Source of the DNA: a virus
Taxonomy: Duplodnaviria; Heunggongvirae; Uroviricota; Caudoviricetes
DNA length: 64,000 bases
IMG/VR virus record: IMGVR_UViG_3300014038_000199
Reading direction: 5' to 3' (one strand)
The number at the start of each line of letters is the position of its first letter. Positions within the stretch are counted from its first letter, which is position 1. This document shows, in pieces, positions 1 through 64,000 of this stretch. The position numbers were made by a program, and so were the translations under genes. The notes beneath the pieces are model-generated. The model was not told where the DNA came from and searched no databases. It saw only the letters and a program-made list of their open reading frames with translations.

Positions 1-1
1 T

Positions 2-1336
2 ACTATTATAATTTTACTATCCAGTTCGTCTAGCAATAAGTTATTTGATTATTACAGTTCAGTTAAGGATTTAATACTTAACAGAAACAGGATAATTTTA
101 TTAATAGATGAGCATAATTCAAATATAGATAAGCAAATAGCAATGTTAATGGTTTCTTATGGAAAATATGATATTTACAGAATATCTGATATAAATGATA
201 TAGATACAGGTTATATGGAAACTATAATCTCAAGGCAACCTACAAGAGAAGAAATAGAGCAGTTTATAGGTTGTGATGTATCAATGTATGATAAGATTAA
301 TTCTGTGTTATCAGAGATGTGTAAGTTATTTAATGATACCAATGAATTAAGTTCATTCATAGCTTCAAATTTAGAATTATTAGAAAATACTGTTAATGTA
401 TTAGACTATTTGAAAGTGTCTTCTGATAATTCAGCTACAGCTTTAATAAAGGTTAAAGATAAGCTTACAAAAGAGTTAGAAAAGATGACAACTGATTATC
501 AAATAACCGATTCTAAGCTAAAAGAGAGTAATTCAACTGTTAATAAGTTAACTTTACAGTTAAGTGATTTGAAAAATGAAGCAGCCAACTACAAAAAAGA
601 ATTAGAGAAACATGGTAATTCTGGAACGGCACCTACTATTTTAAGTTATAGTACAATAAATACCAATACTTTGAACCATAGTACAAAGGCTGTTATTTAT
701 TTTAAGGAAATAGGCAAGCTAAGATACATAAATACATTTGTTTTGTGCTTATATAATCTAATAAAGCTCAAAGTAAAAGTAAATGTAAAGTTATTAATTT
801 ATGATACAATTATAGGTTTAGGAACTTATAAGCCATTAACACATACAGATAAACGCCAATACAATGAAAGAAAGGGTAGTTTTACTGATGTGCATAAGAA
901 TGAAAAATTAGTAATTACTGAGCCTTCTAGTGATATACTTAGCGATATGTTAAGTTCAGGTGTGGACATACTGATTATTTATGATAGGCTAGGTGTGAAT
1001 AAAGATTTAATCAATGGTGCTGTAGTTTACAAGTACAATGTTGTAGGTAGCATGAATGACTATAAGGCATTGAAAAACTTAGATACTGGTTTATCAGATG
1101 ATTATATAATCGGACCTCCCCATGTAAGTAACAACATTATAGGTTTGCCTGATTTTTCAGTTGAAGTAATGAATAAAGTAAGAAGTAGTCCATCTTATAA
1201 AGATTCAAGCAGAAATGATGTTAATTCAACTTTACTTTCAAGTTATGCTCAGTTAAAAAATCCATGTAGAAATGGTGAGGTTATAATGGATTGCATATTA
1301 AATAGAATTAATGCAAGTAGTATAAGTAGGAGGTAA
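2..1336 (+). CDS. Hypothetical protein with central coiled coil; 5'-partial
   Basis: The frame of ORF 143..1336 is open back to position 2. Heptad-rich segment (LIKVKDKLTKELEKMTT...LKNEAANYKKELEK). Stop lies 8 nt before the VirB4-like gene. Confidence 0.75.
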   Translation, partial: TIIILLSSSSSNKLFDYYSSVKDLILNRNRIILLIDEHNSNIDKQIAMLMVSYGKYDIYRISDINDIDTGYMETIISRQPTREEIEQFIGCDVSMYDKINSVLSEMCKLFNDTNELSSFIASNLELLENTVNVLDYLKVSSDNSATALIKVKDKLTKELEKMTTDYQITDSKLKESNSTVNKLTLQLSDLKNEAANYKKELEKHGNSGTAPTILSYSTINTNTLNHSTKAVIYFKEIGKLRYINTFVLCLYNLIKLKVKVNVKLLIYDTIIGLGTYKPLTHTDKRQYNERKGSFTDVHKNEKLVITEPSSDILSDMLSSGVDILIIYDRLGVNKDLINGAVVYKYNVVGSMNDYKALKNLDTGLSDDYIIGPPHVSNNIIGLPDFSVEVMNKVRSSPSYKDSSRNDVNSTLLSSYAQLKNPCRNGEVIMDCILNRINASSISRR

Positions 1337-1344
1337 TATAGTTT

Positions 1345-3372
1345 ATGGGTAAAAAGAAGAAAACAGGTAGTAAGTTAGATATGTATGATATAATATTTGC
1401 TAACCTGTTTGCTGGTACTTCTATAATAGAGCCTGAAAAGGAATTAGATAGGAGTCATATAGATATAGGTTTTTCAAATATAGCCTCTGAAAAATACATA
1501 TTAAAGTATTTCTTAATAACTGGATTGCCTGACTGGTTAGATTTTCAGTTGTTTGACAATCTAAGAAGAAATATAATGGCACCTGGCATAAGGGTTAACT
1601 TTTATACCTATGGAGAGCCTTATAGAATAAACTGGGAGTCCTCTGAAATGAAAAACAGATTAAGAATTTGGGAGGGTTATACTTCTGATTCTGGTAAAAA
1701 AGATGTCAGTGGACTTAATTACCGTCTAAGAAGAAAGGATATTATAGCAAAAGAAAGAATTTTAGAGTCAACTATGTATTTGAACAGGGCTGAATTAGAT
1801 TACAGGAGAAGATTAATAAAGACAAGTTTTTTAATTGAGGTAGCATGTTTAAGAGATTCTGAGTCCTTAGAGTATATGGTTGAAAGTATTAATGCATTAA
1901 AGAGATATTGCATTGAAAAAGAGATTAAGTTACTTGAGTTAAGGGTTAATATGATAGATTGGCTTCAGCAATTATGGATATTCTCCTTAAGAAGTATAAA
2001 AGAAGTTTATAGGAGAGTATCAAAAAAGATATTAACTGATGATATAGTAGCTAATTTCAGTTCTTACAAGCAAGGTCGCCTAGGAGAAGAAGGAGTGCCA
2101 TTAGGTTTAGATGTAAACAGTGGTACTTTGGTACTTAAAAAATTTAAGGCTAATCCTGATGCAGCTGAAAATATTTTAATAGCTGGTGGTACAGGTTCTG
2201 GAAAAAGCTTAAAGACAAAAGATTTAATATGTTGGTTAAGTGTAGACAATGTTATAACTGTTATCGACTATGATGATGAGTATAAAAATTTAGCCAACTT
2301 TATATGTGATGGAAACTCAAAAGATGCTATTACAATAAGCATGGGAAAGGGCAGTACAAGTTACTTTGACCCTATGGAAATAGGAGATTTAACTGGAGAT
2401 TCAGACATAGATGCTTCATTAAAAGAAAATGCAATGAAGTATACAATGGCAACATTTAATTTAATGATAGCTGGAGTAGATAGACAGTTGGATATGTGGG
2501 AAGAATCTGTAATAAGTACAGCTATCAAGAATGTTTATGAGAATAACTCAGTTACTGATGATAATACTACATGGAGTTTATCTAGAGGATGTAAGCTAGA
2601 GGATGTTTATGAGGAACTTAGGTTAATGGTAGTAAGACAAGAGTTTGTTGATGATAACATGGATAATGTTAAGCATAAAGCTGCTGTAAATGCTTTAGAG
2701 GCTTGTAAGAAATTCTTTGAAGTTGGAGAAGCTTATTATGGAACTTTCAAAAGCCCTATAAACATCAGAGATATTAGAGATGCAAGATTTATAGTATTTA
2801 GTTTCAGTAGTAACAGTACAGCGAATCAAGAAAATCCTGTTTTAGTTGGATTAAGGCAATTAAGTGTAGCTAATCTAAGTAGTTTAATTTCAAATTACTG
2901 TAAATATGTAAGGCATAGCTTTAATGTTAAAGTTTGGGAAGAGTATAATCGTTTCGGTTTAGTTAAAGGTAGTGCTGAAATAATAGGAGATGCAATTACT
3001 GGTGGGCGTAAGCGTGGAGATATAAATTTGCTTATCACAAATGATTTAAGTAACATCTTGGATGAAACAAATCCTATAAGTGCTAGATTAGAGCAAAACT
3101 TTACAGGTTATATTATAGGGAGTATACCTAGTGATAACATAAGAGAAAAGTTTTGTAATAAGTTTAACATACCAGAAATGATAGAGCCTTTAAGAAGAAT
3201 TTATAAAGCTAATGGAAAAAAGAGTAAATTCAGCAAAGCAAGAGAAAGTCAATATAAGCATGCTTTTTGTGTTATAATGACTGAAACTGGTGAGAAAGCA
3301 ATAGTTAAATCTTCATTACCAAAAGAGATATTGGATTCAAAATTATTCAGAACCGGAGTAGAAAAGAAGTAA
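1345..3372 (+). CDS. VirB4/ConE/TraE-like ATPase (conjugation/secretion)
   Basis: Walker A GGTGSGKS preceded by PLG...N.LIAG, then VIDYDDEY, FDPM, Walker B-like VWEEY and GGRKRG (arginine-finger-like). This is the HerA/FtsK-superfamily VirB4 layout. Confidence 0.75.
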   Translation: MGKKKKTGSKLDMYDIIFANLFAGTSIIEPEKELDRSHIDIGFSNIASEKYILKYFLITGLPDWLDFQLFDNLRRNIMAPGIRVNFYTYGEPYRINWESSEMKNRLRIWEGYTSDSGKKDVSGLNYRLRRKDIIAKERILESTMYLNRAELDYRRRLIKTSFLIEVACLRDSESLEYMVESINALKRYCIEKEIKLLELRVNMIDWLQQLWIFSLRSIKEVYRRVSKKILTDDIVANFSSYKQGRLGEEGVPLGLDVNSGTLVLKKFKANPDAAENILIAGGTGSGKSLKTKDLICWLSVDNVITVIDYDDEYKNLANFICDGNSKDAITISMGKGSTSYFDPMEIGDLTGDSDIDASLKENAMKYTMATFNLMIAGVDRQLDMWEESVISTAIKNVYENNSVTDDNTTWSLSRGCKLEDVYEELRLMVVRQEFVDDNMDNVKHKAAVNALEACKKFFEVGEAYYGTFKSPINIRDIRDARFIVFSFSSNSTANQENPVLVGLRQLSVANLSSLISNYCKYVRHSFNVKVWEEYNRFGLVKGSAEIIGDAITGGRKRGDINLLITNDLSNILDETNPISARLEQNFTGYIIGSIPSDNIREKFCNKFNIPEMIEPLRRIYKANGKKSKFSKARESQYKHAFCVIMTETGEKAIVKSSLPKEILDSKLFRTGVEKK

Positions 3373-3568
3373 AGCTTATAAAATTCACTTATGAATAGCC
3401 TATACAAAAATTTGGTGTACTTTGGGTAGATTTTTAGCTCAAATAAAAATCAAAATTTTGTTAGATTAAATTTATATAGGAAGTTATAATTTTTAATTCT
3501 TTTATAAAAAATTAGTACTTTCAAAAATTTTTTATAGAGCATTTCAGAAAAATTTAGATGCATTACTA

Positions 3569-3580
3569 GAACAAATGTTT
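3569..3580. promoter_or_regulatory. Putative LexA (SOS) box
   Basis: GAACAAATGTTT fits the Firmicutes GAAC-N4-GTTY consensus and lies in the intergenic region upstream of the FtsK-like operon. Confidence 0.45.
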
Positions 3581-3704
3581 GGTAAAAAATGAATGGAATT
3601 TTTTAATTAATTTTTGGGTGGGGGTCAAGATTAGGTCAAGTTTGGTATGAAAGTTTATACGGAATTTTTGAGATAAGGGGATTTTATGATAAGGAGATAG
3701 GGTT

Positions 3705-3854
3705 TTGTATATAATAATATTTATTTTAATGGCTGTTATAGCTTATATCAATGCTTTCAAAGATGAATTTAATGCAGAGGATTTAGCTGGAGCAAGTTTA
3801 ATTACTATTACTTTGATAGTGGTTATGGTTGTAACAGTTATAGTAACTGTGTAG
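3705..3854 (+). CDS. 49-aa two-TM microprotein (not in ORF track)
   Basis: AAGGAGA RBS, TTG start, MYIIIFILMAVIAYINAFKDEFNAEDLAGASLITITLIVVMVVTVIVTV. Stop lies 9 nt before the FtsK-like gene. Confidence 0.7.
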   Translation: MYIIIFILMAVIAYINAFKDEFNAEDLAGASLITITLIVVMVVTVIVTV

Positions 3855-3863
3855 GGGGTTTAT

Positions 3864-6143
3864 ATGGATTTTGAAGATGTTGGAAGTGCAATAGAAAATG
3901 CTAGAAATCAACCTGATTTTGAGGCTGATTTTGGAGATGATTCTGGTTTAGGAGATTTTGAGTTCGATAGTTTACCAGCTTTGGGAGATGGCTTTGATAC
4001 TGGTGGTGGATTAGGTGAAGATACGAGTTTTGGAAACTCAGGCTTTGGTGGTTTTGGTGGCTTTGATGGTATGGGAGAGAATACTTTAGGTGGAATGCAA
4101 TTTAATCAACCCATGGGTCAACAAGAACAAAAAAAGAGTTGGGATGAGTCTTTAGGAGATGCTTTTGCTTCTAGTTTAGGCAGTAGTGGTAAGGTTATAA
4201 AAACATTATTTTCTTCTATAAAAAATAGAGTAGCAGACGATTGGGCTTTATTTTCAAATAACTTATTAATTTATAGTGGAGTACTTACTGGGGTAAGTTT
4301 AGCTATATGGATTATAAGTATACTAATTAGAATGCCTATTAGATTTGGTGGATTACCCTTGAACTCTCTTTTATCTGCTGGTTTAGGAAGTGGTAGTTCC
4401 ATTATTATTTTAAGTGGTATAGCTGGTTTTGTAACTAGAACTAATGATACTAACAGTAAAATAAGTCCAACAACTTTACCTGAAGTAGATAATGATGTAG
4501 AAACAGATGATTTATTTGGAGATTTTGAGGATTCAACAGATGAAGAAGATACTGACGATTATGAAGATGATATAACATCTTTATTAGATGATATTTATTC
4601 AGATAACGATTCAGAAGAAGATGAAGAGGACAGTTACTCTTCTGGAGGATATTCTGATGACTCTAATTCTGGTGGGGATATATTTTCTCGAATGATGAAT
4701 AATTATAATTCCAGTAATGATAGGACAGCGGATATATCTGATTCAGTACCCTCTGATGTACCTATGGTGAATAGAGATTTTTTAATAAGCTTATTCAAGG
4801 GCAAGCTATTATCTAAAACTCCAGATTTTACTAGAGTAGAGCATATAGAGGCTGGTGAAACTAGGTTCAAAGATGCAGAGGAACTTTTAATATCCTCTTA
4901 TGCGGCGGCTGCTGGTAAAGAGGTAGAAGATGTAGCAACTAAAGTTTATTTGGACTCTATGACAGAGAACCTATTTTCTTATGACTTTAAGATGAAAAGG
5001 TCTAATTCAGTTAAGGTCAATGAGGATAAGTTCAGAGATGAGTTAGAGGCTTTCTTTAAGTCTGATGACATAGATGATAACAACCCTGATGCTGGCTTAG
5101 TTAATGCTACTGTGACAAAGGAAAAGGATAAGTTTAGGATTATCATAACAAAGCCTAATATGAAAGAAATTATAGGTATAGGCGACTGTTTACAAAGAGA
5201 TGAGGTGGATAAGTTTTTCAGAAATGAAAAGAATGCCTTTCCTGTTGTTGTAGGTATTACTGAAAGAGGAGTACCAATACTGAGAGATTTTAAGATATTC
5301 AATTCTTATATGATAGCAGGTAAGCAAAGGTCAGGTAAGTCTTGGTATGTAACAAGTACCGTTATGCAGTTACAAATGTTTAATACACCTGAGGATGTTC
5401 AGTTTATTTATATAGACCCTAAAGAGAGTTATATGTTCAAGAGTTTAGCATTAATGCCACATTGTTGTGGATTGCATAATCATATTCATGTACTTGACAT
5501 TTTACAGGATATAATAGATAAAGAGGCTCCTAGAAGAAAGAAGTTATTAAAAGATAACAAGTGTGAAACAATATGGGCATTAAGGGAAAAGGGAATAAGA
5601 CTTCCCATACTTTATATTGTTATAGATGAGTATATGACAATAGATAGTTACCTTAAAGAAAGAGTAAGTACACTTAAAGACCAGATGAATACTATAATGT
5701 CGCAGTTTCCATCTATAGGAATAAGGCTAATGTTTATTCCGCATAGAGCACAGGGAGTTGTAGACAAAACGGCAAGAACATTGATAGACTTAGCCGCAGC
5801 TGTCAAGACTGAACAAAGCGTTGTAGAAGAAACCATAGATACTAAGAAATGGACTAGAAAACTTACAATGCCTGGTGATATCGGTATAAGGATGGGTTCT
5901 GAAATAATGTATATCAGAGGACCTGTTTTTGAAACTTCTGATGAAAAGACAATAGAGTTTATAACTCAAATAGCAAAGAGCTTTTATAAGATGGGAGTAG
6001 ACATACCAGATATGACAAGTATGGGTTGCGGATATAATAGGAACGAGTCTAAAATTAAGAGTGAACTAGAATTAACTGGAGATAACTCATCCAGAGTACA
6101 GTATGATGCTAATACTTTAAATGCAGATTTAGACAACTTATAG
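3864..6143 (+). CDS. Membrane-anchored FtsK/SpoIIIE-family ATPase (TcpA/ConQ-like coupling protein or DNA translocase)
   Basis: Two N-terminal hydrophobic segments and an acidic linker, then Walker A AGKQRSGKS, IDPK, Walker B IVIDE and the C-terminal L..PGD motif. Confidence 0.85.
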   Translation: MDFEDVGSAIENARNQPDFEADFGDDSGLGDFEFDSLPALGDGFDTGGGLGEDTSFGNSGFGGFGGFDGMGENTLGGMQFNQPMGQQEQKKSWDESLGDAFASSLGSSGKVIKTLFSSIKNRVADDWALFSNNLLIYSGVLTGVSLAIWIISILIRMPIRFGGLPLNSLLSAGLGSGSSIIILSGIAGFVTRTNDTNSKISPTTLPEVDNDVETDDLFGDFEDSTDEEDTDDYEDDITSLLDDIYSDNDSEEDEEDSYSSGGYSDDSNSGGDIFSRMMNNYNSSNDRTADISDSVPSDVPMVNRDFLISLFKGKLLSKTPDFTRVEHIEAGETRFKDAEELLISSYAAAAGKEVEDVATKVYLDSMTENLFSYDFKMKRSNSVKVNEDKFRDELEAFFKSDDIDDNNPDAGLVNATVTKEKDKFRIIITKPNMKEIIGIGDCLQRDEVDKFFRNEKNAFPVVVGITERGVPILRDFKIFNSYMIAGKQRSGKSWYVTSTVMQLQMFNTPEDVQFIYIDPKESYMFKSLALMPHCCGLHNHIHVLDILQDIIDKEAPRRKKLLKDNKCETIWALREKGIRLPILYIVIDEYMTIDSYLKERVSTLKDQMNTIMSQFPSIGIRLMFIPHRAQGVVDKTARTLIDLAAAVKTEQSVVEETIDTKKWTRKLTMPGDIGIRMGSEIMYIRGPVFETSDEKTIEFITQIAKSFYKMGVDIPDMTSMGCGYNRNESKIKSELELTGDNSSRVQYDANTLNADLDNL

Positions 6144-6153
6144 GAGAAAAAGC

Positions 6154-7500
6154 ATGGTTATAGAGGAATATAAAGTTAGTTTATTAGAAATAGAAACAGC
6201 ATTAGATTTAGTTGATAACAATAAAATGTTATCCACTTATTATGCAAGTAAGCCTAATGTAAGTTTAGATTTAATTGAGGGAGCTTTAGAGTTTTTGAAT
6301 AATAATATTGAAACAAACTTAGAAGAAGATTTTGATGAAACAGAGGACTCTGATGATATAGATATTGACTTAGGTGAAGAAGAGGATGACCTAGAAGAAG
6401 ATGACTTAGAAGAGAATGACATAGAAGAAAATGAAGATGATGACATAGATATTGATTTAGAGTATGAAGATGACCTAGAAGATTCTGATGATATAGATAC
6501 TGACTTAGAAGAAGAGGATGAAATAGACATTGACTTAGAAGAGGATGACTTAGAAGAGGATAACTTAGGGGATTCTGATAGTGTAGATATTGATTTAGGA
6601 GAAGAAGATGATGAAATAGATATTGACCTAGAGGAAGATGAAGATGACATAGAAGATTCTAATGATATAGATGTTAATTTAGAATCTGACCTAGAAAATT
6701 CTGATGAAATAGACATTGACTTAGATGATGCCCTAGAGGATGATATAGATAACAATGAAGAAGATGAAGATGATGAAATAGACATTGATTTAGAAGATGA
6801 TGACAGTGAAGATACTGTAGATATTGAATTAGACAATGAAGAAGATGAGCTTGAAGATGCTATAGACATAGATTTAGAAGAAGATGGCTTAGATAATGGG
6901 GAAGATATAGATATTAACCTAGAGGAAGAAGATGATATAGACCTAGAAGAAGATGATGATACAGATGTTGACCTAGGGAAAGAAGATGATATAGATATCG
7001 ACCTAGAAGATAAATCAATTTTAACTAATTCCAAAAAGAATGAAGTATTAGATAATAGTGCAAATAGTAAAATTAAAAATGCACTTGAAAGAGTAAAAGA
7101 AGTCAATGTTAGTAGCGTTCATAATAGAGAGTTAAAGGATAGCAAAGTAGTTTATACGGAGAATACAAGCAAAAATGTTTATCCTGTTTCAAGTAATATA
7201 AATGTAAAGCAGTTAAATCTAAATAATGATAAATTAAATGTTGCCAGTGTTACTGAAGATGTTAATAGGGTAAATAATATTAATCAAATTGTTTCTGTTA
7301 AGAAAAGAAATTATGACTCTTTATCTACAGATAAACTATATAATTTTGTAGCTCTGTATATGAAAAAGCATGGAGTTAAAGACTCTGGAGTGAGCAAAGC
7401 ATTGCTTACTGAAGAATTTGGGGTTAACAATATTAAAAAATTGATTAATAAATCATATTTAATACAATTATATGATGGTACTTTAACATTTAATAGATGA
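6154..7500 (+). CDS. Hyper-acidic low-complexity protein with repeated D(I/V)D(I/L)DL-E/D motifs and a small basic C-terminal domain
   Basis: About 230 residues of D/E runs punctuated by IDIDL. RBS AGGAG. Confidence 0.8.
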   Translation: MVIEEYKVSLLEIETALDLVDNNKMLSTYYASKPNVSLDLIEGALEFLNNNIETNLEEDFDETEDSDDIDIDLGEEEDDLEEDDLEENDIEENEDDDIDIDLEYEDDLEDSDDIDTDLEEEDEIDIDLEEDDLEEDNLGDSDSVDIDLGEEDDEIDIDLEEDEDDIEDSNDIDVNLESDLENSDEIDIDLDDALEDDIDNNEEDEDDEIDIDLEDDDSEDTVDIELDNEEDELEDAIDIDLEEDGLDNGEDIDINLEEEDDIDLEEDDDTDVDLGKEDDIDIDLEDKSILTNSKKNEVLDNSANSKIKNALERVKEVNVSSVHNRELKDSKVVYTENTSKNVYPVSSNINVKQLNLNNDKLNVASVTEDVNRVNNINQIVSVKKRNYDSLSTDKLYNFVALYMKKHGVKDSGVSKALLTEEFGVNNIKKLINKSYLIQLYDGTLTFNR

Positions 7501-7512
7501 TAGGAGACATTA

Positions 7513-9579
7513 ATGAAAAAAGTTAGAATAATTGTTGTACCTGTTATAAGTAGTTTATTAGTAACTGCTTGTGGTTCTTATGATTACAGTAAGGTACCTT
7601 ATGAGCCATTTCTTACTAGACAAGAGGCTGTAGATTATTACTCTAATCAAATGAGTTATGACCGTATAGTCAAAAGAAGTGCAGTAAAATCAGGTAAGAT
7701 AGAGTGGAATAAAGTTCCTGATAATGTAGCTGATAAACTTTGGGCTGAAACATCTAAAGTTATAACGACTCATCAATTAAACCAAGGATATGAGGGCGAG
7801 ATGACAAGATATATGCATGATTATCTTAAATTGACTTTAGATGGTTTGGTTTTAGAAGAACCTGATGGTGGTTTTACATATACTGAGGCAGAGAACAGAG
7901 GTTATTATTTTGTAACTGTAGATTTTAAGACTAAGCTAAACAAGTTAGGTAGCTTAAAAGGCGAAGCAAACTATGTAGGAATAAACGGGGCGATAATAGA
8001 TAACACTGTAGATGGAACTATAGAAGTACCTGTATTAAATACAGGTTATATGACTTCTGCATTAGCTAAAATGAATGAATACAGAGAAAAGAACAGGTTA
8101 AATCCATATCCTGAGTATGGAGATTCTTTTACTAACAGTTCCAGTGATGAGGGAGTAATTGAAACTATAGATGCTTCGGATGCTGAGGGAAATACAGTTA
8201 TAGAAGAGGCTAATACAGACGAAAACAATTCAGAAACAGAACAAGCTTTAGATGAAAATGGAAATCCTATAGAAAATACAACCAGTAATTTAGACACTGA
8301 TACAGATACAAGTGATTATGAATACACTGATAATAAAGAAGAGGCTATTAATAATAGCTATGCTAATAATATAAGGCAGTTAGTTTACAATGTTAAAGAG
8401 TTTAATAAGGTAGTAGGAAGTAGTAATGAACAAATGGCAGCGGTACCATACATAGACATGGTTTATGAGCCTGTAGAACCTATAGGAAGTTTATCAGGAT
8501 ACGGAGTATTTTCTGAGGGTTCTTATGGGTTAAGGGATTTTGGTTATGACAGAGAAAAATACGGTACTGGAAATATAAAAATAACATTTGTATTTAAGCA
8601 AAACTCTCAAAAGAGAGATAAATTTGACTATAGCTATTGTTATATAAATGAATACACTACTAACATACAAATGGAAGATAAGAACATTACTCAATCCAGT
8701 TATATAGATGGTGCTATAGATATAGCTATAGAAAGAGCGGATAGGGCTATTATAGATAAAGACTCCTCAGCTTTAATGGGAAAAGGAATATTTGAGCCTT
8801 CTGATTTAGGCTTAAGAGAACTAACATTAAGAAATTCAAGTAATATGTTATCTTTTATGACTAAAAGGGTTAAGACTTTAGACAGAAAGGATAAAGAGTA
8901 TTTAGTAGAGTTAGAAAGGACATCTGAAAGTTCTCCAAGAGGATTAGGTAACACTGCAAAATATAAGGATAAATATTATGCAGTTATAAGACAAGATGGT
9001 GTTGATTTTAAGATAAATGATATAGTTTGGGTAAGTAGAACTCTTGAGAGAATACCTGAACCAGACGGAGATGATAGCATAACAAGAAGATTAACCTCAT
9101 TAAACTTATCTGGCGAGGTTACAGACCAAGCTAAGGCTGAAATAACTGAAATGATGTCTAAGTTAGCTGCTGGTATAAATGGCAGAATTGCAAGTGATAA
9201 GGTAGGAGAAGATGGAACTCCTGTATATGGAATTTATAGCAGATTCGATGAGGATAAAGCTTTATTAAGTACAGAAAAGGGAGAGTACTTAAAGTCAAAA
9301 CTTCTTACAAGGATGAACAAATACGGTTCTGATAGGGGAGTTAGTGTAAATATTAAGTTTACTGAGTGGTTAGGTGGATACAATGACAAAGTAGAATTTG
9401 AGGTAGAAGAACTCTACTTATATGATGGCATAGATAAAGGTGTTTATGTGAAAAATTATTATTTAGTATCTCATTACGGTTCTGAGTGGGTAATTGATGA
9501 TATAGTTCCTATAGATGAAAAAGAAGTAAGCGGAGCAGATTTAGAGCAATATAAATCTGTTATGGGTACTAAGAATTAA
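7513..9579 (+). CDS. Large lipoprotein
   Basis: MKKVRII + hydrophobic stretch + lipobox LVTAC. RBS AGGAG. Confidence 0.8.
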   Translation: MKKVRIIVVPVISSLLVTACGSYDYSKVPYEPFLTRQEAVDYYSNQMSYDRIVKRSAVKSGKIEWNKVPDNVADKLWAETSKVITTHQLNQGYEGEMTRYMHDYLKLTLDGLVLEEPDGGFTYTEAENRGYYFVTVDFKTKLNKLGSLKGEANYVGINGAIIDNTVDGTIEVPVLNTGYMTSALAKMNEYREKNRLNPYPEYGDSFTNSSSDEGVIETIDASDAEGNTVIEEANTDENNSETEQALDENGNPIENTTSNLDTDTDTSDYEYTDNKEEAINNSYANNIRQLVYNVKEFNKVVGSSNEQMAAVPYIDMVYEPVEPIGSLSGYGVFSEGSYGLRDFGYDREKYGTGNIKITFVFKQNSQKRDKFDYSYCYINEYTTNIQMEDKNITQSSYIDGAIDIAIERADRAIIDKDSSALMGKGIFEPSDLGLRELTLRNSSNMLSFMTKRVKTLDRKDKEYLVELERTSESSPRGLGNTAKYKDKYYAVIRQDGVDFKINDIVWVSRTLERIPEPDGDDSITRRLTSLNLSGEVTDQAKAEITEMMSKLAAGINGRIASDKVGEDGTPVYGIYSRFDEDKALLSTEKGEYLKSKLLTRMNKYGSDRGVSVNIKFTEWLGGYNDKVEFEVEELYLYDGIDKGVYVKNYYLVSHYGSEWVIDDIVPIDEKEVSGADLEQYKSVMGTKN

Positions 9580-9589
9580 TTTATATATC

Positions 9590-9626
9590 AAGGCTATTGC
9601 TTAGGCAGTAGCCTTTTTATTTTTTA
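9590..9626 (+). terminator. Rho-independent terminator
   Basis: AAGGCTATTGC-TTAG-GCAGTAGCCTT followed by a T tract. A second hairpin (AAAATAGGCTT/AAGCCTATTTT) follows at about 9632-9658. Confidence 0.75.
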
Positions 9627-9703
9627 TCTATAAAATAGGCTTTTAATAAGCCTATTTTTGTTTTTAATGCAAATTAGTATATTATATAAAATTAAGTTTT
9701 TAT

Positions 9704-11344
9704 ATGGAGGGTTTGGTTTTGAGCGTAAAGCATCCATTATTATATAACAATATGTATATAAGTGATTTATCTTTGCAAGAGGTAAATAACATAGAACAGG
9801 TAAGAAGTGCGAATAAAATAGATGGCTTAAAAAATATGATTTTTGACTTCCCTTTCGATTTGATAGAAACCAGTATAAGAGAAGATATCAGCATAAGAGA
9901 GGTATTAAAGCAAGAGAATTTAGACTATAGAAAGTTTATAGGGGAGTTAAGAGATTATCAAACAGTAGGAACTGGGTTTTTATATTATTCAAGGCATAGC
10001 ATACTTGGAGATGGAGTTGGTTTAGGTAAGACGGCAGAGATAAGTGCTTTGATAAATTTATTATATCAAAGAAAAGAATTAAAGAGGTTTATTATGGCTG
10101 TAGAAAATTCAGCTATAGCTCAAACTGCTGTAGAATTAACTAGATTTACTGGTTTAAGAGTAGTTTGGTTACAAACTGATTCTGCTAAACTTAAAAGAGC
10201 AATAGAAAAGACAGATTGGGGAAAGGTTACAGGCATTATAATTAAGCATAGTGCTTTGCGTTCAGATGTATTTCAAAGGTGGTTAGCAGAGTATGCTAGA
10301 GAGGATGGAACCAGTGGTTTATATGATACTTTTATATTAGATGAGAGTTCTGTTATAAAGAACAGTAAATCTAAAACTTATACTTATACTAAAAACATAG
10401 CAAACATGGCTAAAAGGGTTCATTTTATGAACGCTACTCCCTTTGATAAGCATATACTTGATATCTACCACCAGCTTAATTTAATGGATGATAATTTATT
10501 GCCATCAGCTTGGAAGATAGAAAAAGAATTTTGTACTCACTCTAATTCTTGTTATTGGATTAAAGAAATGAATGAGTATGGTGTAATGACACCTGTAAGA
10601 AAGCAAAGGTATGATATAAACGGTTATAAGAATCAAGAAAAATTTAAGGAGAGATTAAAGTTAGTTTATTTGGGTAGAGCAAGCAGTATGGTTGGTTTAA
10701 GCAGACCTAATATATACTCAGTTTATACAGTAGAGCCTACTAAAGCTCAGTTAAATGCTATAGAAAATAAGCATAGATACAATGAAGTTTTGAATTGCCC
10801 CAGTTTAATACCCGAGTTAAAATTAGCTACTAATAGAAAAGATGTACCAAAAATAGACCGTTTATGTGATTTAGTACTTAATGAATTTTCTGATAGTAAG
10901 GTTATGGTTTATTGTTTTAATATAGAGGCTCAAGAGGCAATTAAAAAAGAGTTAAATGCTTTAGGCAGAAAGTGTGTCATATTAAACGGTAGAATGACAG
11001 GTGCTAATAAGGATTTAGATAGGCTTAGAATACAAGAAGATTTTAATAACGGAACTTATGATGTTATAATAACTAACATTAAAAAGTCATTGAACTTACA
11101 AGGAGGAGATGTTTGTATTTTTTATAATATGAGTACAACTGTAAGTAGTATGGAGCAAATTAGGGGAAGAATAGATAGAAATACAAATGATAATATAAAG
11201 ACATTTATATTACTGTTGTATGGAAATACTCCTGAATATGACTTTTTTACTCAAACTGTTAAGAAAAGAGCAATGGACAGTAGAGATTTAACTATAGATG
11301 CAAAGACAGCCATAGATTTCTTTATGGATAGTTTAGAGGAATAA
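9704..11344 (+). CDS. SNF2-family helicase/ATPase
   Basis: LRDYQ, DGVGLGKT, ILDESS (non-canonical DExx), NATP, LNLQ, QIRGRIDR. The true start may be TTG at 9719. Confidence 0.85.
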   Translation: MEGLVLSVKHPLLYNNMYISDLSLQEVNNIEQVRSANKIDGLKNMIFDFPFDLIETSIREDISIREVLKQENLDYRKFIGELRDYQTVGTGFLYYSRHSILGDGVGLGKTAEISALINLLYQRKELKRFIMAVENSAIAQTAVELTRFTGLRVVWLQTDSAKLKRAIEKTDWGKVTGIIIKHSALRSDVFQRWLAEYAREDGTSGLYDTFILDESSVIKNSKSKTYTYTKNIANMAKRVHFMNATPFDKHILDIYHQLNLMDDNLLPSAWKIEKEFCTHSNSCYWIKEMNEYGVMTPVRKQRYDINGYKNQEKFKERLKLVYLGRASSMVGLSRPNIYSVYTVEPTKAQLNAIENKHRYNEVLNCPSLIPELKLATNRKDVPKIDRLCDLVLNEFSDSKVMVYCFNIEAQEAIKKELNALGRKCVILNGRMTGANKDLDRLRIQEDFNNGTYDVIITNIKKSLNLQGGDVCIFYNMSTTVSSMEQIRGRIDRNTNDNIKTFILLLYGNTPEYDFFTQTVKKRAMDSRDLTIDAKTAIDFFMDSLEE

Positions 11345-11371
11345 AATTAAGTTTATTTGGAGGCAGATACT

Positions 11372-12288
11372 GTGAAAGGGATATTTGGTGTAGTAGGATT
11401 TAACTTAGAAAAAGCTAAGTATGTGCCTAACAGATTCGAGAAGAGTATTCATAAAGTTCTAAGTTGCAAGGTCGTTAATGTATGTTCTGGTGAAATAACA
11501 GATATGGATATAAATACATTTAATTCAGCTTTAAGTTATGGAAAGATTTTAACCAGTGATGATAGAATTGCTGACTTAGGCAATACAGAAATAGGGTTAC
11601 ATGATACTTCTTTTGATAATGAGTTTTTATATAAAAATTTAGCATACAAAGGTAATTTTAATTATAATTTATATTTAGATAATGAACTTATATCAGAATC
11701 TTGGGCTAAATATTTAGCCTTTTATAATGATTTTAAGTTTAACATAAAAAGACATTTAATATATGATTTGCGCAATAAAGAAATGTTATTACATATATCT
11801 AACGGTAGTGGTTTTATCTATGATTATAGGTATTTAACTGGAAGTATTGAGCAATCTATTCTTTTTGGCTTTTCAACTGCGATAGATGACAGTAATGTAA
11901 GTAGTATAGACTTAGATAAATTTTTTGACTACTATGAAGTTACAGATAATAATGTATTATACATGAATAATCTATGTGAAATTACAGGTAAAACTAGTGG
12001 AGATGTAATAATACATAATAGATGTACTGATTTATACTTAGGTAACTGTTTGTATCCTGAATTAAGAAAATTAATTATACCACCAAGCATAGAAAAAGTA
12101 ACAGGAGTTGTAAATACTTATGGTAGACTAAATATAAAAAAAATATTGAGTTATATCTTAGTCATGGTATACCTAATGATTTGAAATATTTAATCTGTAG
12201 GCATTTATTTGGATCTAATAGGATGTCAACTGATCCTTTAAGTTTCGAAGAGACTTATGGGGGATACTCTAATATACATTTATACTAG
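11372..12288 (+). pseudogene. Paralog-array member frameshifted in an A8 tract (12136-12143)
   Basis: GGAGG + GTG at 11372. Family motifs GDVIIHNRC and IIPPSIEKV. The -1 frame after the A8 tract gives NIELYLSHG...NIHLY* (TAG at 12286-12288), matching the family tail. Confidence 0.7.
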
Positions 12289-12310
12289 TTTAATTTAGGA
12301 GATAGCTAAA

Positions 12311-13192
12311 ATGAGGGATATTTATGCTTTGATAAAAATAAAAGCATGTGAAAGAAGTGATTCTTGTAATAGTGATAATATTGATTCAGACTATATTGAT
12401 TATGATATTCTAGGTTTTGAGTTAGTACACTTAATAAGTGAGAATAGAGTTACTGTAAACAATTGTGATTTAGCTAAATATTTTAGTGATAATACTATTG
12501 TAAACAAAGATGAATGTTTATTAGACTTAATAGGTATCAAATATTGCAGTTCTATCTCTATTTATTTTGCGATATGGAAGGAAGGGATTATACGAAGTGG
12601 ATTGATTTCTTATTCAGTTGAATTAGAGAATGGTTCAAGAATATTAACTCACATGCAATATATTTCTTTAATTAAGCAAGAGGAATTTAGCTTGATTAAA
12701 TGTGTAGCCTATGATTGTAAAAAAGATAGACTTTGTTTGCTTATAGGAGATAGGCGTAAAATTATTCTTGATTGCGGATATTCTGATATGAGCATTGATT
12801 ATATTAATAAAGATTTTTATATTGTTGATAGTTACTTCAGTAGTACTGAAATTCAACAATGTGGTTTAGATTTCAGCGATTTAATACCTAGTTATCAAGA
12901 AGATTCCAATAGTTTAGTTTGCTTAGGAAATATAGCTATATTAACTAATAGTTTATGTGGTGATGTAATAATACCTAGTAATTGTGATACTATAGCAATA
13001 GTTAGCACTGGGGATATAGGCATTGATAGATTAGTGGTGCCTCCAAGCGTAAAAAGAGTAATGGGAGAGTGCAAATTAAGTAAACCAATAGAAATTTATA
13101 TGAGTAAAAAATTGCATGGTGAAATTAAAAATAAACTATGTAAAAGTTTAATTGCTGAAAGGAAATATTATAAGCATATTAAGTTTTATTAA
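12311..13192 (+). CDS. Paralog-array protein with BspA/LRR-like C-terminus
   Basis: ILGFELVHL N-terminal motif, GDVIIPSNC, LVVPPSVKRV, IEIYMSK and the IKFY* tail. Confidence 0.75.
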   Translation: MRDIYALIKIKACERSDSCNSDNIDSDYIDYDILGFELVHLISENRVTVNNCDLAKYFSDNTIVNKDECLLDLIGIKYCSSISIYFAIWKEGIIRSGLISYSVELENGSRILTHMQYISLIKQEEFSLIKCVAYDCKKDRLCLLIGDRRKIILDCGYSDMSIDYINKDFYIVDSYFSSTEIQQCGLDFSDLIPSYQEDSNSLVCLGNIAILTNSLCGDVIIPSNCDTIAIVSTGDIGIDRLVVPPSVKRVMGECKLSKPIEIYMSKKLHGEIKNKLCKSLIAERKYYKHIKFY

Positions 13193-13315
13193 ATTAGTAG
13201 TACAGCTAATAGTATAGTAGATAATATAGTAAATGCCATAAGAGAGGCAGTTAGTGATTATAGTAGGATTGAAGAAACTAGTATAGATTTAAGGTTAAAT
13301 TTGAAATATTATTAA
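13193..13315 (+). pseudogene. Orphan C-terminal tail of a paralog-array gene
   Basis: 40 open codons in frame directly after the stop of 12311..13192 (ISSTANSIVDNIV...LNLKYY*), ending like the other family members. Confidence 0.5.
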
Positions 13316-13393
13316 TTATTATAAAGCTTATATTATGTTTATTAGCCTTTTTATAATTGTAGTGTAAAATTAAATAAAAAGGAGAAATATGTT

Positions 13394-14029
13394 ATGGTAG
13401 AGAAGTATAAGCTTAATAAAAAAGATGCTATAGTTAAAGATGGAGTAAAGCTTTATAGAATCATAAGTCTTATAGATATTCCTAAGATTAGTATTAAAGC
13501 AGGCTCTCTTGGAGGCTATGTATCTGATGAAAATTGCCTTAGCCATTCTGGGTATAGCTGGATATTTGATGGAGCATTTGTAGTGAAATCCAAAGTTTCA
13601 GATAATGCCTTAGTAATGGAAGGCAGTTATGTAAAAGAGGGCTGTAAAATTATTAATGGTTGCATGATAAGTAATTGTTTAATTGAAAATGGTGCAGTTA
13701 TATCTGGTGAAGCTTGCGTTCATACTAATAGTGATTATGAGATTGAGCCTATAGTTGTATCTGATAAAGCAATAGTATCTGGAAACATTCTTATTAATGA
13801 TAAAGCTGAAATTTTAGGAGGAGAGGTTAGGGTAGATTCAGATAGAACATTTGTAATAGGAGATTGCTGTTGCTTGATAAATGCTAAGATAGATAAGCCT
13901 TTTGATTTAGATACAGTTCAGCTATATGAAAAAGATGGTGTATGTGAATGCCAGTATAAAGATGTTAATGGAATTAAGAGGGTCGTGTTAAGCAATACAG
14001 TTGGTTTATTAGAGATAAATATAGATTAA
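13394..14029 (+). CDS. Left-handed beta-helix (hexapeptide-like) protein, phage-type
   Basis: KYKL...LYRIISL...GSLGGYV...LSH.G.SWI N-terminus followed by VSDNALV/ISGEACV/VSDKAIV repeats. Confidence 0.7.
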   Translation: MVEKYKLNKKDAIVKDGVKLYRIISLIDIPKISIKAGSLGGYVSDENCLSHSGYSWIFDGAFVVKSKVSDNALVMEGSYVKEGCKIINGCMISNCLIENGAVISGEACVHTNSDYEIEPIVVSDKAIVSGNILINDKAEILGGEVRVDSDRTFVIGDCCCLINAKIDKPFDLDTVQLYEKDGVCECQYKDVNGIKRVVLSNTVGLLEINID

Positions 14030-14031
14030 GC

Positions 14032-14068
14032 AATAGGCTCTTGGGGTTAATCTCAAGAGCCTATTTTT
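14032..14068 (+). terminator. Rho-independent terminator
   Basis: AATAGGCTCTTG...CAAGAGCCTATT followed by a T tract. Confidence 0.75.
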
Positions 14069-14171
14069 ATGGAGTTAAATTAGTATAGCTTAATATATGG
14101 TAAGATATCCTTTGCTAATAATAAGTAATTTAAGTGCTTAAATTGTTTTAATATTAGATGGAGGGTTTAGA

Positions 14172-15128
14172 ATGGATTGGATTAAAGGTAAGAGATATTG
14201 TATTCCTGTAGTACTAAATTTAGATGGCAGTAGTTTAGGTAATTGTAGGGGTTATGCTACTTATAGGATTAAGAGTATTAAAATAGCTAATATAAAAACA
14301 TTAGAAATATATGAACTTAGTATAGAAGATTTTGAAAAAAGTAATTTATCTTATAAATTAACTAGAAAAACTCAAATAATGTGTAAGAACAGGCATTTTT
14401 ATTTAAGAATGGATAGTGGGTATGGTATAGATTATGCTAGGGTAGATGAAATAAATGATATCTATGCTATTGAAATAGATAATACAACAATTCTAAACAA
14501 AAGAATTGCATTAGCTGTAATAGATAGCAATATTGTTTTATTAAAAATAAAATATGTCAGCTCTTCTAGGAAAATGGTTGTTGAGCATTCTAACATTAGT
14601 AATACTATTGATATAGAGTATAAAGCTATAGAGTTAAAAAGGCAATTATCTAAAGACTTAGAGGTTTTTGCTAGCGTACTTACTCTTATGCCATTGCCTG
14701 TAATAAAGTTAAATGAGTATGCTGAAAGTACTTCAAGTATAATAAATATTCATGGAATTGATTTAATAGACTTAAAGGCAGTATCAGATAATCTTATAAT
14801 ACCTAACGATTGTAATGAATTAGTAATATACAGTACTAGTGAGGCTAAACTATTAAAGACAGTTATTATATCGCCTAATGTAAGTAAAATAACATGGAAA
14901 GCTAAACATAGTTCTTTTGAGAGCATAATATTGACTAAAAAAGTAAAAGTAACTGCATTAAAAACTTTCCTAGTAAGCTTTATTAAAAATACAGTTTATA
15001 CTCATGGGGTAGATTTTAATTTTGAGTCTGTATTGAATAAATGTAAAACAGTAAATGATATTCTGAACTCAAGTATAGATGGTGATAGAAGTATTAAAAA
15101 AAGATTTAATATAAAATTATTGGAGTAA
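14172..15128 (+). CDS. Paralog-array protein
   Basis: IKIANIKTLEI, NLIIPNDCNEL, VIISPNVSKI, NIKLLE*. Confidence 0.7.
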   Translation: MDWIKGKRYCIPVVLNLDGSSLGNCRGYATYRIKSIKIANIKTLEIYELSIEDFEKSNLSYKLTRKTQIMCKNRHFYLRMDSGYGIDYARVDEINDIYAIEIDNTTILNKRIALAVIDSNIVLLKIKYVSSSRKMVVEHSNISNTIDIEYKAIELKRQLSKDLEVFASVLTLMPLPVIKLNEYAESTSSIINIHGIDLIDLKAVSDNLIIPNDCNELVIYSTSEAKLLKTVIISPNVSKITWKAKHSSFESIILTKKVKVTALKTFLVSFIKNTVYTHGVDFNFESVLNKCKTVNDILNSSIDGDRSIKKRFNIKLLE

Positions 15129-15136
15129 TCAAGTTT

Positions 15137-16021
15137 ATGTGGGTAGTATGCGGTGTTGTAGCTTATAGAGATTTTAGAGAAGAGGATAAAGCTGTTCCAG
15201 TTATGGGGTTTAAGCTAGTTAATCTTGAAAATGGTAGTTTTAACCAGATTAGTTTGAGTAGATTAGTTAATAACAAGTTAAAAGATGTATGTATGCCATT
15301 AAATTTAATAGATACTATAGAGAGATGGAAAAGAGGAGATGGTGAAGCTAAGCTTTGTGTTAGTAGGGATTGTTTATTATTTAGGAAAGACTCTAAGTGG
15401 GTAGGTTTATATATTAAAATGCCTGTGTATAATAAAGATGGTTCTTTTTATTTTTATGACGGTCCACTCTTTAGGTTAAATGACATAGATGAGGGAATAG
15501 GTGTATACATAGATCTTTATAATGAAGATATAAAGTACATATATAAGGGATGTGACATAGAAACAGGTTTATTTACTGGTTCAGACTATATTGAAACTGA
15601 TAAAAACAGAAAATTTGGTTTGGGTAACTGTGTGGAGTTGGAATATAGAACTAACATAACAAGTTTATGGAAAAGAGAAGGCATTATAGAGAAATTAGGA
15701 GATTACATTTGCAGATTAGATTGTTCAAATAGAGGGGCTGCTAGAATATTAAGAGGTTTTACCTTTGCTGAAGTTAAAGGGTGTTGTAATGCTAAATTAT
15801 TTTTGCCAAAGACATTGACCCATCTAAGTGTAATAGGAGAAACTGTACCTGAAAATGTAATTTTGAGTGTAGATAAAGATACACCTAATTCCAATATAAT
15901 ATCTATAGTAAAATCCTTTCTTAAAAATCAAGCAAATAATAAAGAGATAGAAGCAATAAGAGATATAAATAGTTTATTCGTTTTATGTAAAAAGTACAAT
16001 ACTAGACTGGTGATAGAATAA
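15137..16021 (+). CDS. Paralog-array protein (divergent)
   Basis: VCGVV...VMGFKLVNLENG and LFLPKTLTHL. Confidence 0.65.
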   Translation: MWVVCGVVAYRDFREEDKAVPVMGFKLVNLENGSFNQISLSRLVNNKLKDVCMPLNLIDTIERWKRGDGEAKLCVSRDCLLFRKDSKWVGLYIKMPVYNKDGSFYFYDGPLFRLNDIDEGIGVYIDLYNEDIKYIYKGCDIETGLFTGSDYIETDKNRKFGLGNCVELEYRTNITSLWKREGIIEKLGDYICRLDCSNRGAARILRGFTFAEVKGCCNAKLFLPKTLTHLSVIGETVPENVILSVDKDTPNSNIISIVKSFLKNQANNKEIEAIRDINSLFVLCKKYNTRLVIE

Positions 16022-16022
16022 A

Positions 16023-16847
16023 ATGAAAGAGTATGCAGTAATAGGTGTAATAGTAGATAAGGAAACTAAGGTTATTACAACAAGAAATACAAATGTGTTC
16101 AGATATAAGATAGTAGGATATAAATTAGTCAGTGTAAAAACGGGTCATATAATAGACGTAGAAAAAGACAAATTGGATTACTATGAAGATATTTTCTTAA
16201 ACTGTGGTTATTATGTAAAAGACTATTCATTTGTTGATTATAACTATAGAGAAAATAAAACAAGATTAAGCTGTCATTATAATGGAGATTGTAAGTATGC
16301 AGTATATGATACTACAGACAATTTACTTGTATTAGAACATAGATATAAGGTTTTGATTAACGATTACTCAGGTTTTAAGTTGATTTATGATTATAAGAAT
16401 AAGACCTTAGAGGTAAGTTATAAGATTGTAAAGTCAATAAGTATACTGTTAAGTACTTGTAAACCTTATGACATTGATGATGTATATGGTGCTAATTATG
16501 TAAAAGAAATGATAAATATTAAAAGTTTATATGGAATACAAATTACGGAAGATTGCTTAGTGGAGTATGGTAAGTTATGTATATTAGATAAACCTTTTAT
16601 CAAGGGTAAATCAAATGAGAGCACAATAATACCAAGCAACTGTACTAATTTAGTAATAAATGCTTATAGTAATATTTCAAACATTAGCATTATTATTCCG
16701 CCTAGTTTAGAGAGGTTAAAAATATATGGTAGTTTAAGGCATAATAAAATGACTGTATACTTAAGTAATAAATTAGCAGATAGGAGCAAATTTTTTATAT
16801 TAAAAGAATTAGGTAAAGCAGAGGTTAAAGATATAAAATATTATTAG
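16023..16847 (+). CDS. Paralog-array protein
   Basis: VIGVIV...IVGYKLVSVKTGHI, TIIPSNCTNL, IIIPPSLERL, VYLSNK, DIKYY*. Confidence 0.75.
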   Translation: MKEYAVIGVIVDKETKVITTRNTNVFRYKIVGYKLVSVKTGHIIDVEKDKLDYYEDIFLNCGYYVKDYSFVDYNYRENKTRLSCHYNGDCKYAVYDTTDNLLVLEHRYKVLINDYSGFKLIYDYKNKTLEVSYKIVKSISILLSTCKPYDIDDVYGANYVKEMINIKSLYGIQITEDCLVEYGKLCILDKPFIKGKSNESTIIPSNCTNLVINAYSNISNISIIIPPSLERLKIYGSLRHNKMTVYLSNKLADRSKFFILKELGKAEVKDIKYY

Positions 16848-16857
16848 AGGGAGGAGT

Positions 16858-17790
16858 ATGAATAGGTTATTTGTATATGGAACATTAAAATCAAAAGAAG
16901 TACAGAAAAAGCTTTTAGGTCATGCTTTAGACTCATATAAGGCTACTCTCTACGGTTACTCTATAAATAAAGCAGAAGAATATTATAATGCTGTTAAAAG
17001 TAATGGTAGCTTTATTAAAGGAGAAGTATTGCTTGTAAGTTCAAATGATTTATTAAGAATAGACCAATGGGAAGAAGTGCCACTATATTTGAAAGAGAAA
17101 GTAACAGTTCAGACTACTTCGGGTAGGGAGTTTGCTTATATTTATCTTAAGAAAGACAAAGAAAATAGTATTGAATTAGTGGATAGTATAACAGCCTTAT
17201 CTAATTCAGATGACTTAGATTTATCAGTTACTGATTTTATTAAGAATAGAGATACAAGTTACCCTGTAAGTGATGTTTACTTGCAATATAAAATAAAAGC
17301 TACAGGTAAATTCAGTAATAAAGATTTGATAGCTGATAAAATAAATTCTTTTACTGGTGAAAATAATACTTATTATTTAAGAAAAGCAATAATAGAAGAT
17401 TATACTATTAGTTTATATGCAACTTTAGATTTAGATGGAAATGGTATATTAACAATAGCAATGCCTGTATGCTACTTTAATCCTTATGAATTATGGGATA
17501 AAGCATTCAACAATAATTTAAGGTTAGATAATAATGTTTTAGATATTTACTTAAAGCACACACATGGCATAGAATTATTGAGTTTGCCTAGGATTTTTAT
17601 ATTTTCTTGTAAAGATTTTACGGAGGCACAAAGAACAAAGTTGTTTTCAGTTAATGCAAGTAAAAAGATATCTTCTAAAAATCTTATAGGAGATGTTGAT
17701 AATTCTAATATTATGACTAATGTACCTAAAGAATTTAAGACTTGCTATTTGGATAGGTTAGAACAGCAGTTGCTTTTTATATTTTCATAG
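16858..17790 (+). CDS. Gamma-glutamylcyclotransferase (GGCT/AIG2-like) domain protein with C-terminal extension
   Basis: LFVYGTLK, IKGEV, RIDQWE...Y and AYIY motifs. Confidence 0.8.
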   Translation: MNRLFVYGTLKSKEVQKKLLGHALDSYKATLYGYSINKAEEYYNAVKSNGSFIKGEVLLVSSNDLLRIDQWEEVPLYLKEKVTVQTTSGREFAYIYLKKDKENSIELVDSITALSNSDDLDLSVTDFIKNRDTSYPVSDVYLQYKIKATGKFSNKDLIADKINSFTGENNTYYLRKAIIEDYTISLYATLDLDGNGILTIAMPVCYFNPYELWDKAFNNNLRLDNNVLDIYLKHTHGIELLSLPRIFIFSCKDFTEAQRTKLFSVNASKKISSKNLIGDVDNSNIMTNVPKEFKTCYLDRLEQQLLFIFS

Positions 17791-17804
17791 TTTAGGGGTG
17801 TGAT

Positions 17805-18878
17805 ATGGACTTAGGTTTAGATGGAGTAACTAGGGAGAATATGTCAATAGCAGGTTTGTATGTGGATAGAAATAACCCTGTAGAAACATTAACTTTCAGT
17901 AATTACAGGAACTTCAGTAAATTCAAATTATATAATATTGAGAAAGTTAAGCTGTGTTACTTTCCAAGTTTTGAGATAATAGATGTAAGTTTATCAGAGT
18001 TTATGGAGTTTTATAAAAGTACAGATACAAACAGTGATTTATATAAAAGGAGCAGATTAAATATAGATGGAAGTAAGATTATTCTTAATTGCATTAAAGT
18101 TTGTATAGAGTCTGATATTTATGATACTACATATTCTTACAGATGTCATTCTTATAGTGGAGGCTTATGTGTGCATTACTTAACTGATTTAGGGCATATC
18201 TGTATTTTTGATATGAATACAGGTATGCCTTTAAAAGAGGCTGATTATGTTCAATTCGCAGTTAATGTAGTTAAAGGTTTATTTTATTCTTCCAAGTTAA
18301 ATAAGCTTATTTTTAGCTATAATATACTTAATTATTTTGGTTTAAGCGAAAGGCATTCTCTTAATAGAGTAGAAATAGCTAGGCTAAATGGAGAACCTAA
18401 TCATTCTACAGTAAATAGTAAGGTACCTATATTATCTCGCACAACTTTAGATAAATTTGTAGAATATTCTAATGGTTTTACTATTCTTTTAGATACCTGT
18501 GCTTTTAATTTGGAAAAGAATGAAGATGTAGTCATAGTCAATCAAGGTTGTAGAGAGTTGTACATAAAAAGCAATGGAGATTATATAATAAATAATTTGG
18601 TGTTAAATAAAAATATAGAGAATATAAAGGTTAATGGTAATTTTTCAGTAAAAAACTTATATTACAGCAAAGACATTAAAAATAGCATAGTGATTTTTAA
18701 GATTGTAAGGTATGCAATATCAACTTATGCATTGATACCTCGTAAGAACTATATGAATAAGTTAGAGCAATTAATAGATATGAATAACTTATATGGTTTA
18801 GCTAATTGTGAGTTTGAGAAAGAAGATGGTAGCATATTAATACTCAAAGATTTAATTAACATACAAACAATAGATTAG
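17805..18878 (+). CDS. Paralog-array protein (divergent)
   Basis: VVIVNQGCRELYI, LVLNKNIENI, LYYSKD, INIQTID*. Confidence 0.65.
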   Translation: MDLGLDGVTRENMSIAGLYVDRNNPVETLTFSNYRNFSKFKLYNIEKVKLCYFPSFEIIDVSLSEFMEFYKSTDTNSDLYKRSRLNIDGSKIILNCIKVCIESDIYDTTYSYRCHSYSGGLCVHYLTDLGHICIFDMNTGMPLKEADYVQFAVNVVKGLFYSSKLNKLIFSYNILNYFGLSERHSLNRVEIARLNGEPNHSTVNSKVPILSRTTLDKFVEYSNGFTILLDTCAFNLEKNEDVVIVNQGCRELYIKSNGDYIINNLVLNKNIENIKVNGNFSVKNLYYSKDIKNSIVIFKIVRYAISTYALIPRKNYMNKLEQLIDMNNLYGLANCEFEKEDGSILILKDLINIQTID

Positions 18879-18886
18879 GAGAAAAT

Positions 18887-19669
18887 ATGCTTTATAAATT
18901 AGCTAATTTATTGGATATTGAGAATACAGTAATAGGTTTTAAGTGTTTTGACTTAGATAATTTATCAGTAGTAGATTTAACTGTAGATGAATATAATTCT
19001 ATAGAAGAGTGCAATAAGTTTAATAAAATACAAGATAAAGAGATGTTAGTTTATAGGGATAGCAAATGGGGATTATCAGCAGATAAAACCTTAGATAAGC
19101 AATATTTTTATATAGGAAGTTTTGATTTACCAATAGGTGTGTGCTTGCATATTTTTATTGAGGTTTCCACTGAAAAAACTATATTGACTGTGAGCCTTCT
19201 TGCTGATTTATATTTTGATATTATTTCTTGTGAAACTTTTAGAGCATTTGATAATGCACCAATGTGTACTTTATTAAGTTTTAAGTGCCAAAGCATAACC
19301 TATTATAAGATACCTTATTCTTTTGAATACCATGATGACATAAGTATTTATAAAGAAACAGGTAATATAGCTACTTTAGGAGATTATTTTTATTACTATA
19401 CTATTGAAAGTGATATTAATAGCTTTATTACCATACCAAGTAATTGCAGGTATTTGATATTGAATTTTGTATATTTTAATATACACTCACTTAAAGTAGT
19501 ACTACCTAAAGATTTACAGTATATAAAGTTTTATAATTATTCTGTTGTTGCTGTGTATTTAGATATAAGCATAACTTTTTATATAAGTAAGAATTCAGTT
19601 TATTTGGAGGATTTAAGAAGTGAAATAGATGGCGTTTTCAGTTCGAGAGTAAATATTGAGTTGTATTAA
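18887..19669 (+). CDS. Paralog-array protein
   Basis: VIGFKCFDLDNL, ITIPSNCRYL, VVLPKDLQYI, ITFYISK, NIELY*. Confidence 0.75.
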   Translation: MLYKLANLLDIENTVIGFKCFDLDNLSVVDLTVDEYNSIEECNKFNKIQDKEMLVYRDSKWGLSADKTLDKQYFYIGSFDLPIGVCLHIFIEVSTEKTILTVSLLADLYFDIISCETFRAFDNAPMCTLLSFKCQSITYYKIPYSFEYHDDISIYKETGNIATLGDYFYYYTIESDINSFITIPSNCRYLILNFVYFNIHSLKVVLPKDLQYIKFYNYSVVAVYLDISITFYISKNSVYLEDLRSEIDGVFSSRVNIELY

Positions 19670-19748
19670 AATAAGATTTAAGTGGTGTTAAGTTACTGTT
19701 AGTTGTATGTGATTGAGCTAGTTTTGTTAATAAAGTAAAGGAGGAATT

Positions 19749-20264
19749 ATGGGATTCTTATTTTTAGGTTTATGTGTAAAAGATGATAACAGTGCTGAAA
19801 GTGCTTTAGTAGTAAATTTTTATGCTGGATTAGGCAATCATAGAAATGGTGCAATTTTAGAAAACATAAGTTTAAGAAGTTTAGGCAGACTAAGCAATGA
19901 TGGGTTGGTATTTTTACCTGAAATGTTTGGTTTTGCTATAAAAGATACTGACATGATGAAAAATCTTATAGAGTTTTTTAGATATAGCAAGCATGGATTG
20001 CATTATGATAGTGGTACTAAAGAAATATATGACTCTATGGGAAATAAAGTACCTTATTTTGGATATGTAGTTAATGTAAAATCTCCTGTTAGAGATTTAA
20101 TTAATCTTGCTATAGCTCCCATAAATGGGGAAGAAGCTCTCAAAATAGATATCAATAATGAAATGTTAAATTATGATAAAGTTAACATTTCAGATTTAGA
20201 TGAGAGATATAAAGTTTATAAGGTATCAGAAGAGGCTTACCGTAGTTTATTTGAGGAAAATTAG
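19749..20264 (+). CDS. Hypothetical protein
   Basis: AAGGAGG RBS, 171-aa ORF. Confidence 0.7.
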   Translation: MGFLFLGLCVKDDNSAESALVVNFYAGLGNHRNGAILENISLRSLGRLSNDGLVFLPEMFGFAIKDTDMMKNLIEFFRYSKHGLHYDSGTKEIYDSMGNKVPYFGYVVNVKSPVRDLINLAIAPINGEEALKIDINNEMLNYDKVNISDLDERYKVYKVSEEAYRSLFEEN

Positions 20265-20265
20265 A

Positions 20266-21153
20266 ATGGGTTTAAGCAATAATTATTTAATTTTGGGATC
20301 AGTAGTTTCCAATAAACTAGCTTTAGTAGACGAAATAATTACTGAAGATATATTAGATGTGCTGGGTGTATTTGTTCTGAATATAGAGAACTTAAAAGTC
20401 AGTATAGATAGTTTATCAGCTTTTAGTAAATTAATTCCCTCTACTACTCTTTATATAAGTTGTGATTTTAGAACACTGTATTTTTATAGGGATGATAAAT
20501 TAGTATATTGTCAAAATAGTATATTTCATGTTATTTTTAATGAGGATTTGGAAAAGCTATCAGAAAATATAAGTTTATTAAAATTATGTAGTGTGAGCAT
20601 AAATTCTAGGTTAGAGTTGGAGAGGTACGATTTATCAAGTAAAAATTCTTCATTACATTTTCTCTATAACATAGATAACGGTCATTTGCTTTTATGCTTT
20701 GGAGGAATAGGTAGTTTATATGATATAACTGATAATAAATTTGTAAAAAATAACTTATACTTAGGAGAGCAAGCTAATATAAATTCTACTAATGCATATA
20801 GAAACTATTTTATTACAGATAGTAATGGATTTTATTCTTTAGGTAACGGCATTTATATTTTAGGAAAAGCTTTTTATAACGAGAATGTAATTCTTCCAAA
20901 AGATTGTGTTACTTTATTAATACTCTCTAGCTGTGGTTCAATTTACTCTAAGGCTAAATTACAAAATATACGAAGTATAACATTTCCAAAATGCTTTAGC
21001 TCAGTTTCCTTTAACTTGCATTCCAATTTAATTTTTGATAAATTAAAGCTTTATTTTCCAAAAGATTTAGATAAAGGAGTAGTAGATAAAACATTAAAAG
21101 CTTTCAAATTAAACTCAATATGTAAAAAAGGTATAAGTATACAGACAATATAA
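20266..21153 (+). CDS. Paralog-array protein
   Basis: Start refined to MGLSNNY (GAGG RBS). VLGVFVLNIENL, NVILPKDCVTL, ITFPKCF, LYFPKD, ISIQTI*. Confidence 0.7.
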   Translation: MGLSNNYLILGSVVSNKLALVDEIITEDILDVLGVFVLNIENLKVSIDSLSAFSKLIPSTTLYISCDFRTLYFYRDDKLVYCQNSIFHVIFNEDLEKLSENISLLKLCSVSINSRLELERYDLSSKNSSLHFLYNIDNGHLLLCFGGIGSLYDITDNKFVKNNLYLGEQANINSTNAYRNYFITDSNGFYSLGNGIYILGKAFYNENVILPKDCVTLLILSSCGSIYSKAKLQNIRSITFPKCFSSVSFNLHSNLIFDKLKLYFPKDLDKGVVDKTLKAFKLNSICKKGISIQTI

Positions 21154-21169
21154 ATAGGGAGGTTTATTA

Positions 21170-22288
21170 GTGTATAAAAGAAAAATAGTATTAGCATTAG
21201 GCTTATTAGCAATAATACTTTCTGCTTGTGGCAAAAAAGATAAAAATGATTATAAAACAATGTATGAGTCTGCTTCTTCTCAATTATCCAGCAAGACTTT
21301 TGAAAATAATAGTTTAAGGCTTGCTTTAGCTGGTTATGATGAGAAGTATAAAGATAGTGTAGATTTAACTCAATATACTGTTATGGATACAGGCAGTATA
21401 GCCTTTAATACCTTTAATAATCAAGTTTATTTGGATAGTAAAGTTAAATTTCAGCAACAAGATGCTATCCAAAATAGTACTAAACTTAATTTAGTAGGGA
21501 ATATTTCTGTATCTCCTACAGACAGTTGGGTTGTTAGAACTAATACATCAAAAACAGAATTAAGCAATAAGAACGGCATAACTGGTAACATCGAGATTTA
21601 TAAGATATACGATACTGTAGCTGCTGAGTTTATTTATACTAACTTTATGGAACCATTTATTCAGGCAAACAGTTTAGATGTAAACAGTATGCAATATTTA
21701 TTTATTGGGAGTAGTAAAAGCGGAGTTGAGGTTACTTCTAAAGTCAATATAACAACTACTGAAGTAACTGATAAAGTAAAAACAGTAGATGCTAAATATT
21801 TATATGATGAGTCTGAACTAGCCAGTGTTCAATCAGAGCAACTCAAAGTAGAAAAAGCAAAGTTAGAATCCAGTAAAGCAGAGGAAGAGTCTTTAGCCAG
21901 AAAATTAGCAGAGGCAACTGCTGTAAGTTCAGAGGGAGAATCAGAAAGCAGTCAAGAAATAAGTGAGGCACCTCCAGAAACAGAGACTACAGCAGAGACT
22001 ACTGCTGAATCAGAAGTGGAACAATCTACTGAGGGCAGTTTAAGCTCAAGTGAGTACAGTGAACTCGAAAAGCAAGTTAAATCACAGTATGTAGATGTGC
22101 AGATACCCGAGTATAAATCTGTTACTAATGAATACATATTCAGAGTAGGTATACTCATGAGTGGAGAAAACGCTGTAGTTTATAAGTTTCTTTATAAAAA
22201 AGAGGATGAATTATCCTGTAAAGAAATTGTTGATAATCTTATAAATTCTATACAAGTAGATAATATGAATGTCAGCATGGAAAAATAA
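21170..22288 (+). CDS. Lipoprotein with S/E/T-rich linker
   Basis: MYKRK + hydrophobic stretch + lipobox LSAC. GGAGG RBS. Confidence 0.8.
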   Translation: MYKRKIVLALGLLAIILSACGKKDKNDYKTMYESASSQLSSKTFENNSLRLALAGYDEKYKDSVDLTQYTVMDTGSIAFNTFNNQVYLDSKVKFQQQDAIQNSTKLNLVGNISVSPTDSWVVRTNTSKTELSNKNGITGNIEIYKIYDTVAAEFIYTNFMEPFIQANSLDVNSMQYLFIGSSKSGVEVTSKVNITTTEVTDKVKTVDAKYLYDESELASVQSEQLKVEKAKLESSKAEEESLARKLAEATAVSSEGESESSQEISEAPPETETTAETTAESEVEQSTEGSLSSSEYSELEKQVKSQYVDVQIPEYKSVTNEYIFRVGILMSGENAVVYKFLYKKEDELSCKEIVDNLINSIQVDNMNVSMEK

Positions 22289-22396
22289 TAGTCCTTTTAA
22301 GTCAATAGGAACAGTCTAAATATGTTATTAACTATTTTTCTTGTAGTTAATAACATATTTTGTTTATATAGTAAGATAAGAGAGGAGGTAATCGGG

Positions 22397-24838
22397 TTGA
22401 GTAATCAGACTAAGGGAGCAACTGAAAAAGCGGTAATAGCGGCTATACTTAGAAAAGATGGAATTAAGCCTTGGGGATTCAGAGTAGCTTCTATAGATAA
22501 TGGTATTGTAAAAGATGCTACTTATGATACATTTATAAAGGTTTATAAGACAGGTAAATTAAATATTCTTAATGCTAAAGTAGTTCAAGGATATGAGAGA
22601 GATTTTAGAGGAAATCCTATAATAAGAGATGGTAAGAAAGTAGAGATAGAAGAGGTTGTTGGTGTAGGCATGTCTTTAGATAGATTGCCTAAAATAAATA
22701 TCAGGTTAAAGCCAACCGACTATATGTATGTTTTTGAGAATAAGTTTGCAGTAGTTTATGCGGTTAAATTATTGGGTGGAAAGTATAAACTTGTAGATTA
22801 TGGTGGAAAGGTACTTGCTTTAGGGGATGATGACTTTAAGTATTATAAAAGTAATCTAGTAAACTTAGACCCATTGATAGATGAAGAGGCTAACTTATCT
22901 AAAATAATGAATATACCTTTAGATAAGAGAGCAAATAGTAGTTTTAACCCCTCTGTTTCTGGAGTTAAAATGAATGAAGTATCTGATGCATTAAGAGCAA
23001 AGACAGAAAGAGAAATTAAAGAGAGGGAAGAAAAAGAGAAGTCAAAGAGAACAATGATGGGTTTATTTGACTTATCTGAGGATAATTGTACTGAAACTGA
23101 ATGTGGTCTTGTGTATTCAATGCCAGATGGCGGTATAGCATTAGATTTTCAAGGAAACGATGACCTTAACAACTATAAGAAGAACAGTGATATAGGTGCT
23201 GGATATAAAATAGCTAACGCTTTAATGCATTTAAGAAATCTTAATTACTTTTATTTTAGTATAATACAGGAGTTAAATAGAGTATTAGTTCCTGCTGAGT
23301 CTTTAGAGATAGGAACTATGGCAGTAAGTCCTACTACTTTGTTTGTTAATGTAGGTTTTGTAGATAGCAAAAGTATACCTGAATTAACTTTTGTATTAAT
23401 GCATGAAGCAATGCATATATTATTTAGGCATAATTATTATGGAATAGGAAAAAATCAAGATATACATAATGTAGCTACAGATTTAATTATAAATAAAACC
23501 ATAACAGATGAATATGGTTGTTTACCTGGCAATAAATCTTCAATTTCTGTATCTGTAAACAATACCAGAGCAGAGATTAAATATCCAGATGATGGTTTAT
23601 GGTTAGAGGCTATAGATACTAATGTAGATACTTCTGAAAGTGTATATCATGAGTTAATAAGTTGTATTGAGAACTCAAAGCAAGGACAGAGCCAGCAAAA
23701 GGGAAATAAAGGACAAAATCAAGGTCAAGGAAACCAAGGAAATAGCCAAGGCAATCAGAGCCAAGGACAAGGAAACCAAAGCCAAGGACAAGGTAATCAA
23801 GGCAATGCTCAGGGCAACCAAGGACAGGGCAACCAAGGCAATCAAGGACAAGGCAATCAAAGTCAAGGACAAGGGCAAGGACAAGGTAGCCAAGGACAAG
23901 GTAGCCAAGGACAAGGTAGCCAAGGACAGGGTAACCAAGGAAATGCTCAAGGGAACCAAGGACAAGGTAGCCAAGGACAGGGTAACCAAGGAAATGCTCA
24001 AGGGAACCAAGGACAAGGTAGCCAAGGACAAGGCAATTCTAATGAACCTTATGAGATAACTTTTAGAGGTACTAAGCTAACTGTAAATCCTCGTAATAGA
24101 GATATTGTACTTTCTGTTGATGATTGTAAGAATGGAAAAGAGGCTATAGGAGATGCATTGAATAAGATAGCTAATAAGGCTATAGCTGCTTGTAAAATAG
24201 CTGGAAGAGAGTTATCTCCTAATATTGAGGCTGTTTTACAAATAGAAACAAAGAGAAGATTAAAGCCAAGATGGCAGAAGATATTAAAGGACTTTTTATC
24301 TAAGCTTGGGGATCCTTATTATACATTCGCTGCTGTTAATAAAAAGTATGTGCATAGAGGCTTAACAGTGCCAGGACCCAAGGTATCTGAGGAGAACCTA
24401 AAGAAATTAAAAAATATAGTATTAGCAATAGATACTTCTGGTTCTATGTTTTCAGATGAAAATTTAAGTAATATAGTAAGTTTAGCTGTATCAATAGTTA
24501 AAAAGTACAATGCAGATGGAGAGATAATATATTGGGATACATCAGTTTCCTCTACAGGAACTTTCAAAGATAGGAGAAGTTTAGTGAGAACTTCTGTTAA
24601 AGGTGGTGGAGGAACAGATATAAATTGTTTATTCGAGTATTTAGATAAAAAATATCCTAGAAAATATAATAAACCTTCTTTGGTATTAGTAATGACAGAT
24701 GGTTATTTTGGAACTCTTAAAGAAGATTATGTTAAGAGATATAAAAATGTAATATGGGCTATTACAGAAGAAGATTATAATGCTTTCAAAAAACCTGAAA
24801 ATGGTAAGTTAGCAGTAATAGAAAATAAATCAAATTAA
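22397..24838 (+). CDS. HExxH metallopeptidase + VWA domain protein (DUF2201-like) with N-terminal extension and Gln/Gly linker
   Basis: Start refined to TTG after GAGGAGG. HEAMH, NVATDLIIN, MIDAS DTSGS...GGGGTD...MTDG. Confidence 0.85.
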   Translation: MSNQTKGATEKAVIAAILRKDGIKPWGFRVASIDNGIVKDATYDTFIKVYKTGKLNILNAKVVQGYERDFRGNPIIRDGKKVEIEEVVGVGMSLDRLPKINIRLKPTDYMYVFENKFAVVYAVKLLGGKYKLVDYGGKVLALGDDDFKYYKSNLVNLDPLIDEEANLSKIMNIPLDKRANSSFNPSVSGVKMNEVSDALRAKTEREIKEREEKEKSKRTMMGLFDLSEDNCTETECGLVYSMPDGGIALDFQGNDDLNNYKKNSDIGAGYKIANALMHLRNLNYFYFSIIQELNRVLVPAESLEIGTMAVSPTTLFVNVGFVDSKSIPELTFVLMHEAMHILFRHNYYGIGKNQDIHNVATDLIINKTITDEYGCLPGNKSSISVSVNNTRAEIKYPDDGLWLEAIDTNVDTSESVYHELISCIENSKQGQSQQKGNKGQNQGQGNQGNSQGNQSQGQGNQSQGQGNQGNAQGNQGQGNQGNQGQGNQSQGQGQGQGSQGQGSQGQGSQGQGNQGNAQGNQGQGSQGQGNQGNAQGNQGQGSQGQGNSNEPYEITFRGTKLTVNPRNRDIVLSVDDCKNGKEAIGDALNKIANKAIAACKIAGRELSPNIEAVLQIETKRRLKPRWQKILKDFLSKLGDPYYTFAAVNKKYVHRGLTVPGPKVSEENLKKLKNIVLAIDTSGSMFSDENLSNIVSLAVSIVKKYNADGEIIYWDTSVSSTGTFKDRRSLVRTSVKGGGGTDINCLFEYLDKKYPRKYNKPSLVLVMTDGYFGTLKEDYVKRYKNVIWAITEEDYNAFKKPENGKLAVIENKSN
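23680..24040 (+). repeat. Coding tandem repeat (GSQGQ/GNQ units; includes a 51-bp duplicated unit)
   Basis: GGTAGCCAAGGACAA 15-mers and two copies of GSQGQGNQGNAQGNQGQ. Confidence 0.9.
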
Positions 24839-24889
24839 AGGAGGGAGAATCAGATATGGTTGTTTTGAACAGTTTTTATTAAACTACAC

Positions 24890-25051
24890 AGTGTAAATAT
24901 TTTAGTTAATGTCAATAAAGATAAGCTATTACCTAATGAGGAGTTATTGCAAGATTTAATGTCTATTATTCATGTTTTTTCTTATAAAATATATGGTCTT
25001 AGAAAATATAAAAAATCCATAAGTGAGGATAAAGATGTTAATAAGTTATAA
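24890..25051 (+). pseudogene. tnpA: IS607 serine-recombinase TnpA, C-terminal remnant
   Basis: SVNILVNVNKDKLLPNEELLQDLMSIIHVFSYKIYGLRKYKK resembles the IS607 TnpA tail (EEL..DL.SII.VFS..LYG.R). No start codon or catalytic domain. Confidence 0.8.
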
Positions 25052-26174
25052 AACAGAAATAAATCCAACATTTTCACAAATAGATAAAATAAATAAAACA
25101 TTAGGTGTATGTAGATTTTTATATAATACTTACATATATGAAAATATACAAGCTTATAAAAATAATAAGTCATTTATTACAGGGTATGATTTTGATAAAT
25201 ATGTCAATAATACACTAATACCTAATAATTTATGGATTAAAGATGCATATTCAAAAGCAAGGAAAAAAGCAATTATGAATGCAGAAATGGCATTTAAGAA
25301 CTTTTTTAAGAATAAATCGAAATTTCCTAAGTTTAAGAAAAAAGGTAAATGCCATAACAGTTTTTATTTTGTTAAAAATAATAAAACTGATTGCATTATA
25401 CAAAGGCATAGAATAAAAATACCGTCTTTGGGATTTGTAAGATTAAAAGAAAAAGGTTATATACCAGTTGGTAAAGTTATTAAATCAGGTTGTATATCTA
25501 AACAGACAAATAAATATTTTTTATCTGTTATTATAGATATTAATATATCACAATCTATATCAACTTATAGCAATGGATTGGGTATTGATTTAGGACTTAA
25601 AAACTTTGCTGTTTTATCTACAGGTAAAACATATAAAAATATAAATAAATTAAGAGTAATTAGAAATATAGAAAAACGCTTAAAAAGAGAGCAAAAGCGT
25701 CTTTCTAAAAAATATAAAAATAAAAAGAGAGGAGTAGCTACTTTAGATAAGAATATACATAAGAAAATTAGCAGAATACAAAAACTACATTATAAATTAT
25801 CTTGTATTAGAACAGATTATATAAATAAAATAGTAAGTGAATTGGTGAAAACCAAGCCACAATTCATAACTATAGAAAATCTGAATATTACAGGTATGAT
25901 GAAAAATAGGCATTTATCAAAAGCTATATCTAATCAAAAGTTTTATGAATTTAGGACTAGACTAATAAATAAGGCTAAGAGATTAAATATAGAAATAAGG
26001 TTAGCTGATGTATTTTATCCCTCAAGTAAATTATGCTCATGCTGTAATAATATTAAACATGATTTGAAACTAAAAGATAGAATATATAAGTGTAATTATT
26101 GTAATCTTGAAATAGATAGAGATTATAATGCAAGTATAAATCTTATGAAATGTCAAAATTATAAATTAGCATAG
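25035..26174 (+). CDS. tnpB: TnpB RNA-guided nuclease
   Basis: N-terminal HTH (GVCRFLYN), RuvC triad GIDLG / TIENL / DRDYNASINL, zinc finger CSCC...CNYC. ATG at 25035 follows GAGG. Confidence 0.95.
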   Translation: MLISYKTEINPTFSQIDKINKTLGVCRFLYNTYIYENIQAYKNNKSFITGYDFDKYVNNTLIPNNLWIKDAYSKARKKAIMNAEMAFKNFFKNKSKFPKFKKKGKCHNSFYFVKNNKTDCIIQRHRIKIPSLGFVRLKEKGYIPVGKVIKSGCISKQTNKYFLSVIIDINISQSISTYSNGLGIDLGLKNFAVLSTGKTYKNINKLRVIRNIEKRLKREQKRLSKKYKNKKRGVATLDKNIHKKISRIQKLHYKLSCIRTDYINKIVSELVKTKPQFITIENLNITGMMKNRHLSKAISNQKFYEFRTRLINKAKRLNIEIRLADVFYPSSKLCSCCNNIKHDLKLKDRIYKCNYCNLEIDRDYNASINLMKCQNYKLA

Positions 26175-26328
26175 TTAAATATAATTTATAATATGTACCG
26201 ATGGCTAGTCGGGAATTTACGCCTTTGGAGAACTATACAAACAAGAGTAGTAATTATATATTATGAAATTGGGTTCATTGAATAAGGAATTTTCTTATTA
26301 TATACTTTTGTATATGATTTAAGTAGCA
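26175..26328 (+). ncRNA. TnpB omegaRNA scaffold (right-end RNA)
   Basis: GTACCGATGGCTAGTCGGGAATTTACGCCTTTGGAG...GGGTTCATTGAATAAGGAA lies between tnpB and the right end, the typical omegaRNA position. Confidence 0.7.
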
Positions 26329-26336
26329 GAAATAGA

Positions 26337-27572
26337 ATGCAAGATACAAGTATGAATTTAATGGAAATAAGCATTGGTATGATGATGAACCTTATTAAAG
26401 AGCAATTAGAGGATGAACTTTATGAGCATCCAATGCTTTTTTTAGGTAAATCTGGTATAGGTAAAACCGAGTCATTAATGGGGTTAGCTAAGACTATGGG
26501 AATAGGATTTAAGGAATTTAGGCTTATACTCACTAATGAGGTTGATTTAATGGGTACACCTACTATTGATAAAGATGCTGATGGAAGTCAGTGGTCATCC
26601 TTTGCTACTCCGAAAACAATGCCAGATGCAAAGAAAGATGGAGAGATAGGTATATTGCTCTTTGATGAGATTACTTCTGCTACAGCTAATGTTAGAACAG
26701 CGGCTATGCAGTTAATGGATAAGAGTAGAAGTTTAGGAAGTTATAAGTTACCTCCAAAGTGGTTGATAGTTTGTTTGGGAAACGGAGAAGAAGATGGTGG
26801 TAACTTCAATGGTATGGAGTTTGCTTTCTTAAATAGGTGTATATCTTATAGAGTTAAGACTGAGGTAGATTGTACTGACCCTGCAAGAGGATTAGGTTGG
26901 GTACAGTGGGCTATGAAGAGCAACTTAAATCCATCTGTAATATCTTATATTAAAGAGTATGGAGCAGATGTTTTACATAAGTTTGACACTGATGAGCCAG
27001 CAGCGGCTTTCCCAAGTCCTCGTAGCTGGACACATCTAGCTGAAAAATTAACTTTACAGGAAAAGAAAAATGGAGGTAAGCCACTTTCTGAAATGCCAGT
27101 AACAATATATGCTTCTGGTTTTGTTGGAAGAGAGCAAGGAGATAGGTTTGCTCAGTATTACAGATACAAAGAGCAACTTGTTTCTCCAAAAGAGATTTTA
27201 ACTGGTAAGGTTAAAGTTGAGGATGCTTTTAAGGGTAAAGACCGTTCAGTGGCTCTTATGCAGTATACTGCTATAGTCAATTTTATGGTAGATGCTCTTA
27301 GAGATGATTTAGAGGTATTTGATATATCTAAGATAGACCCTGAAACAGGTCAATTAAAGCTTAGTAAGCAAAATGTAGAATACTTTGAAAATTTCTTTGA
27401 TTTAATGATAACATTAAGCAGACCTGAAGATTGTTTATATCTATTTTCTAATATTATGTGTGCTTATGGAAGTAAGGTACAGGGTTCTTTAACAGCAGTA
27501 AAGAATTATGAGAAATTTAAGAATACAAACCAATTCAGACAGCTTAGTAACATGTCTATGATGATAAGATAA
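26337..27572 (+). CDS. MoxR-like AAA+ ATPase
   Basis: GKSGIGKT, DLMG.P, LLFDE, LNR, SPRSW. Sits next to a VWA protein. Confidence 0.85.
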   Translation: MQDTSMNLMEISIGMMMNLIKEQLEDELYEHPMLFLGKSGIGKTESLMGLAKTMGIGFKEFRLILTNEVDLMGTPTIDKDADGSQWSSFATPKTMPDAKKDGEIGILLFDEITSATANVRTAAMQLMDKSRSLGSYKLPPKWLIVCLGNGEEDGGNFNGMEFAFLNRCISYRVKTEVDCTDPARGLGWVQWAMKSNLNPSVISYIKEYGADVLHKFDTDEPAAAFPSPRSWTHLAEKLTLQEKKNGGKPLSEMPVTIYASGFVGREQGDRFAQYYRYKEQLVSPKEILTGKVKVEDAFKGKDRSVALMQYTAIVNFMVDALRDDLEVFDISKIDPETGQLKLSKQNVEYFENFFDLMITLSRPEDCLYLFSNIMCAYGSKVQGSLTAVKNYEKFKNTNQFRQLSNMSMMIR

Positions 27573-27585
27573 GGGGGGATACAGA

Positions 27586-28707
27586 ATGATGACACCATTA
27601 AAGAATTTAGCTTTTGTAACTAAGGAAGTAAACTCTTTGGATATGTTAGCTATAAAAAAGAAAGATTCAGCAGCTTTGCTTAGAAACATTAATATAACAA
27701 GTTATTTTGGAGGAACAGATTTTAAGTTAGTTACTGACTTAAATCAAAAGGCTAGTTTAATAAAAAGCTGTGAGTTTGTAAATTTCAGCTTAAATAATGG
27801 AGAGATTGTTTATGAGGGATACTCTGGTATATTTGGTAAACAAGTAAGAAATAAGGGAATAGTGACCTATGTTATTTTATCTGATATTAAAAAGAATGAT
27901 GACATAGTAGGTTATGTAGTAGCTTATGAAGATAAAGCAGGAGTTCACATAAAGATAATTAAATTAGATGATGCATTAAAAATTTGTAAGAAATATCTTG
28001 AGCATGATTACAGGGCATTTCAAAATGGAATATATGTAAGTGCTACTGAAGATAAGAGAGACTTTATAAGGTCACATAGTATAGAGTTTATGAGTACTTC
28101 TTTGAAAGTACAAAGAGCAAAGCCAAAAGCTATACCAAACAAACCAGAGGATATTAAAAAGGCTGAAACTCTTGATAATACAGGAGGATTTAGCAAAGAG
28201 CAGTTGGCATTATTAAAGAAGTATAAAGACTTAGGTATGCCAATTAAAAAGATAGCTAATCCTAACTTATCTGTAGAACAGATGGAAATACTAATGCAAC
28301 TGGAAAAAGCTGGTGCGGATTGTAGTTATTTTGCAGACCCTAAAGCTAGTGTAGACACTCTAAAGTTCTATTTAGCAGATGCTTTATCTGGTTCAGCAAA
28401 GGATATAGAAAATTATGTTTATCTGGATTTAAGTCCATCACAGTTAGCTGAGGTATCATTAGGATATGCAAATGGAATAGATTATCCTCAATATGCAGAT
28501 AAGTTAATACCTGCTACAGAAATGGCAGAAATTAGAATAAGATTAGAGAGTGGCTTTTGGGATAAAGGAGTAGTACCTGCTGATGATATATTCAGCTTAA
28601 AGCTAAGAAGTGAAAAGTCAAAGCTTGGAGAAAATTCAGAAAAAAGTAATAAGATTGATAGTAAGTTAGATGAAATTAATTCACTTAAAAAGAAATACAG
28701 AGCTTAG
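27586..28707 (+). CDS. Hypothetical protein with C-terminal helical repeats
   Basis: Repeats of type (F/L)S.EQ(L/M)..(I/L)...G.D...(Y/F)A(N/D)P. Confidence 0.75.
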   Translation: MMTPLKNLAFVTKEVNSLDMLAIKKKDSAALLRNINITSYFGGTDFKLVTDLNQKASLIKSCEFVNFSLNNGEIVYEGYSGIFGKQVRNKGIVTYVILSDIKKNDDIVGYVVAYEDKAGVHIKIIKLDDALKICKKYLEHDYRAFQNGIYVSATEDKRDFIRSHSIEFMSTSLKVQRAKPKAIPNKPEDIKKAETLDNTGGFSKEQLALLKKYKDLGMPIKKIANPNLSVEQMEILMQLEKAGADCSYFADPKASVDTLKFYLADALSGSAKDIENYVYLDLSPSQLAEVSLGYANGIDYPQYADKLIPATEMAEIRIRLESGFWDKGVVPADDIFSLKLRSEKSKLGENSEKSNKIDSKLDEINSLKKKYRA

Positions 28708-28718
28708 TAGGTAGATTT

Positions 28719-28765
28719 TTAGAACAGTAGTGATATTTTTAAGATGCACTGCTGTTCTATTTTTA
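28719..28765 (+). terminator. Rho-independent terminator
   Basis: TAGAACAGTAGTG...CACTGCTGTTCTA followed by a T tract. Confidence 0.65.
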
Positions 28766-28816
28766 TGCCAATTTGTAGTAATTCTAAAATATAATTTTAA
28801 GTGGAGATGTTAGTTT

Positions 28817-30523
28817 ATGGGAATAGGTAAAGATTTTGATAGTGAAGTTAAAAATAATGAAAGTTTAGGAGAATTTTACACGCCTTTACAAATAAGTAAG
28901 AAATTAAGGGAAGCTACTGCTGGTGCATTAGGGAGTAATTTTGAAAAGGAGTTTGTTATTTGGGATTGTTGTTGTGGTAGATTTGCTTTAACTAAAGGAT
29001 TGCAGACAGATGATTATTCTAATGTCTATTGTTCTACAATAAGGGCAGTTGATATTAGAAAAAGTAGAGCAGAAAAGGGAATTAAATTTACTTATGATTT
29101 TTTGAATGATGACTGTGAGAAGTTGATAGATACTGCTGAGTTTATGTTTGGTGAATATAAAATGCCAGAAAGTTTATTAGTAGAGTTTAACAATCCTAAC
29201 GGGAAACCTATATTATTTTATATAAATCCGCCTTATGCCAATCATAGTATAGCTGGTGTTAATTCTGAGTCTAGGGGCAGTGGTTTCTCAAATAACATAA
29301 TACAAGACACTATGAATGGACTAGGAGCTGCTAGAACTCAATTACTTGCTCAGTTTTTATATAGAATAATGATAATGAAACAGATGTATTCAAATAAAAA
29401 GATTTATATAAGTATAATTATGCCTGATAAATACTTATCTTTGCGTTCTTATAAGGATTTTAGAAGTAAGTTTTTTAAGGAATTTAAGTTTATTACAGGT
29501 AATAGGTTTCCTGCAACAGAGTTCAGTGGTTTATCAAATGAGTTTTGCATAAGTAACTTAGTATTTGCTCCTGTTGAAAATGGAGATATACCTACGAAGT
29601 TTATACTAAAACATTATAAAACAGTAGATAATGTATTTAAGTATCAGTATAATAAGTTGGTATATAACTATGATGATAAAGAAACAGATTATAATGATTA
29701 TATTAAATCTCTTGGTTTTTGTGATAATACCGAGTTAGCACCCTTAATGATGAATAGTGGATCTAATTTATTAACAAATAACAATCTTTATTGGGATAAA
29801 GACTCTATAGGATGTATATTTAATTACGGAACTAGTATAGGTTCTTGTGTATCTAAATTGGGTGCTGTCAGTTTTCCTTTTTCTCAAGGTTCAAATATAA
29901 GTATTACTAAAAGTAATATAAGAGATTTATTGTTGCATTATTCTATTAAATCTATTTCTTTAGCTTTACTTAGAGGCAGTGATTTTAATAATGATGAATT
30001 TTTAATGCCAGATATTAATTCCAGTGCATATAAAATACTAAGAGATAATGCGATACTTGTAAGTTTATTTGCTAATAATTCTCATTTTATAGGGTGTGAA
30101 TTTAATGGACATAGGTATTATAATAAGTTTTTACATTCAAAGGAACTTTATGAAAGCTTAAAAGGTATAAAAGTAAGTTCAGAAGATGCCTTGGATATAG
30201 AAAAGACATTTGATAGCATAGATTGGTTTGTAAGTGATGCATTAAAAGTTGATTTGGAGAGCGGAAGTATTCCAAAGTCTGGGTTAGATTTTTATAATAG
30301 CTTAGAAAGTAACTTTAGATTGGCATTTTCTAGTAGAAAGGAATTTTATAAGTTGCATCCTGAGTATCAAAGTAAGTTTTTTGATTTAGGGTGGTACCAA
30401 GTGAAATTTATAATGAAAGAGTTGTATCCTTTAGAGTACAAAGAGAACAGAAGATTATATAGGGAGTATATAAAAGATTTATTGGATTTGATATATGAAG
30501 CAGGCTTTTTAAGGAGGTTATAG
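28817..30523 (+). CDS. Amino (N6-adenine) DNA methyltransferase with probable TRD, orphan
   Basis: GEFYTP, motif I IWDCCCG, motif IV NPPY. No adjacent nuclease recognised. Confidence 0.8.
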   Translation: MGIGKDFDSEVKNNESLGEFYTPLQISKKLREATAGALGSNFEKEFVIWDCCCGRFALTKGLQTDDYSNVYCSTIRAVDIRKSRAEKGIKFTYDFLNDDCEKLIDTAEFMFGEYKMPESLLVEFNNPNGKPILFYINPPYANHSIAGVNSESRGSGFSNNIIQDTMNGLGAARTQLLAQFLYRIMIMKQMYSNKKIYISIIMPDKYLSLRSYKDFRSKFFKEFKFITGNRFPATEFSGLSNEFCISNLVFAPVENGDIPTKFILKHYKTVDNVFKYQYNKLVYNYDDKETDYNDYIKSLGFCDNTELAPLMMNSGSNLLTNNNLYWDKDSIGCIFNYGTSIGSCVSKLGAVSFPFSQGSNISITKSNIRDLLLHYSIKSISLALLRGSDFNNDEFLMPDINSSAYKILRDNAILVSLFANNSHFIGCEFNGHRYYNKFLHSKELYESLKGIKVSSEDALDIEKTFDSIDWFVSDALKVDLESGSIPKSGLDFYNSLESNFRLAFSSRKEFYKLHPEYQSKFFDLGWYQVKFIMKELYPLEYKENRRLYREYIKDLLDLIYEAGFLRRL

Positions 30524-32034
30524 TGCTGATATTATTTCATAGTGATTACTATAAATTAGTTTGTATTTTAGATAAAGCAACAGGTAAGCTAGCTATAGCT
30601 AGCTATGACATGGTTAAAAAGCATTTTGGTGAAGATTTAGATAAATTAATGAAAAGTTCAGTAGAAATAGACAGTTTATCTGTTAATAATATAGACAATT
30701 ATAAATACTTTTGTAATTGTAATTTCAGTAATAATTCTATAGAAATATGCAGAGGAACTAATACAAGAACCAAAGATTTTTATACTAATAATTTGGATAC
30801 TCCTAAAGGAAAGTTAAAATATACAATTTATAATGAGATTAAGAGTAACAGCATAGATTTTGGTGAAGAAGATACTGAAGATAGTATAGATGACAACAAA
30901 GCTTATGATACTAATTGTGATAAGTGTAAGGGTTTAGGTTATTATATTGAGAATGGTTTGCAAATACAATGTAATTGTTATGAAAAAGTAAAGGAAACTA
31001 GCAGACTAGATAAAGCAATCAATATACCAACTAAAATAACTGCTGTAACTAAAGAAAATTGTGTAAGCATAGGTTTAGTGCCTGAAGAATATAGTAATTG
31101 CAAATTTGATTCAGCTAAGATATTGGAAAATATTAATAAAGTAGGAAAAAGCATAGAGGGGTTTAGAGTAGTAAACTCTGATAAATTTATGGAAACTTTG
31201 GACTCTATATTAATGGCTTGTAAAACAGGCAGTAAGCTTAAGTATAGCTATTTGTTAGCTTGTGATAAAGGTTTGGGAAAAAATGAGTTTGTTTATGAGT
31301 GTATACAATATTTATATCAAAGAAATCAGACTTGTTGCAGATATATAAGTTTACAGGAACTAGGGTCAATAAGAGGAGAGTATATTAAGCAATCACAAGC
31401 TTTAACTAATTTAGGCTACTATTATAGAGATACTGATAGACAGTTATTAGAAAGAACAATAGAAGAAGAGGGGAAAAATATAATAAGGGCTTTGTTAAAA
31501 GACTGGATAAGTGTTGAGCCTAAAGCAAACAATAAAGACCTTAAAAAGAGTATGAATTTACTTGAAAAAACTTTGTTGGATAGAATTTATACTAAGACAG
31601 CTCAAGATGAAAGGATTATAAATGAGTATGAAGATACTAAGTATAGAATAGTAAATACTTGGGAAGATTATTTAACTTATCCATTAGTATTTGTATATTT
31701 CAGCGGTAGCTTAGACAGGCACTATGAAACAGAGGTTTTGCAAGAATTATTAAATATAAGAGGAGCAAAAGCACTGCCAACTGTTTGTTTACTAGAAAGT
31801 TCTTTAGGTATATTTAAGGATGAGCCAACATATTTTGATAATGGTAAGGGAGGAACTGTAATAGATATAGCTAAGACAAAGAGTTATTTTTGGTTGAATA
31901 TGATAAGCAATAGCAGTTGCATAACGGATGGTAATGCAATAGATTTAGATAGTGGTGATATAGAGTATGATAGAATGAAATACATAAATTGTTATATAGA
32001 TTATAAGGGTAGATTGAAATACAGTTTAGGTTAA
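30523..32034 (+). CDS. DnaC/DnaI-like helicase-loader-type protein (degenerate)
   Basis: Zn site CDKCKGLGY...CNC, then VPEEYSNCKFD, Walker A-like DKGLGKN and LLNIRG...LPT. Confidence 0.5.
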   Translation: MLILFHSDYYKLVCILDKATGKLAIASYDMVKKHFGEDLDKLMKSSVEIDSLSVNNIDNYKYFCNCNFSNNSIEICRGTNTRTKDFYTNNLDTPKGKLKYTIYNEIKSNSIDFGEEDTEDSIDDNKAYDTNCDKCKGLGYYIENGLQIQCNCYEKVKETSRLDKAINIPTKITAVTKENCVSIGLVPEEYSNCKFDSAKILENINKVGKSIEGFRVVNSDKFMETLDSILMACKTGSKLKYSYLLACDKGLGKNEFVYECIQYLYQRNQTCCRYISLQELGSIRGEYIKQSQALTNLGYYYRDTDRQLLERTIEEEGKNIIRALLKDWISVEPKANNKDLKKSMNLLEKTLLDRIYTKTAQDERIINEYEDTKYRIVNTWEDYLTYPLVFVYFSGSLDRHYETEVLQELLNIRGAKALPTVCLLESSLGIFKDEPTYFDNGKGGTVIDIAKTKSYFWLNMISNSSCITDGNAIDLDSGDIEYDRMKYINCYIDYKGRLKYSLG

Positions 32035-32055
32035 GTACTTTGGAGGATACATAGA

Positions 32056-32310
32056 ATGAATACTAAAAATAATTTAGATAAAGAGTTAGTACTAAAAGGG
32101 AAAATTAGGTGTAGGCACTGCGAAAAGGAGAGTTTATTATTAAAGTGGGATTTAGCCACTAAGAATAATTGCAATACTAGAGAGCAAAGAAGAGCCTATG
32201 TAAGCTTAGAGCAAAAAAAGGCTTACAGTGGAAATTACATCTACGAGTGTCCTAACTGTGGGGTAGGTACTAATGGTAAGCATATAAAAGTGTTTTTAAC
32301 CAAAGAGTAA
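32056..32310 (+). CDS. Small Zn-ribbon protein
   Basis: CRHC...CPNC. GGAGG RBS. Confidence 0.75.
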   Translation: MNTKNNLDKELVLKGKIRCRHCEKESLLLKWDLATKNNCNTREQRRAYVSLEQKKAYSGNYIYECPNCGVGTNGKHIKVFLTKE

Positions 32311-32352
32311 TAAGAAATAATAAAATATTTAGTTTATTTGGAGGTTAAGTTT

Positions 32353-34434
32353 ATGTATTACGGTAGTGAGAGCGTTAGCTTTTTGAAAGGAGCAGACCCA
32401 TATAGAGAAAGACCTGCTTCTGTACTTGGAACAGATGATTGGCGTGGTATATTGCATGCTATATTTGAGGTAGTTACAAACTCTACTGATGAAGTATCAG
32501 AGGGTTTTGGTAAAGAAGTTATATTAAATGTTTTTAATGATGGTAGTGTTGAAGTTAAAGACTTTGGGCGTGGTGTTCCAATGGGCTGGAACTCTAAAGA
32601 AAATAAGTATGCTTGGGAAATTGTTTTTTGTACTATGTATGGTTCTGGTAAGTTTGACAGTTCCAATTATAAAAAGAGTGCTGGACTTAATGGAATTGGA
32701 GATACAGCGGCTCAATTTACATCTGAATATATGGATGTTATTTCAGTAAGAGATGAGATAAAGAATAAAACAGTTGATAAGAATGGAAAAGAGCATTTAG
32801 AACTTCATAGAGTAAGATTTGAGATGCATTTTAAGAAAGGATATCCTGTAAGTGAACTTAAGCAAAAGGTTGTAGACAGCAGTACACCTACTGGAACTAT
32901 TATCAAGTTTAAGCCTGATATAGAAGTGTTTAAGGGTGCTGAAACTATTAAAATTCCAATAGAGCATTATATAACTAAATTAAGACAAAAGGCTATGATA
33001 TCTGCTGGTGTAAAGTTTATATTAAAGTATGAGAACAGAGAGCCAATAGTTTTATTATATAATGGTGGAATTAAAGAGTATTTAGAGCAAGAGGTTAAAT
33101 CTAAAGTAACAAATGACTTTATAGAAGTCAGCACAGAGGGAATAGGACAGGATAGAGAGAACGGAGAAACCTATAAAGCATACTGTGATTCTTTCTTTAG
33201 CTTTTCTAAGGATACATCTTTATTGGAGTGCTATCATAACCAAGAGGAATTACAGTTTGGAGGTAGTTCCTCAGATTCATTAAAAAGCTCTATAGTTAAG
33301 TTCTTTAATAACTATGGAAAGTTAAGTAAAGATGATAGGCTTATTTGGAAAGATTTTGCTGACATAACAGTTTGTGTACTTTCAACTTTCTGTCCGGGTC
33401 ACCTTACAAGTTGGTTCGGTCAGACCAAAGATGCCATAAATAATAAGTTTATAGGTGATTTAACCAGAGATAGTGTTTATAGGGCTTTAGAGAATTATGC
33501 TTTGGTAGATGAAGATGGTATTAAATCAACTTTAGAATTGGCAAAGGCTAATAAAGAGGCTAGAGAAAAGTTAGAGAAGTTTAAGAAGAACACTATCAGA
33601 GAACTTTCAAAAAGTGCTGAGGGTTATAAAACTGCTCCTAATAAATTAGTAAGGTGTACTGGTAAGAATAAAAAAGAAAGTGAACTCTACATAGTTGAGG
33701 GTGATTCAGCTAAAGGGCCCGTTTGTCTTAGTAGAGATGCAGCTACACAGGCAGTATTAGCATCCAGAGGTAAGATACTTAACTGTCAAAAAGCTACATT
33801 TGAAAAGATTATATCCTCTGATGAAATCCTTAATTTTATAAGAAGTTTAGGTTGTGGTATAGAGAGAAGAGTTGAAGGACTTGAAGAATTACCTGAATTT
33901 GATATAAGCAAGTTAAATTATAATAAGATTATATTATGTTGTGATGCGGACTTTGATGGTAAGCATATTATAACATTATATTTAACTTGTATATGGTATT
34001 TAATGCCGTCATTAATTAAAGAGGGTAAGGTTTACATAGTAGAGCCACCATTGTATGCAATTAGCCATGGTAGAGATGAGAAGAAAAGTACAGTTTATGC
34101 GTATAATAAAACTGAATTAGATAGAGAGATTGAATTACTTACTGAAAAAGGAATAAGCAAGTCAAAAATAAATATTAAGCGTATGAAAGGTTTAGGAGAG
34201 AGTAATGCTTCTGAAATGAGTATTACAATCATGGATAAGGAAACAAGGCGTTTAATAAAGGTGGAATATCCTAAAGATGAAGAAAGATTTAATGTTCTTA
34301 TAGAGAGTTTAATGGGTAATTCAGTAGCTGACAGAAGAGACATTATAGATGTTTATTTTGACAGTGAGTTTGAAGAACTAAGCTTTGATGATGAAGATGA
34401 TTTATACTCCAGAGAAAGTGTTTTAGGCTTTTAG
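32353..34434 (+). CDS. gyrB: Type IIA topoisomerase B subunit (GyrB/ParE)
   Basis: GHKL motifs EVVTNSTDE, DFGRGVP, GLNGIG; TOPRIM EGDSA, SRGKILN, DADFDG; KRMKGLGE. Confidence 0.93.
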   Translation: MYYGSESVSFLKGADPYRERPASVLGTDDWRGILHAIFEVVTNSTDEVSEGFGKEVILNVFNDGSVEVKDFGRGVPMGWNSKENKYAWEIVFCTMYGSGKFDSSNYKKSAGLNGIGDTAAQFTSEYMDVISVRDEIKNKTVDKNGKEHLELHRVRFEMHFKKGYPVSELKQKVVDSSTPTGTIIKFKPDIEVFKGAETIKIPIEHYITKLRQKAMISAGVKFILKYENREPIVLLYNGGIKEYLEQEVKSKVTNDFIEVSTEGIGQDRENGETYKAYCDSFFSFSKDTSLLECYHNQEELQFGGSSSDSLKSSIVKFFNNYGKLSKDDRLIWKDFADITVCVLSTFCPGHLTSWFGQTKDAINNKFIGDLTRDSVYRALENYALVDEDGIKSTLELAKANKEAREKLEKFKKNTIRELSKSAEGYKTAPNKLVRCTGKNKKESELYIVEGDSAKGPVCLSRDAATQAVLASRGKILNCQKATFEKIISSDEILNFIRSLGCGIERRVEGLEELPEFDISKLNYNKIILCCDADFDGKHIITLYLTCIWYLMPSLIKEGKVYIVEPPLYAISHGRDEKKSTVYAYNKTELDREIELLTEKGISKSKINIKRMKGLGESNASEMSITIMDKETRRLIKVEYPKDEERFNVLIESLMGNSVADRRDIIDVYFDSEFEELSFDDEDDLYSRESVLGF

Positions 34435-34568
34435 TGCGAATTATAAAAGGGATATGCGTTTGATATAAACTTATATCCCTTTTAGTTTGCTTAGTTAAAT
34501 AAGTTTTATAATTTTATAGCTTAAAATGTATAATTTATATAAGGTTAAATTTTTAATGGAGGACTGAT

Positions 34569-35432
34569 TTGATTATGAATATTTTGAATGATTTATCTAA
34601 GATACCTGATGGAATGTATTTTAAGGCTATAAAAACTTTAGAGATAATACAGGTAGTATTATTAAACAAAGAGAGTAAGAAGAAGTATAAGGATAGAAAA
34701 GATTTTAATAATGAAAAGGACATAGTAGTTGTAGCTGGAGATAAAGAATACTTAAACAGGTTTTTCAGCAGAGATGATATAGTTAAGAACTTTACTAATT
34801 TGAATGGTACTAAGATAAAGCTAGGCGGTTGGCATTACAATACTAAGTATAACTTATGTAGATTAGTTAATAAGCCTGTGGATATATTAAAAGTACCTAA
34901 CAGATTTTCTGGAATAAAGTCAAGATATAAGTCAAGTTTATTTGTTTTTAATATGAATAATGATAAAATAGATACTGGCAAGTATTATGTGGTTAAAAGT
35001 AAAGGAGACCTCAAGCTTTTTAGGATAACTCATAGAGTTGTAGCTAAGCCTAATATAGAGGAGGCTAAGAAACAATTAAAAGAGAGAGCAACTGTTATAG
35101 ATATGACTAAAGAGCGTATAGAAATGGAGAATAAGACATATAGGAATCCATTACTTGAAAAGAAAGAAGAGGATGTTATCTTAGGTGTTCCATATACTGT
35201 AATCTGTTCTTTATTAAAGAGAAATAATGTAGGAAAGAGTATTAAAGTAGGTTTCAGAGTTAAAAGAAAGAAAGACGGAGTAGAAAGAGATTGTAACTTT
35301 GTAAATGTAAAGAAAATGTGTATAAGCAGAGAGATAGATAATATAACTATAGTGCATGTGGAAGAAACTGGAAAAGAGCATTTTAGAGGTGTTGGAATAA
35401 AGATAGAAAATTTGCCAACAAAATATGTTTAG
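34569..35432 (+). CDS. Basic hypothetical protein between the topoisomerase genes
   Basis: GGAGG RBS. C-terminal segment VGFRV...IDN...GVG..IENLP is shared with other genes in the window. Confidence 0.75.
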   Translation: MIMNILNDLSKIPDGMYFKAIKTLEIIQVVLLNKESKKKYKDRKDFNNEKDIVVVAGDKEYLNRFFSRDDIVKNFTNLNGTKIKLGGWHYNTKYNLCRLVNKPVDILKVPNRFSGIKSRYKSSLFVFNMNNDKIDTGKYYVVKSKGDLKLFRITHRVVAKPNIEEAKKQLKERATVIDMTKERIEMENKTYRNPLLEKKEEDVILGVPYTVICSLLKRNNVGKSIKVGFRVKRKKDGVERDCNFVNVKKMCISREIDNITIVHVEETGKEHFRGVGIKIENLPTKYV

Positions 35433-35494
35433 CTCAAATTAGATAATTTATCTGTAAAGTATATAGGATATATTATAAAGCTTGGAGGTAATAA

Positions 35495-37708
35495 ATGAAA
35501 CTTTGTAAACAAGATATCTCTGATGTATTTTTGAGAAATTATATAAACTATGCTATCTATGTAATTACTCAAAGAGCATTAAGTGATTATAGAGATGGAT
35601 TAAAGCCTGTGCAGAGAAAGATACTGTATAGTATGCATGATAACAACCAGTATTTAGATGCTAAGAATGGTAAGACATATAAGTCTGCTAGGGTTGTAGG
35701 TGATGTAATGGGTAAATATCATCCTCATGGAGATAGCGGTATTTATGGAGCATTGGTTCAAATGACAGATGATTTTGACTACATGATGTTGCCTTTTGTA
35801 AGAGGAGAAGGAAATTTTGGTAGACCTTGGACTTCTGATAGTTTTGCTAGTATGCGTTATACAGAGGTTGCACTTAATAAATGTGCAAGAGAGGCATTTG
35901 ATGGAATAAAAGAAGATGCAATAGATATGGTACCAAACTATGATGATTCTGAAGTAGAGCCTGAAGTACTTCCTATGAAATTCCCCTCGGTTTTAGTTAA
36001 TAATACAATGGGAATAGCTGTAGGGTATGCTTCTAATATGCCAATGTTCAGTATGGGAGTAGTTTGTGAGGCAACAGCTAAAATGATTAAAGGTGAGATA
36101 AAAGACATAGATGATTTAATAGAGTTTATGAGTTATCCAGACTTTAAGACTAAGGCTAACCTACATAAAGATGATAAGGCTTTAAGAAGTCTATTTGAAG
36201 AAGGTAAGGGTAGTTTTAGTGTGAGTGGAACTGTATCATGTAAGGGCAATAAAATTCATGTTACGGAAGTTCCTCCTGCTGTAACAATAGAGAAAATTAT
36301 GGAACAGATAGGAGATGCTATAGATGCAAAGAGAATAACAGACATAGTTGACTTTAAGAACAGTAGTGGTTCTCCCAGTAAGAAAAAGGGAGCAACTCTT
36401 GGAATTGAGATAGAGTTAAAGAGGGGAGCAGACCCAAGAAAGGTATTAACTCAATTATGTAAGTTTACTAGCTTAAGGGATACTATAAATTACAAGCTGT
36501 TTGTTTTGATAGATAATAAGCCTTGTATAATAGGAATTTATGATTTATTGACTAAGTGGATTGAGTGGAGGCAGACAGTAGTACAAAGGCAATATTCTTA
36601 TAAAGCTAAAAGTGAGTTAGAGAGTATACATTTACTTGAGGCTTTTGAATTAATAAAGGCTGATATAAAAGAGGTAGTCAGAATAATAGCCTCCTATAAA
36701 GAGTCCGAAGCTAATGAGATGTTGATGGACAACTATGGCTTAGATAAAGACCAAATAGAGTACTTATATGAAAGAAAGATAAGAACTCTTACTCAAGATA
36801 AATTAGAGAATGAACTTGCAAGATTAGATAAGAAAAAAGAAACTGCTAAGTTTTACATGAGCATAGTAGAAGATAAAAACGCAAGATTAAAATTTATCAA
36901 AGAACAGTTAGAAGAATTAGCTGTTACATATCCTAAAACAAGATACAATAGGATTGTGGATAGTATAAAAACTAATGAAGAGGATGAACTCTTAAATGAA
37001 AAAGTAGAGGATGCTGAAGTTCACCTTTTAGTTACTGCTCGTGGCTATGTGAAAAGGGCAGTTAGCTTAGATGCTGTATTAGACCTACAAGAAAAGTATA
37101 AAGGAACTGATGATGAAATTATAAGGGTAATAAAAACCAATAATCTCGAAAGTTTATTAGTATTTACGAGTGATGGTGAGTGTATTAAGTATCCTGTGCA
37201 TAGGATAGATAATAATAGCCGTTCAAGATTTAATGAGAACATAAAGAATTTGTGTAAGTTACCAGATGGAAAAGAGGTTGTATTCTTTGATTGTAGTGGA
37301 GATTATTCTAAAGAACTATTAATACTCTATTCAGATGGTAGGGCAAACTATTTAGCCTATGAATACCTTAATGGAAAGCGTAGTAAATATAGGAGTTTAT
37401 ATGCAAGCTTTGAGGGAGGTAAGGGCTTAGTAATTGATAGGATAGAGCCGATGTATTTAATTACGGATAAAGATAAGGCTGTATTTAATAATATGTGCGG
37501 TTTCAACAATGCGGATGAGTTAGTAATAGCATTTAAGCCTATGAAGTCTAAGTTCAGAATGGCTCAAATAGGAAATGATACTATTAAAGGTATTGTATAT
37601 AAGAAAGATGCATTTGATATAGATACTAGTGAATATGATAAAAGATATGCTGTTAAGATAAGAACTCAAATATACGAGGGAGACGATAAGTTAGTTAAGT
37701 TATTGTAG
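35495..37708 (+). CDS. gyrA: Type IIA topoisomerase A subunit (GyrA/ParC)
   Basis: RDGLKPVQR, KSARVVG, YHPHGD, catalytic MRYT, GIAVG. No canonical GyrA box seen. Confidence 0.93.
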   Translation: MKLCKQDISDVFLRNYINYAIYVITQRALSDYRDGLKPVQRKILYSMHDNNQYLDAKNGKTYKSARVVGDVMGKYHPHGDSGIYGALVQMTDDFDYMMLPFVRGEGNFGRPWTSDSFASMRYTEVALNKCAREAFDGIKEDAIDMVPNYDDSEVEPEVLPMKFPSVLVNNTMGIAVGYASNMPMFSMGVVCEATAKMIKGEIKDIDDLIEFMSYPDFKTKANLHKDDKALRSLFEEGKGSFSVSGTVSCKGNKIHVTEVPPAVTIEKIMEQIGDAIDAKRITDIVDFKNSSGSPSKKKGATLGIEIELKRGADPRKVLTQLCKFTSLRDTINYKLFVLIDNKPCIIGIYDLLTKWIEWRQTVVQRQYSYKAKSELESIHLLEAFELIKADIKEVVRIIASYKESEANEMLMDNYGLDKDQIEYLYERKIRTLTQDKLENELARLDKKKETAKFYMSIVEDKNARLKFIKEQLEELAVTYPKTRYNRIVDSIKTNEEDELLNEKVEDAEVHLLVTARGYVKRAVSLDAVLDLQEKYKGTDDEIIRVIKTNNLESLLVFTSDGECIKYPVHRIDNNSRSRFNENIKNLCKLPDGKEVVFFDCSGDYSKELLILYSDGRANYLAYEYLNGKRSKYRSLYASFEGGKGLVIDRIEPMYLITDKDKAVFNNMCGFNNADELVIAFKPMKSKFRMAQIGNDTIKGIVYKKDAFDIDTSEYDKRYAVKIRTQIYEGDDKLVKLL

Positions 37709-37779
37709 TCAAGCAATTGAGTTAGAGTAGTTTATTAGCTCTAACTCAATTAGTTTTATTGAGTTTAGAGAGGATAGAT

Positions 37780-39318
37780 ATGAATGAAGTAATGACATTT
37801 GATATAGGTACTCAAGAGTCATTAAAAAAGATATTTGCAACATTATTGATAGACCCGAAGATAATAGGAAATGAACAAATTGCTCATACAAAGTATGAAA
37901 CATATTGTAAGAGCATAGGTTTATTTCTTCATAAATTCCCTGTGAATGTATTTTTTAATGAGTATTACTTTATATATCAGACCTTTAAGGATAGTACTAT
38001 AAGGGTATTTTCTAAAGAGCAAATAGCAAGTTTAATAGCCCAAAATCAAGCTAGTTTACTTAGCAGTCCATTTATAGACTTAAATAAATACGGTAAGTTA
38101 TTAAACGGTAGTACTTTATCTGATAGTGAAAGAGTTGAGTTATTTACAGAGGAAATGTGTGATTTATTAGAGGAACTTACTAAAACTGTAATAACCTATG
38201 ATGAATTTGAGAGTTCTTGTAATCAGTATTTAATAGCTTATAGAAATTCTTATATGTTGCAGACTTCGTTAGCTATGTCAATGATAATGCAACCAGATGG
38301 ATATATAGAAAGATTAAAAAATAACAGGACTAAGTTTTGGCAAGGTGAAGAAGATTGTAATGAGTATTATACCTATAGAAAATCTCATTTATCTCAGTTA
38401 GATGAAGATAAAAGGGTAAGCAGTTTACTTATAGATGAGGACTATGCTAATAAAGAAAATAATAAAGATGCTGGTGGTGAAGATGATGGAGAGGCTTTAC
38501 TCGATTATGGAATTAAAGAAATAGATGAATATGCTCAAGTAATGAGAAGAAGTCACCTTGTTAATATTATGGGAATTACTAAGGGTGGTAAGACAACATT
38601 CGCTACCTACTTAACAGAGCGTGCTTTAAGAAAAGGGTTAAATGTAGCTATTTGGTCTTTAGAGGGTAGTATAAAGGAAAGGCAAGCAATAATAGAAAGT
38701 TTATGTGCTTTTAACCTAGAAAAAGACAGTAGACATGTACCCAGAAATGAAATTTTAAGTAGGTCATACAAATCAAAAGAGAATAGGCAAGCAATAGCTA
38801 ATGCCAGAACAATTATAGCTTCTCCTGAGTATGGAAAGTTAACCTATATAACAGGTACTGCTTATGTAGAGGACTTTGAGAGTGTTTTAATAGACCATTA
38901 TACTAGGGTAAATAAGTTTGATGTACTTATATTTGATAGTCCAGTGCTTATATTGTCAAGATATGGAGAGGGTAAGGTTGAAAGAATAAGTGAAACGATG
39001 GTTAAGCTAAAACATGCAATATCAACTAAGTTTAATTGTTTATGTATAATGACATCTCAAATAAAGCAAGAACATATAGATAAGCTTAGGAATAAGCCTA
39101 ATGAAACCATAGATATTACGGCTGGTAGTGATAGTTCAGAAGTTATAAAAACTCCTGATGAAGTAATAGGACTATTCAGTTCCAAGTTAGAGCGTTCAAA
39201 CGGTCAGATTAAGGTAAGCAATACTGCTTCAAGACATCATGAAACATTCCCTGATTTCTATGTAGGATGTGATTTAGCTATAGGTCATTTTTTCAGCAGA
39301 CCGGAATTAAATGAATAG
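37780..39318 (+). CDS. DnaB-like (SF4) replicative helicase
   Basis: GITKGGKTT, SLEG, LIFDSP, TSQI, SDSSEV, SRH. Start refined to the ATG after GAGAGGA. Confidence 0.75.
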   Translation: MNEVMTFDIGTQESLKKIFATLLIDPKIIGNEQIAHTKYETYCKSIGLFLHKFPVNVFFNEYYFIYQTFKDSTIRVFSKEQIASLIAQNQASLLSSPFIDLNKYGKLLNGSTLSDSERVELFTEEMCDLLEELTKTVITYDEFESSCNQYLIAYRNSYMLQTSLAMSMIMQPDGYIERLKNNRTKFWQGEEDCNEYYTYRKSHLSQLDEDKRVSSLLIDEDYANKENNKDAGGEDDGEALLDYGIKEIDEYAQVMRRSHLVNIMGITKGGKTTFATYLTERALRKGLNVAIWSLEGSIKERQAIIESLCAFNLEKDSRHVPRNEILSRSYKSKENRQAIANARTIIASPEYGKLTYITGTAYVEDFESVLIDHYTRVNKFDVLIFDSPVLILSRYGEGKVERISETMVKLKHAISTKFNCLCIMTSQIKQEHIDKLRNKPNETIDITAGSDSSEVIKTPDEVIGLFSSKLERSNGQIKVSNTASRHHETFPDFYVGCDLAIGHFFSRPELNE

Positions 39319-39328
39319 GAGGTTTTGA

Positions 39329-39595
39329 ATGGGTTTAACTGGTATAATACTAGCTATAGTGGCTATACTAGTAAATGGTATCATTATTAAGAACATAGCT
39401 ATTGATACTACTTATAGAATGATACCTAATATAAAAGAGAATAATAAAATTACTTTAATGTTTTTATTGTTATTTTATATTTTATATTTTATGTTGCGTT
39501 GAGTTTTTGGTATTTATATGTATTTGTTTAGCATAAATATAAAGATAATTACTCTTGAATTTATGATAGATAGAGGGGTAAACAGATGGGAGTAA
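39329..39595 (+). pseudogene. Small membrane protein with an in-frame TGA at 39500-39502
   Basis: GGAGG RBS. The frame continues hydrophobically after TGA to TAA at 39593-39595, which overlaps the next start. Confidence 0.55.
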
Positions 39596-39780
39596 GGAGA
39601 AAGTATATAAACTTAAAGAATTATGGAGTAAGTGAGGTTATCTTGGATGATAATAAAGAAGAGCCTAAGAGTGGAATAAGAAAATCCTTAGATACAGAAT
39701 CAGAGATAGGTTGTTTATTAGGTATTCTACTGATATTTTGGTTTTTAGCCTTAGTATTAAAGTTAATAAAGGAGCATTAA
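39586..39780 (+). CDS. Small C-terminally anchored membrane protein
   Basis: GAGGGG RBS. C-terminal TM segment IGCLLGILLIFWFLALVL. Confidence 0.65.
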   Translation: MGVRRKYINLKNYGVSEVILDDNKEEPKSGIRKSLDTESEIGCLLGILLIFWFLALVLKLIKEH

Positions 39781-39783
39781 GTT

Positions 39784-40431
39784 ATGGGAAAATTTGATTT
39801 GTCTTCTAGTTTATTGAATAAGTTTGCAGATGCTGTTTGTAATGAGATAGGTAGTATGGTTTTAGATGGGGTACACTATATAAGCTTAAAAGATAGCAAT
39901 GATAATAAGATTGCAATAGACAGATTAAAGAATTTGCGTATAGAATTAGACGCAAATAAGAAAAAGCCTACTGAATTTTTAGAGATAATAAAAGTGAGTA
40001 ACGGATATGTTTTTATTTTAGATAAGGAACTTACTTATTATTTGTTTAAGCTTTTAATAAAAGCCAGTAACACTACTGAATTTGATAATCTTGTGAAAAC
40101 TATTCCAGAAAAGCCAGATAAGATTATAGAAAACAGTAAACTACAATTAGCAAAGTTATGTAACTTTATATTTAATAAAAAGAAGAAAGATACTGTAGAT
40201 GTGTGTTTATATAATGCTAATGATGTTGATAAGTTTAATGTAAGTGCTGTAACTAAAGATGATGAAAGAGTTTTAGTGCAGTATAATGCTTTCAGATTAA
40301 CTCAAACAGATTTAGATGATATAAATAAACTATATCTGATAAAGAAGAACATGAGGATATCAGGTAGTCAGATTTGTGAGATATTAGAAGATTGTGTACT
40401 TGTAAGATTAACTTTAGACAGTGTAGGTTAG
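39784..40431 (+). CDS. Hypothetical protein
   Basis: 215-aa ORF tightly packed in the operon. Confidence 0.7.
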   Translation: MGKFDLSSSLLNKFADAVCNEIGSMVLDGVHYISLKDSNDNKIAIDRLKNLRIELDANKKKPTEFLEIIKVSNGYVFILDKELTYYLFKLLIKASNTTEFDNLVKTIPEKPDKIIENSKLQLAKLCNFIFNKKKKDTVDVCLYNANDVDKFNVSAVTKDDERVLVQYNAFRLTQTDLDDINKLYLIKKNMRISGSQICEILEDCVLVRLTLDSVG

Positions 40432-40433
40432 AT

Positions 40434-41378
40434 ATGACAGATAAAATTCAAGTAGTAACTGTGATAAATAATAAAGAAAGTTTATTAGAGATAGATAAAA
40501 ATAAGCTATTTACAATAAAGAGAGATTTAATACTGGGTATAGATGGAAGTACAACAAATACGGGTATAGGTTTAATAGATTATGTTAATGGTAGTGTATT
40601 AGGTTCTATATCTTTAACAAGAGAGCAATCTGAATCAGCTGTAAGATATAAAGTAAGATTTAAGGAGTACATGGTAGAACTGCTAAGTAACCTTAATATA
40701 AAAATTATATTTTATGAACAGCCATTTATAAATTCCAATTTTCCAGATACAGTAAGGGCTTTGTTCATGTTAAGAAGTTCAATAGATGAAATTAAAATAG
40801 AGCAAGAACCTAAGTTTGACACTGTAGAACATATAGAAGTTCCTAATACTAAGTGGAAAAGTGCATTATTACCGTCTAAATTACCAAGTGGAACTGAAGC
40901 TCAAAAGAAAGCAGTAAGAGATTATATCTTAAGTACATTACCAATATTGTCTGGTCTATCAGAGGATGAATACGATGGAATAGGGCTTGGCATAGCAGGC
41001 TACAAGACAATAAGAGGTGGAGATGCCTCAGATTTAGGTGTAAGTAAGAAAGCAAAACCTTTCAAGTATGAGGTAAAATTCATAGGAGCAGATGATGATG
41101 AAGATTTTTTAGAGGAGTATTCTTATGAAGTAAAGAATTATAAAATACCAGCTATAGTACTTGATAATGGTGCATTATTATGTGGTATCAGTGGAAAAGG
41201 TTTATTTAATAATTATGTTTATAAGGAGATGGGAGATAATGATATGCTCCTTATTCTAAGGTTTTCCAGTAAACATCATTCCAGTGTTGTATTAGAACAT
41301 AGGTTAGCTAATTTAACTCATTATAAGTATATTTATGCTATTATTTGGAGAAAATACAGACATATATCTAGGAGGTAA
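40434..41378 (+). CDS. RuvC-like Holliday junction resolvase with C-terminal extension
   Basis: ILGIDGSTTNTGIG, FYEQP, KWK...KKAV, DEYDGIGLG. Confidence 0.8.
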   Translation: MTDKIQVVTVINNKESLLEIDKNKLFTIKRDLILGIDGSTTNTGIGLIDYVNGSVLGSISLTREQSESAVRYKVRFKEYMVELLSNLNIKIIFYEQPFINSNFPDTVRALFMLRSSIDEIKIEQEPKFDTVEHIEVPNTKWKSALLPSKLPSGTEAQKKAVRDYILSTLPILSGLSEDEYDGIGLGIAGYKTIRGGDASDLGVSKKAKPFKYEVKFIGADDDEDFLEEYSYEVKNYKIPAIVLDNGALLCGISGKGLFNNYVYKEMGDNDMLLILRFSSKHHSSVVLEHRLANLTHYKYIYAIIWRKYRHISRR

Positions 41379-41382
41379 GACA

Positions 41383-41877
41383 ATGGCTATTTGTAAAATA
41401 TGCGGTAAAGAGATATCAGATAATACTAACGGTATTTGTGAGGATTGCTTAAAGCTTGTGGATAATTCAGAAAATATTTCTGTTTATGAGGATGCATCTG
41501 ATGACAGCTATATTTGGGAGAATTATGATAATTACAGCAATTCAGACTATTCATTACAAAAAAGTTCAGATGATATTCTATACACTGACTCTGGGGATAT
41601 TAACATAGTAGATGATATAAGTAATATTATAGATGACTTAGATTGTAATGAGGATGGCAGTGATTTTTATAATGATATTAAGGGTACTTCTAAAAAATAC
41701 AGAGATTTCAGATTTGACATAGCTAATAATAAAAAACATTCAGATGATTATAATAAGTTAATGGAATTTTATAAAGATGACATAGAGAATGGATTATACC
41801 ATATAGGATTAGCAGATGAAATTACTGAAGATACTATTGTAGTGGATGCAAGTAGAGGTGTTGTTATTTATGAATAG
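41383..41877 (+). CDS. Acidic protein with N-terminal Zn finger
   Basis: CKICG...CEDC. AGGAGG RBS. Confidence 0.7.
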   Translation: MAICKICGKEISDNTNGICEDCLKLVDNSENISVYEDASDDSYIWENYDNYSNSDYSLQKSSDDILYTDSGDINIVDDISNIIDDLDCNEDGSDFYNDIKGTSKKYRDFRFDIANNKKHSDDYNKLMEFYKDDIENGLYHIGLADEITEDTIVVDASRGVVIYE

Positions 41878-43084
41878 CGGAGATAAAGATATGTATAGTA
41901 GGGATGACTTAGAACTTTTGAATAGGTTAGGTTTTGGTTCTGATGTAAGCAAGTTAGAAAAGTATGTTGAGTCTTTACAAGATTATGCCTCTACTGGAGA
42001 GCCAATAGTAAGTGATGATATTTATGATACGCATATAAAATTATTAAGTAAATTAAAGCCTGACAGCTTATTACTAAAGAGAAATTGGGAAAACTATGAG
42101 GATGATTTAGATAACAGTGATATTCTTTTAGATAAATTTGGAATGAGAAGTATAAGGACTATAAAAGATATGTCTGAATTAAATTATTTTGTAAGAGATA
42201 TATTAAAGTCCAGTGATTTAAGAGTTGTAGCCACCACAAAGCTAAACGGACATGCTGTCAGGGCTGTTTATGAGAAAGGCTACTTAATATCAGGTTCTAC
42301 TCGTGGAAGATATAAAAAGGGAAGAGATATAACCAGACATTTGAAACAGCTATTACCTAATTATGTCAAAGAATGGAGTTCTGAACCTTTAGTAGAAGTA
42401 AGAGGAGAGTTATTAGTTAGTTATAAGAATTTTGAAAAAGTAAGACATATATTAAAAACTCCATTAAGTTCTGTTACTTCTTTTATTAAAGAGTCAGCAA
42501 CTAATGAAGAGATAGGTTTACTTGATGTATTATGTTATAAGATAATAAAATTAAGGGATTTTGGTAACGGATATGATTGTTTGTCTACTGAAATACTGGA
42601 ACTTGGCAAGTTAGGGTTTAAGACTCCAGTTTATAAAGTAAGGACAGTTATAAATCAAGATAATTTTTATTCAGAAATGGAAAGGTTGATTAGTGCTTTT
42701 AACAGTAAAAAAAGCAGTTTAGATTATGATACAGATGGCATAGTAGTTTGTATAGATGACAATGATATTTTTTATAAGTTAGGATTAGACGGAAATACTT
42801 TTTTAGGTAACTTTGCATTAAAGATTGGCTCAGAATATGGAACTAAAGTTTATCAGAGTATAATAAAAGACATTGAGTGGGTACACGGTAAAACTTATAT
42901 AACTCCAAAGGCTCTTATAGAACCTACTAGAACAGCTAACGGAGCAGTTGTAAGTGTTGTTCCTTTGTACAATGTAGGAATGGTGGAGAAGTTAAGAGCA
43001 ATACCTAATGAAAGTATTTATTTTACTTTTGGAAGAGAAACTGGAGTAAGCCTTTGTGATTCAATGGGTAATAAGATAAGTTAG
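41870..43084 (+). CDS. ligA: NAD-dependent DNA ligase, N-terminal half (Ia + adenylation + OB)
   Basis: Y...P.VSD..YD, KLNG (KxDG site), STRG, EVRGEL, YDTDGIVV, FALK, and OB fold ITPKALIEP...LYN. Ends before the Zn finger. Confidence 0.85.
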   Translation: MNSGDKDMYSRDDLELLNRLGFGSDVSKLEKYVESLQDYASTGEPIVSDDIYDTHIKLLSKLKPDSLLLKRNWENYEDDLDNSDILLDKFGMRSIRTIKDMSELNYFVRDILKSSDLRVVATTKLNGHAVRAVYEKGYLISGSTRGRYKKGRDITRHLKQLLPNYVKEWSSEPLVEVRGELLVSYKNFEKVRHILKTPLSSVTSFIKESATNEEIGLLDVLCYKIIKLRDFGNGYDCLSTEILELGKLGFKTPVYKVRTVINQDNFYSEMERLISAFNSKKSSLDYDTDGIVVCIDDNDIFYKLGLDGNTFLGNFALKIGSEYGTKVYQSIIKDIEWVHGKTYITPKALIEPTRTANGAVVSVVPLYNVGMVEKLRAIPNESIYFTFGRETGVSLCDSMGNKIS

Positions 43085-43172
43085 ATTTTATAAACCTGTA
43101 TTTGTTATAAAGGTAAGTAAATTGGAATAATGTATTTATTTTTATAACAAGTGTATGGAGGTGGATAACCTA

Positions 43173-44882
43173 ATGGGTTTAGAAATTAATGTAGATGATT
43201 TAAGTTATACGGATGATGATAGGTTAGTGGATAAAGATGGTAGAGAAGTTATCATGGATGGTGATGGCAACCTGTATTATGCGGATGAAACTAGCCAATC
43301 CAATACTAGCTCTAATTATACAGAGCCAAGTATTTCTAATATACAATCACAAGCAATAGAAAGCAGTACGGATAGTTTATTAGGAAATAATGATGAATTA
43401 GTAAACATTTTTGATTCAGGTAGTACAGCTAGTGCAGATGACACAGAAGATACCGATGATATACTAAGTACATCTAATTTAGATGATATGAATTATACAG
43501 GTTACAGTTCAGATTCTGAGGATACTGTTTTAGAAAGAGAGTCAGAAAGTAATAACATTCAAGAAGATAACTCAAGCAGTAATAATACTAACATAGCTAC
43601 AGTTACTTCCAATGATTTTATAGATGATAGTGGAAATATAGTTGTAATGAGTTCTGGAGGTGGAGAAAATACTTTTGATATTGAGATTATTAATTATAAA
43701 AATATAGCTGTACCCAGTAGAATAAGGAGCGGTAGAAATGTAGAGGACTTAGTTAAGAGTATTAAAGGAACTGGATTACTTAATCCAATAGTAGTAGCAC
43801 CTTTAATTACTTCTGGCAAATATGTTTTAATAGATGGGTATAGGCGTTTATTAGCTTGTGTAAAGTGTGGTATTACTGATATACCTGTTGTTGTAAATAA
43901 TAGAATTAAGACCACTGAAGTTCCTGTCTTAGAGGCTTTGTATAACAGAAGTAAAAAATATACCATGAAAGACATGGTAGATTATATTAATTACCTTGAG
44001 AAAGAAAAGGGAATAACCAATCCAACTACTATAGAGTACTTATTAGACTTAGACAGTGGAGATTACAGTAAGTTAAAAGATATTATACTAGATAATGACC
44101 CTGATATAGTAGAAAAGTTATTACTAGGTCAAATGACAATCCAGCAAGCTTTTAAGGCTCTTGAGAAAAGGCGTTCAAAGGAAAGTAAAGAGGAAAAAGA
44201 CCTTAAGATGGCTTCAAATGTATATTCTGATACAGAAGAGTCTGGAATAGATAGCATAGAGGCAGTCGGAGAGTTAGGAGATGAAGGCTCAGCACTTACA
44301 GATGAACAAGTAGAGAGCATAGGAACTGACTTAAGTAAGATAGATGATGACATAGAGGATAAATCACTTGATGAAATGGTAGAAGAAAGTAATTCTACTG
44401 CTGGATTTGAGCCACATCAGCAAAAAGTAGGGGAAAGAGAGTATATAGACCCTATAATTAAAAAGACAGTCTTTGCAAGAGATAATTTTACTTGTAAGTG
44501 CTGTTTAGAGGGTGGTGAAAGCTATGTAGATGTTATGGATTTTCACCATGTATTGCCAGTTTATTTGGGAGGTAAAGATACTCCTGATAATGGTGTAACA
44601 CTTTGTGTTAAGTGTCATAGATTTGTTCATTTATGGAGTACAGGAGATTTACATTTACCTAAAGAAAAAACTGATTTAGAATTATCTGAACTTAGTGAAG
44701 AAGATAAATTTAAGTATAAAGCAGAGCAAGCCAAGTTTAAGAAGATAGTGTTTATAGGTAACAAAATAAGACAGGCTATGGCTCAAAGGGGAATAAACAG
44801 AGAGCAATTCAAAAAAGAGCATAGTAATGCTGGCATAGGAAGAAGAAAACCAGGAGTTAATGCTCCTCAAGAAAAAGGTTAA
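43173..44882 (+). CDS. ParB/Srx-domain protein fused to a C-terminal HNH nuclease
   Basis: LVKSIK..GLLNPIVV...LIDGYRRL, then RDNFTCKCC...HHVLPVYLGG...NGVTLCVKCH. Acidic N-terminus. Confidence 0.85.
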   Translation: MGLEINVDDLSYTDDDRLVDKDGREVIMDGDGNLYYADETSQSNTSSNYTEPSISNIQSQAIESSTDSLLGNNDELVNIFDSGSTASADDTEDTDDILSTSNLDDMNYTGYSSDSEDTVLERESESNNIQEDNSSSNNTNIATVTSNDFIDDSGNIVVMSSGGGENTFDIEIINYKNIAVPSRIRSGRNVEDLVKSIKGTGLLNPIVVAPLITSGKYVLIDGYRRLLACVKCGITDIPVVVNNRIKTTEVPVLEALYNRSKKYTMKDMVDYINYLEKEKGITNPTTIEYLLDLDSGDYSKLKDIILDNDPDIVEKLLLGQMTIQQAFKALEKRRSKESKEEKDLKMASNVYSDTEESGIDSIEAVGELGDEGSALTDEQVESIGTDLSKIDDDIEDKSLDEMVEESNSTAGFEPHQQKVGEREYIDPIIKKTVFARDNFTCKCCLEGGESYVDVMDFHHVLPVYLGGKDTPDNGVTLCVKCHRFVHLWSTGDLHLPKEKTDLELSELSEEDKFKYKAEQAKFKKIVFIGNKIRQAMAQRGINREQFKKEHSNAGIGRRKPGVNAPQEKG

Positions 44883-44909
44883 TCATTTATTAGAGGGGGA
44901 TTAAATCAA

Positions 44910-45404
44910 ATGTATTTCAGTGATAGGATATTTAATGAAAGTGTATTAAAGAAATTATTATACTTGTTAGGATGTATGGTTGTTGTATATTGCTGTATAA
45001 ATACTGGTTTCAGCTATCTTATTTTAATTATGGGATACATAATAGTTGCGGTTAAAAAGCGTTTAAGTGTAAGTTCTGTAGGTTTCAGCTATTGTTTGTT
45101 TTTAATGCTTACAGGATTAAGCTTTGATACAAAGTTTATGACTATTATAGCCATAATATTTAGCTTAGTTTACCCAATATATGATAGAAAAAACCTAAAG
45201 TATTTTGTTGTAGTTTTTATTCTTTATATAGGGTTTGCTTTTATAGACATGGGGTATTTGAATTTCAAAGCTAATACTATAAAAGAATTAGATGTTAAAG
45301 AAAAGCAATTTGAAATGATAAAAGAACATTGGACTGAGGATAGTTTCTATAAACAAGCTTTAGAAAATACTGATATTAGCAGTTTTAAGCTAATTAAGCA
45401 ATAA
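44910..45404 (+). CDS. Multi-pass membrane protein
   Basis: Several hydrophobic segments. Confidence 0.7.
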   Translation: MYFSDRIFNESVLKKLLYLLGCMVVVYCCINTGFSYLILIMGYIIVAVKKRLSVSSVGFSYCLFLMLTGLSFDTKFMTIIAIIFSLVYPIYDRKNLKYFVVVFILYIGFAFIDMGYLNFKANTIKELDVKEKQFEMIKEHWTEDSFYKQALENTDISSFKLIKQ

Positions 45405-45445
45405 AGTAGTTTACAGAAATTATAGTATTAAGGGAGGCTCGGAGG

Positions 45446-46780
45446 ATGTTATCAAACAAAGTCATAATAGAAGAATATACTGTAGTAAAAGACAAACTGA
45501 CTGGTTTATGTGGAGTTAATCGTATAAGAAAAGATGGTACTCAAAGTGAGGTATTACCAAAAGTTTATAGGGATGTAGTATTTGCCTGTAGCTATGGTAA
45601 AAAATACTTTGCCATTAAGGATATTGAAACTATAGATGGGTATACAATATTTAATTACAGCAGAACAGCTAGTATAGATTCTGTAGTAGACATAAGATTT
45701 TTAGAAAGGGCTATTTGGGTAAGAAAGTTAGCAACTACGGGTAAATACAAATGGCATTTATTAGATGAAAAATTACAAATAAAACAGTCAACTCCTGACT
45801 TTTTACTTCCTGTATTTGGAGAGAATTGGCATATATGCAGAAGAGTAGGTTCAGTAGCTGTAGAAACTGTTTCTTTAAGAGATGAGCCTGATACAAGATA
45901 TAATATCAACTTAGAGAGTGGAGAGTATTCAGAGATTTTATCTTCATCTCATAGAGTTAAAGAAGTCAAAGAATTAACTGCTTATGATATAAAGGTCATT
46001 GATAATAAGATTATTTCTAAAGACAGTAACGGAAAAGAAAAAGTAATAGCTACAGTACATGATTTTTCTTTAATAGAGCCAATAATAAGTGCATTGTTAA
46101 ATACAGAGCCTATCAAAATTGATTCAGAGAAAGTTTATGAGAATATAAATAAAGCTTTGGCTGAGGAATTTATAAAAGCTATATCAACTATTAAAACAGG
46201 AGATGTAGGACATCATATAACTTATTTAGCTCTTTATGTAGGTAAAGTTTATAATATAAGCATAGGAACCATTGAATTTCTAATAGCTATGAACAAAGAA
46301 CTTAGTTCAGGATATACTAAATTTAATTCCTATGAGTCCTCTGGTGATATTTGGGAATTTGGTGTTAAGCTGTATAAAATAGAAGATGAGATAATGATAA
46401 TTAGTAAGTTATTTAATGATAAATATGTAGGTAGAGTTAATTTCGATATAACTGATAAAGGAGTTGGAATAACAAATAATAAGTACGAATTACTTAAGAT
46501 AGACGATTTTGAAGTTATTAAGCCTATTAAAGATTTAGACAATATTTCAAATGCTGATTTACCAATTCCTGATAGCATAAAAAATCAGACTGGTTTAATC
46601 AAGACTATAGAAAGTTTCAGTTATCTTTTTGGAGATAGGGTAGTAGCTGATATAAAAGACCAAAAAATCAGTTTAGACATTTATTTTAATTTTATGTATG
46701 GGCCTAAGGAAAATAAGAGAAAGAAAGGAAAGGTATACTCTGTGGCTACTTATAATAATGCAGTAAGAGTAGTGGGATAA
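45446..46780 (+). CDS. Hypothetical protein
   Basis: 444-aa ORF with RBS. Confidence 0.7.
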   Translation: MLSNKVIIEEYTVVKDKLTGLCGVNRIRKDGTQSEVLPKVYRDVVFACSYGKKYFAIKDIETIDGYTIFNYSRTASIDSVVDIRFLERAIWVRKLATTGKYKWHLLDEKLQIKQSTPDFLLPVFGENWHICRRVGSVAVETVSLRDEPDTRYNINLESGEYSEILSSSHRVKEVKELTAYDIKVIDNKIISKDSNGKEKVIATVHDFSLIEPIISALLNTEPIKIDSEKVYENINKALAEEFIKAISTIKTGDVGHHITYLALYVGKVYNISIGTIEFLIAMNKELSSGYTKFNSYESSGDIWEFGVKLYKIEDEIMIISKLFNDKYVGRVNFDITDKGVGITNNKYELLKIDDFEVIKPIKDLDNISNADLPIPDSIKNQTGLIKTIESFSYLFGDRVVADIKDQKISLDIYFNFMYGPKENKRKKGKVYSVATYNNAVRVVG

Positions 46781-46784
46781 TAAA

Positions 46785-47648
46785 ATGATAACATATCAAG
46801 ATGTTATAGCCAATGATTTAATAGATAGTGATGTTTTAGAGTATATTCCAAGGCATTGTGAATGTGGTGGAGATATTGAGTTTACTGAAAGTCTTAAGCA
46901 GATAGCTTGTAATAATTCTTTATGCTATTATAAGATAGCTTCAAGATTAGAGAGTATGTGTAAAACTCTTAAGGTAGATGGTTTTGGAGAGAGTAGTTGC
47001 ATAAAGATTTGTAAGGATTTCAAGTTAAAGAGTCCATTTCAGGTGTTTTTGCTTGCTGGTAAGAATTTAGAGGGTGTAGCAGCTTTTACATCAAAAATAG
47101 CTAGTTTATTAGAGGCATTAAAGCAACCTATGGAATTGTGGGAAATGGTAAACTTATGTAATATTCCAAGCATAGATAGTTTAGCATATAAATTATTTGG
47201 AAAGTATAGTACAATAGAAGAGGCTTATAAAGACTTTGAAGAATTACAAGTACCCTACATAGCAAGTTTATTAGGACATTCCAATGGTGTTATGTCAGCT
47301 AACATTTATAATTTACTTATTAAGTATAAAGCTGAATTAATGTATGGAGAAAGTAAGTGCAATATTAAAAAGTTAAACATACCTAAGATTGTTATTGCAA
47401 TATCTGAAACTCCAGAGGGCTTTGGTACAAAGTCCAGTTATGTTAATAGGCTAAATGAGATATTGGATGGCAAAGCTTCTATATTATTAAGTCAGACTGT
47501 TAATAAATCTATAAGTTATTTAGTTTGCAATCCAACTGCTACAACAAGTAAGGTTAAAAAGGCAAATGCTTTGATAGAAAATGGGGCAGATATAGAGATA
47601 GTTGACAGTGATGAATTAATTGATATACTTTCAAATGAATTTGCATAA
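46785..47648 (+). CDS. NAD-dependent DNA ligase, C-terminal half (Zn finger + HhH + BRCT)
   Basis: PRHCECGG...CNNSLC, VDGFGE, IPSI (HhH), and BRCT TVNKSISYLV...SKVKKA...IEIVD. Confidence 0.8.
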   Translation: MITYQDVIANDLIDSDVLEYIPRHCECGGDIEFTESLKQIACNNSLCYYKIASRLESMCKTLKVDGFGESSCIKICKDFKLKSPFQVFLLAGKNLEGVAAFTSKIASLLEALKQPMELWEMVNLCNIPSIDSLAYKLFGKYSTIEEAYKDFEELQVPYIASLLGHSNGVMSANIYNLLIKYKAELMYGESKCNIKKLNIPKIVIAISETPEGFGTKSSYVNRLNEILDGKASILLSQTVNKSISYLVCNPTATTSKVKKANALIENGADIEIVDSDELIDILSNEFA

Positions 47649-47656
47649 ACACTAAT

Positions 47657-47685
47657 TTGACAAAGTAAATATTTTATGGTATAAT
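47657..47685 (+). promoter_or_regulatory. Consensus sigmaA promoter with extended -10
   Basis: TTGACA-17 nt-TATAAT with TG at -15/-14. Confidence 0.85.
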
Positions 47686-47719
47686 ATAAGTATCCTTAAA
47701 GTATTTACTTTTTATACAG

Positions 47720-47749
47720 AGCCAGTGGTGTGCAACCATTGGCTTTTTT
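47720..47749 (+). terminator. Terminator about 35 nt after the promoter
   Basis: AGCCAGTGGT-GTGCA-ACCATTGGCT followed by TTTTT. Confidence 0.7.
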
Positions 47750-47762
47750 ATTGGAGGAAAGC

Positions 47763-48092
47763 GTGGTTTCTATAATTATAGTTGATGCAATGGCTTTAGT
47801 TTTTATAAAGTTATTGAATGTTTTTGGAAAAGATGTATATAAAAGTAAATTAAATTACTGTATGTCTGTGTTTTTACTTTTAAGTACACATATAATAATT
47901 TCTTCAAGAATGATAGATACATATAAGACAGTGGAGAGCAAGTTTATAATGTTGATTATAAGTTTGTTTATAGGTATTTTATATTTTATAGCAGGTGGAT
48001 TTATAATTAATATTAAAAAAGTTAAGACTATATTATTTTGTGAAGCAATTCAAATAGCTATGTTAGTGATATTAACATATATAAGGTTGTAG
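47763..48092 (+). CDS. Small multi-pass membrane protein
   Basis: GGAGG + GTG at 47763; about 4 hydrophobic segments. Confidence 0.7.
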   Translation: MVSIIIVDAMALVFIKLLNVFGKDVYKSKLNYCMSVFLLLSTHIIISSRMIDTYKTVESKFIMLIISLFIGILYFIAGGFIINIKKVKTILFCEAIQIAMLVILTYIRL

Positions 48093-48095
48093 AGT

Positions 48096-48860
48096 ATGGA
48101 TAAAGTTGATTATAAATTAAGTTCTTATGAGTTAGACATACTACAGGGGTATGGTTACAGTACTAAGTTTTGGTTAGATGAGAATGGAAAACAATATTTA
48201 ATTAAAATAGATACACCATTAATGGAGTCATTAAATGAGTATGCTTCTAGTCAGTTGGCTTTGGCTTTTGGAGTAGACTGTGTAGTTTATGAGAAAATAA
48301 AAGTAGATTTGGATGGGTATGAGTATAGTGCTATCAAGTGTGAGAGTTATATTAAAGAAAATGATGAAGAGCATACGGTATACAATATAATAAGAGAGTT
48401 TCCAAAACAAAAATTATTAAGTGCAGAAAAGTTTATTTGGTTATTAGATAGGCTATCTGAAAAAACAGGTGCAGATAAAGAATACTTAAGAAATGGATTA
48501 TTAAAAATAGCAACTTTTGATTATATAGTTTGCAACTTAGATAGGCACTTAAATAACATAGTGTTATTAAAATCTGATAAAGGTTACAGGTTTTCACCTT
48601 TGTTTGACTTTGGAAGAACATTTGCAGGAGCCAAGGACATAAAGACTGATTCAGATATACAATCAAGATTGAGAGAGTATTATACTATAAATAAAAGTAT
48701 AATGAAAGAAATACAGGATATGGATATTGAATATAGCAAAAAACTTGTTACTAGTTGGTTAGACACTTGTAATGGATACAAGAGCATAGATAATTTAGAT
48801 ATAGACTTAGGATATAAGAAGTTAATAAAATACAGAATAAAGCAAATATTAAGTTTATAA
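48096..48860 (+). CDS. HipA-like (HipA_C/CtkA-type) kinase
   Basis: G...K...YLIK, E...SQLA, FDYIVCNLDRHLNNI, FSPLFDFG. Confidence 0.8.
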   Translation: MDKVDYKLSSYELDILQGYGYSTKFWLDENGKQYLIKIDTPLMESLNEYASSQLALAFGVDCVVYEKIKVDLDGYEYSAIKCESYIKENDEEHTVYNIIREFPKQKLLSAEKFIWLLDRLSEKTGADKEYLRNGLLKIATFDYIVCNLDRHLNNIVLLKSDKGYRFSPLFDFGRTFAGAKDIKTDSDIQSRLREYYTINKSIMKEIQDMDIEYSKKLVTSWLDTCNGYKSIDNLDIDLGYKKLIKYRIKQILSL

Positions 48861-48872
48861 GGAGGATACAAA

Positions 48873-49247
48873 ATGAACATTATTGAATTTACTATAATGT
48901 ACTGTGATACTAAATTAGTTGATATAAAGTTAGATTATGCACTAGGTAAATTAATAAGTTATCATTTATACAAAGAGTGTCCCCATTTTATAAAAATCTG
49001 TATTTGTGATTTTGATAATAAGACTGTAGTATATAGGGCATTAATAGATTGGTTAAAAGATAGGACAATACCCGAAGAAAGGGTTAACAGAGATTACATA
49101 ATTAAAAAAGCTTATGGATTAAATCCCAATTTTGCTAATTTATTTGTTTTATTAGGTGTAGACCATGGTGTTAGTGTACTGGATGACTTCTGGGTTAAGT
49201 TTAATGGGGAGGATATAAGGTATGCAGATGTTAGAGTTAAGTACTAG
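48873..49247 (+). CDS. HipA N-terminal-like (HipS-like) small protein
   Basis: WLKDRTIPEERVN...G.S..DDFWVK. Overlaps the start of the downstream kinase. Confidence 0.6.
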   Translation: MNIIEFTIMYCDTKLVDIKLDYALGKLISYHLYKECPHFIKICICDFDNKTVVYRALIDWLKDRTIPEERVNRDYIIKKAYGLNPNFANLFVLLGVDHGVSVLDDFWVKFNGEDIRYADVRVKY

Positions 49248-49977
49248 CGATGTATTTGGTTCTTATAGTTTAGGTGAACAGTATAAATGTTGGATTAACA
49301 TAAGTGGAGTTAAACATCTTATTAAGATAAATACCAACTACAGAGAGTCATCAAAAGAAGTAACTGCTTATAAATTAGCTAAAGCATTTGGGATATCTTG
49401 TGTAGAGTATAGAGAGATACAAGTTAAATTTGTGGGTTCTGTCAGAAATGCCTGTATCTGTAGAAGTTATTTGAGGAATGGAGAAAATAGCATAAGTTTA
49501 TGGGGTAGCTTAGGTAATAGGTTTACTACAAAGAGAGGGGAGTCAGCTATCAGTTTATTTGAAAAAGTTGTAAAGAGCACTTCTTATAGACTAGGAATAA
49601 ATGAAAGAAGTTTAGCTGACTATATAAAAATTATTTTAACATTTGATTATATCATCTGCAATATAGACAGGCACTTAAACAACATAAGTTTTATAGAAAA
49701 CAATGGTATTTACAGATTTGCTCCAATATATGATAATGGAAAATCTTTTCTAAATACAGATGGAGTATTAACTGACAGTGATTTAATATCGAGGAGCAAT
49801 AAGTATAAATCAAAACCATTTTCAAGCAATCCAAAGTCTAATATTATAGATAAAGAGTACAGTAAAATTTTGGTAAATAAATGGTTAGAACATTCTGGTT
49901 GTTTAGATAAGCATATAGTAAATAAAGGACATTTGAAGATAATAAAATACAGAATTAATAAGCTATTAAATTTATAG
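49222..49977 (+). CDS. HipA-like kinase (paralog)
   Basis: S.GEQYK.W, LIK, EV.AYKLA, FDYIICNIDRHLNNI, FAPIYDNG. Confidence 0.8.
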   Translation: MQMLELSTSDVFGSYSLGEQYKCWINISGVKHLIKINTNYRESSKEVTAYKLAKAFGISCVEYREIQVKFVGSVRNACICRSYLRNGENSISLWGSLGNRFTTKRGESAISLFEKVVKSTSYRLGINERSLADYIKIILTFDYIICNIDRHLNNISFIENNGIYRFAPIYDNGKSFLNTDGVLTDSDLISRSNKYKSKPFSSNPKSNIIDKEYSKILVNKWLEHSGCLDKHIVNKGHLKIIKYRINKLLNL

Positions 49978-49986
49978 GAGGTAAAG

Positions 49987-51153
49987 GTGAATAAAAAGCA
50001 TTTAATTTTATTAGGGTTGTTAAGTTTATCAGTAACTGGATGTAAATCCAAGGTAATGACAATAGAAGATTTAGCAAGTCCATCAGATGTAATTGAAACA
50101 ACTTCTTCAATTAAAGAAACTGTAAATAATAAAGAAACAAAGCAAGATATTGATGACTTTTTAGGAAAGTTTGATAAAAGAACTGTATCAACTGATAAAG
50201 TAGAAGTTGTTAAAATAACAGACCAAGGAAGAATAGCAGAACTTGCTGATTATATGAAGCAAAGTTTGAATAAGAGTTATACATCTATAGAGTACAGGAA
50301 CAGAACAGTTTATGATATAGTTGTAGGCAAACCTGAAAAAGCTAAAAGGGTAGTAGGAGAGGAGGCAGGTCAACTTATAGAAGAGGAATATGAAACAGGT
50401 AATATAATTTATGAGAGGTTTATGGGCGATAATACAGCTGATATAACCAGAAATAATAAGTATTATCACAGTTTATATGTAAATGATAAAACAAGTTTCG
50501 GCTATAATACAATAGATGTAAGAGATACTTACCTTATAGATAACGGAGAAAAGACTCTATCTTACAGTAAGTTATATGATTATAACAGAGATTTTCCAGA
50601 TAAAATCTCTTATAAAGCTTACATAGTAGATAGAAACCTTGAGTCAGAGAATATAAGCTTTGCATATATGTCTGTTTTAGGTAATGGAGAGGAATTTGAG
50701 GTAGCTGAGGAAGTTGCTGATAACAATAGCTATTATACTTATAAAACTTTAATAGATTTTAACAAAGCATTAGAAATAGCTAATCTTAATAAAGACATAC
50801 TAAGATTAAGTGATATAAACGGGTATAAAACTATTATAAAGTTATATTTTGACAGAAATACTTTTGAATTAAAGAGGTCAGAGATATTTATAAAGAATAC
50901 TTTAGATAAAATTCAAAAGGATAAGAATTTAGGCTATAGTTTACAGGCTAACAGTTGCAGTAATACTGTAGATATAATATCAACTGAAAATAATACTGTA
51001 GTAGACATACCAGATGTTATATTAAACAAGTTACCACAAGATATACTTGCTAATCTTGATAGTGAGAATAAGATAAGTACAGAGTCAGGAATAGATAACG
51101 GACTTATCTTAGATGGTGATTTTACAGTTTATGGGGAAGAGAAAGAGGATTAG
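49987..51153 (+). CDS. Lipoprotein
   Basis: Lipobox VTGC after a signal peptide. Confidence 0.8.
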   Translation: MNKKHLILLGLLSLSVTGCKSKVMTIEDLASPSDVIETTSSIKETVNNKETKQDIDDFLGKFDKRTVSTDKVEVVKITDQGRIAELADYMKQSLNKSYTSIEYRNRTVYDIVVGKPEKAKRVVGEEAGQLIEEEYETGNIIYERFMGDNTADITRNNKYYHSLYVNDKTSFGYNTIDVRDTYLIDNGEKTLSYSKLYDYNRDFPDKISYKAYIVDRNLESENISFAYMSVLGNGEEFEVAEEVADNNSYYTYKTLIDFNKALEIANLNKDILRLSDINGYKTIIKLYFDRNTFELKRSEIFIKNTLDKIQKDKNLGYSLQANSCSNTVDIISTENNTVVDIPDVILNKLPQDILANLDSENKISTESGIDNGLILDGDFTVYGEEKED

Positions 51154-51158
51154 GAATA

Positions 51159-51812
51159 ATGCAAAGGGGATTTATAATAGAAATAGAGGGAATAAACGGA
51201 GCAGGTAAGACAACATTAACTAAACAACTTTATTCTGATTTGAAATTAAAGAGGTATCCTGTTGAATTAGTTAGAGAGCCTGGTGGTTCCTCCGTAGCAG
51301 AGAAAATAAGGGATATAGCAGTAGATGATAATTCAAGTGGTTTATCTGAATTAAGTGGTTTATTCCTTTATATGGCAAGTCGCTCACAGTTGATATATGA
51401 TAAAGTGGAAAAGTACTTATCGGATGGTAAAATAATTATTTATGACAGATATGAAGATAGTACAAGAGTATATCAAGGTGTTATGGCTAATCTGGGAATA
51501 ACGACTGTAGATTCAATACTAAAAACTTTTTTCAGTAAGTATAAACCTAAAGTAACAATATTGCTTGATGTAGAGCCAACTTTAGGGGTTGAAAGGGCAA
51601 ATAAAGCTGGTGTAGAGATAAATAAGTATGATAAAAAGCCATTGGAATTTTATCAAAAAGCCAGAGAGGCTTATCTAAGTATCTTTGAGGAAAGAATTAA
51701 AACAGATGAGCATTGTTATATCTTAGATTCAAACCGAGATAAAAGCATAGCATATAAGGATTTATTTCAAATAACAGAGAAAGAAATTAGGGACAGCTTA
51801 AGTGATAATTAA
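51159..51812 (+). CDS. tmk: Thymidylate kinase
   Basis: IEGINGAGKTT, REPGG, ASRSQ, DRY..S...YQG. Confidence 0.95.
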   Translation: MQRGFIIEIEGINGAGKTTLTKQLYSDLKLKRYPVELVREPGGSSVAEKIRDIAVDDNSSGLSELSGLFLYMASRSQLIYDKVEKYLSDGKIIIYDRYEDSTRVYQGVMANLGITTVDSILKTFFSKYKPKVTILLDVEPTLGVERANKAGVEINKYDKKPLEFYQKAREAYLSIFEERIKTDEHCYILDSNRDKSIAYKDLFQITEKEIRDSLSDN

Positions 51813-51918
51813 AACAAAGCCAAGAGGTGATATAAAAAATATTACTTCTTGGTATTTTTTATGTTAAAATCAATTAACTGGTGTAAGCTTTAGTTGTTTA
51901 GTGTGTGGGGAGGATAAA

Positions 51919-53685
51919 ATGATGAAAAGAATGAGTGTTATTCTATTTATATGCTTAGCGACTACAGGTTGCAGAGATGTAAGAGCAAAGCCCAATTCAA
52001 TTAATGATTTGGATATCAATAATAAAAAAGGCGAATACTTACATAACATTGATAGTAAAAGTAGATTACTTTATAAAGGGAGTGAAAATATTACTGGAGA
52101 AAATCTTGTGAGTTTTAGATACTATGATTATAATGGTGAAGCTACTACTGAACTTTTTCCTTTAAGTGGAAGTTGGAGTAAGACAGGCTTAAATTCTAAT
52201 GGAATCACTTTAGGTAACAGTACTTTTAATCTTAATTTAGATACTGATATAAAGTCAGATAAGGTTCAGCTAAGTTACATTATAGAGAATGGAGTATTTA
52301 GCTTAGTTTATTGGGGAGTAGAAGGAGCAGTAAGCTACAATATATATAAAAACGGATTTCTGTTTGCTACTGTTAATACTACAAATTTTAGTAATTTCAA
52401 CTTAGAGAATACGGATAGTTTAATAGTACAAGGTAGTGAAATAGTAGCAAAGCAAAATGATGGGTTAAGTTTATATGATAGTTTTTATGTTAAGCCTGTT
52501 TTTTCTGATGGAACTGAGGGAGAGCAAAGTAATGTTATAGATATAAAGACTGTAGCCTCTAATATACCTGTTGAATTAGCTGATGATATATTAAAGATTG
52601 GAGTTAAACTTGATAACCCGAAAGATTTACCTAGAGAAGTTAAAGTAAAATTATTAGACGGAAGTACGGGTACTTATAACATAGATTATAAACTAGATGA
52701 GGCTACCAGATTTACTGATAAAATTTATTATAAGTATTATATCAACAATACTAATTTAAGGGGTTTTGTAGAAGTTAACTTATCAAATTCTTTTAATATT
52801 CCAAGTACTATAGAAAACGGAAGTTTAGATGGTTCAGACTTAGAAAGTCTTAAATTGACTATCAAAGATAACAAAGATACTTCAACAATTAAAGTATTAG
52901 ACCTTAACAGCTACATAAAAACTGTTACTCCTAAGATATCAGATAAAAAGCAAGTTTATGAGGATATATACCAACAATTAAAGAATAGAAAAACAGAAAT
53001 AGACTTGTGGAATTATAGTTTAAGCAAAGCTGATTTTGTTGAGATAGCAGAGCAATTAGAGTTAGATTTTTATTATATTATAAACAGTATAACTTTAGAT
53101 AGAAACTCAAACAAAATATATGTAGATTATAATTCCAATGAGATACAGTCTTTTGATAGTGTTGAAACTGCTTTTAATTATGTTAATGAAAACGGATTAA
53201 TTAATGGCAAAGAAATAAGCAGTTTAATAAGTTTAAGTTTGCCTAATACAAAGTCTGTTAAAGGAATAAGGTTAGGTCAAATAAGATATTTTAATGTTGT
53301 AAAATCAGGTGAAAGCTATTATAATATTGATTTCAGCAAAAGTAACAGAGAAATGTTTATGTGTAGTGATGAGCAAATGTCAGAAATGGGGTATACAAAA
53401 AATACTAATTTCCTGACTTGCAGTTGTACTGATAATGAGCAAGAGTACTATAAAGCTAATGGCAGATTTGCTACTGGAATTGATGAGTATAAAGAGATAC
53501 TTAAAAGAGAGATATCAAACGGTTCTTATGATATAAGAGTAAAATATATTGGAGAGGATATAACTTCAAGTCAAGTCATAGATATTATAAGTTCAGTATT
53601 TGATGAGTTAAATAAAAGGGATTTATTAAGTAGAGTGAGATTTGCAGATAGTAATAAGATATATACTATACGAATAGGTGAATAA
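51919..53685 (+). CDS. Exported/lipoprotein with FN3/Ig-like segments and a degenerate transglutaminase-like tail
   Basis: Lipobox-like ATTGC, W.GVEGAVSYNIY, LP..V.V...DG, YFNVVK..ESYYNID. Confidence 0.65.
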   Translation: MMKRMSVILFICLATTGCRDVRAKPNSINDLDINNKKGEYLHNIDSKSRLLYKGSENITGENLVSFRYYDYNGEATTELFPLSGSWSKTGLNSNGITLGNSTFNLNLDTDIKSDKVQLSYIIENGVFSLVYWGVEGAVSYNIYKNGFLFATVNTTNFSNFNLENTDSLIVQGSEIVAKQNDGLSLYDSFYVKPVFSDGTEGEQSNVIDIKTVASNIPVELADDILKIGVKLDNPKDLPREVKVKLLDGSTGTYNIDYKLDEATRFTDKIYYKYYINNTNLRGFVEVNLSNSFNIPSTIENGSLDGSDLESLKLTIKDNKDTSTIKVLDLNSYIKTVTPKISDKKQVYEDIYQQLKNRKTEIDLWNYSLSKADFVEIAEQLELDFYYIINSITLDRNSNKIYVDYNSNEIQSFDSVETAFNYVNENGLINGKEISSLISLSLPNTKSVKGIRLGQIRYFNVVKSGESYYNIDFSKSNREMFMCSDEQMSEMGYTKNTNFLTCSCTDNEQEYYKANGRFATGIDEYKEILKREISNGSYDIRVKYIGEDITSSQVIDIISSVFDELNKRDLLSRVRFADSNKIYTIRIGE

Positions 53686-53699
53686 TGGAGGTATAAGCA

Positions 53700-54746
53700 T
53701 TGTTTTTAAGATATAAGATAGGTTTATTTGGAGTAGCAACTGTAAGCTTAATTGCTATGGGTAATAAAGCTTATGCAGATGAGAGATTTAATAGTACTAT
53801 AGAATTTTCAGAAAAATCAGAGTATTTCTCTAAGGCAACTCCTCTAGGAGAAAATGAAGCTGGTGAGGTTGAGGAAGTTAAGATAGATATAAGAGAAGAG
53901 CCTAATCCAGAGTCAAAGGTAATAGCTACTGCTGTTACGGGAGATAGCATAGATATTATAAGAAAAGATGATTTATGGTTAGAGGTTAAAGTTAACGAAC
54001 ATATAGGTTGGGTAGAATCTGGCGATGTGGTAAGTGGAATTGATATGGAGGCTTATATATTAAAATACGGTACTTTATTTGACAGAACTGGTTTAGTAAT
54101 AGACCCTGATACAGAGTTATTAAACCCAGAAAGTACGGAGCAAGTAGTAGCCTTACTTAAAGAAAATCAAAAAGTAACTATCATAAGCGAGAGTGAAGAT
54201 TATTTATATGTTAAAGCAGCAGGTAAGTATGGTAATATTCTTAAGGATAAGGTTAAGGCAAATGAGATAGAGTTTGGAACTCCTCAAGAAGTTAAGGAAA
54301 TACCACCTATGATACCTTATGTTCCAAAGAACATAGACCCTAATACAACAAACGGGTATACTTCAATAAATGAAACAGAGCAAAGAAAGGCACTTTGTAA
54401 TTATGCTATTCAGTGGATAGGCAGACCTTATGTTTATGGGGGAACTTCCTTAGAAACTGGTATAGACTGTTCAGCTTTCGTGCAAAATGTTTATAGGCAA
54501 ATAGGAATAGGACTTCCAAGGGTAAGCTCAGACCAAGCTAATGTTGGAGTAGACATTGATATAAGTGAGATAAGACCTGGTGATTTGTTATTCTATTATG
54601 ATAGTGGATTACAAAGAATAGGTCATGTAACAATGTATATGGGAAACAATACTGTTATCCATGCTTCTAATGCTAGACTTGGTGTTATAGTTTCTGATGC
54701 TGGTTACAGACCGCCTGTAAGAGTAAAAAGGATTTTAGGGGATTAG
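53700..54746 (+). CDS. SH3b + NlpC/P60 peptidoglycan endopeptidase
   Basis: Signal peptide, IREEP...W..V...GWV (SH3b), YVYGG...DCSAFV...PGDL...HV.MY...IHAS. Confidence 0.92.
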   Translation: MFLRYKIGLFGVATVSLIAMGNKAYADERFNSTIEFSEKSEYFSKATPLGENEAGEVEEVKIDIREEPNPESKVIATAVTGDSIDIIRKDDLWLEVKVNEHIGWVESGDVVSGIDMEAYILKYGTLFDRTGLVIDPDTELLNPESTEQVVALLKENQKVTIISESEDYLYVKAAGKYGNILKDKVKANEIEFGTPQEVKEIPPMIPYVPKNIDPNTTNGYTSINETEQRKALCNYAIQWIGRPYVYGGTSLETGIDCSAFVQNVYRQIGIGLPRVSSDQANVGVDIDISEIRPGDLLFYYDSGLQRIGHVTMYMGNNTVIHASNARLGVIVSDAGYRPPVRVKRILGD

Positions 54747-54809
54747 CCTTATTGAGTATTCTTAGTTTTTACATAGTTTATTTATATTATAATTATGGAG
54801 GTAAAGCTT

Positions 54810-54995
54810 ATGCTGGATAAATTCATAGAACATAAAAAATATTTTAGAAAACAGTATAGAGGTGCTAAGGCTGTAGATTGTACTTGTAGAAACCATGGTT
54901 CTTGTATATATTGTTATTCTACAAGAATGTATAGAGCCAAAAAAGAAATGGCAAAAGCAGAGTTAAAAATTAAAGAGTACTTAGAAGAGAGGTAA
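54810..54995 (+). CDS. Small basic Cys/His protein (phage-type)
   Basis: RKQYRGAKAVDCTCRNHGSCIYC. GGAGG RBS. Confidence 0.7.
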   Translation: MLDKFIEHKKYFRKQYRGAKAVDCTCRNHGSCIYCYSTRMYRAKKEMAKAELKIKEYLEER

Positions 54996-55000
54996 TTTTT

Positions 55001-55423
55001 ATGGAGTACATACACTATGGGAGTGATAAATTTGATATAAATAAATTCAAACCAATAGAGAATATAAGATTTTTCAATAAGCCAAGAGGTGGTTTATGGG
55101 GCTGTGAAAGTACTTCTAAGTTTAGTTGGAAAGATTTTGCCAAGTCTGAAATGGATACGGAGATAAGTACTTATTTTAAGTTCAGAATAAGGGGTAATGC
55201 AAGAGTTTTGAAATTACATACCCAAGAGGATTTTAATAAATTTCATTCTATTTATAAGTCAAGTGGAGATACTCCTCTTAAAATGCTTGTGGAATATGAT
55301 TTTGAGAGAGTAGCTAAAGATTATGACTTTATAGATTTTAAGGTCAAAGAATTGTATTATCAGTTATACGGTTGGGATTTGGATAGCGTGCTTGTGTTAA
55401 ATCCTAATGTAATTATAATTTAA
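55001..55423 (+). CDS. Hypothetical protein (HYG...KP.GGLW...GWD motif)
   Basis: 140-aa ORF with GAGG RBS. Confidence 0.7.
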   Translation: MEYIHYGSDKFDINKFKPIENIRFFNKPRGGLWGCESTSKFSWKDFAKSEMDTEISTYFKFRIRGNARVLKLHTQEDFNKFHSIYKSSGDTPLKMLVEYDFERVAKDYDFIDFKVKELYYQLYGWDLDSVLVLNPNVIII

Positions 55424-55441
55424 CAAATGCTTTTGTTCAAG

Positions 55442-55482
55442 AAAACAACTTTTATACATTTAGAGTGTATAAAAGTTGTTTT
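55442..55482. repeat. Perfect 17-bp inverted repeat (terminator or operator) upstream of the radical SAM operon
   Basis: AAAACAACTTTTATACA-TTTAGAG-TGTATAAAAGTTGTTTT. Confidence 0.8.
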
Positions 55483-55500
55483 TCAAATTAAGGAGACATA

Positions 55501-56712
55501 ATGCAAAGAGATAAGTTTATAGGGTATTTTCAAAATATACCTGTTTCAATAAATAATTTATATGGAGACCCTTTCTTTTGTAATCAAGTTGAAAATACAT
55601 TTGAAAAATTAGATAAGTTAAGAGAGTCAAAGCATACTGGAATAGTGTCAATCATTACTAAAACTGAAATAAATACTGATATAGCTTTACGATTGTCTGA
55701 ATATACTAAAGACTTAAATTTAGTTGTCTTAGTATCTATATCAGAATTACCAAAAAGCATAGAGAATATAGAGGGTAACAGATATAAAACTTTAGGTTTA
55801 TGTGAAAAATACAATATACACAATATACCTTATATAAGACCTTTTATACCCAATGAAAATACTGATAAAGCAACTATAAGTAATATGTTTTCTAAGATAA
55901 TCGAGCAATATTCAAGTGATAAGCAAATATCAGTTATTATATCTGGTTTAAGGGGCAATGATGACATATTAAAAAAGTTAAATCAGACTGAAGAAGAATT
56001 AAGGCAGTGGAGTATGCGAGTAAAAACAATGCCAAAAGCTGTAAAAACATATATTTATGATATTTGCAAAGAAAATAATATAAATGTTTTTGAAAGGACA
56101 GCTTGCGGAGTAAGTTATGTTTTAGGTTTTGATAAGACATATAATCCTTATTATTCCTCTCTTAAGTTAGCAAATTGTAATAACTGTCCAATGAAAAGTA
56201 CTTGCTATGACTTACAGGATAGTTTTATACCAACTAATGATGATTTGGAATTAGTGCAATTTTTGGGATATACTGCTAAGATTGTAAGTAGAAACTCAGA
56301 CAAAAGCAATTATATTTGTACTGTAGAGCCTGATAATCGTAAGGAGTGTATAAGTTGTTGTACTTCTTGTTTTAAGCTTCAAAGGGATAGTATAGAACTT
56401 GAATATTTTGATGGGGTATGTTTAGGTGATTTAAGTTTACTTAGGTTATTAACTAAGAAATTGGTATTTTGTAAAGGTATCATAGATAATGGAGATAGCG
56501 ATATAGCAAAACCAAAAGGTAAGACTTTGATAGATAACAATGTTTATGTGTTAAACTCTTGGTATTCCTTATCTAAAAACACAGGTTCTTGTTATGGTTG
56601 TAGTTATTGCATAGTACCACATTATAAAAATCAAAATAAAGAATATGGTGAAATACCTTTTGATTTGGCTAAAAGACTGTATGTTGAATTGGAGGCAAAA
56701 AATAATGAGTAG
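55501..56712 (+). CDS. Radical SAM-like Fe-S protein, apparently circularly permuted
   Basis: Starts at YGDPF, followed by IITK, VLVSIS and IRPFIP (SPL-like barrel motifs). Cys triad SCYGCSYC is near the C-terminus. Extra Cys clusters CNNCPMKSTC and CISCCTSC. Confidence 0.65.
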   Translation: MQRDKFIGYFQNIPVSINNLYGDPFFCNQVENTFEKLDKLRESKHTGIVSIITKTEINTDIALRLSEYTKDLNLVVLVSISELPKSIENIEGNRYKTLGLCEKYNIHNIPYIRPFIPNENTDKATISNMFSKIIEQYSSDKQISVIISGLRGNDDILKKLNQTEEELRQWSMRVKTMPKAVKTYIYDICKENNINVFERTACGVSYVLGFDKTYNPYYSSLKLANCNNCPMKSTCYDLQDSFIPTNDDLELVQFLGYTAKIVSRNSDKSNYICTVEPDNRKECISCCTSCFKLQRDSIELEYFDGVCLGDLSLLRLLTKKLVFCKGIIDNGDSDIAKPKGKTLIDNNVYVLNSWYSLSKNTGSCYGCSYCIVPHYKNQNKEYGEIPFDLAKRLYVELEAKNNE

Positions 56713-57565
56713 TTTGCTTTGTCCTGTTGATTGTAAGTACTGTATGGCTAGTAAGATAGACCAGAGAAGCAAGTATTGGAATAGTGGTAACAGAATAGGA
56801 ATAAATAAGACTTGTATCTTTATAAACAGGTTAGTTACTGATAAGCCACTAAAGGATAGTGACATAGACTTTTCAATCTTAGAGGGAGATGCTGTAGGTT
56901 TTCAAGGCATTACTGATTGTTTTTGGAATGTGTTTTATGATGATTTAAGATTTTTAGTAGATAACCTAGATAATTTTAAGATTAAAAAGTTGGTATTAAC
57001 AACTAAAATACCTGTAACTGATAAAATTTTAGAATTAATTAGGGATAAGCGTGTTTTAGTAATTTATTCATTGACTGGACTTGATTCTTTAGAGAAAACA
57101 ACTACCAAAAGCAGATTGGACTCTATGAAAAAATTAATTGCTAATGATATAGATACTTTTCCTATAATACATCCTTATATACATGGAGCGTCTGACATAT
57201 CTTTTTTAAGTGAACTTAGTGATTTAGGTATAAAACAGATATCATTTAAGGGGTTCAGATATAATAAAACTAATATGAGTGATTTAAGTCATTGTATACC
57301 TGCTGATGTTTTGGATAAGTATGATAACAATGAAGAAGAAACACTTATAGGTGGTGAGTACTTAATGTCTGAACTTGCAAAGCATAATTTAGAATATATT
57401 GACTTAAAAGAGTATGTATATAACTCATTGGACAGTATTTACAGTTTAGATAGAGATATTGTTATAAATAAAGTAAAGCATATATTGGATACTGTTGTAG
57501 TATCCAGTTCAGAAAAGAACAGAGATAGTTTATTAGATTACATCGTAAAGAGGAGGTGCAAATAA
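56705..57565 (+). CDS. Radical SAM protein (spore-photoproduct-lyase-like fold)
   Basis: Start refined to ATG at 56705 after GGAGG. CPVDCKYC, TDCF, LTTK, YSLTG...LE, IHPYI. Confidence 0.8.
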   Translation: MSSLLCPVDCKYCMASKIDQRSKYWNSGNRIGINKTCIFINRLVTDKPLKDSDIDFSILEGDAVGFQGITDCFWNVFYDDLRFLVDNLDNFKIKKLVLTTKIPVTDKILELIRDKRVLVIYSLTGLDSLEKTTTKSRLDSMKKLIANDIDTFPIIHPYIHGASDISFLSELSDLGIKQISFKGFRYNKTNMSDLSHCIPADVLDKYDNNEEETLIGGEYLMSELAKHNLEYIDLKEYVYNSLDSIYSLDRDIVINKVKHILDTVVVSSSEKNRDSLLDYIVKRRCK

Positions 57566-58818
57566 TGAAAGATTTATTTTATGGTTATGATAGCAGAAAT
57601 GTTTATTTGGATAATGCCGCAAGTACACTATGCCTTAAGTCTGTAAAAGATAAAGCAGATAAATTTTTATTGACTTATGGCTCAGTGCATAGAGGATATG
57701 GAGAAAACTCTCTTAAATCTACTAATAGTTATGAAAGTGCAAGAGATTTTATTTTAGAGAAGTTAAATGGAGATAAGAATAAGCATACATTAGTTTTTAC
57801 TGCTAACACGACTGATAGCATAAACAAGCTTACTCACTTGTTTAACTGGGAAAAAGATGATGTGGTTTTAGTAAGTGATATAGAGCATAGTTCAAATTAT
57901 CTTCCGTATATTAAGTCAGCTAAAGTCGAAACAATAAAGGCAAGAAATTTTATTATAAGACCTGATGATGTTGAGAGGGCAATTTTAGAAAATAAGAATG
58001 TACGCTGTGTTTCACTTGCAGCTGCAAGTAACATTACAGGTTATGTTATAGACATTAAAAAGATATATGAGATATGCAAGAAACATTCTGTGCTATTTTT
58101 ATTAGATGCTTCTCAATATGCTCCACATTTTAAGCTTAATATAAATGATTGTGATGTGCTATTTTATTGTGGACATAAGATGTATGCACCTTTTGGTTCT
58201 GGTATATTAGCAGGTAGAAAAGACATTTTAGAGTCTTATACTGATATATCGTTTACTGGAGGTGGAAATATTTTATATGCAAACAAGGATAAAATAATCT
58301 ATAAAGAGGCTCCTTATTTACATGAGATAGGAACTCCGAATGCGGTAGGTGCTGTTACAATAGCAGAGGCTCATAGGGTTTTATATGATGATATAGGTAT
58401 TGAAACTTTAGAAAGGCATAATAAAGCACTTGTTAAAGAAATAGATAAAAGTAGAGCGAGATTAATGAATTACGGATATAATGTTTATTTCAATGATGAT
58501 TGTGATACAAGCTTAAGAACTCCAATACTTGTAATAGATAATACTAGAATGTCCAATAAACAAACTTGTGAATTTTTGAATGATGACAGATTAGCAACTG
58601 GTTTTGATTTTAATGTCTTTGTAAGAGAGGGAGCGTTTTGCGTTTATAAGATATTAGAGTCTATAAAACCAGAACTAATTAATCAAGAGCCTATAATAAA
58701 TGGGGAGTTAAACCCTGATTATTCTTTAATAAGATTATCAGCAGGTTTAATAAATGATAGACTTGATATAGAAAGAGCGGTAGATAAGTTGTGTTATATA
58801 AATGATGTTTTCAGTTAG
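57565..58818 (+). CDS. PLP-dependent class V aminotransferase, SufS/CsdA-type cysteine desulfurase
   Basis: YLDNAAST, VHRG, EHSSN, ASNITG, DASQ, GHKMYAP.G.G, GTPN and VREGAFC (position of the SufS catalytic Cys). TAATG coupling to the upstream gene. Confidence 0.88.
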   Translation: MKDLFYGYDSRNVYLDNAASTLCLKSVKDKADKFLLTYGSVHRGYGENSLKSTNSYESARDFILEKLNGDKNKHTLVFTANTTDSINKLTHLFNWEKDDVVLVSDIEHSSNYLPYIKSAKVETIKARNFIIRPDDVERAILENKNVRCVSLAAASNITGYVIDIKKIYEICKKHSVLFLLDASQYAPHFKLNINDCDVLFYCGHKMYAPFGSGILAGRKDILESYTDISFTGGGNILYANKDKIIYKEAPYLHEIGTPNAVGAVTIAEAHRVLYDDIGIETLERHNKALVKEIDKSRARLMNYGYNVYFNDDCDTSLRTPILVIDNTRMSNKQTCEFLNDDRLATGFDFNVFVREGAFCVYKILESIKPELINQEPIINGELNPDYSLIRLSAGLINDRLDIERAVDKLCYINDVFS

Positions 58819-58941
58819 GGGATATTAAGAAGAGCATTTTAAGATTTTATGTATATTTTGTGTCTTTGTAGGTTTTAGGTTAGAGGGATAGTTTATGGGG
58901 TTAAAATAGGGTACTAAAATAAATTTTTAGCTAAAATTTAC

Positions 58942-59092
58942 TTTTTAGCCTTTTTGAAAACGCTATGCAGTAAGGAGTTTTTGAGAAAGGCTTTCAAGTG
59001 AAAAAATAGGGGGTTTAGTATTAATTATTGAGTTGATTTTATTTTTTAGCCTTTTATAAAACGCTATGCAGTAAGGTATTTTAGAAAAGCCT
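58942..59092. repeat. Two ~50-bp direct repeats, period 101 bp
   Basis: TTTTTAGCCTTTT..AAAACGCTATGCAGTAAGG..TTTT.GA.AA.G(G/C)CT occurs twice; cores at 58957-58975 and 59058-59076. Confidence 0.85.
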
Positions 59093-59211
59093 AGATTTTA
59101 ATATATTTTAATACCTATATTAAAATTTTAAGTATGCATTTTTATTAAAATATGACTTGTAAATAGTTATATTAAAAGTATAAAATAAAGAAAGGATTAA
59201 GAGAACTTTTA

Positions 59212-59428
59212 ATGTTATGTAAAGCAAAGATTAATTTTTTTTAAGACTAGCGGAAAATGGTATGATACTGATGAGTACAGTTTTCCAAGGGATATCTCAC
59301 GGGATAAACTTTATGATAATATAAAAGAACATTATAAAAATAAGTATAAGGATATGCACTTAGTAGTTACTAACTTTGGTGCTTATGATTTAGATTTTCC
59401 TATGATGATACCAGCAGAGTTTAGATAG
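59212..59428 (+). pseudogene. Small protein frameshifted in a T8 tract (59235-59242)
   Basis: Removing one T gives MLCKAKINFFKTSGKWYDTDEY...PMMIPAEFR*. Confidence 0.6.
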
Positions 59429-59533
59429 TAGCCTTTATTTTAATTTATAACTTTATAGAAAATAAATGCTAAGTTAAAGTTTTTATATTAATGATATGAT
59501 TGTAAATTTTATTATGAAAATTTATAAAAATAG

Positions 59534-59562
59534 TTGACAAGTATAAGTTTATTTGTTATAAT
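59534..59562 (+). promoter_or_regulatory. Consensus sigmaA promoter driving the RNA array
   Basis: TTGACA-17 nt-TATAAT with extended -10 TG and an AT-rich upstream region. Confidence 0.88.
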
Positions 59563-59600
59563 ATAAGAGTAGTTTTCAATAAATAAGTTTCTTTCGTTTA

Positions 59601-59632
59601 ACCAGTTAAGGCTCTGGTATAACAAAAGCCTT
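59601..59632 (+). ncRNA. H-type pseudoknot motif, copy 1
   Basis: ACCAG/CTGGT stem. Loop AAGGCT pairs with AGCCTT after an A-rich linker. Confidence 0.6.
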
Positions 59633-59677
59633 AGTATAAAAGGTGGTTTTTATCAGGTTCAATTCCTGATTATACTT
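59633..59677 (+). ncRNA. Anticodon-less tRNA mimic 1
   Basis: Acceptor AGTATAA/TTATACT, T-arm TCAGG-TTCAATT-CCTGA, 13-nt GG-containing connector. Confidence 0.7.
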
Positions 59678-59732
59678 TGCCTATTAGGCAATTAATAACA
59701 GACTGCGACTGTTTTACTTCTCATGTAACAGT

Positions 59733-59782
59733 TAGATACTTGCAGACGGGCATTAAGATTGGTTCAAATCCAATGTATCTAA
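59733..59782 (+). ncRNA. Anticodon-less tRNA mimic 2
   Basis: Acceptor TAGATAC/GTATCTA, D-arm TGC-AGACGG-GCA, T-arm ATTGG-TTCAAAT-CCAAT. Confidence 0.75.
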
Positions 59783-59801
59783 TTCCACTGTTTGTGGTTT
59801 T

Positions 59802-59980
59802 AATAGTTAAGAATATTGAGAATTTTAATCTTTATATTATTTTCAATAAAAAGCGACTTGGAATGAGATACTATCTCAAACTTTAGTTAAGGTGTGCAGT
59901 ATACCTAGTGTCCTAGGATAATTTATTCTAGCTTAGCTAAAAGGTAAAATATAATTTATTTTTATATTTTACTAACTGTT
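59802..59980 (+). ncRNA. Putative multibranched structured RNA
   Basis: Closing stem AATAGTTA/TAACTGTT encloses six helices. Confidence 0.5.
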
Positions 59981-60028
59981 CAATTCTTCCTAAAAATGAG
60001 TCTGATTTTTAGCTTTCAGGCTCGACAT

Positions 60029-60101
60029 GCTATCATAGCTCAGTTGGTAGAGCATGTGGCTGTTAACCACAGTGTCATAGGTTCGAGTCCTATTGGTAGC
60101 G
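60029..60101 (+). tRNA. tRNA-Asn(GTT), CCA not encoded
   Basis: Full cloverleaf: GCTATCA/TGGTAGC, GCTC/GAGC, TGTGG-CTGTTAA-CCACA, ATAGG-TTCGAGT-CCTAT. Confidence 0.95.
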
Positions 60102-60175
60102 TTGCCCTTGAGGCAATAGGTGTTTGGCGTTAAAAGTCTGTCTTAGGTTACAGACTACCCCCTTATTATCATTAA

Positions 60176-60205
60176 ACCAGTTAAGGCTCTGGTATAAAAA
60201 AGCCT
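60176..60205 (+). ncRNA. H-type pseudoknot motif, copy 2
   Basis: ACCAGTTAAGGCTCTGGTATAAAAAAGCCT, near-identical to copy 1. Confidence 0.6.
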
Positions 60206-60211
60206 GTATAG

Positions 60212-60284
60212 AGCAGGATAGAGCAAATGGTAGCTCACTGGATTCATACTCCAGCTGTTATAGGTTCGAGTCCTATTCCTGCAA
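60212..60284 (+). tRNA. tRNA-Met(CAT), initiator-like, CCA not encoded
   Basis: Cloverleaf with 1:72 mismatch (A:A), GAGC/GCTC D-stem and CTGGA-TTCATAC-TCCAG anticodon arm. Confidence 0.9.
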
Positions 60285-60354
60285 TAAGCACTTTGTGCTT
60301 CTTGTAACATATTTATTCCTTTCTTATAGGCTACCGTGAGGTAGCCTGAAGTAT

Positions 60355-60468
60355 GGCAAAGTAGTTTAAGTAAAACAAATAGGCACTTCCTTGTATTGAT
60401 AAATTCATTACAAATATACTCATCACAACAACTACCTATTGATTAGGGTTCAAGTCCCTACTTTGCTA
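60355..60468 (+). ncRNA. tRNA-like RNA with a 51-nt insert in place of the anticodon loop
   Basis: GGCAAAG/CTTTGCT acceptor, GTTT/AAAC D-stem, AATAGG/CCTATT stem enclosing 60384-60434, TAGGG-TTCAAGT-CCCTA T-arm. Confidence 0.75.
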
Positions 60469-60607
60469 ATTGCCTTCTTAGGCATAAAAGACTCCATTTC
60501 AATTTTTTGGGTAGGATAGGTTAGCTGATAAATTATCCTTTTAAGTTTTTAATGTTGTTTTATGCTTTTTGTGTATACTATATAAACAGCTAACCTATCT
60601 AAAATAA

Positions 60608-60691
60608 ACAGGTATGGCGGAATGGGTAGACGCAGAGGACTTAAAATCCTCTTATAGAAATATAGTGCCAGTTCAAGTCTGGTTACCTGTA
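60608..60691 (+). tRNA. tRNA-Leu(TAA), CCA not encoded
   Basis: ACAGGTA/TACCTGT, GAGGA-CTTAAAA-TCCTC, long variable arm, GCCAG-TTCAAGT-CTGGT. Confidence 0.93.
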
Positions 60692-60764
60692 TGAGTAGTT
60701 AACATTGGGCATGGTGATGGCTACTTACTTCACATGTTTCTCACCTGAGAAACCTCCAACTTTT

Positions 60765-60789
60765 AAGGCACTGAAAACAGTGCCTTTTT
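60765..60789 (+). terminator. Terminator closing the RNA array
   Basis: AAGGCACTG-AAAA-CAGTGCCTT followed by T residues. Confidence 0.8.
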
Positions 60790-60805
60790 AATTTTTAAGG
60801 AGAAA

Positions 60806-61588
60806 ATGTTTATGAGTACTAATATATTAGATATGCTTAGGAAAATAGAATCAGATAACAATATAGAAATTATATTTGCTTGCGATATAGGCAGTAGAGC
60901 ATTAGGATATTCTACTGAAAACAGTGATTATGATATCAGATTTATTTACATACAAAATTCTAAAAAGTATTTAACTATAGATAAAAATAAATTTACTGAT
61001 ACAATTAAATTTAATAAAGACAATTTAGATTTTATAGGATATGACATTAAAAAAGCGTTAAATTTCTGTTTAACTTCTAATACAGCTTTGTGGGATATGA
61101 TTTACTCAAGTTCTGTTATTTTAGAAACTAGCTTATGTAATGATATTAAGAATATAGCTAAAAAGTTTTTTAATAAAAAGACTCTTATAAAGCAATATAC
61201 AGCTAATGCTTATAACAGATATACTAAATACATACTAAATAAAGATACTGTTAAAATAAAGGATTATGCTTTAACTTTAGTAAAGCTAGCTTTAGCTATA
61301 GCTATTTCAAGAGATACTTTTAATAAAGATACTGTGATTAAGGCAAATTTATCAAATTGTTTTAGCATATACCTAAAAGATATGTCAAATAATTTAGAAA
61401 ATTTAATAAAGCTTAGATTAAAAGGTAATGAATACACACAAAGGATAGAATTATTTGATAATTACATTAAATATTATATAGAAATACTTGATAAAATAGA
61501 AAAGACTTTAGTTTACGATACATCAGATAATAATTTAGATGAATATTTTTATAGATTAGTATTAACTAGGATAAGTAATGGTAAGTAG
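60806..61588 (+). CDS. Pol-beta superfamily nucleotidyltransferase (YcgL/RlaP-like)
   Basis: ACDIGSRALGYSTENSDYDIRFIY (hG[GS]...DxD) and D..GYDIKKAL....SN. Confidence 0.85.
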   Translation: MFMSTNILDMLRKIESDNNIEIIFACDIGSRALGYSTENSDYDIRFIYIQNSKKYLTIDKNKFTDTIKFNKDNLDFIGYDIKKALNFCLTSNTALWDMIYSSSVILETSLCNDIKNIAKKFFNKKTLIKQYTANAYNRYTKYILNKDTVKIKDYALTLVKLALAIAISRDTFNKDTVIKANLSNCFSIYLKDMSNNLENLIKLRLKGNEYTQRIELFDNYIKYYIEILDKIEKTLVYDTSDNNLDEYFYRLVLTRISNGK

Positions 61589-61697
61589 CTTAGATTAATA
61601 ATAAACGGCTTATAAATACTATAAAATTGATTTTAATTTGCTTAGATTGTTTATAGGGTAAGAGTATTAATTTAATTTAATTTTGGAGGTAGATGTT

Positions 61698-62558
61698 ATG
61701 TTATATTGTATAGCAGTAATAGTGGATGGAACAGGTAAGGAACTTGGATTCAGATTATTAGATACTAAGCTTATTGATGCTAAAGGTGTTGAAAAGACAA
61801 AGAATTTTTCTACTAATGTTATTTTAGCAAAGCTTAAAGAGGAGCCTGATTCAATAGCCAACTTAGGTATTAGAGATGGTAAAGTAATAGGTACTAATGG
61901 AGTATTGGACAGATACACCAAGATAAGCCAAGACAATCAGTCTGTTTCAGAACCAAGGATGGTAGTTCTATTCAGAACAGATAGCGGTTTTATTGTAACT
62001 GATGGATTCGGAAATGTTACATCTGTTAGTGATAAAGGTGTGTTGGAACTCAATAAAAAAGCGGCTGTAGCTAATGGAAAGCTAGTATCCAAAGATGGAA
62101 AAGAGTTTATAAGTTCCATAGTTGGTGAGTACCCGTTTATGGAGGCTAAGAAAAAGGCAGAAGTTAAGAAAGCGGAGTTATTGTTTATTTCACCTTCTGA
62201 TACAGTGCCTCAAATGATAGAAAAGTTTGAAAAGCATATTAAAAATCCAGAGTATAGGGTTATAGGTAAATTAGATTATGCTTTAAGTTTTGATTTACTT
62301 AGTGGTTTGTTTTATAGGCATGGATTAGGAGAGTATTCAAAAAATCAAGATACCAAAAAGTTAACAGAAGCAATAGTTTATATGAAAGACCATGCAATAC
62401 CTGATTTGAAGAGAATTTGTGATAAAAAAGCTATATTTGAATATGTGCAAGGAATTAAAGAAGTGGCTAAGGGATTAAGTTCAGCAGATGCAGCGGCGGA
62501 TATGGCAATAGCTTTAGCAGAATCTCTTAAGAAAGATAAAGTAAGCTTTTCAAACTAG
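61698..62558 (+). CDS. Hypothetical protein with the shared GFR...N...G.L.RY domain
   Basis: GGAGG + ATG at 61698. LGFRLLD...IANL...GTNGVLDRY...GFIVTDGFG...VANG. Confidence 0.75.
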   Translation: MLYCIAVIVDGTGKELGFRLLDTKLIDAKGVEKTKNFSTNVILAKLKEEPDSIANLGIRDGKVIGTNGVLDRYTKISQDNQSVSEPRMVVLFRTDSGFIVTDGFGNVTSVSDKGVLELNKKAAVANGKLVSKDGKEFISSIVGEYPFMEAKKKAEVKKAELLFISPSDTVPQMIEKFEKHIKNPEYRVIGKLDYALSFDLLSGLFYRHGLGEYSKNQDTKKLTEAIVYMKDHAIPDLKRICDKKAIFEYVQGIKEVAKGLSSADAAADMAIALAESLKKDKVSFSN

Positions 62559-62606
62559 AATATAATTTAATTGAAGCACCTTAGATTTAGAGGTGCTTCA
62601 AATTTT

Positions 62607-64000
62607 ATGGATTTATTAAATAAAAGGATAGATAGCTATTTAGATACTATTGTAGGAAAGTTTATTAGTTTTACAGAGATTGATTATTTTATACTAGATG
62701 GATATGCAAAGAAAATAAGTTTAGTTTCTGATAATAAATTATTGGAAATGCATGAGGCTAATAGCAGTAAGTTTTCTTTGAAATATAAAAACGGAAATAA
62801 ATTTTGCATTAGAAAATATTATAGCTTATATAAGAATAAAATCTATACTGATATTAAATTATATTATATAGGTGGAAGTTCCTTCATAGCTTGTGGTGGT
62901 ATTCCAAGTAAATATAGGATAATAGAAGGAAACATAGAAGATTTAGTAAGTAGTTTATTTTCTTTTTATTCTGGTATTATTGATAAATTAACAAATATTC
63001 CTTATGATTTTAATGATACTATTACAAATAATGATATTATAAGTATATCATCTAAGAATGAGAAAACATCTATATTTTATGATGTTTCAAAAAATAAATA
63101 TATTTTTAGAAACAGACAATTTAATGGATATTCAAGTCCTGCATTTAATAATAGGAGGTTATTAGTAAAGAACAGAGAAAATTCAAGATTGTTAGATATA
63201 CTAGGTTGTTTTGTATTTTGGCAAGATTTAGATGGCAAGATAATTTGTCCTGATTTACAAGAGAAGAGTATGAAACAGGATGATTTTATAAGATTAATCG
63301 TTGTTAGATTTGTAGAGTATGAGCTTTCTATGTTTAATAAGTCTAAAAATTTAGATTTAGCTATAGTTAATAATGACTCTGATAACAAGTTGCTTATATT
63401 GAGTAATGGTGCTATTATAAAGTATGGAAAAAATAAGAGCATTTTACATACAGATATTAAATACTTTTATTCTGCACACAATAATGGAAACAAGTTAAAT
63501 TTACTGTTGTATTCTATGATTAACTATTTATCATATTTAGAAGTTATACAGAGAGCAAGTTTATTAGGTAATATTAATAAATACTTTGATTATTGCTTAA
63601 AAAGCGTAAAAAGAATATCCAAAGATGTTAAGTTTATATGGGTAGATTCAGTTTATTTTGAAAAAGCTTTATGCTGGAAATTGAAGATACATTTTACAAC
63701 TTCTAATAAAACATTTTTATTTAGTGTAGTCTATGATTCCTCTGAAATTAAACTACCTTTTAAGGCTTTTATTGGGAATACCTTTGTTACAGGAAATAAA
63801 AATAATAAGCTTTATAAAAATGCTTACGAATGCATAGATAACTTTTGTAAATTATATACAACTCAAATAAAAGAAGTTCTAAACTATGATAATACTATAT
63901 TACAGGCATCTTATGGTGGCAACTGTGATTTTCCCGAAAAATTTAATATTACTTATGATACATTAATTAATAAGTTAAATACTTCTGGTATTGCAGTAAG
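62607..64000 (+). CDS. Hypothetical protein, 3'-partial (not in ORF track)
   Basis: ATG at 62607 after GAGGTG. The frame was read open for over 200 codons and appears to run off the window end. Confidence 0.7.
   Translation, partial: MDLLNKRIDSYLDTIVGKFISFTEIDYFILDGYAKKISLVSDNKLLEMHEANSSKFSLKYKNGNKFCIRKYYSLYKNKIYTDIKLYYIGGSSFIACGGIPSKYRIIEGNIEDLVSSLFSFYSGIIDKLTNIPYDFNDTITNNDIISISSKNEKTSIFYDVSKNKYIFRNRQFNGYSSPAFNNRRLLVKNRENSRLLDILGCFVFWQDLDGKIICPDLQEKSMKQDDFIRLIVVRFVEYELSMFNKSKNLDLAIVNNDSDNKLLILSNGAIIKYGKNKSILHTDIKYFYSAHNNGNKLNLLLYSMINYLSYLEVIQRASLLGNINKYFDYCLKSVKRISKDVKFIWVDSVYFEKALCWKLKIHFTTSNKTFLFSVVYDSSEIKLPFKAFIGNTFVTGNKNNKLYKNAYECIDNFCKLYTTQIKEVLNYDNTILQASYGGNCDFPEKFNITYDTLINKLNTSGIAV

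Follow-up and report, generated by a model that had tools for sequence, protein, structure and literature searches.

A covarying pseudoknot RNA family in phages and giant mobile elements, and its candidate role as a 3′-end cap

The tRNA operon and its two pseudoknots

The window, that is, the whole 64,000-nucleotide stretch of viral record IMGVR_UViG_3300014038_000199 that was analysed, carries an operon of tRNAs and tRNA-like units in which a small pseudoknot occurs twice (Table 1). A scan of 23 window proteins gave matches that include gyrase A and B, DnaB, NAD ligase, TraG/HerA-like and FtsK ATPases, ParB and TnpB; no virion protein was found among the 23, and from these protein matches the AT-rich window is read as a giant plasmid-like or phage-like element. 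A TnpB/Cas12f-like gene followed by a RAGATH-18 RNA occupies positions 25023–26289, an arrangement named in the available text of PMC11061315. Just 5′ of the tRNA operon, at 55501–58818, two cysteine-rich ORFs with no Pfam match precede a class-V aminotransferase (cysteine desulfurase-like).

The operon promoter is syntenic in the relative L615, and transcription in the window would start near 59569. Array tRNAs of this element family have no encoded CCA, and a hairpin lies within 0–5 nt of most tRNA 3′ ends (59677–59691, 60102–60116, 60285–60301 and 60692–60727 in the window; also in L614 and L175). The tRNA-like unit with an oversized loop has counterparts at a similar place in L609 (839–926) and on the minus strand of L614, with inserts of other lengths. 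Directly 5′ of tRNA-Leu there is a long hairpin (60512–60602) with perfect 13-bp arms and a 59-nt loop.

Table 1. Features of the tRNA operon and its surroundings, in window coordinates
Feature	Position	Strand	Basis or remark
Sigma70-type promoter of tRNA operon	59534–59562	+	12/12 consensus bases, extended −10
AU-rich leader, ~32 nt	59569–59600	+	
Pseudoknot copy 1	59601–59631	+	Sequence, shared 18-mer, covariance model, family covariation
Copy 1, sequence parts	ACCAG 59601–59605; loop TTAAGGCT 59606–59613; CTGGT 59614–59618; ATAACAAA 59619–59626; AGCCT 59627–59631		
Copy 1, helices	P1 59601–59605/59614–59618; P2 59609–59613/59627–59631		L1 UUA; no L2; L3 A-rich
Mini-tRNA 1	59633–59677	+	Acceptor stem (7/7 pairs) and T arm, joined by 13-nt connector; D and anticodon arms absent; candidate substrate of RNase P and RNase Z
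Hairpin directly 3′ of mini-tRNA 1	59677–59691	+	Similar hairpins after other array tRNAs
Mini-tRNA 2	59733–59782	+	18-nt connector; L614/L615 orthologue with compensatory changes in both stems
tRNA-Asn(GUU)	60028–60102	+	CCA not encoded
Spacer	60103–60175	+	Hairpin, second hairpin, C/U-rich single strand
Pseudoknot copy 2	60176–60205	+	L3 one base shorter than in copy 1
tRNA-Met(CAU)	60212–60284	+	6 nt 3′ of copy 2
tRNA-like unit, oversized (~50-nt) anticodon loop	60354–60469	+	ARAGORN intron option; sequence
tRNA-Leu(UAA)	60608–60691	+	
Intrinsic terminator-like hairpin at array end	60765–60786	+	
RlaP-family RNA-repair nucleotidyltransferase gene, directly 3′ of array	60806–61588	+	PF10127, E 4e-36

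The two repeats, which lie 575 nt apart amid the tRNAs, are genuine copies of a small knotted RNA fold. An exact 18-mer common to both occurs twice in the window against 0.03 expected from shuffles, and a covariance model built from 65 outside sequences, when run on the window, finds the copies at E 2e-10 and 3.7e-6 and no third match below E 0.05. Neither copy is matched by Rfam, even at E ≤ 10. Either helix alone reaches only about −6 kcal/mol in simple folding, so any stability of the whole knot is presumed; P2 of copy 1 can lengthen by 2–3 pairs. The original prediction had found both copies and placed the second correctly, 6 nt 5′ of the tRNA-Met at 60212, and needs small corrections at the first: copy 1 ends at 59631 rather than 59632, and it does not quite abut the tRNA mimic that follows, one base (T59632) standing between them. 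The absence of a downstream gene, also part of that prediction, holds in the window and fails for the wider family described below.

Covariation and genomic setting of the family

A 16-base core of the motif is present at 14 viral loci, five of which also have the A-rich linker and complementary tail; ARAGORN tRNAs lie nearby in four of these five, compared with none of the nine other core loci. A search of viral contigs in which the four central P2 positions could be any base listed 123 matches; 25 of those listed, covering 12 different 4-mers, have a perfect complement. A stricter pattern returned 83 stretches from metagenomes and just 10 from 185,579 cellular genomes, of which five are fully paired, so the motif is rare in cellular genomes. 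Of the 73 unique matches obtained with P2 open, 56 pair at all four positions (47 of them all Watson–Crick). Loop–tail covariation is real, because P2 was unconstrained in that search and still pairs, with 28 different 4-mers.

Among distinct loop/tail pairs, 21 of 46 are all Watson–Crick, against a mean of 0.69 and a maximum of 5 in 10,000 permutations. In an ungapped alignment of 65 matches, which keeps unpaired matches, 94.3% of cells pair, versus 72.9% after shuffling and 24%–51% in slid controls; the same alignment holds 151 two-sided changes versus 52.7 after shuffling, a number reached in none of 500 shuffles. These pairing counts take in related sequences, and chance or simple descent is nevertheless an unlikely explanation of them because of the many pair types and their spread over 60 flank clusters. 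The H-type fold had been proposed with loop–tail covariation as its test, and these homologues from outside the window bear it out. P1 covaries too, other P1 sequences turning up when P1 is left free; G-U pairs are present in both helices, and a sixth P2 pair in 37 of the 65 alignment members. Because the searches used a fixed core sequence, the pattern biases both the size of the family and the apparent constancy of L3.

Other searches yielded little. A pattern with P1 free and the tail fixed gave mostly coding noise (P1 of at least 4 bp in 9 of the 120 matches listed), one anchored on the tRNA D arm gave 3 real members in 34 matches and no new variants, and a loose pattern in two whole records matched no more often than controls. 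Neither the motif nor its context revealed a cultured carrier when compared by BLAST with cultured phages and plasmids, where all hits were chance or tRNA matches. Among sequencing runs, no RNA data set is listed as carrying the element, and contigs from two small-share runs cover neither window copy. No account of the knot was found in the literature covered, from which subscription papers and the supplement of a 224-motif screen (PMC5737381) were outside scope; the available parts of PMC3997798 and of a ROOL cryo-EM preprint hold nothing on such a knot. A variant with a 9-nt loop occurs in L614 (1195–1230 and 1394–1429, minus strand) and L609 (193–228). Judged by sequence comparison, this is an uncatalogued family of ~31-nt H-type pseudoknots without an Rfam match, common to many unrelated phages and giant mobile elements.

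The genomic position of the knot was analysed at 91 sites in 60 flank clusters, one of 92 descriptor matches (L190) having been dropped as likely chance. In 20 of the 60 lineages there are tRNAs within 600 nt on the knot's own strand; no lineage has them on the opposite one. In 33 clusters an ORF ends within 120 nt upstream, and in 15 of these 33 its stop is 5–11 nt before P1, versus 1 of 20 on the reverse strand, a range picked after viewing the data (for 4–13 nt, 16/33 versus 4/20, p 0.036). The stop-to-knot spacing peaks at 5–8 nt and TAA is the commonest stop. Downstream starts are scattered over 16–121 nt, and no 7-nt window contains more than 7 of the 28.

Downstream contexts are diverse. 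In 70 such contexts there are 13 tRNAs within 20 nt, three mini-tRNAs, two terminators and three U tracts, along with two twister, two hammerhead II and one DUF3800-X context, these last labels having been assigned by hand from Rfam results. A further seven are long hairpins (including L551, which is terminator-like by eye), 18 have a start codon only, with the RBS and start 16–51 nt off, 18 are unclassified and one is truncated. A tRNA within 20 nt upstream of the knot is seen in three of the 70. Twister-P1 right behind the knot is represented by three Rfam matches below gathering score (E 4e-7 to 1e-4), with a cut site that we take to fall 6–7 nt after P2, and hammerhead II just behind it by three matches above and two below gathering score, with the cut 26–34 nt downstream. 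In three related loci the 3′ end of a ROOL RNA lies 31–33 nt before the knot, and in one of them (L566) tRNA-Asn follows 5 nt after it. L570 has three copies with a terminator after each and a visible ORF stop 6–7 nt upstream of two, and in L217 a lone knot sits between two tRNAs with gaps of 3 and 4 nt. Hence the 3′-end placing once tied to RNase P substrates stands as a position and extends to ribozymes, terminators, stops and ROOL, and it is not tRNA-specific: 16 of the 70 contexts have a tRNA or mini-tRNA within 20 nt downstream, and 18 have only an RBS and start.

Several neighbouring features are recorded here in their own right. An RNA resembling the tRNA-like domain of tmRNA, 78–81 nt long and without the message part, lies ~30 nt upstream of a knot and tRNA in L172 (2059–2136) and L173 (2059–2139, minus strand); it scores above the Rfam gathering score and has a G3-U70 acceptor. 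In L582 (877–939, minus strand) a DUF3800-X-like RNA, below gathering score at E 0.003, starts 5 nt past the knot. A subgroup of six loci (L329, L631, L550, L562, L583 and L567) has a hairpin directly upstream and a start codon 24–50 nt downstream, belonging in three cases to a replication initiator or primase gene; in this subgroup the knot may be the tail of a larger RNA. In L181, L616, L623, L202, L221 and L245 the knot follows genes whose products have acidic tails ending in LPF or APF, as in single-stranded DNA-binding proteins; Pfam gave no match on these partial proteins.

The closest relatives of the window's element repeat the arrangement. L011 shares array order with the window, and its gene after the array has 74% identity to the window's. 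L011 and the L614/L615/L609 group have three to five knots each, with compensated P2 helices, before tRNAs and mini-tRNAs. The knot before tRNA-Met in L609 and L614 is orthologous to copy 2, and in L609 three of its P2 pairs are changed on both sides. The mini-tRNAs of the window and these relatives form a family of 45–50 nt (47–50 nt in the relatives), with an acceptor stem, a T arm and a 13–18-nt connector and without an anticodon, and they are kept with compensatory changes. Besides the two in the window, they comprise four units in L614 (minus strand), two in L609 (101–147 and 232–279) and one in L011 (2930–2977). Gaps from knot to mini-tRNA are 1, 5, 7 and 11 nt.

Comparison with preQ1-I and other known RNAs

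The family plan consists of a P1 of 5 bp that is always closed by G-C, an L1 of UU(R), a covarying P2 of 5–6 bp, no L2 and an A-rich L3. When the closing pair was left free, all 12 unique matches that pair fully had G-C there. Among the 91 unique matches listed by a free-loop search, 13 pair 5/5, and 10 of these 13 have U as the first loop base. The last loop U and its tail A become C and G in L311. From the free-position searches, four features make up the fixed core: the G-C pair that closes P1, the U at the start of the loop, the U-A pair at the junction and the adenines of L3.

This plan is like that of preQ1-I riboswitches (types I–III), which are H-type knots of about the same size, with a 5-bp P1 closed by G-C, an L1 that starts with U and an A-rich L3. 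The likeness would include a quintuple-base motif, predicted here and described, in the available part of PMC11625349, for both preQ1-I and the dENE-poly(A) stability folds; in preQ1-I, according to the same part, the ligand replaces a cross-strand pair and is read by a cytosine. By analogy, the L3 adenines would lie in the P1 minor groove, the first loop U would enter a U·A-U triple, and the knot's own U-A pair would fill the layer where preQ1 sits in riboswitches. The knot is probably constitutive and ligand-free, since the specificity cytosine is absent and the cross-strand pair is present. Unlike preQ1-I, it has no L2, a fully paired P2 that varies freely and no expression platform; in place of the cytosine the window and most members have a U paired to a tail A, and C is found only with a tail G (L311). 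Scanning 33 downstream ORFs, most of them without a family, gave no queuosine or other metabolic gene. Identity with the preQ1 riboswitch was rejected on the missing cytosine, queuosine genes, expression platform and Rfam match, and a link to queuosine tRNAs on the variety of the tRNAs that follow (Asn, Met, Sec, Pro, Thr, Glu, Gly, Val, Ile, Lys, Leu). The early description of the fold as preQ1-I-like in topology without being a preQ1 riboswitch is supported by these fold features and by the free-loop matches.

The knot is not a member of preQ1-I, ENE, type III antitoxins, coremin or theta, and it is nearest to ENE by position and predicted core. With ENE/MALAT1 and dENE-poly(A) it would share a U·A-U triple and the same quintuple-base transition (PMC11625349, available part). 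As in MALAT1-mascRNA, it lies just 5′ of a tRNA-like, predicted RNase P substrate, by 1 and 6 nt in the window and in 16 of 70 contexts overall; the pairing of upstream RNA with a tRNA-like unit and the predicted 3′-end protection are also alike, as far as the available part of PMC13541005 goes. The differences are substantial. The knot has ~31 nt and probably one or two triples, whereas an ENE is a U-rich internal loop that holds a long A tract; consecutive U·A-U triples are not seen, L1 having two U, with one conserved junction U-A pair and no internal loop. The knot is moreover found in prokaryotic mobile elements and also before ribozymes and terminators, and we claim a likeness without homology.

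Bacteria stabilise 3′ ends with hairpins, namely REP elements and intrinsic terminators. The knot is similarly found just after stops, between genes and at transcript ends; unlike these hairpins, it is constrained in sequence, usually has no U tract and often stands beside a terminator. Type III antitoxins (ToxI, CptI) and phage pseudo-ToxI are also H-type, of similar length, present in several copies per locus and carried by mobile elements (PMC5086642, available part). There a type III locus is described as tandem repeats, a terminator and then a ToxN, CptN or TenpN gene. This identity was rejected: the window copies are not tandem (575 nt apart), their flanks vary, the gene after the terminator is RlaP, and Rfam gives no match. 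Theta ribozymes, HDV-like nested double pseudoknots on the 3′ side of gut phage tRNAs (PMC10879173, available part), are likewise small structured RNAs tied to phage tRNA processing; unlike them, ours is a single knot mostly on the 5′ side of tRNAs. The coremin/xrRNA-C consensus is given in the available part of PMC10520033 as a YGAD or YGNNAD hairpin loop, an 8–10-nt spacer and a second hairpin. The knot loop, UURNNNNU, departs from it, and this candidate too was rejected. So, judged by reading frames, was a readthrough or frameshift pseudoknot, as frames mostly shut within 37 codons and no ORF surrounds the window copies. In the tobamovirus upstream pseudoknot domain, small H-type knots likewise separate the stop codon from a tRNA-like structure; the domain is a plant RNA virus element that acts with host translation factors, and is likened to the present knots, between stop and tRNA-like fold, by description only.

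Candidate roles of the knot

Our best reading, and on balance the probable one, is that the knot is a constitutive triplex cap that shields 3′ ends left by RNase P, ribozymes or termination. It would fold without a ligand and block 3′-to-5′ exonucleases at ends formed a few bases downstream. The window operon would be transcribed from the promoter at 59534; RNase P would cut 1 nt past copy 1 (at the mini-tRNA) and 6 nt past copy 2 (at tRNA-Met), and RNase Z would free the 3′ sides of the CCA-less tRNAs. The freed leader RNA of ~64 nt with copy 1 and the spacer RNA of ~110 nt with copy 2 would then each end in a knot. Exonucleases have a minimum overhang of about 7–10 nt. The overhang left after the knot would be too short for good loading; most tRNA and twister cuts would leave 1–9 nt past it. 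To attack structured RNA, RNase R and PNPase depend on a helicase or on a 3′ overhang that is single-stranded (PMC5714204, available part). All of these steps, from cleavage by RNase P and RNase Z to the triplex and its protective effect, are predictions.

A 3′ cap is favoured because the factor shared by the contexts is a 3′ end just downstream together with a gene or noncoding RNA upstream. At RNase P, ribozyme and terminator sites an element that cuts would duplicate what is already there, and one that serves the 5′ side would have no use; a cap would be complementary. Contrary to a cap are the 18 start-only and 18 unclassified contexts of the 70, in which a cut has to be assumed, and its partial redundancy before terminators. 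There would also be little or nothing to protect where the leader is as short as that of copy 1 (~32 nt) or where the knot stands alone between tRNAs, as in L217. The start-only contexts, the short copy 1 leader and the lone L217 copy keep three other readings alive: insulation or pausing, action in trans and a 5′ role.

By the first of these, a fast-folding knot would act during transcription as an insulator, keeping upstream sequence from misfolding the tRNA, ribozyme or terminator, and maybe pausing RNA polymerase. We regard this as unlikely. It accords with a knot directly 5′ of several kinds of structured RNA, it would account for L217 and for window copy 1, and a ligand-free preQ1 pseudoknot stabilises a pause (bioRxiv 10.1101/350447, available part); the tight post-stop spacing is nonetheless left unexplained, and many copies precede unstructured A/U-rich leaders.

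Less likely again is that the knot is itself the product, a 40–110-nt RNA that binds a protein in trans, such as a decoy for a host nuclease comparable to type III antitoxin mimics, or whose flank is an antisense seed. Most copies are at mRNA ends, there are no tandem repeats and no toxin gene behind the terminator, and the free variation of P2 and the flanks contrasts with antitoxin tails, each of which is specific to its toxin. The arrays of relatives, with up to five copies and with short spacers and mini-tRNAs between them, do fit such a product, as does the L217 copy alone between two tRNAs. Type III antitoxins are H-type pseudoknots of 34–36 nt, and phage mimics of them exist (PMC5086642, available part). 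There is also a weak upstream anti-Shine-Dalgarno excess (40 of 60 above shuffled, −6.4 versus −5.5 kcal/mol).

An element serving the 5′ side of the downstream RNA, either an xrRNA-like barrier to RNase J or a translation leader or operator of the next gene, seems improbable. An RBS and start follow in 18 of 70 contexts, several of the close starts belong to replication or DNA-binding genes (HU, RecA/UvsX-like, initiators, primase), and the predicted transcription start is ~32 nt from copy 1. Such an element would nonetheless serve nothing where RNase P sites, twister cuts or terminators follow; the distances to starts spread over 16–121 nt without clustering beyond 7 of 28 per 7-nt window, and the loop lacks the coremin consensus.

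More improbable still is an action on the terminating ribosome (pausing, recycling, coupling or readthrough), with the knot at the mRNA entry channel when the stop is read. The peak at 5–8 nt after stops is the spacing of readthrough and frameshift pseudoknots. Against this, no ORF lies upstream of the window, ROOL and tRNA-array copies, and the stop used most often is TAA; readthrough in particular is unlikely because frames after the stop mostly close in 0–37 codons, often within the knot.

Very improbable, finally, are two further readings. A preQ1-I-like riboswitch or aptamer variant with another, adenine-like ligand would explain the G, U and L3 adenines placed as in the preQ1-I pocket, and an L383 match with an A-A mismatch at the pocket layer, but the specificity C is replaced by a U paired with tail A (C-G in L311), L2 is absent, none of 33 downstream ORFs is a queuosine or metabolic gene, the tRNAs behind the knot are of many kinds, and there is no expression platform. 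Equally improbable, a tiny self-cleaving ribozyme of a new kind, cutting genes and tRNAs apart, would suit a motif found amid tRNAs and ribozymes, as theta ribozymes are (PMC10879173, available part), but there would be no need for it immediately 5′ of RNase P substrates, twister, hammerhead and terminators, and the knot has no conserved unpaired G or C for general acid/base; the Rfam ribozyme models found nothing on the motif, though they detected the adjoining hammerhead and twister.

A bolder extension of the 3′-cap reading, offered tentatively, is that phages and giant plasmid-like elements possess a prokaryotic counterpart of the MALAT1 triple helix and mascRNA. A 31-nt ligand-free, preQ1-like triplex would cap 3′ ends, anticodon-less mini-tRNAs would serve only to call RNase P and RNase Z, and the arrays would be factories of doubly protected spacer RNAs (a 5′ hairpin, a single-stranded seed and a 3′ knot) that act in trans on the host.

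The new points are the knot's association with conserved mini-tRNAs, the ROOL tail, the ribozyme spacing and the proposed mapping to a self-filled preQ1 pocket. The fold would be a natural ligand-free form of preQ1-I, which bears on the origin of that riboswitch, and a 31-nt part of this kind would be useful for RNA stabilisation in synthetic biology. If the 3′-cap reading is true, bacteria and their phages would have a compact, portable 3′-end stabiliser that is built on a tertiary fold, not a hairpin. The habit of phages of placing self-cleaving ribozymes and tRNAs beside genes would then make sense: the cut would make the end and the knot would guard it. Single genes of an operon could then be stabilised separately, ROOL and other array RNAs would get a defined 3′ end, and the tRNA mimics would get a role in processing.
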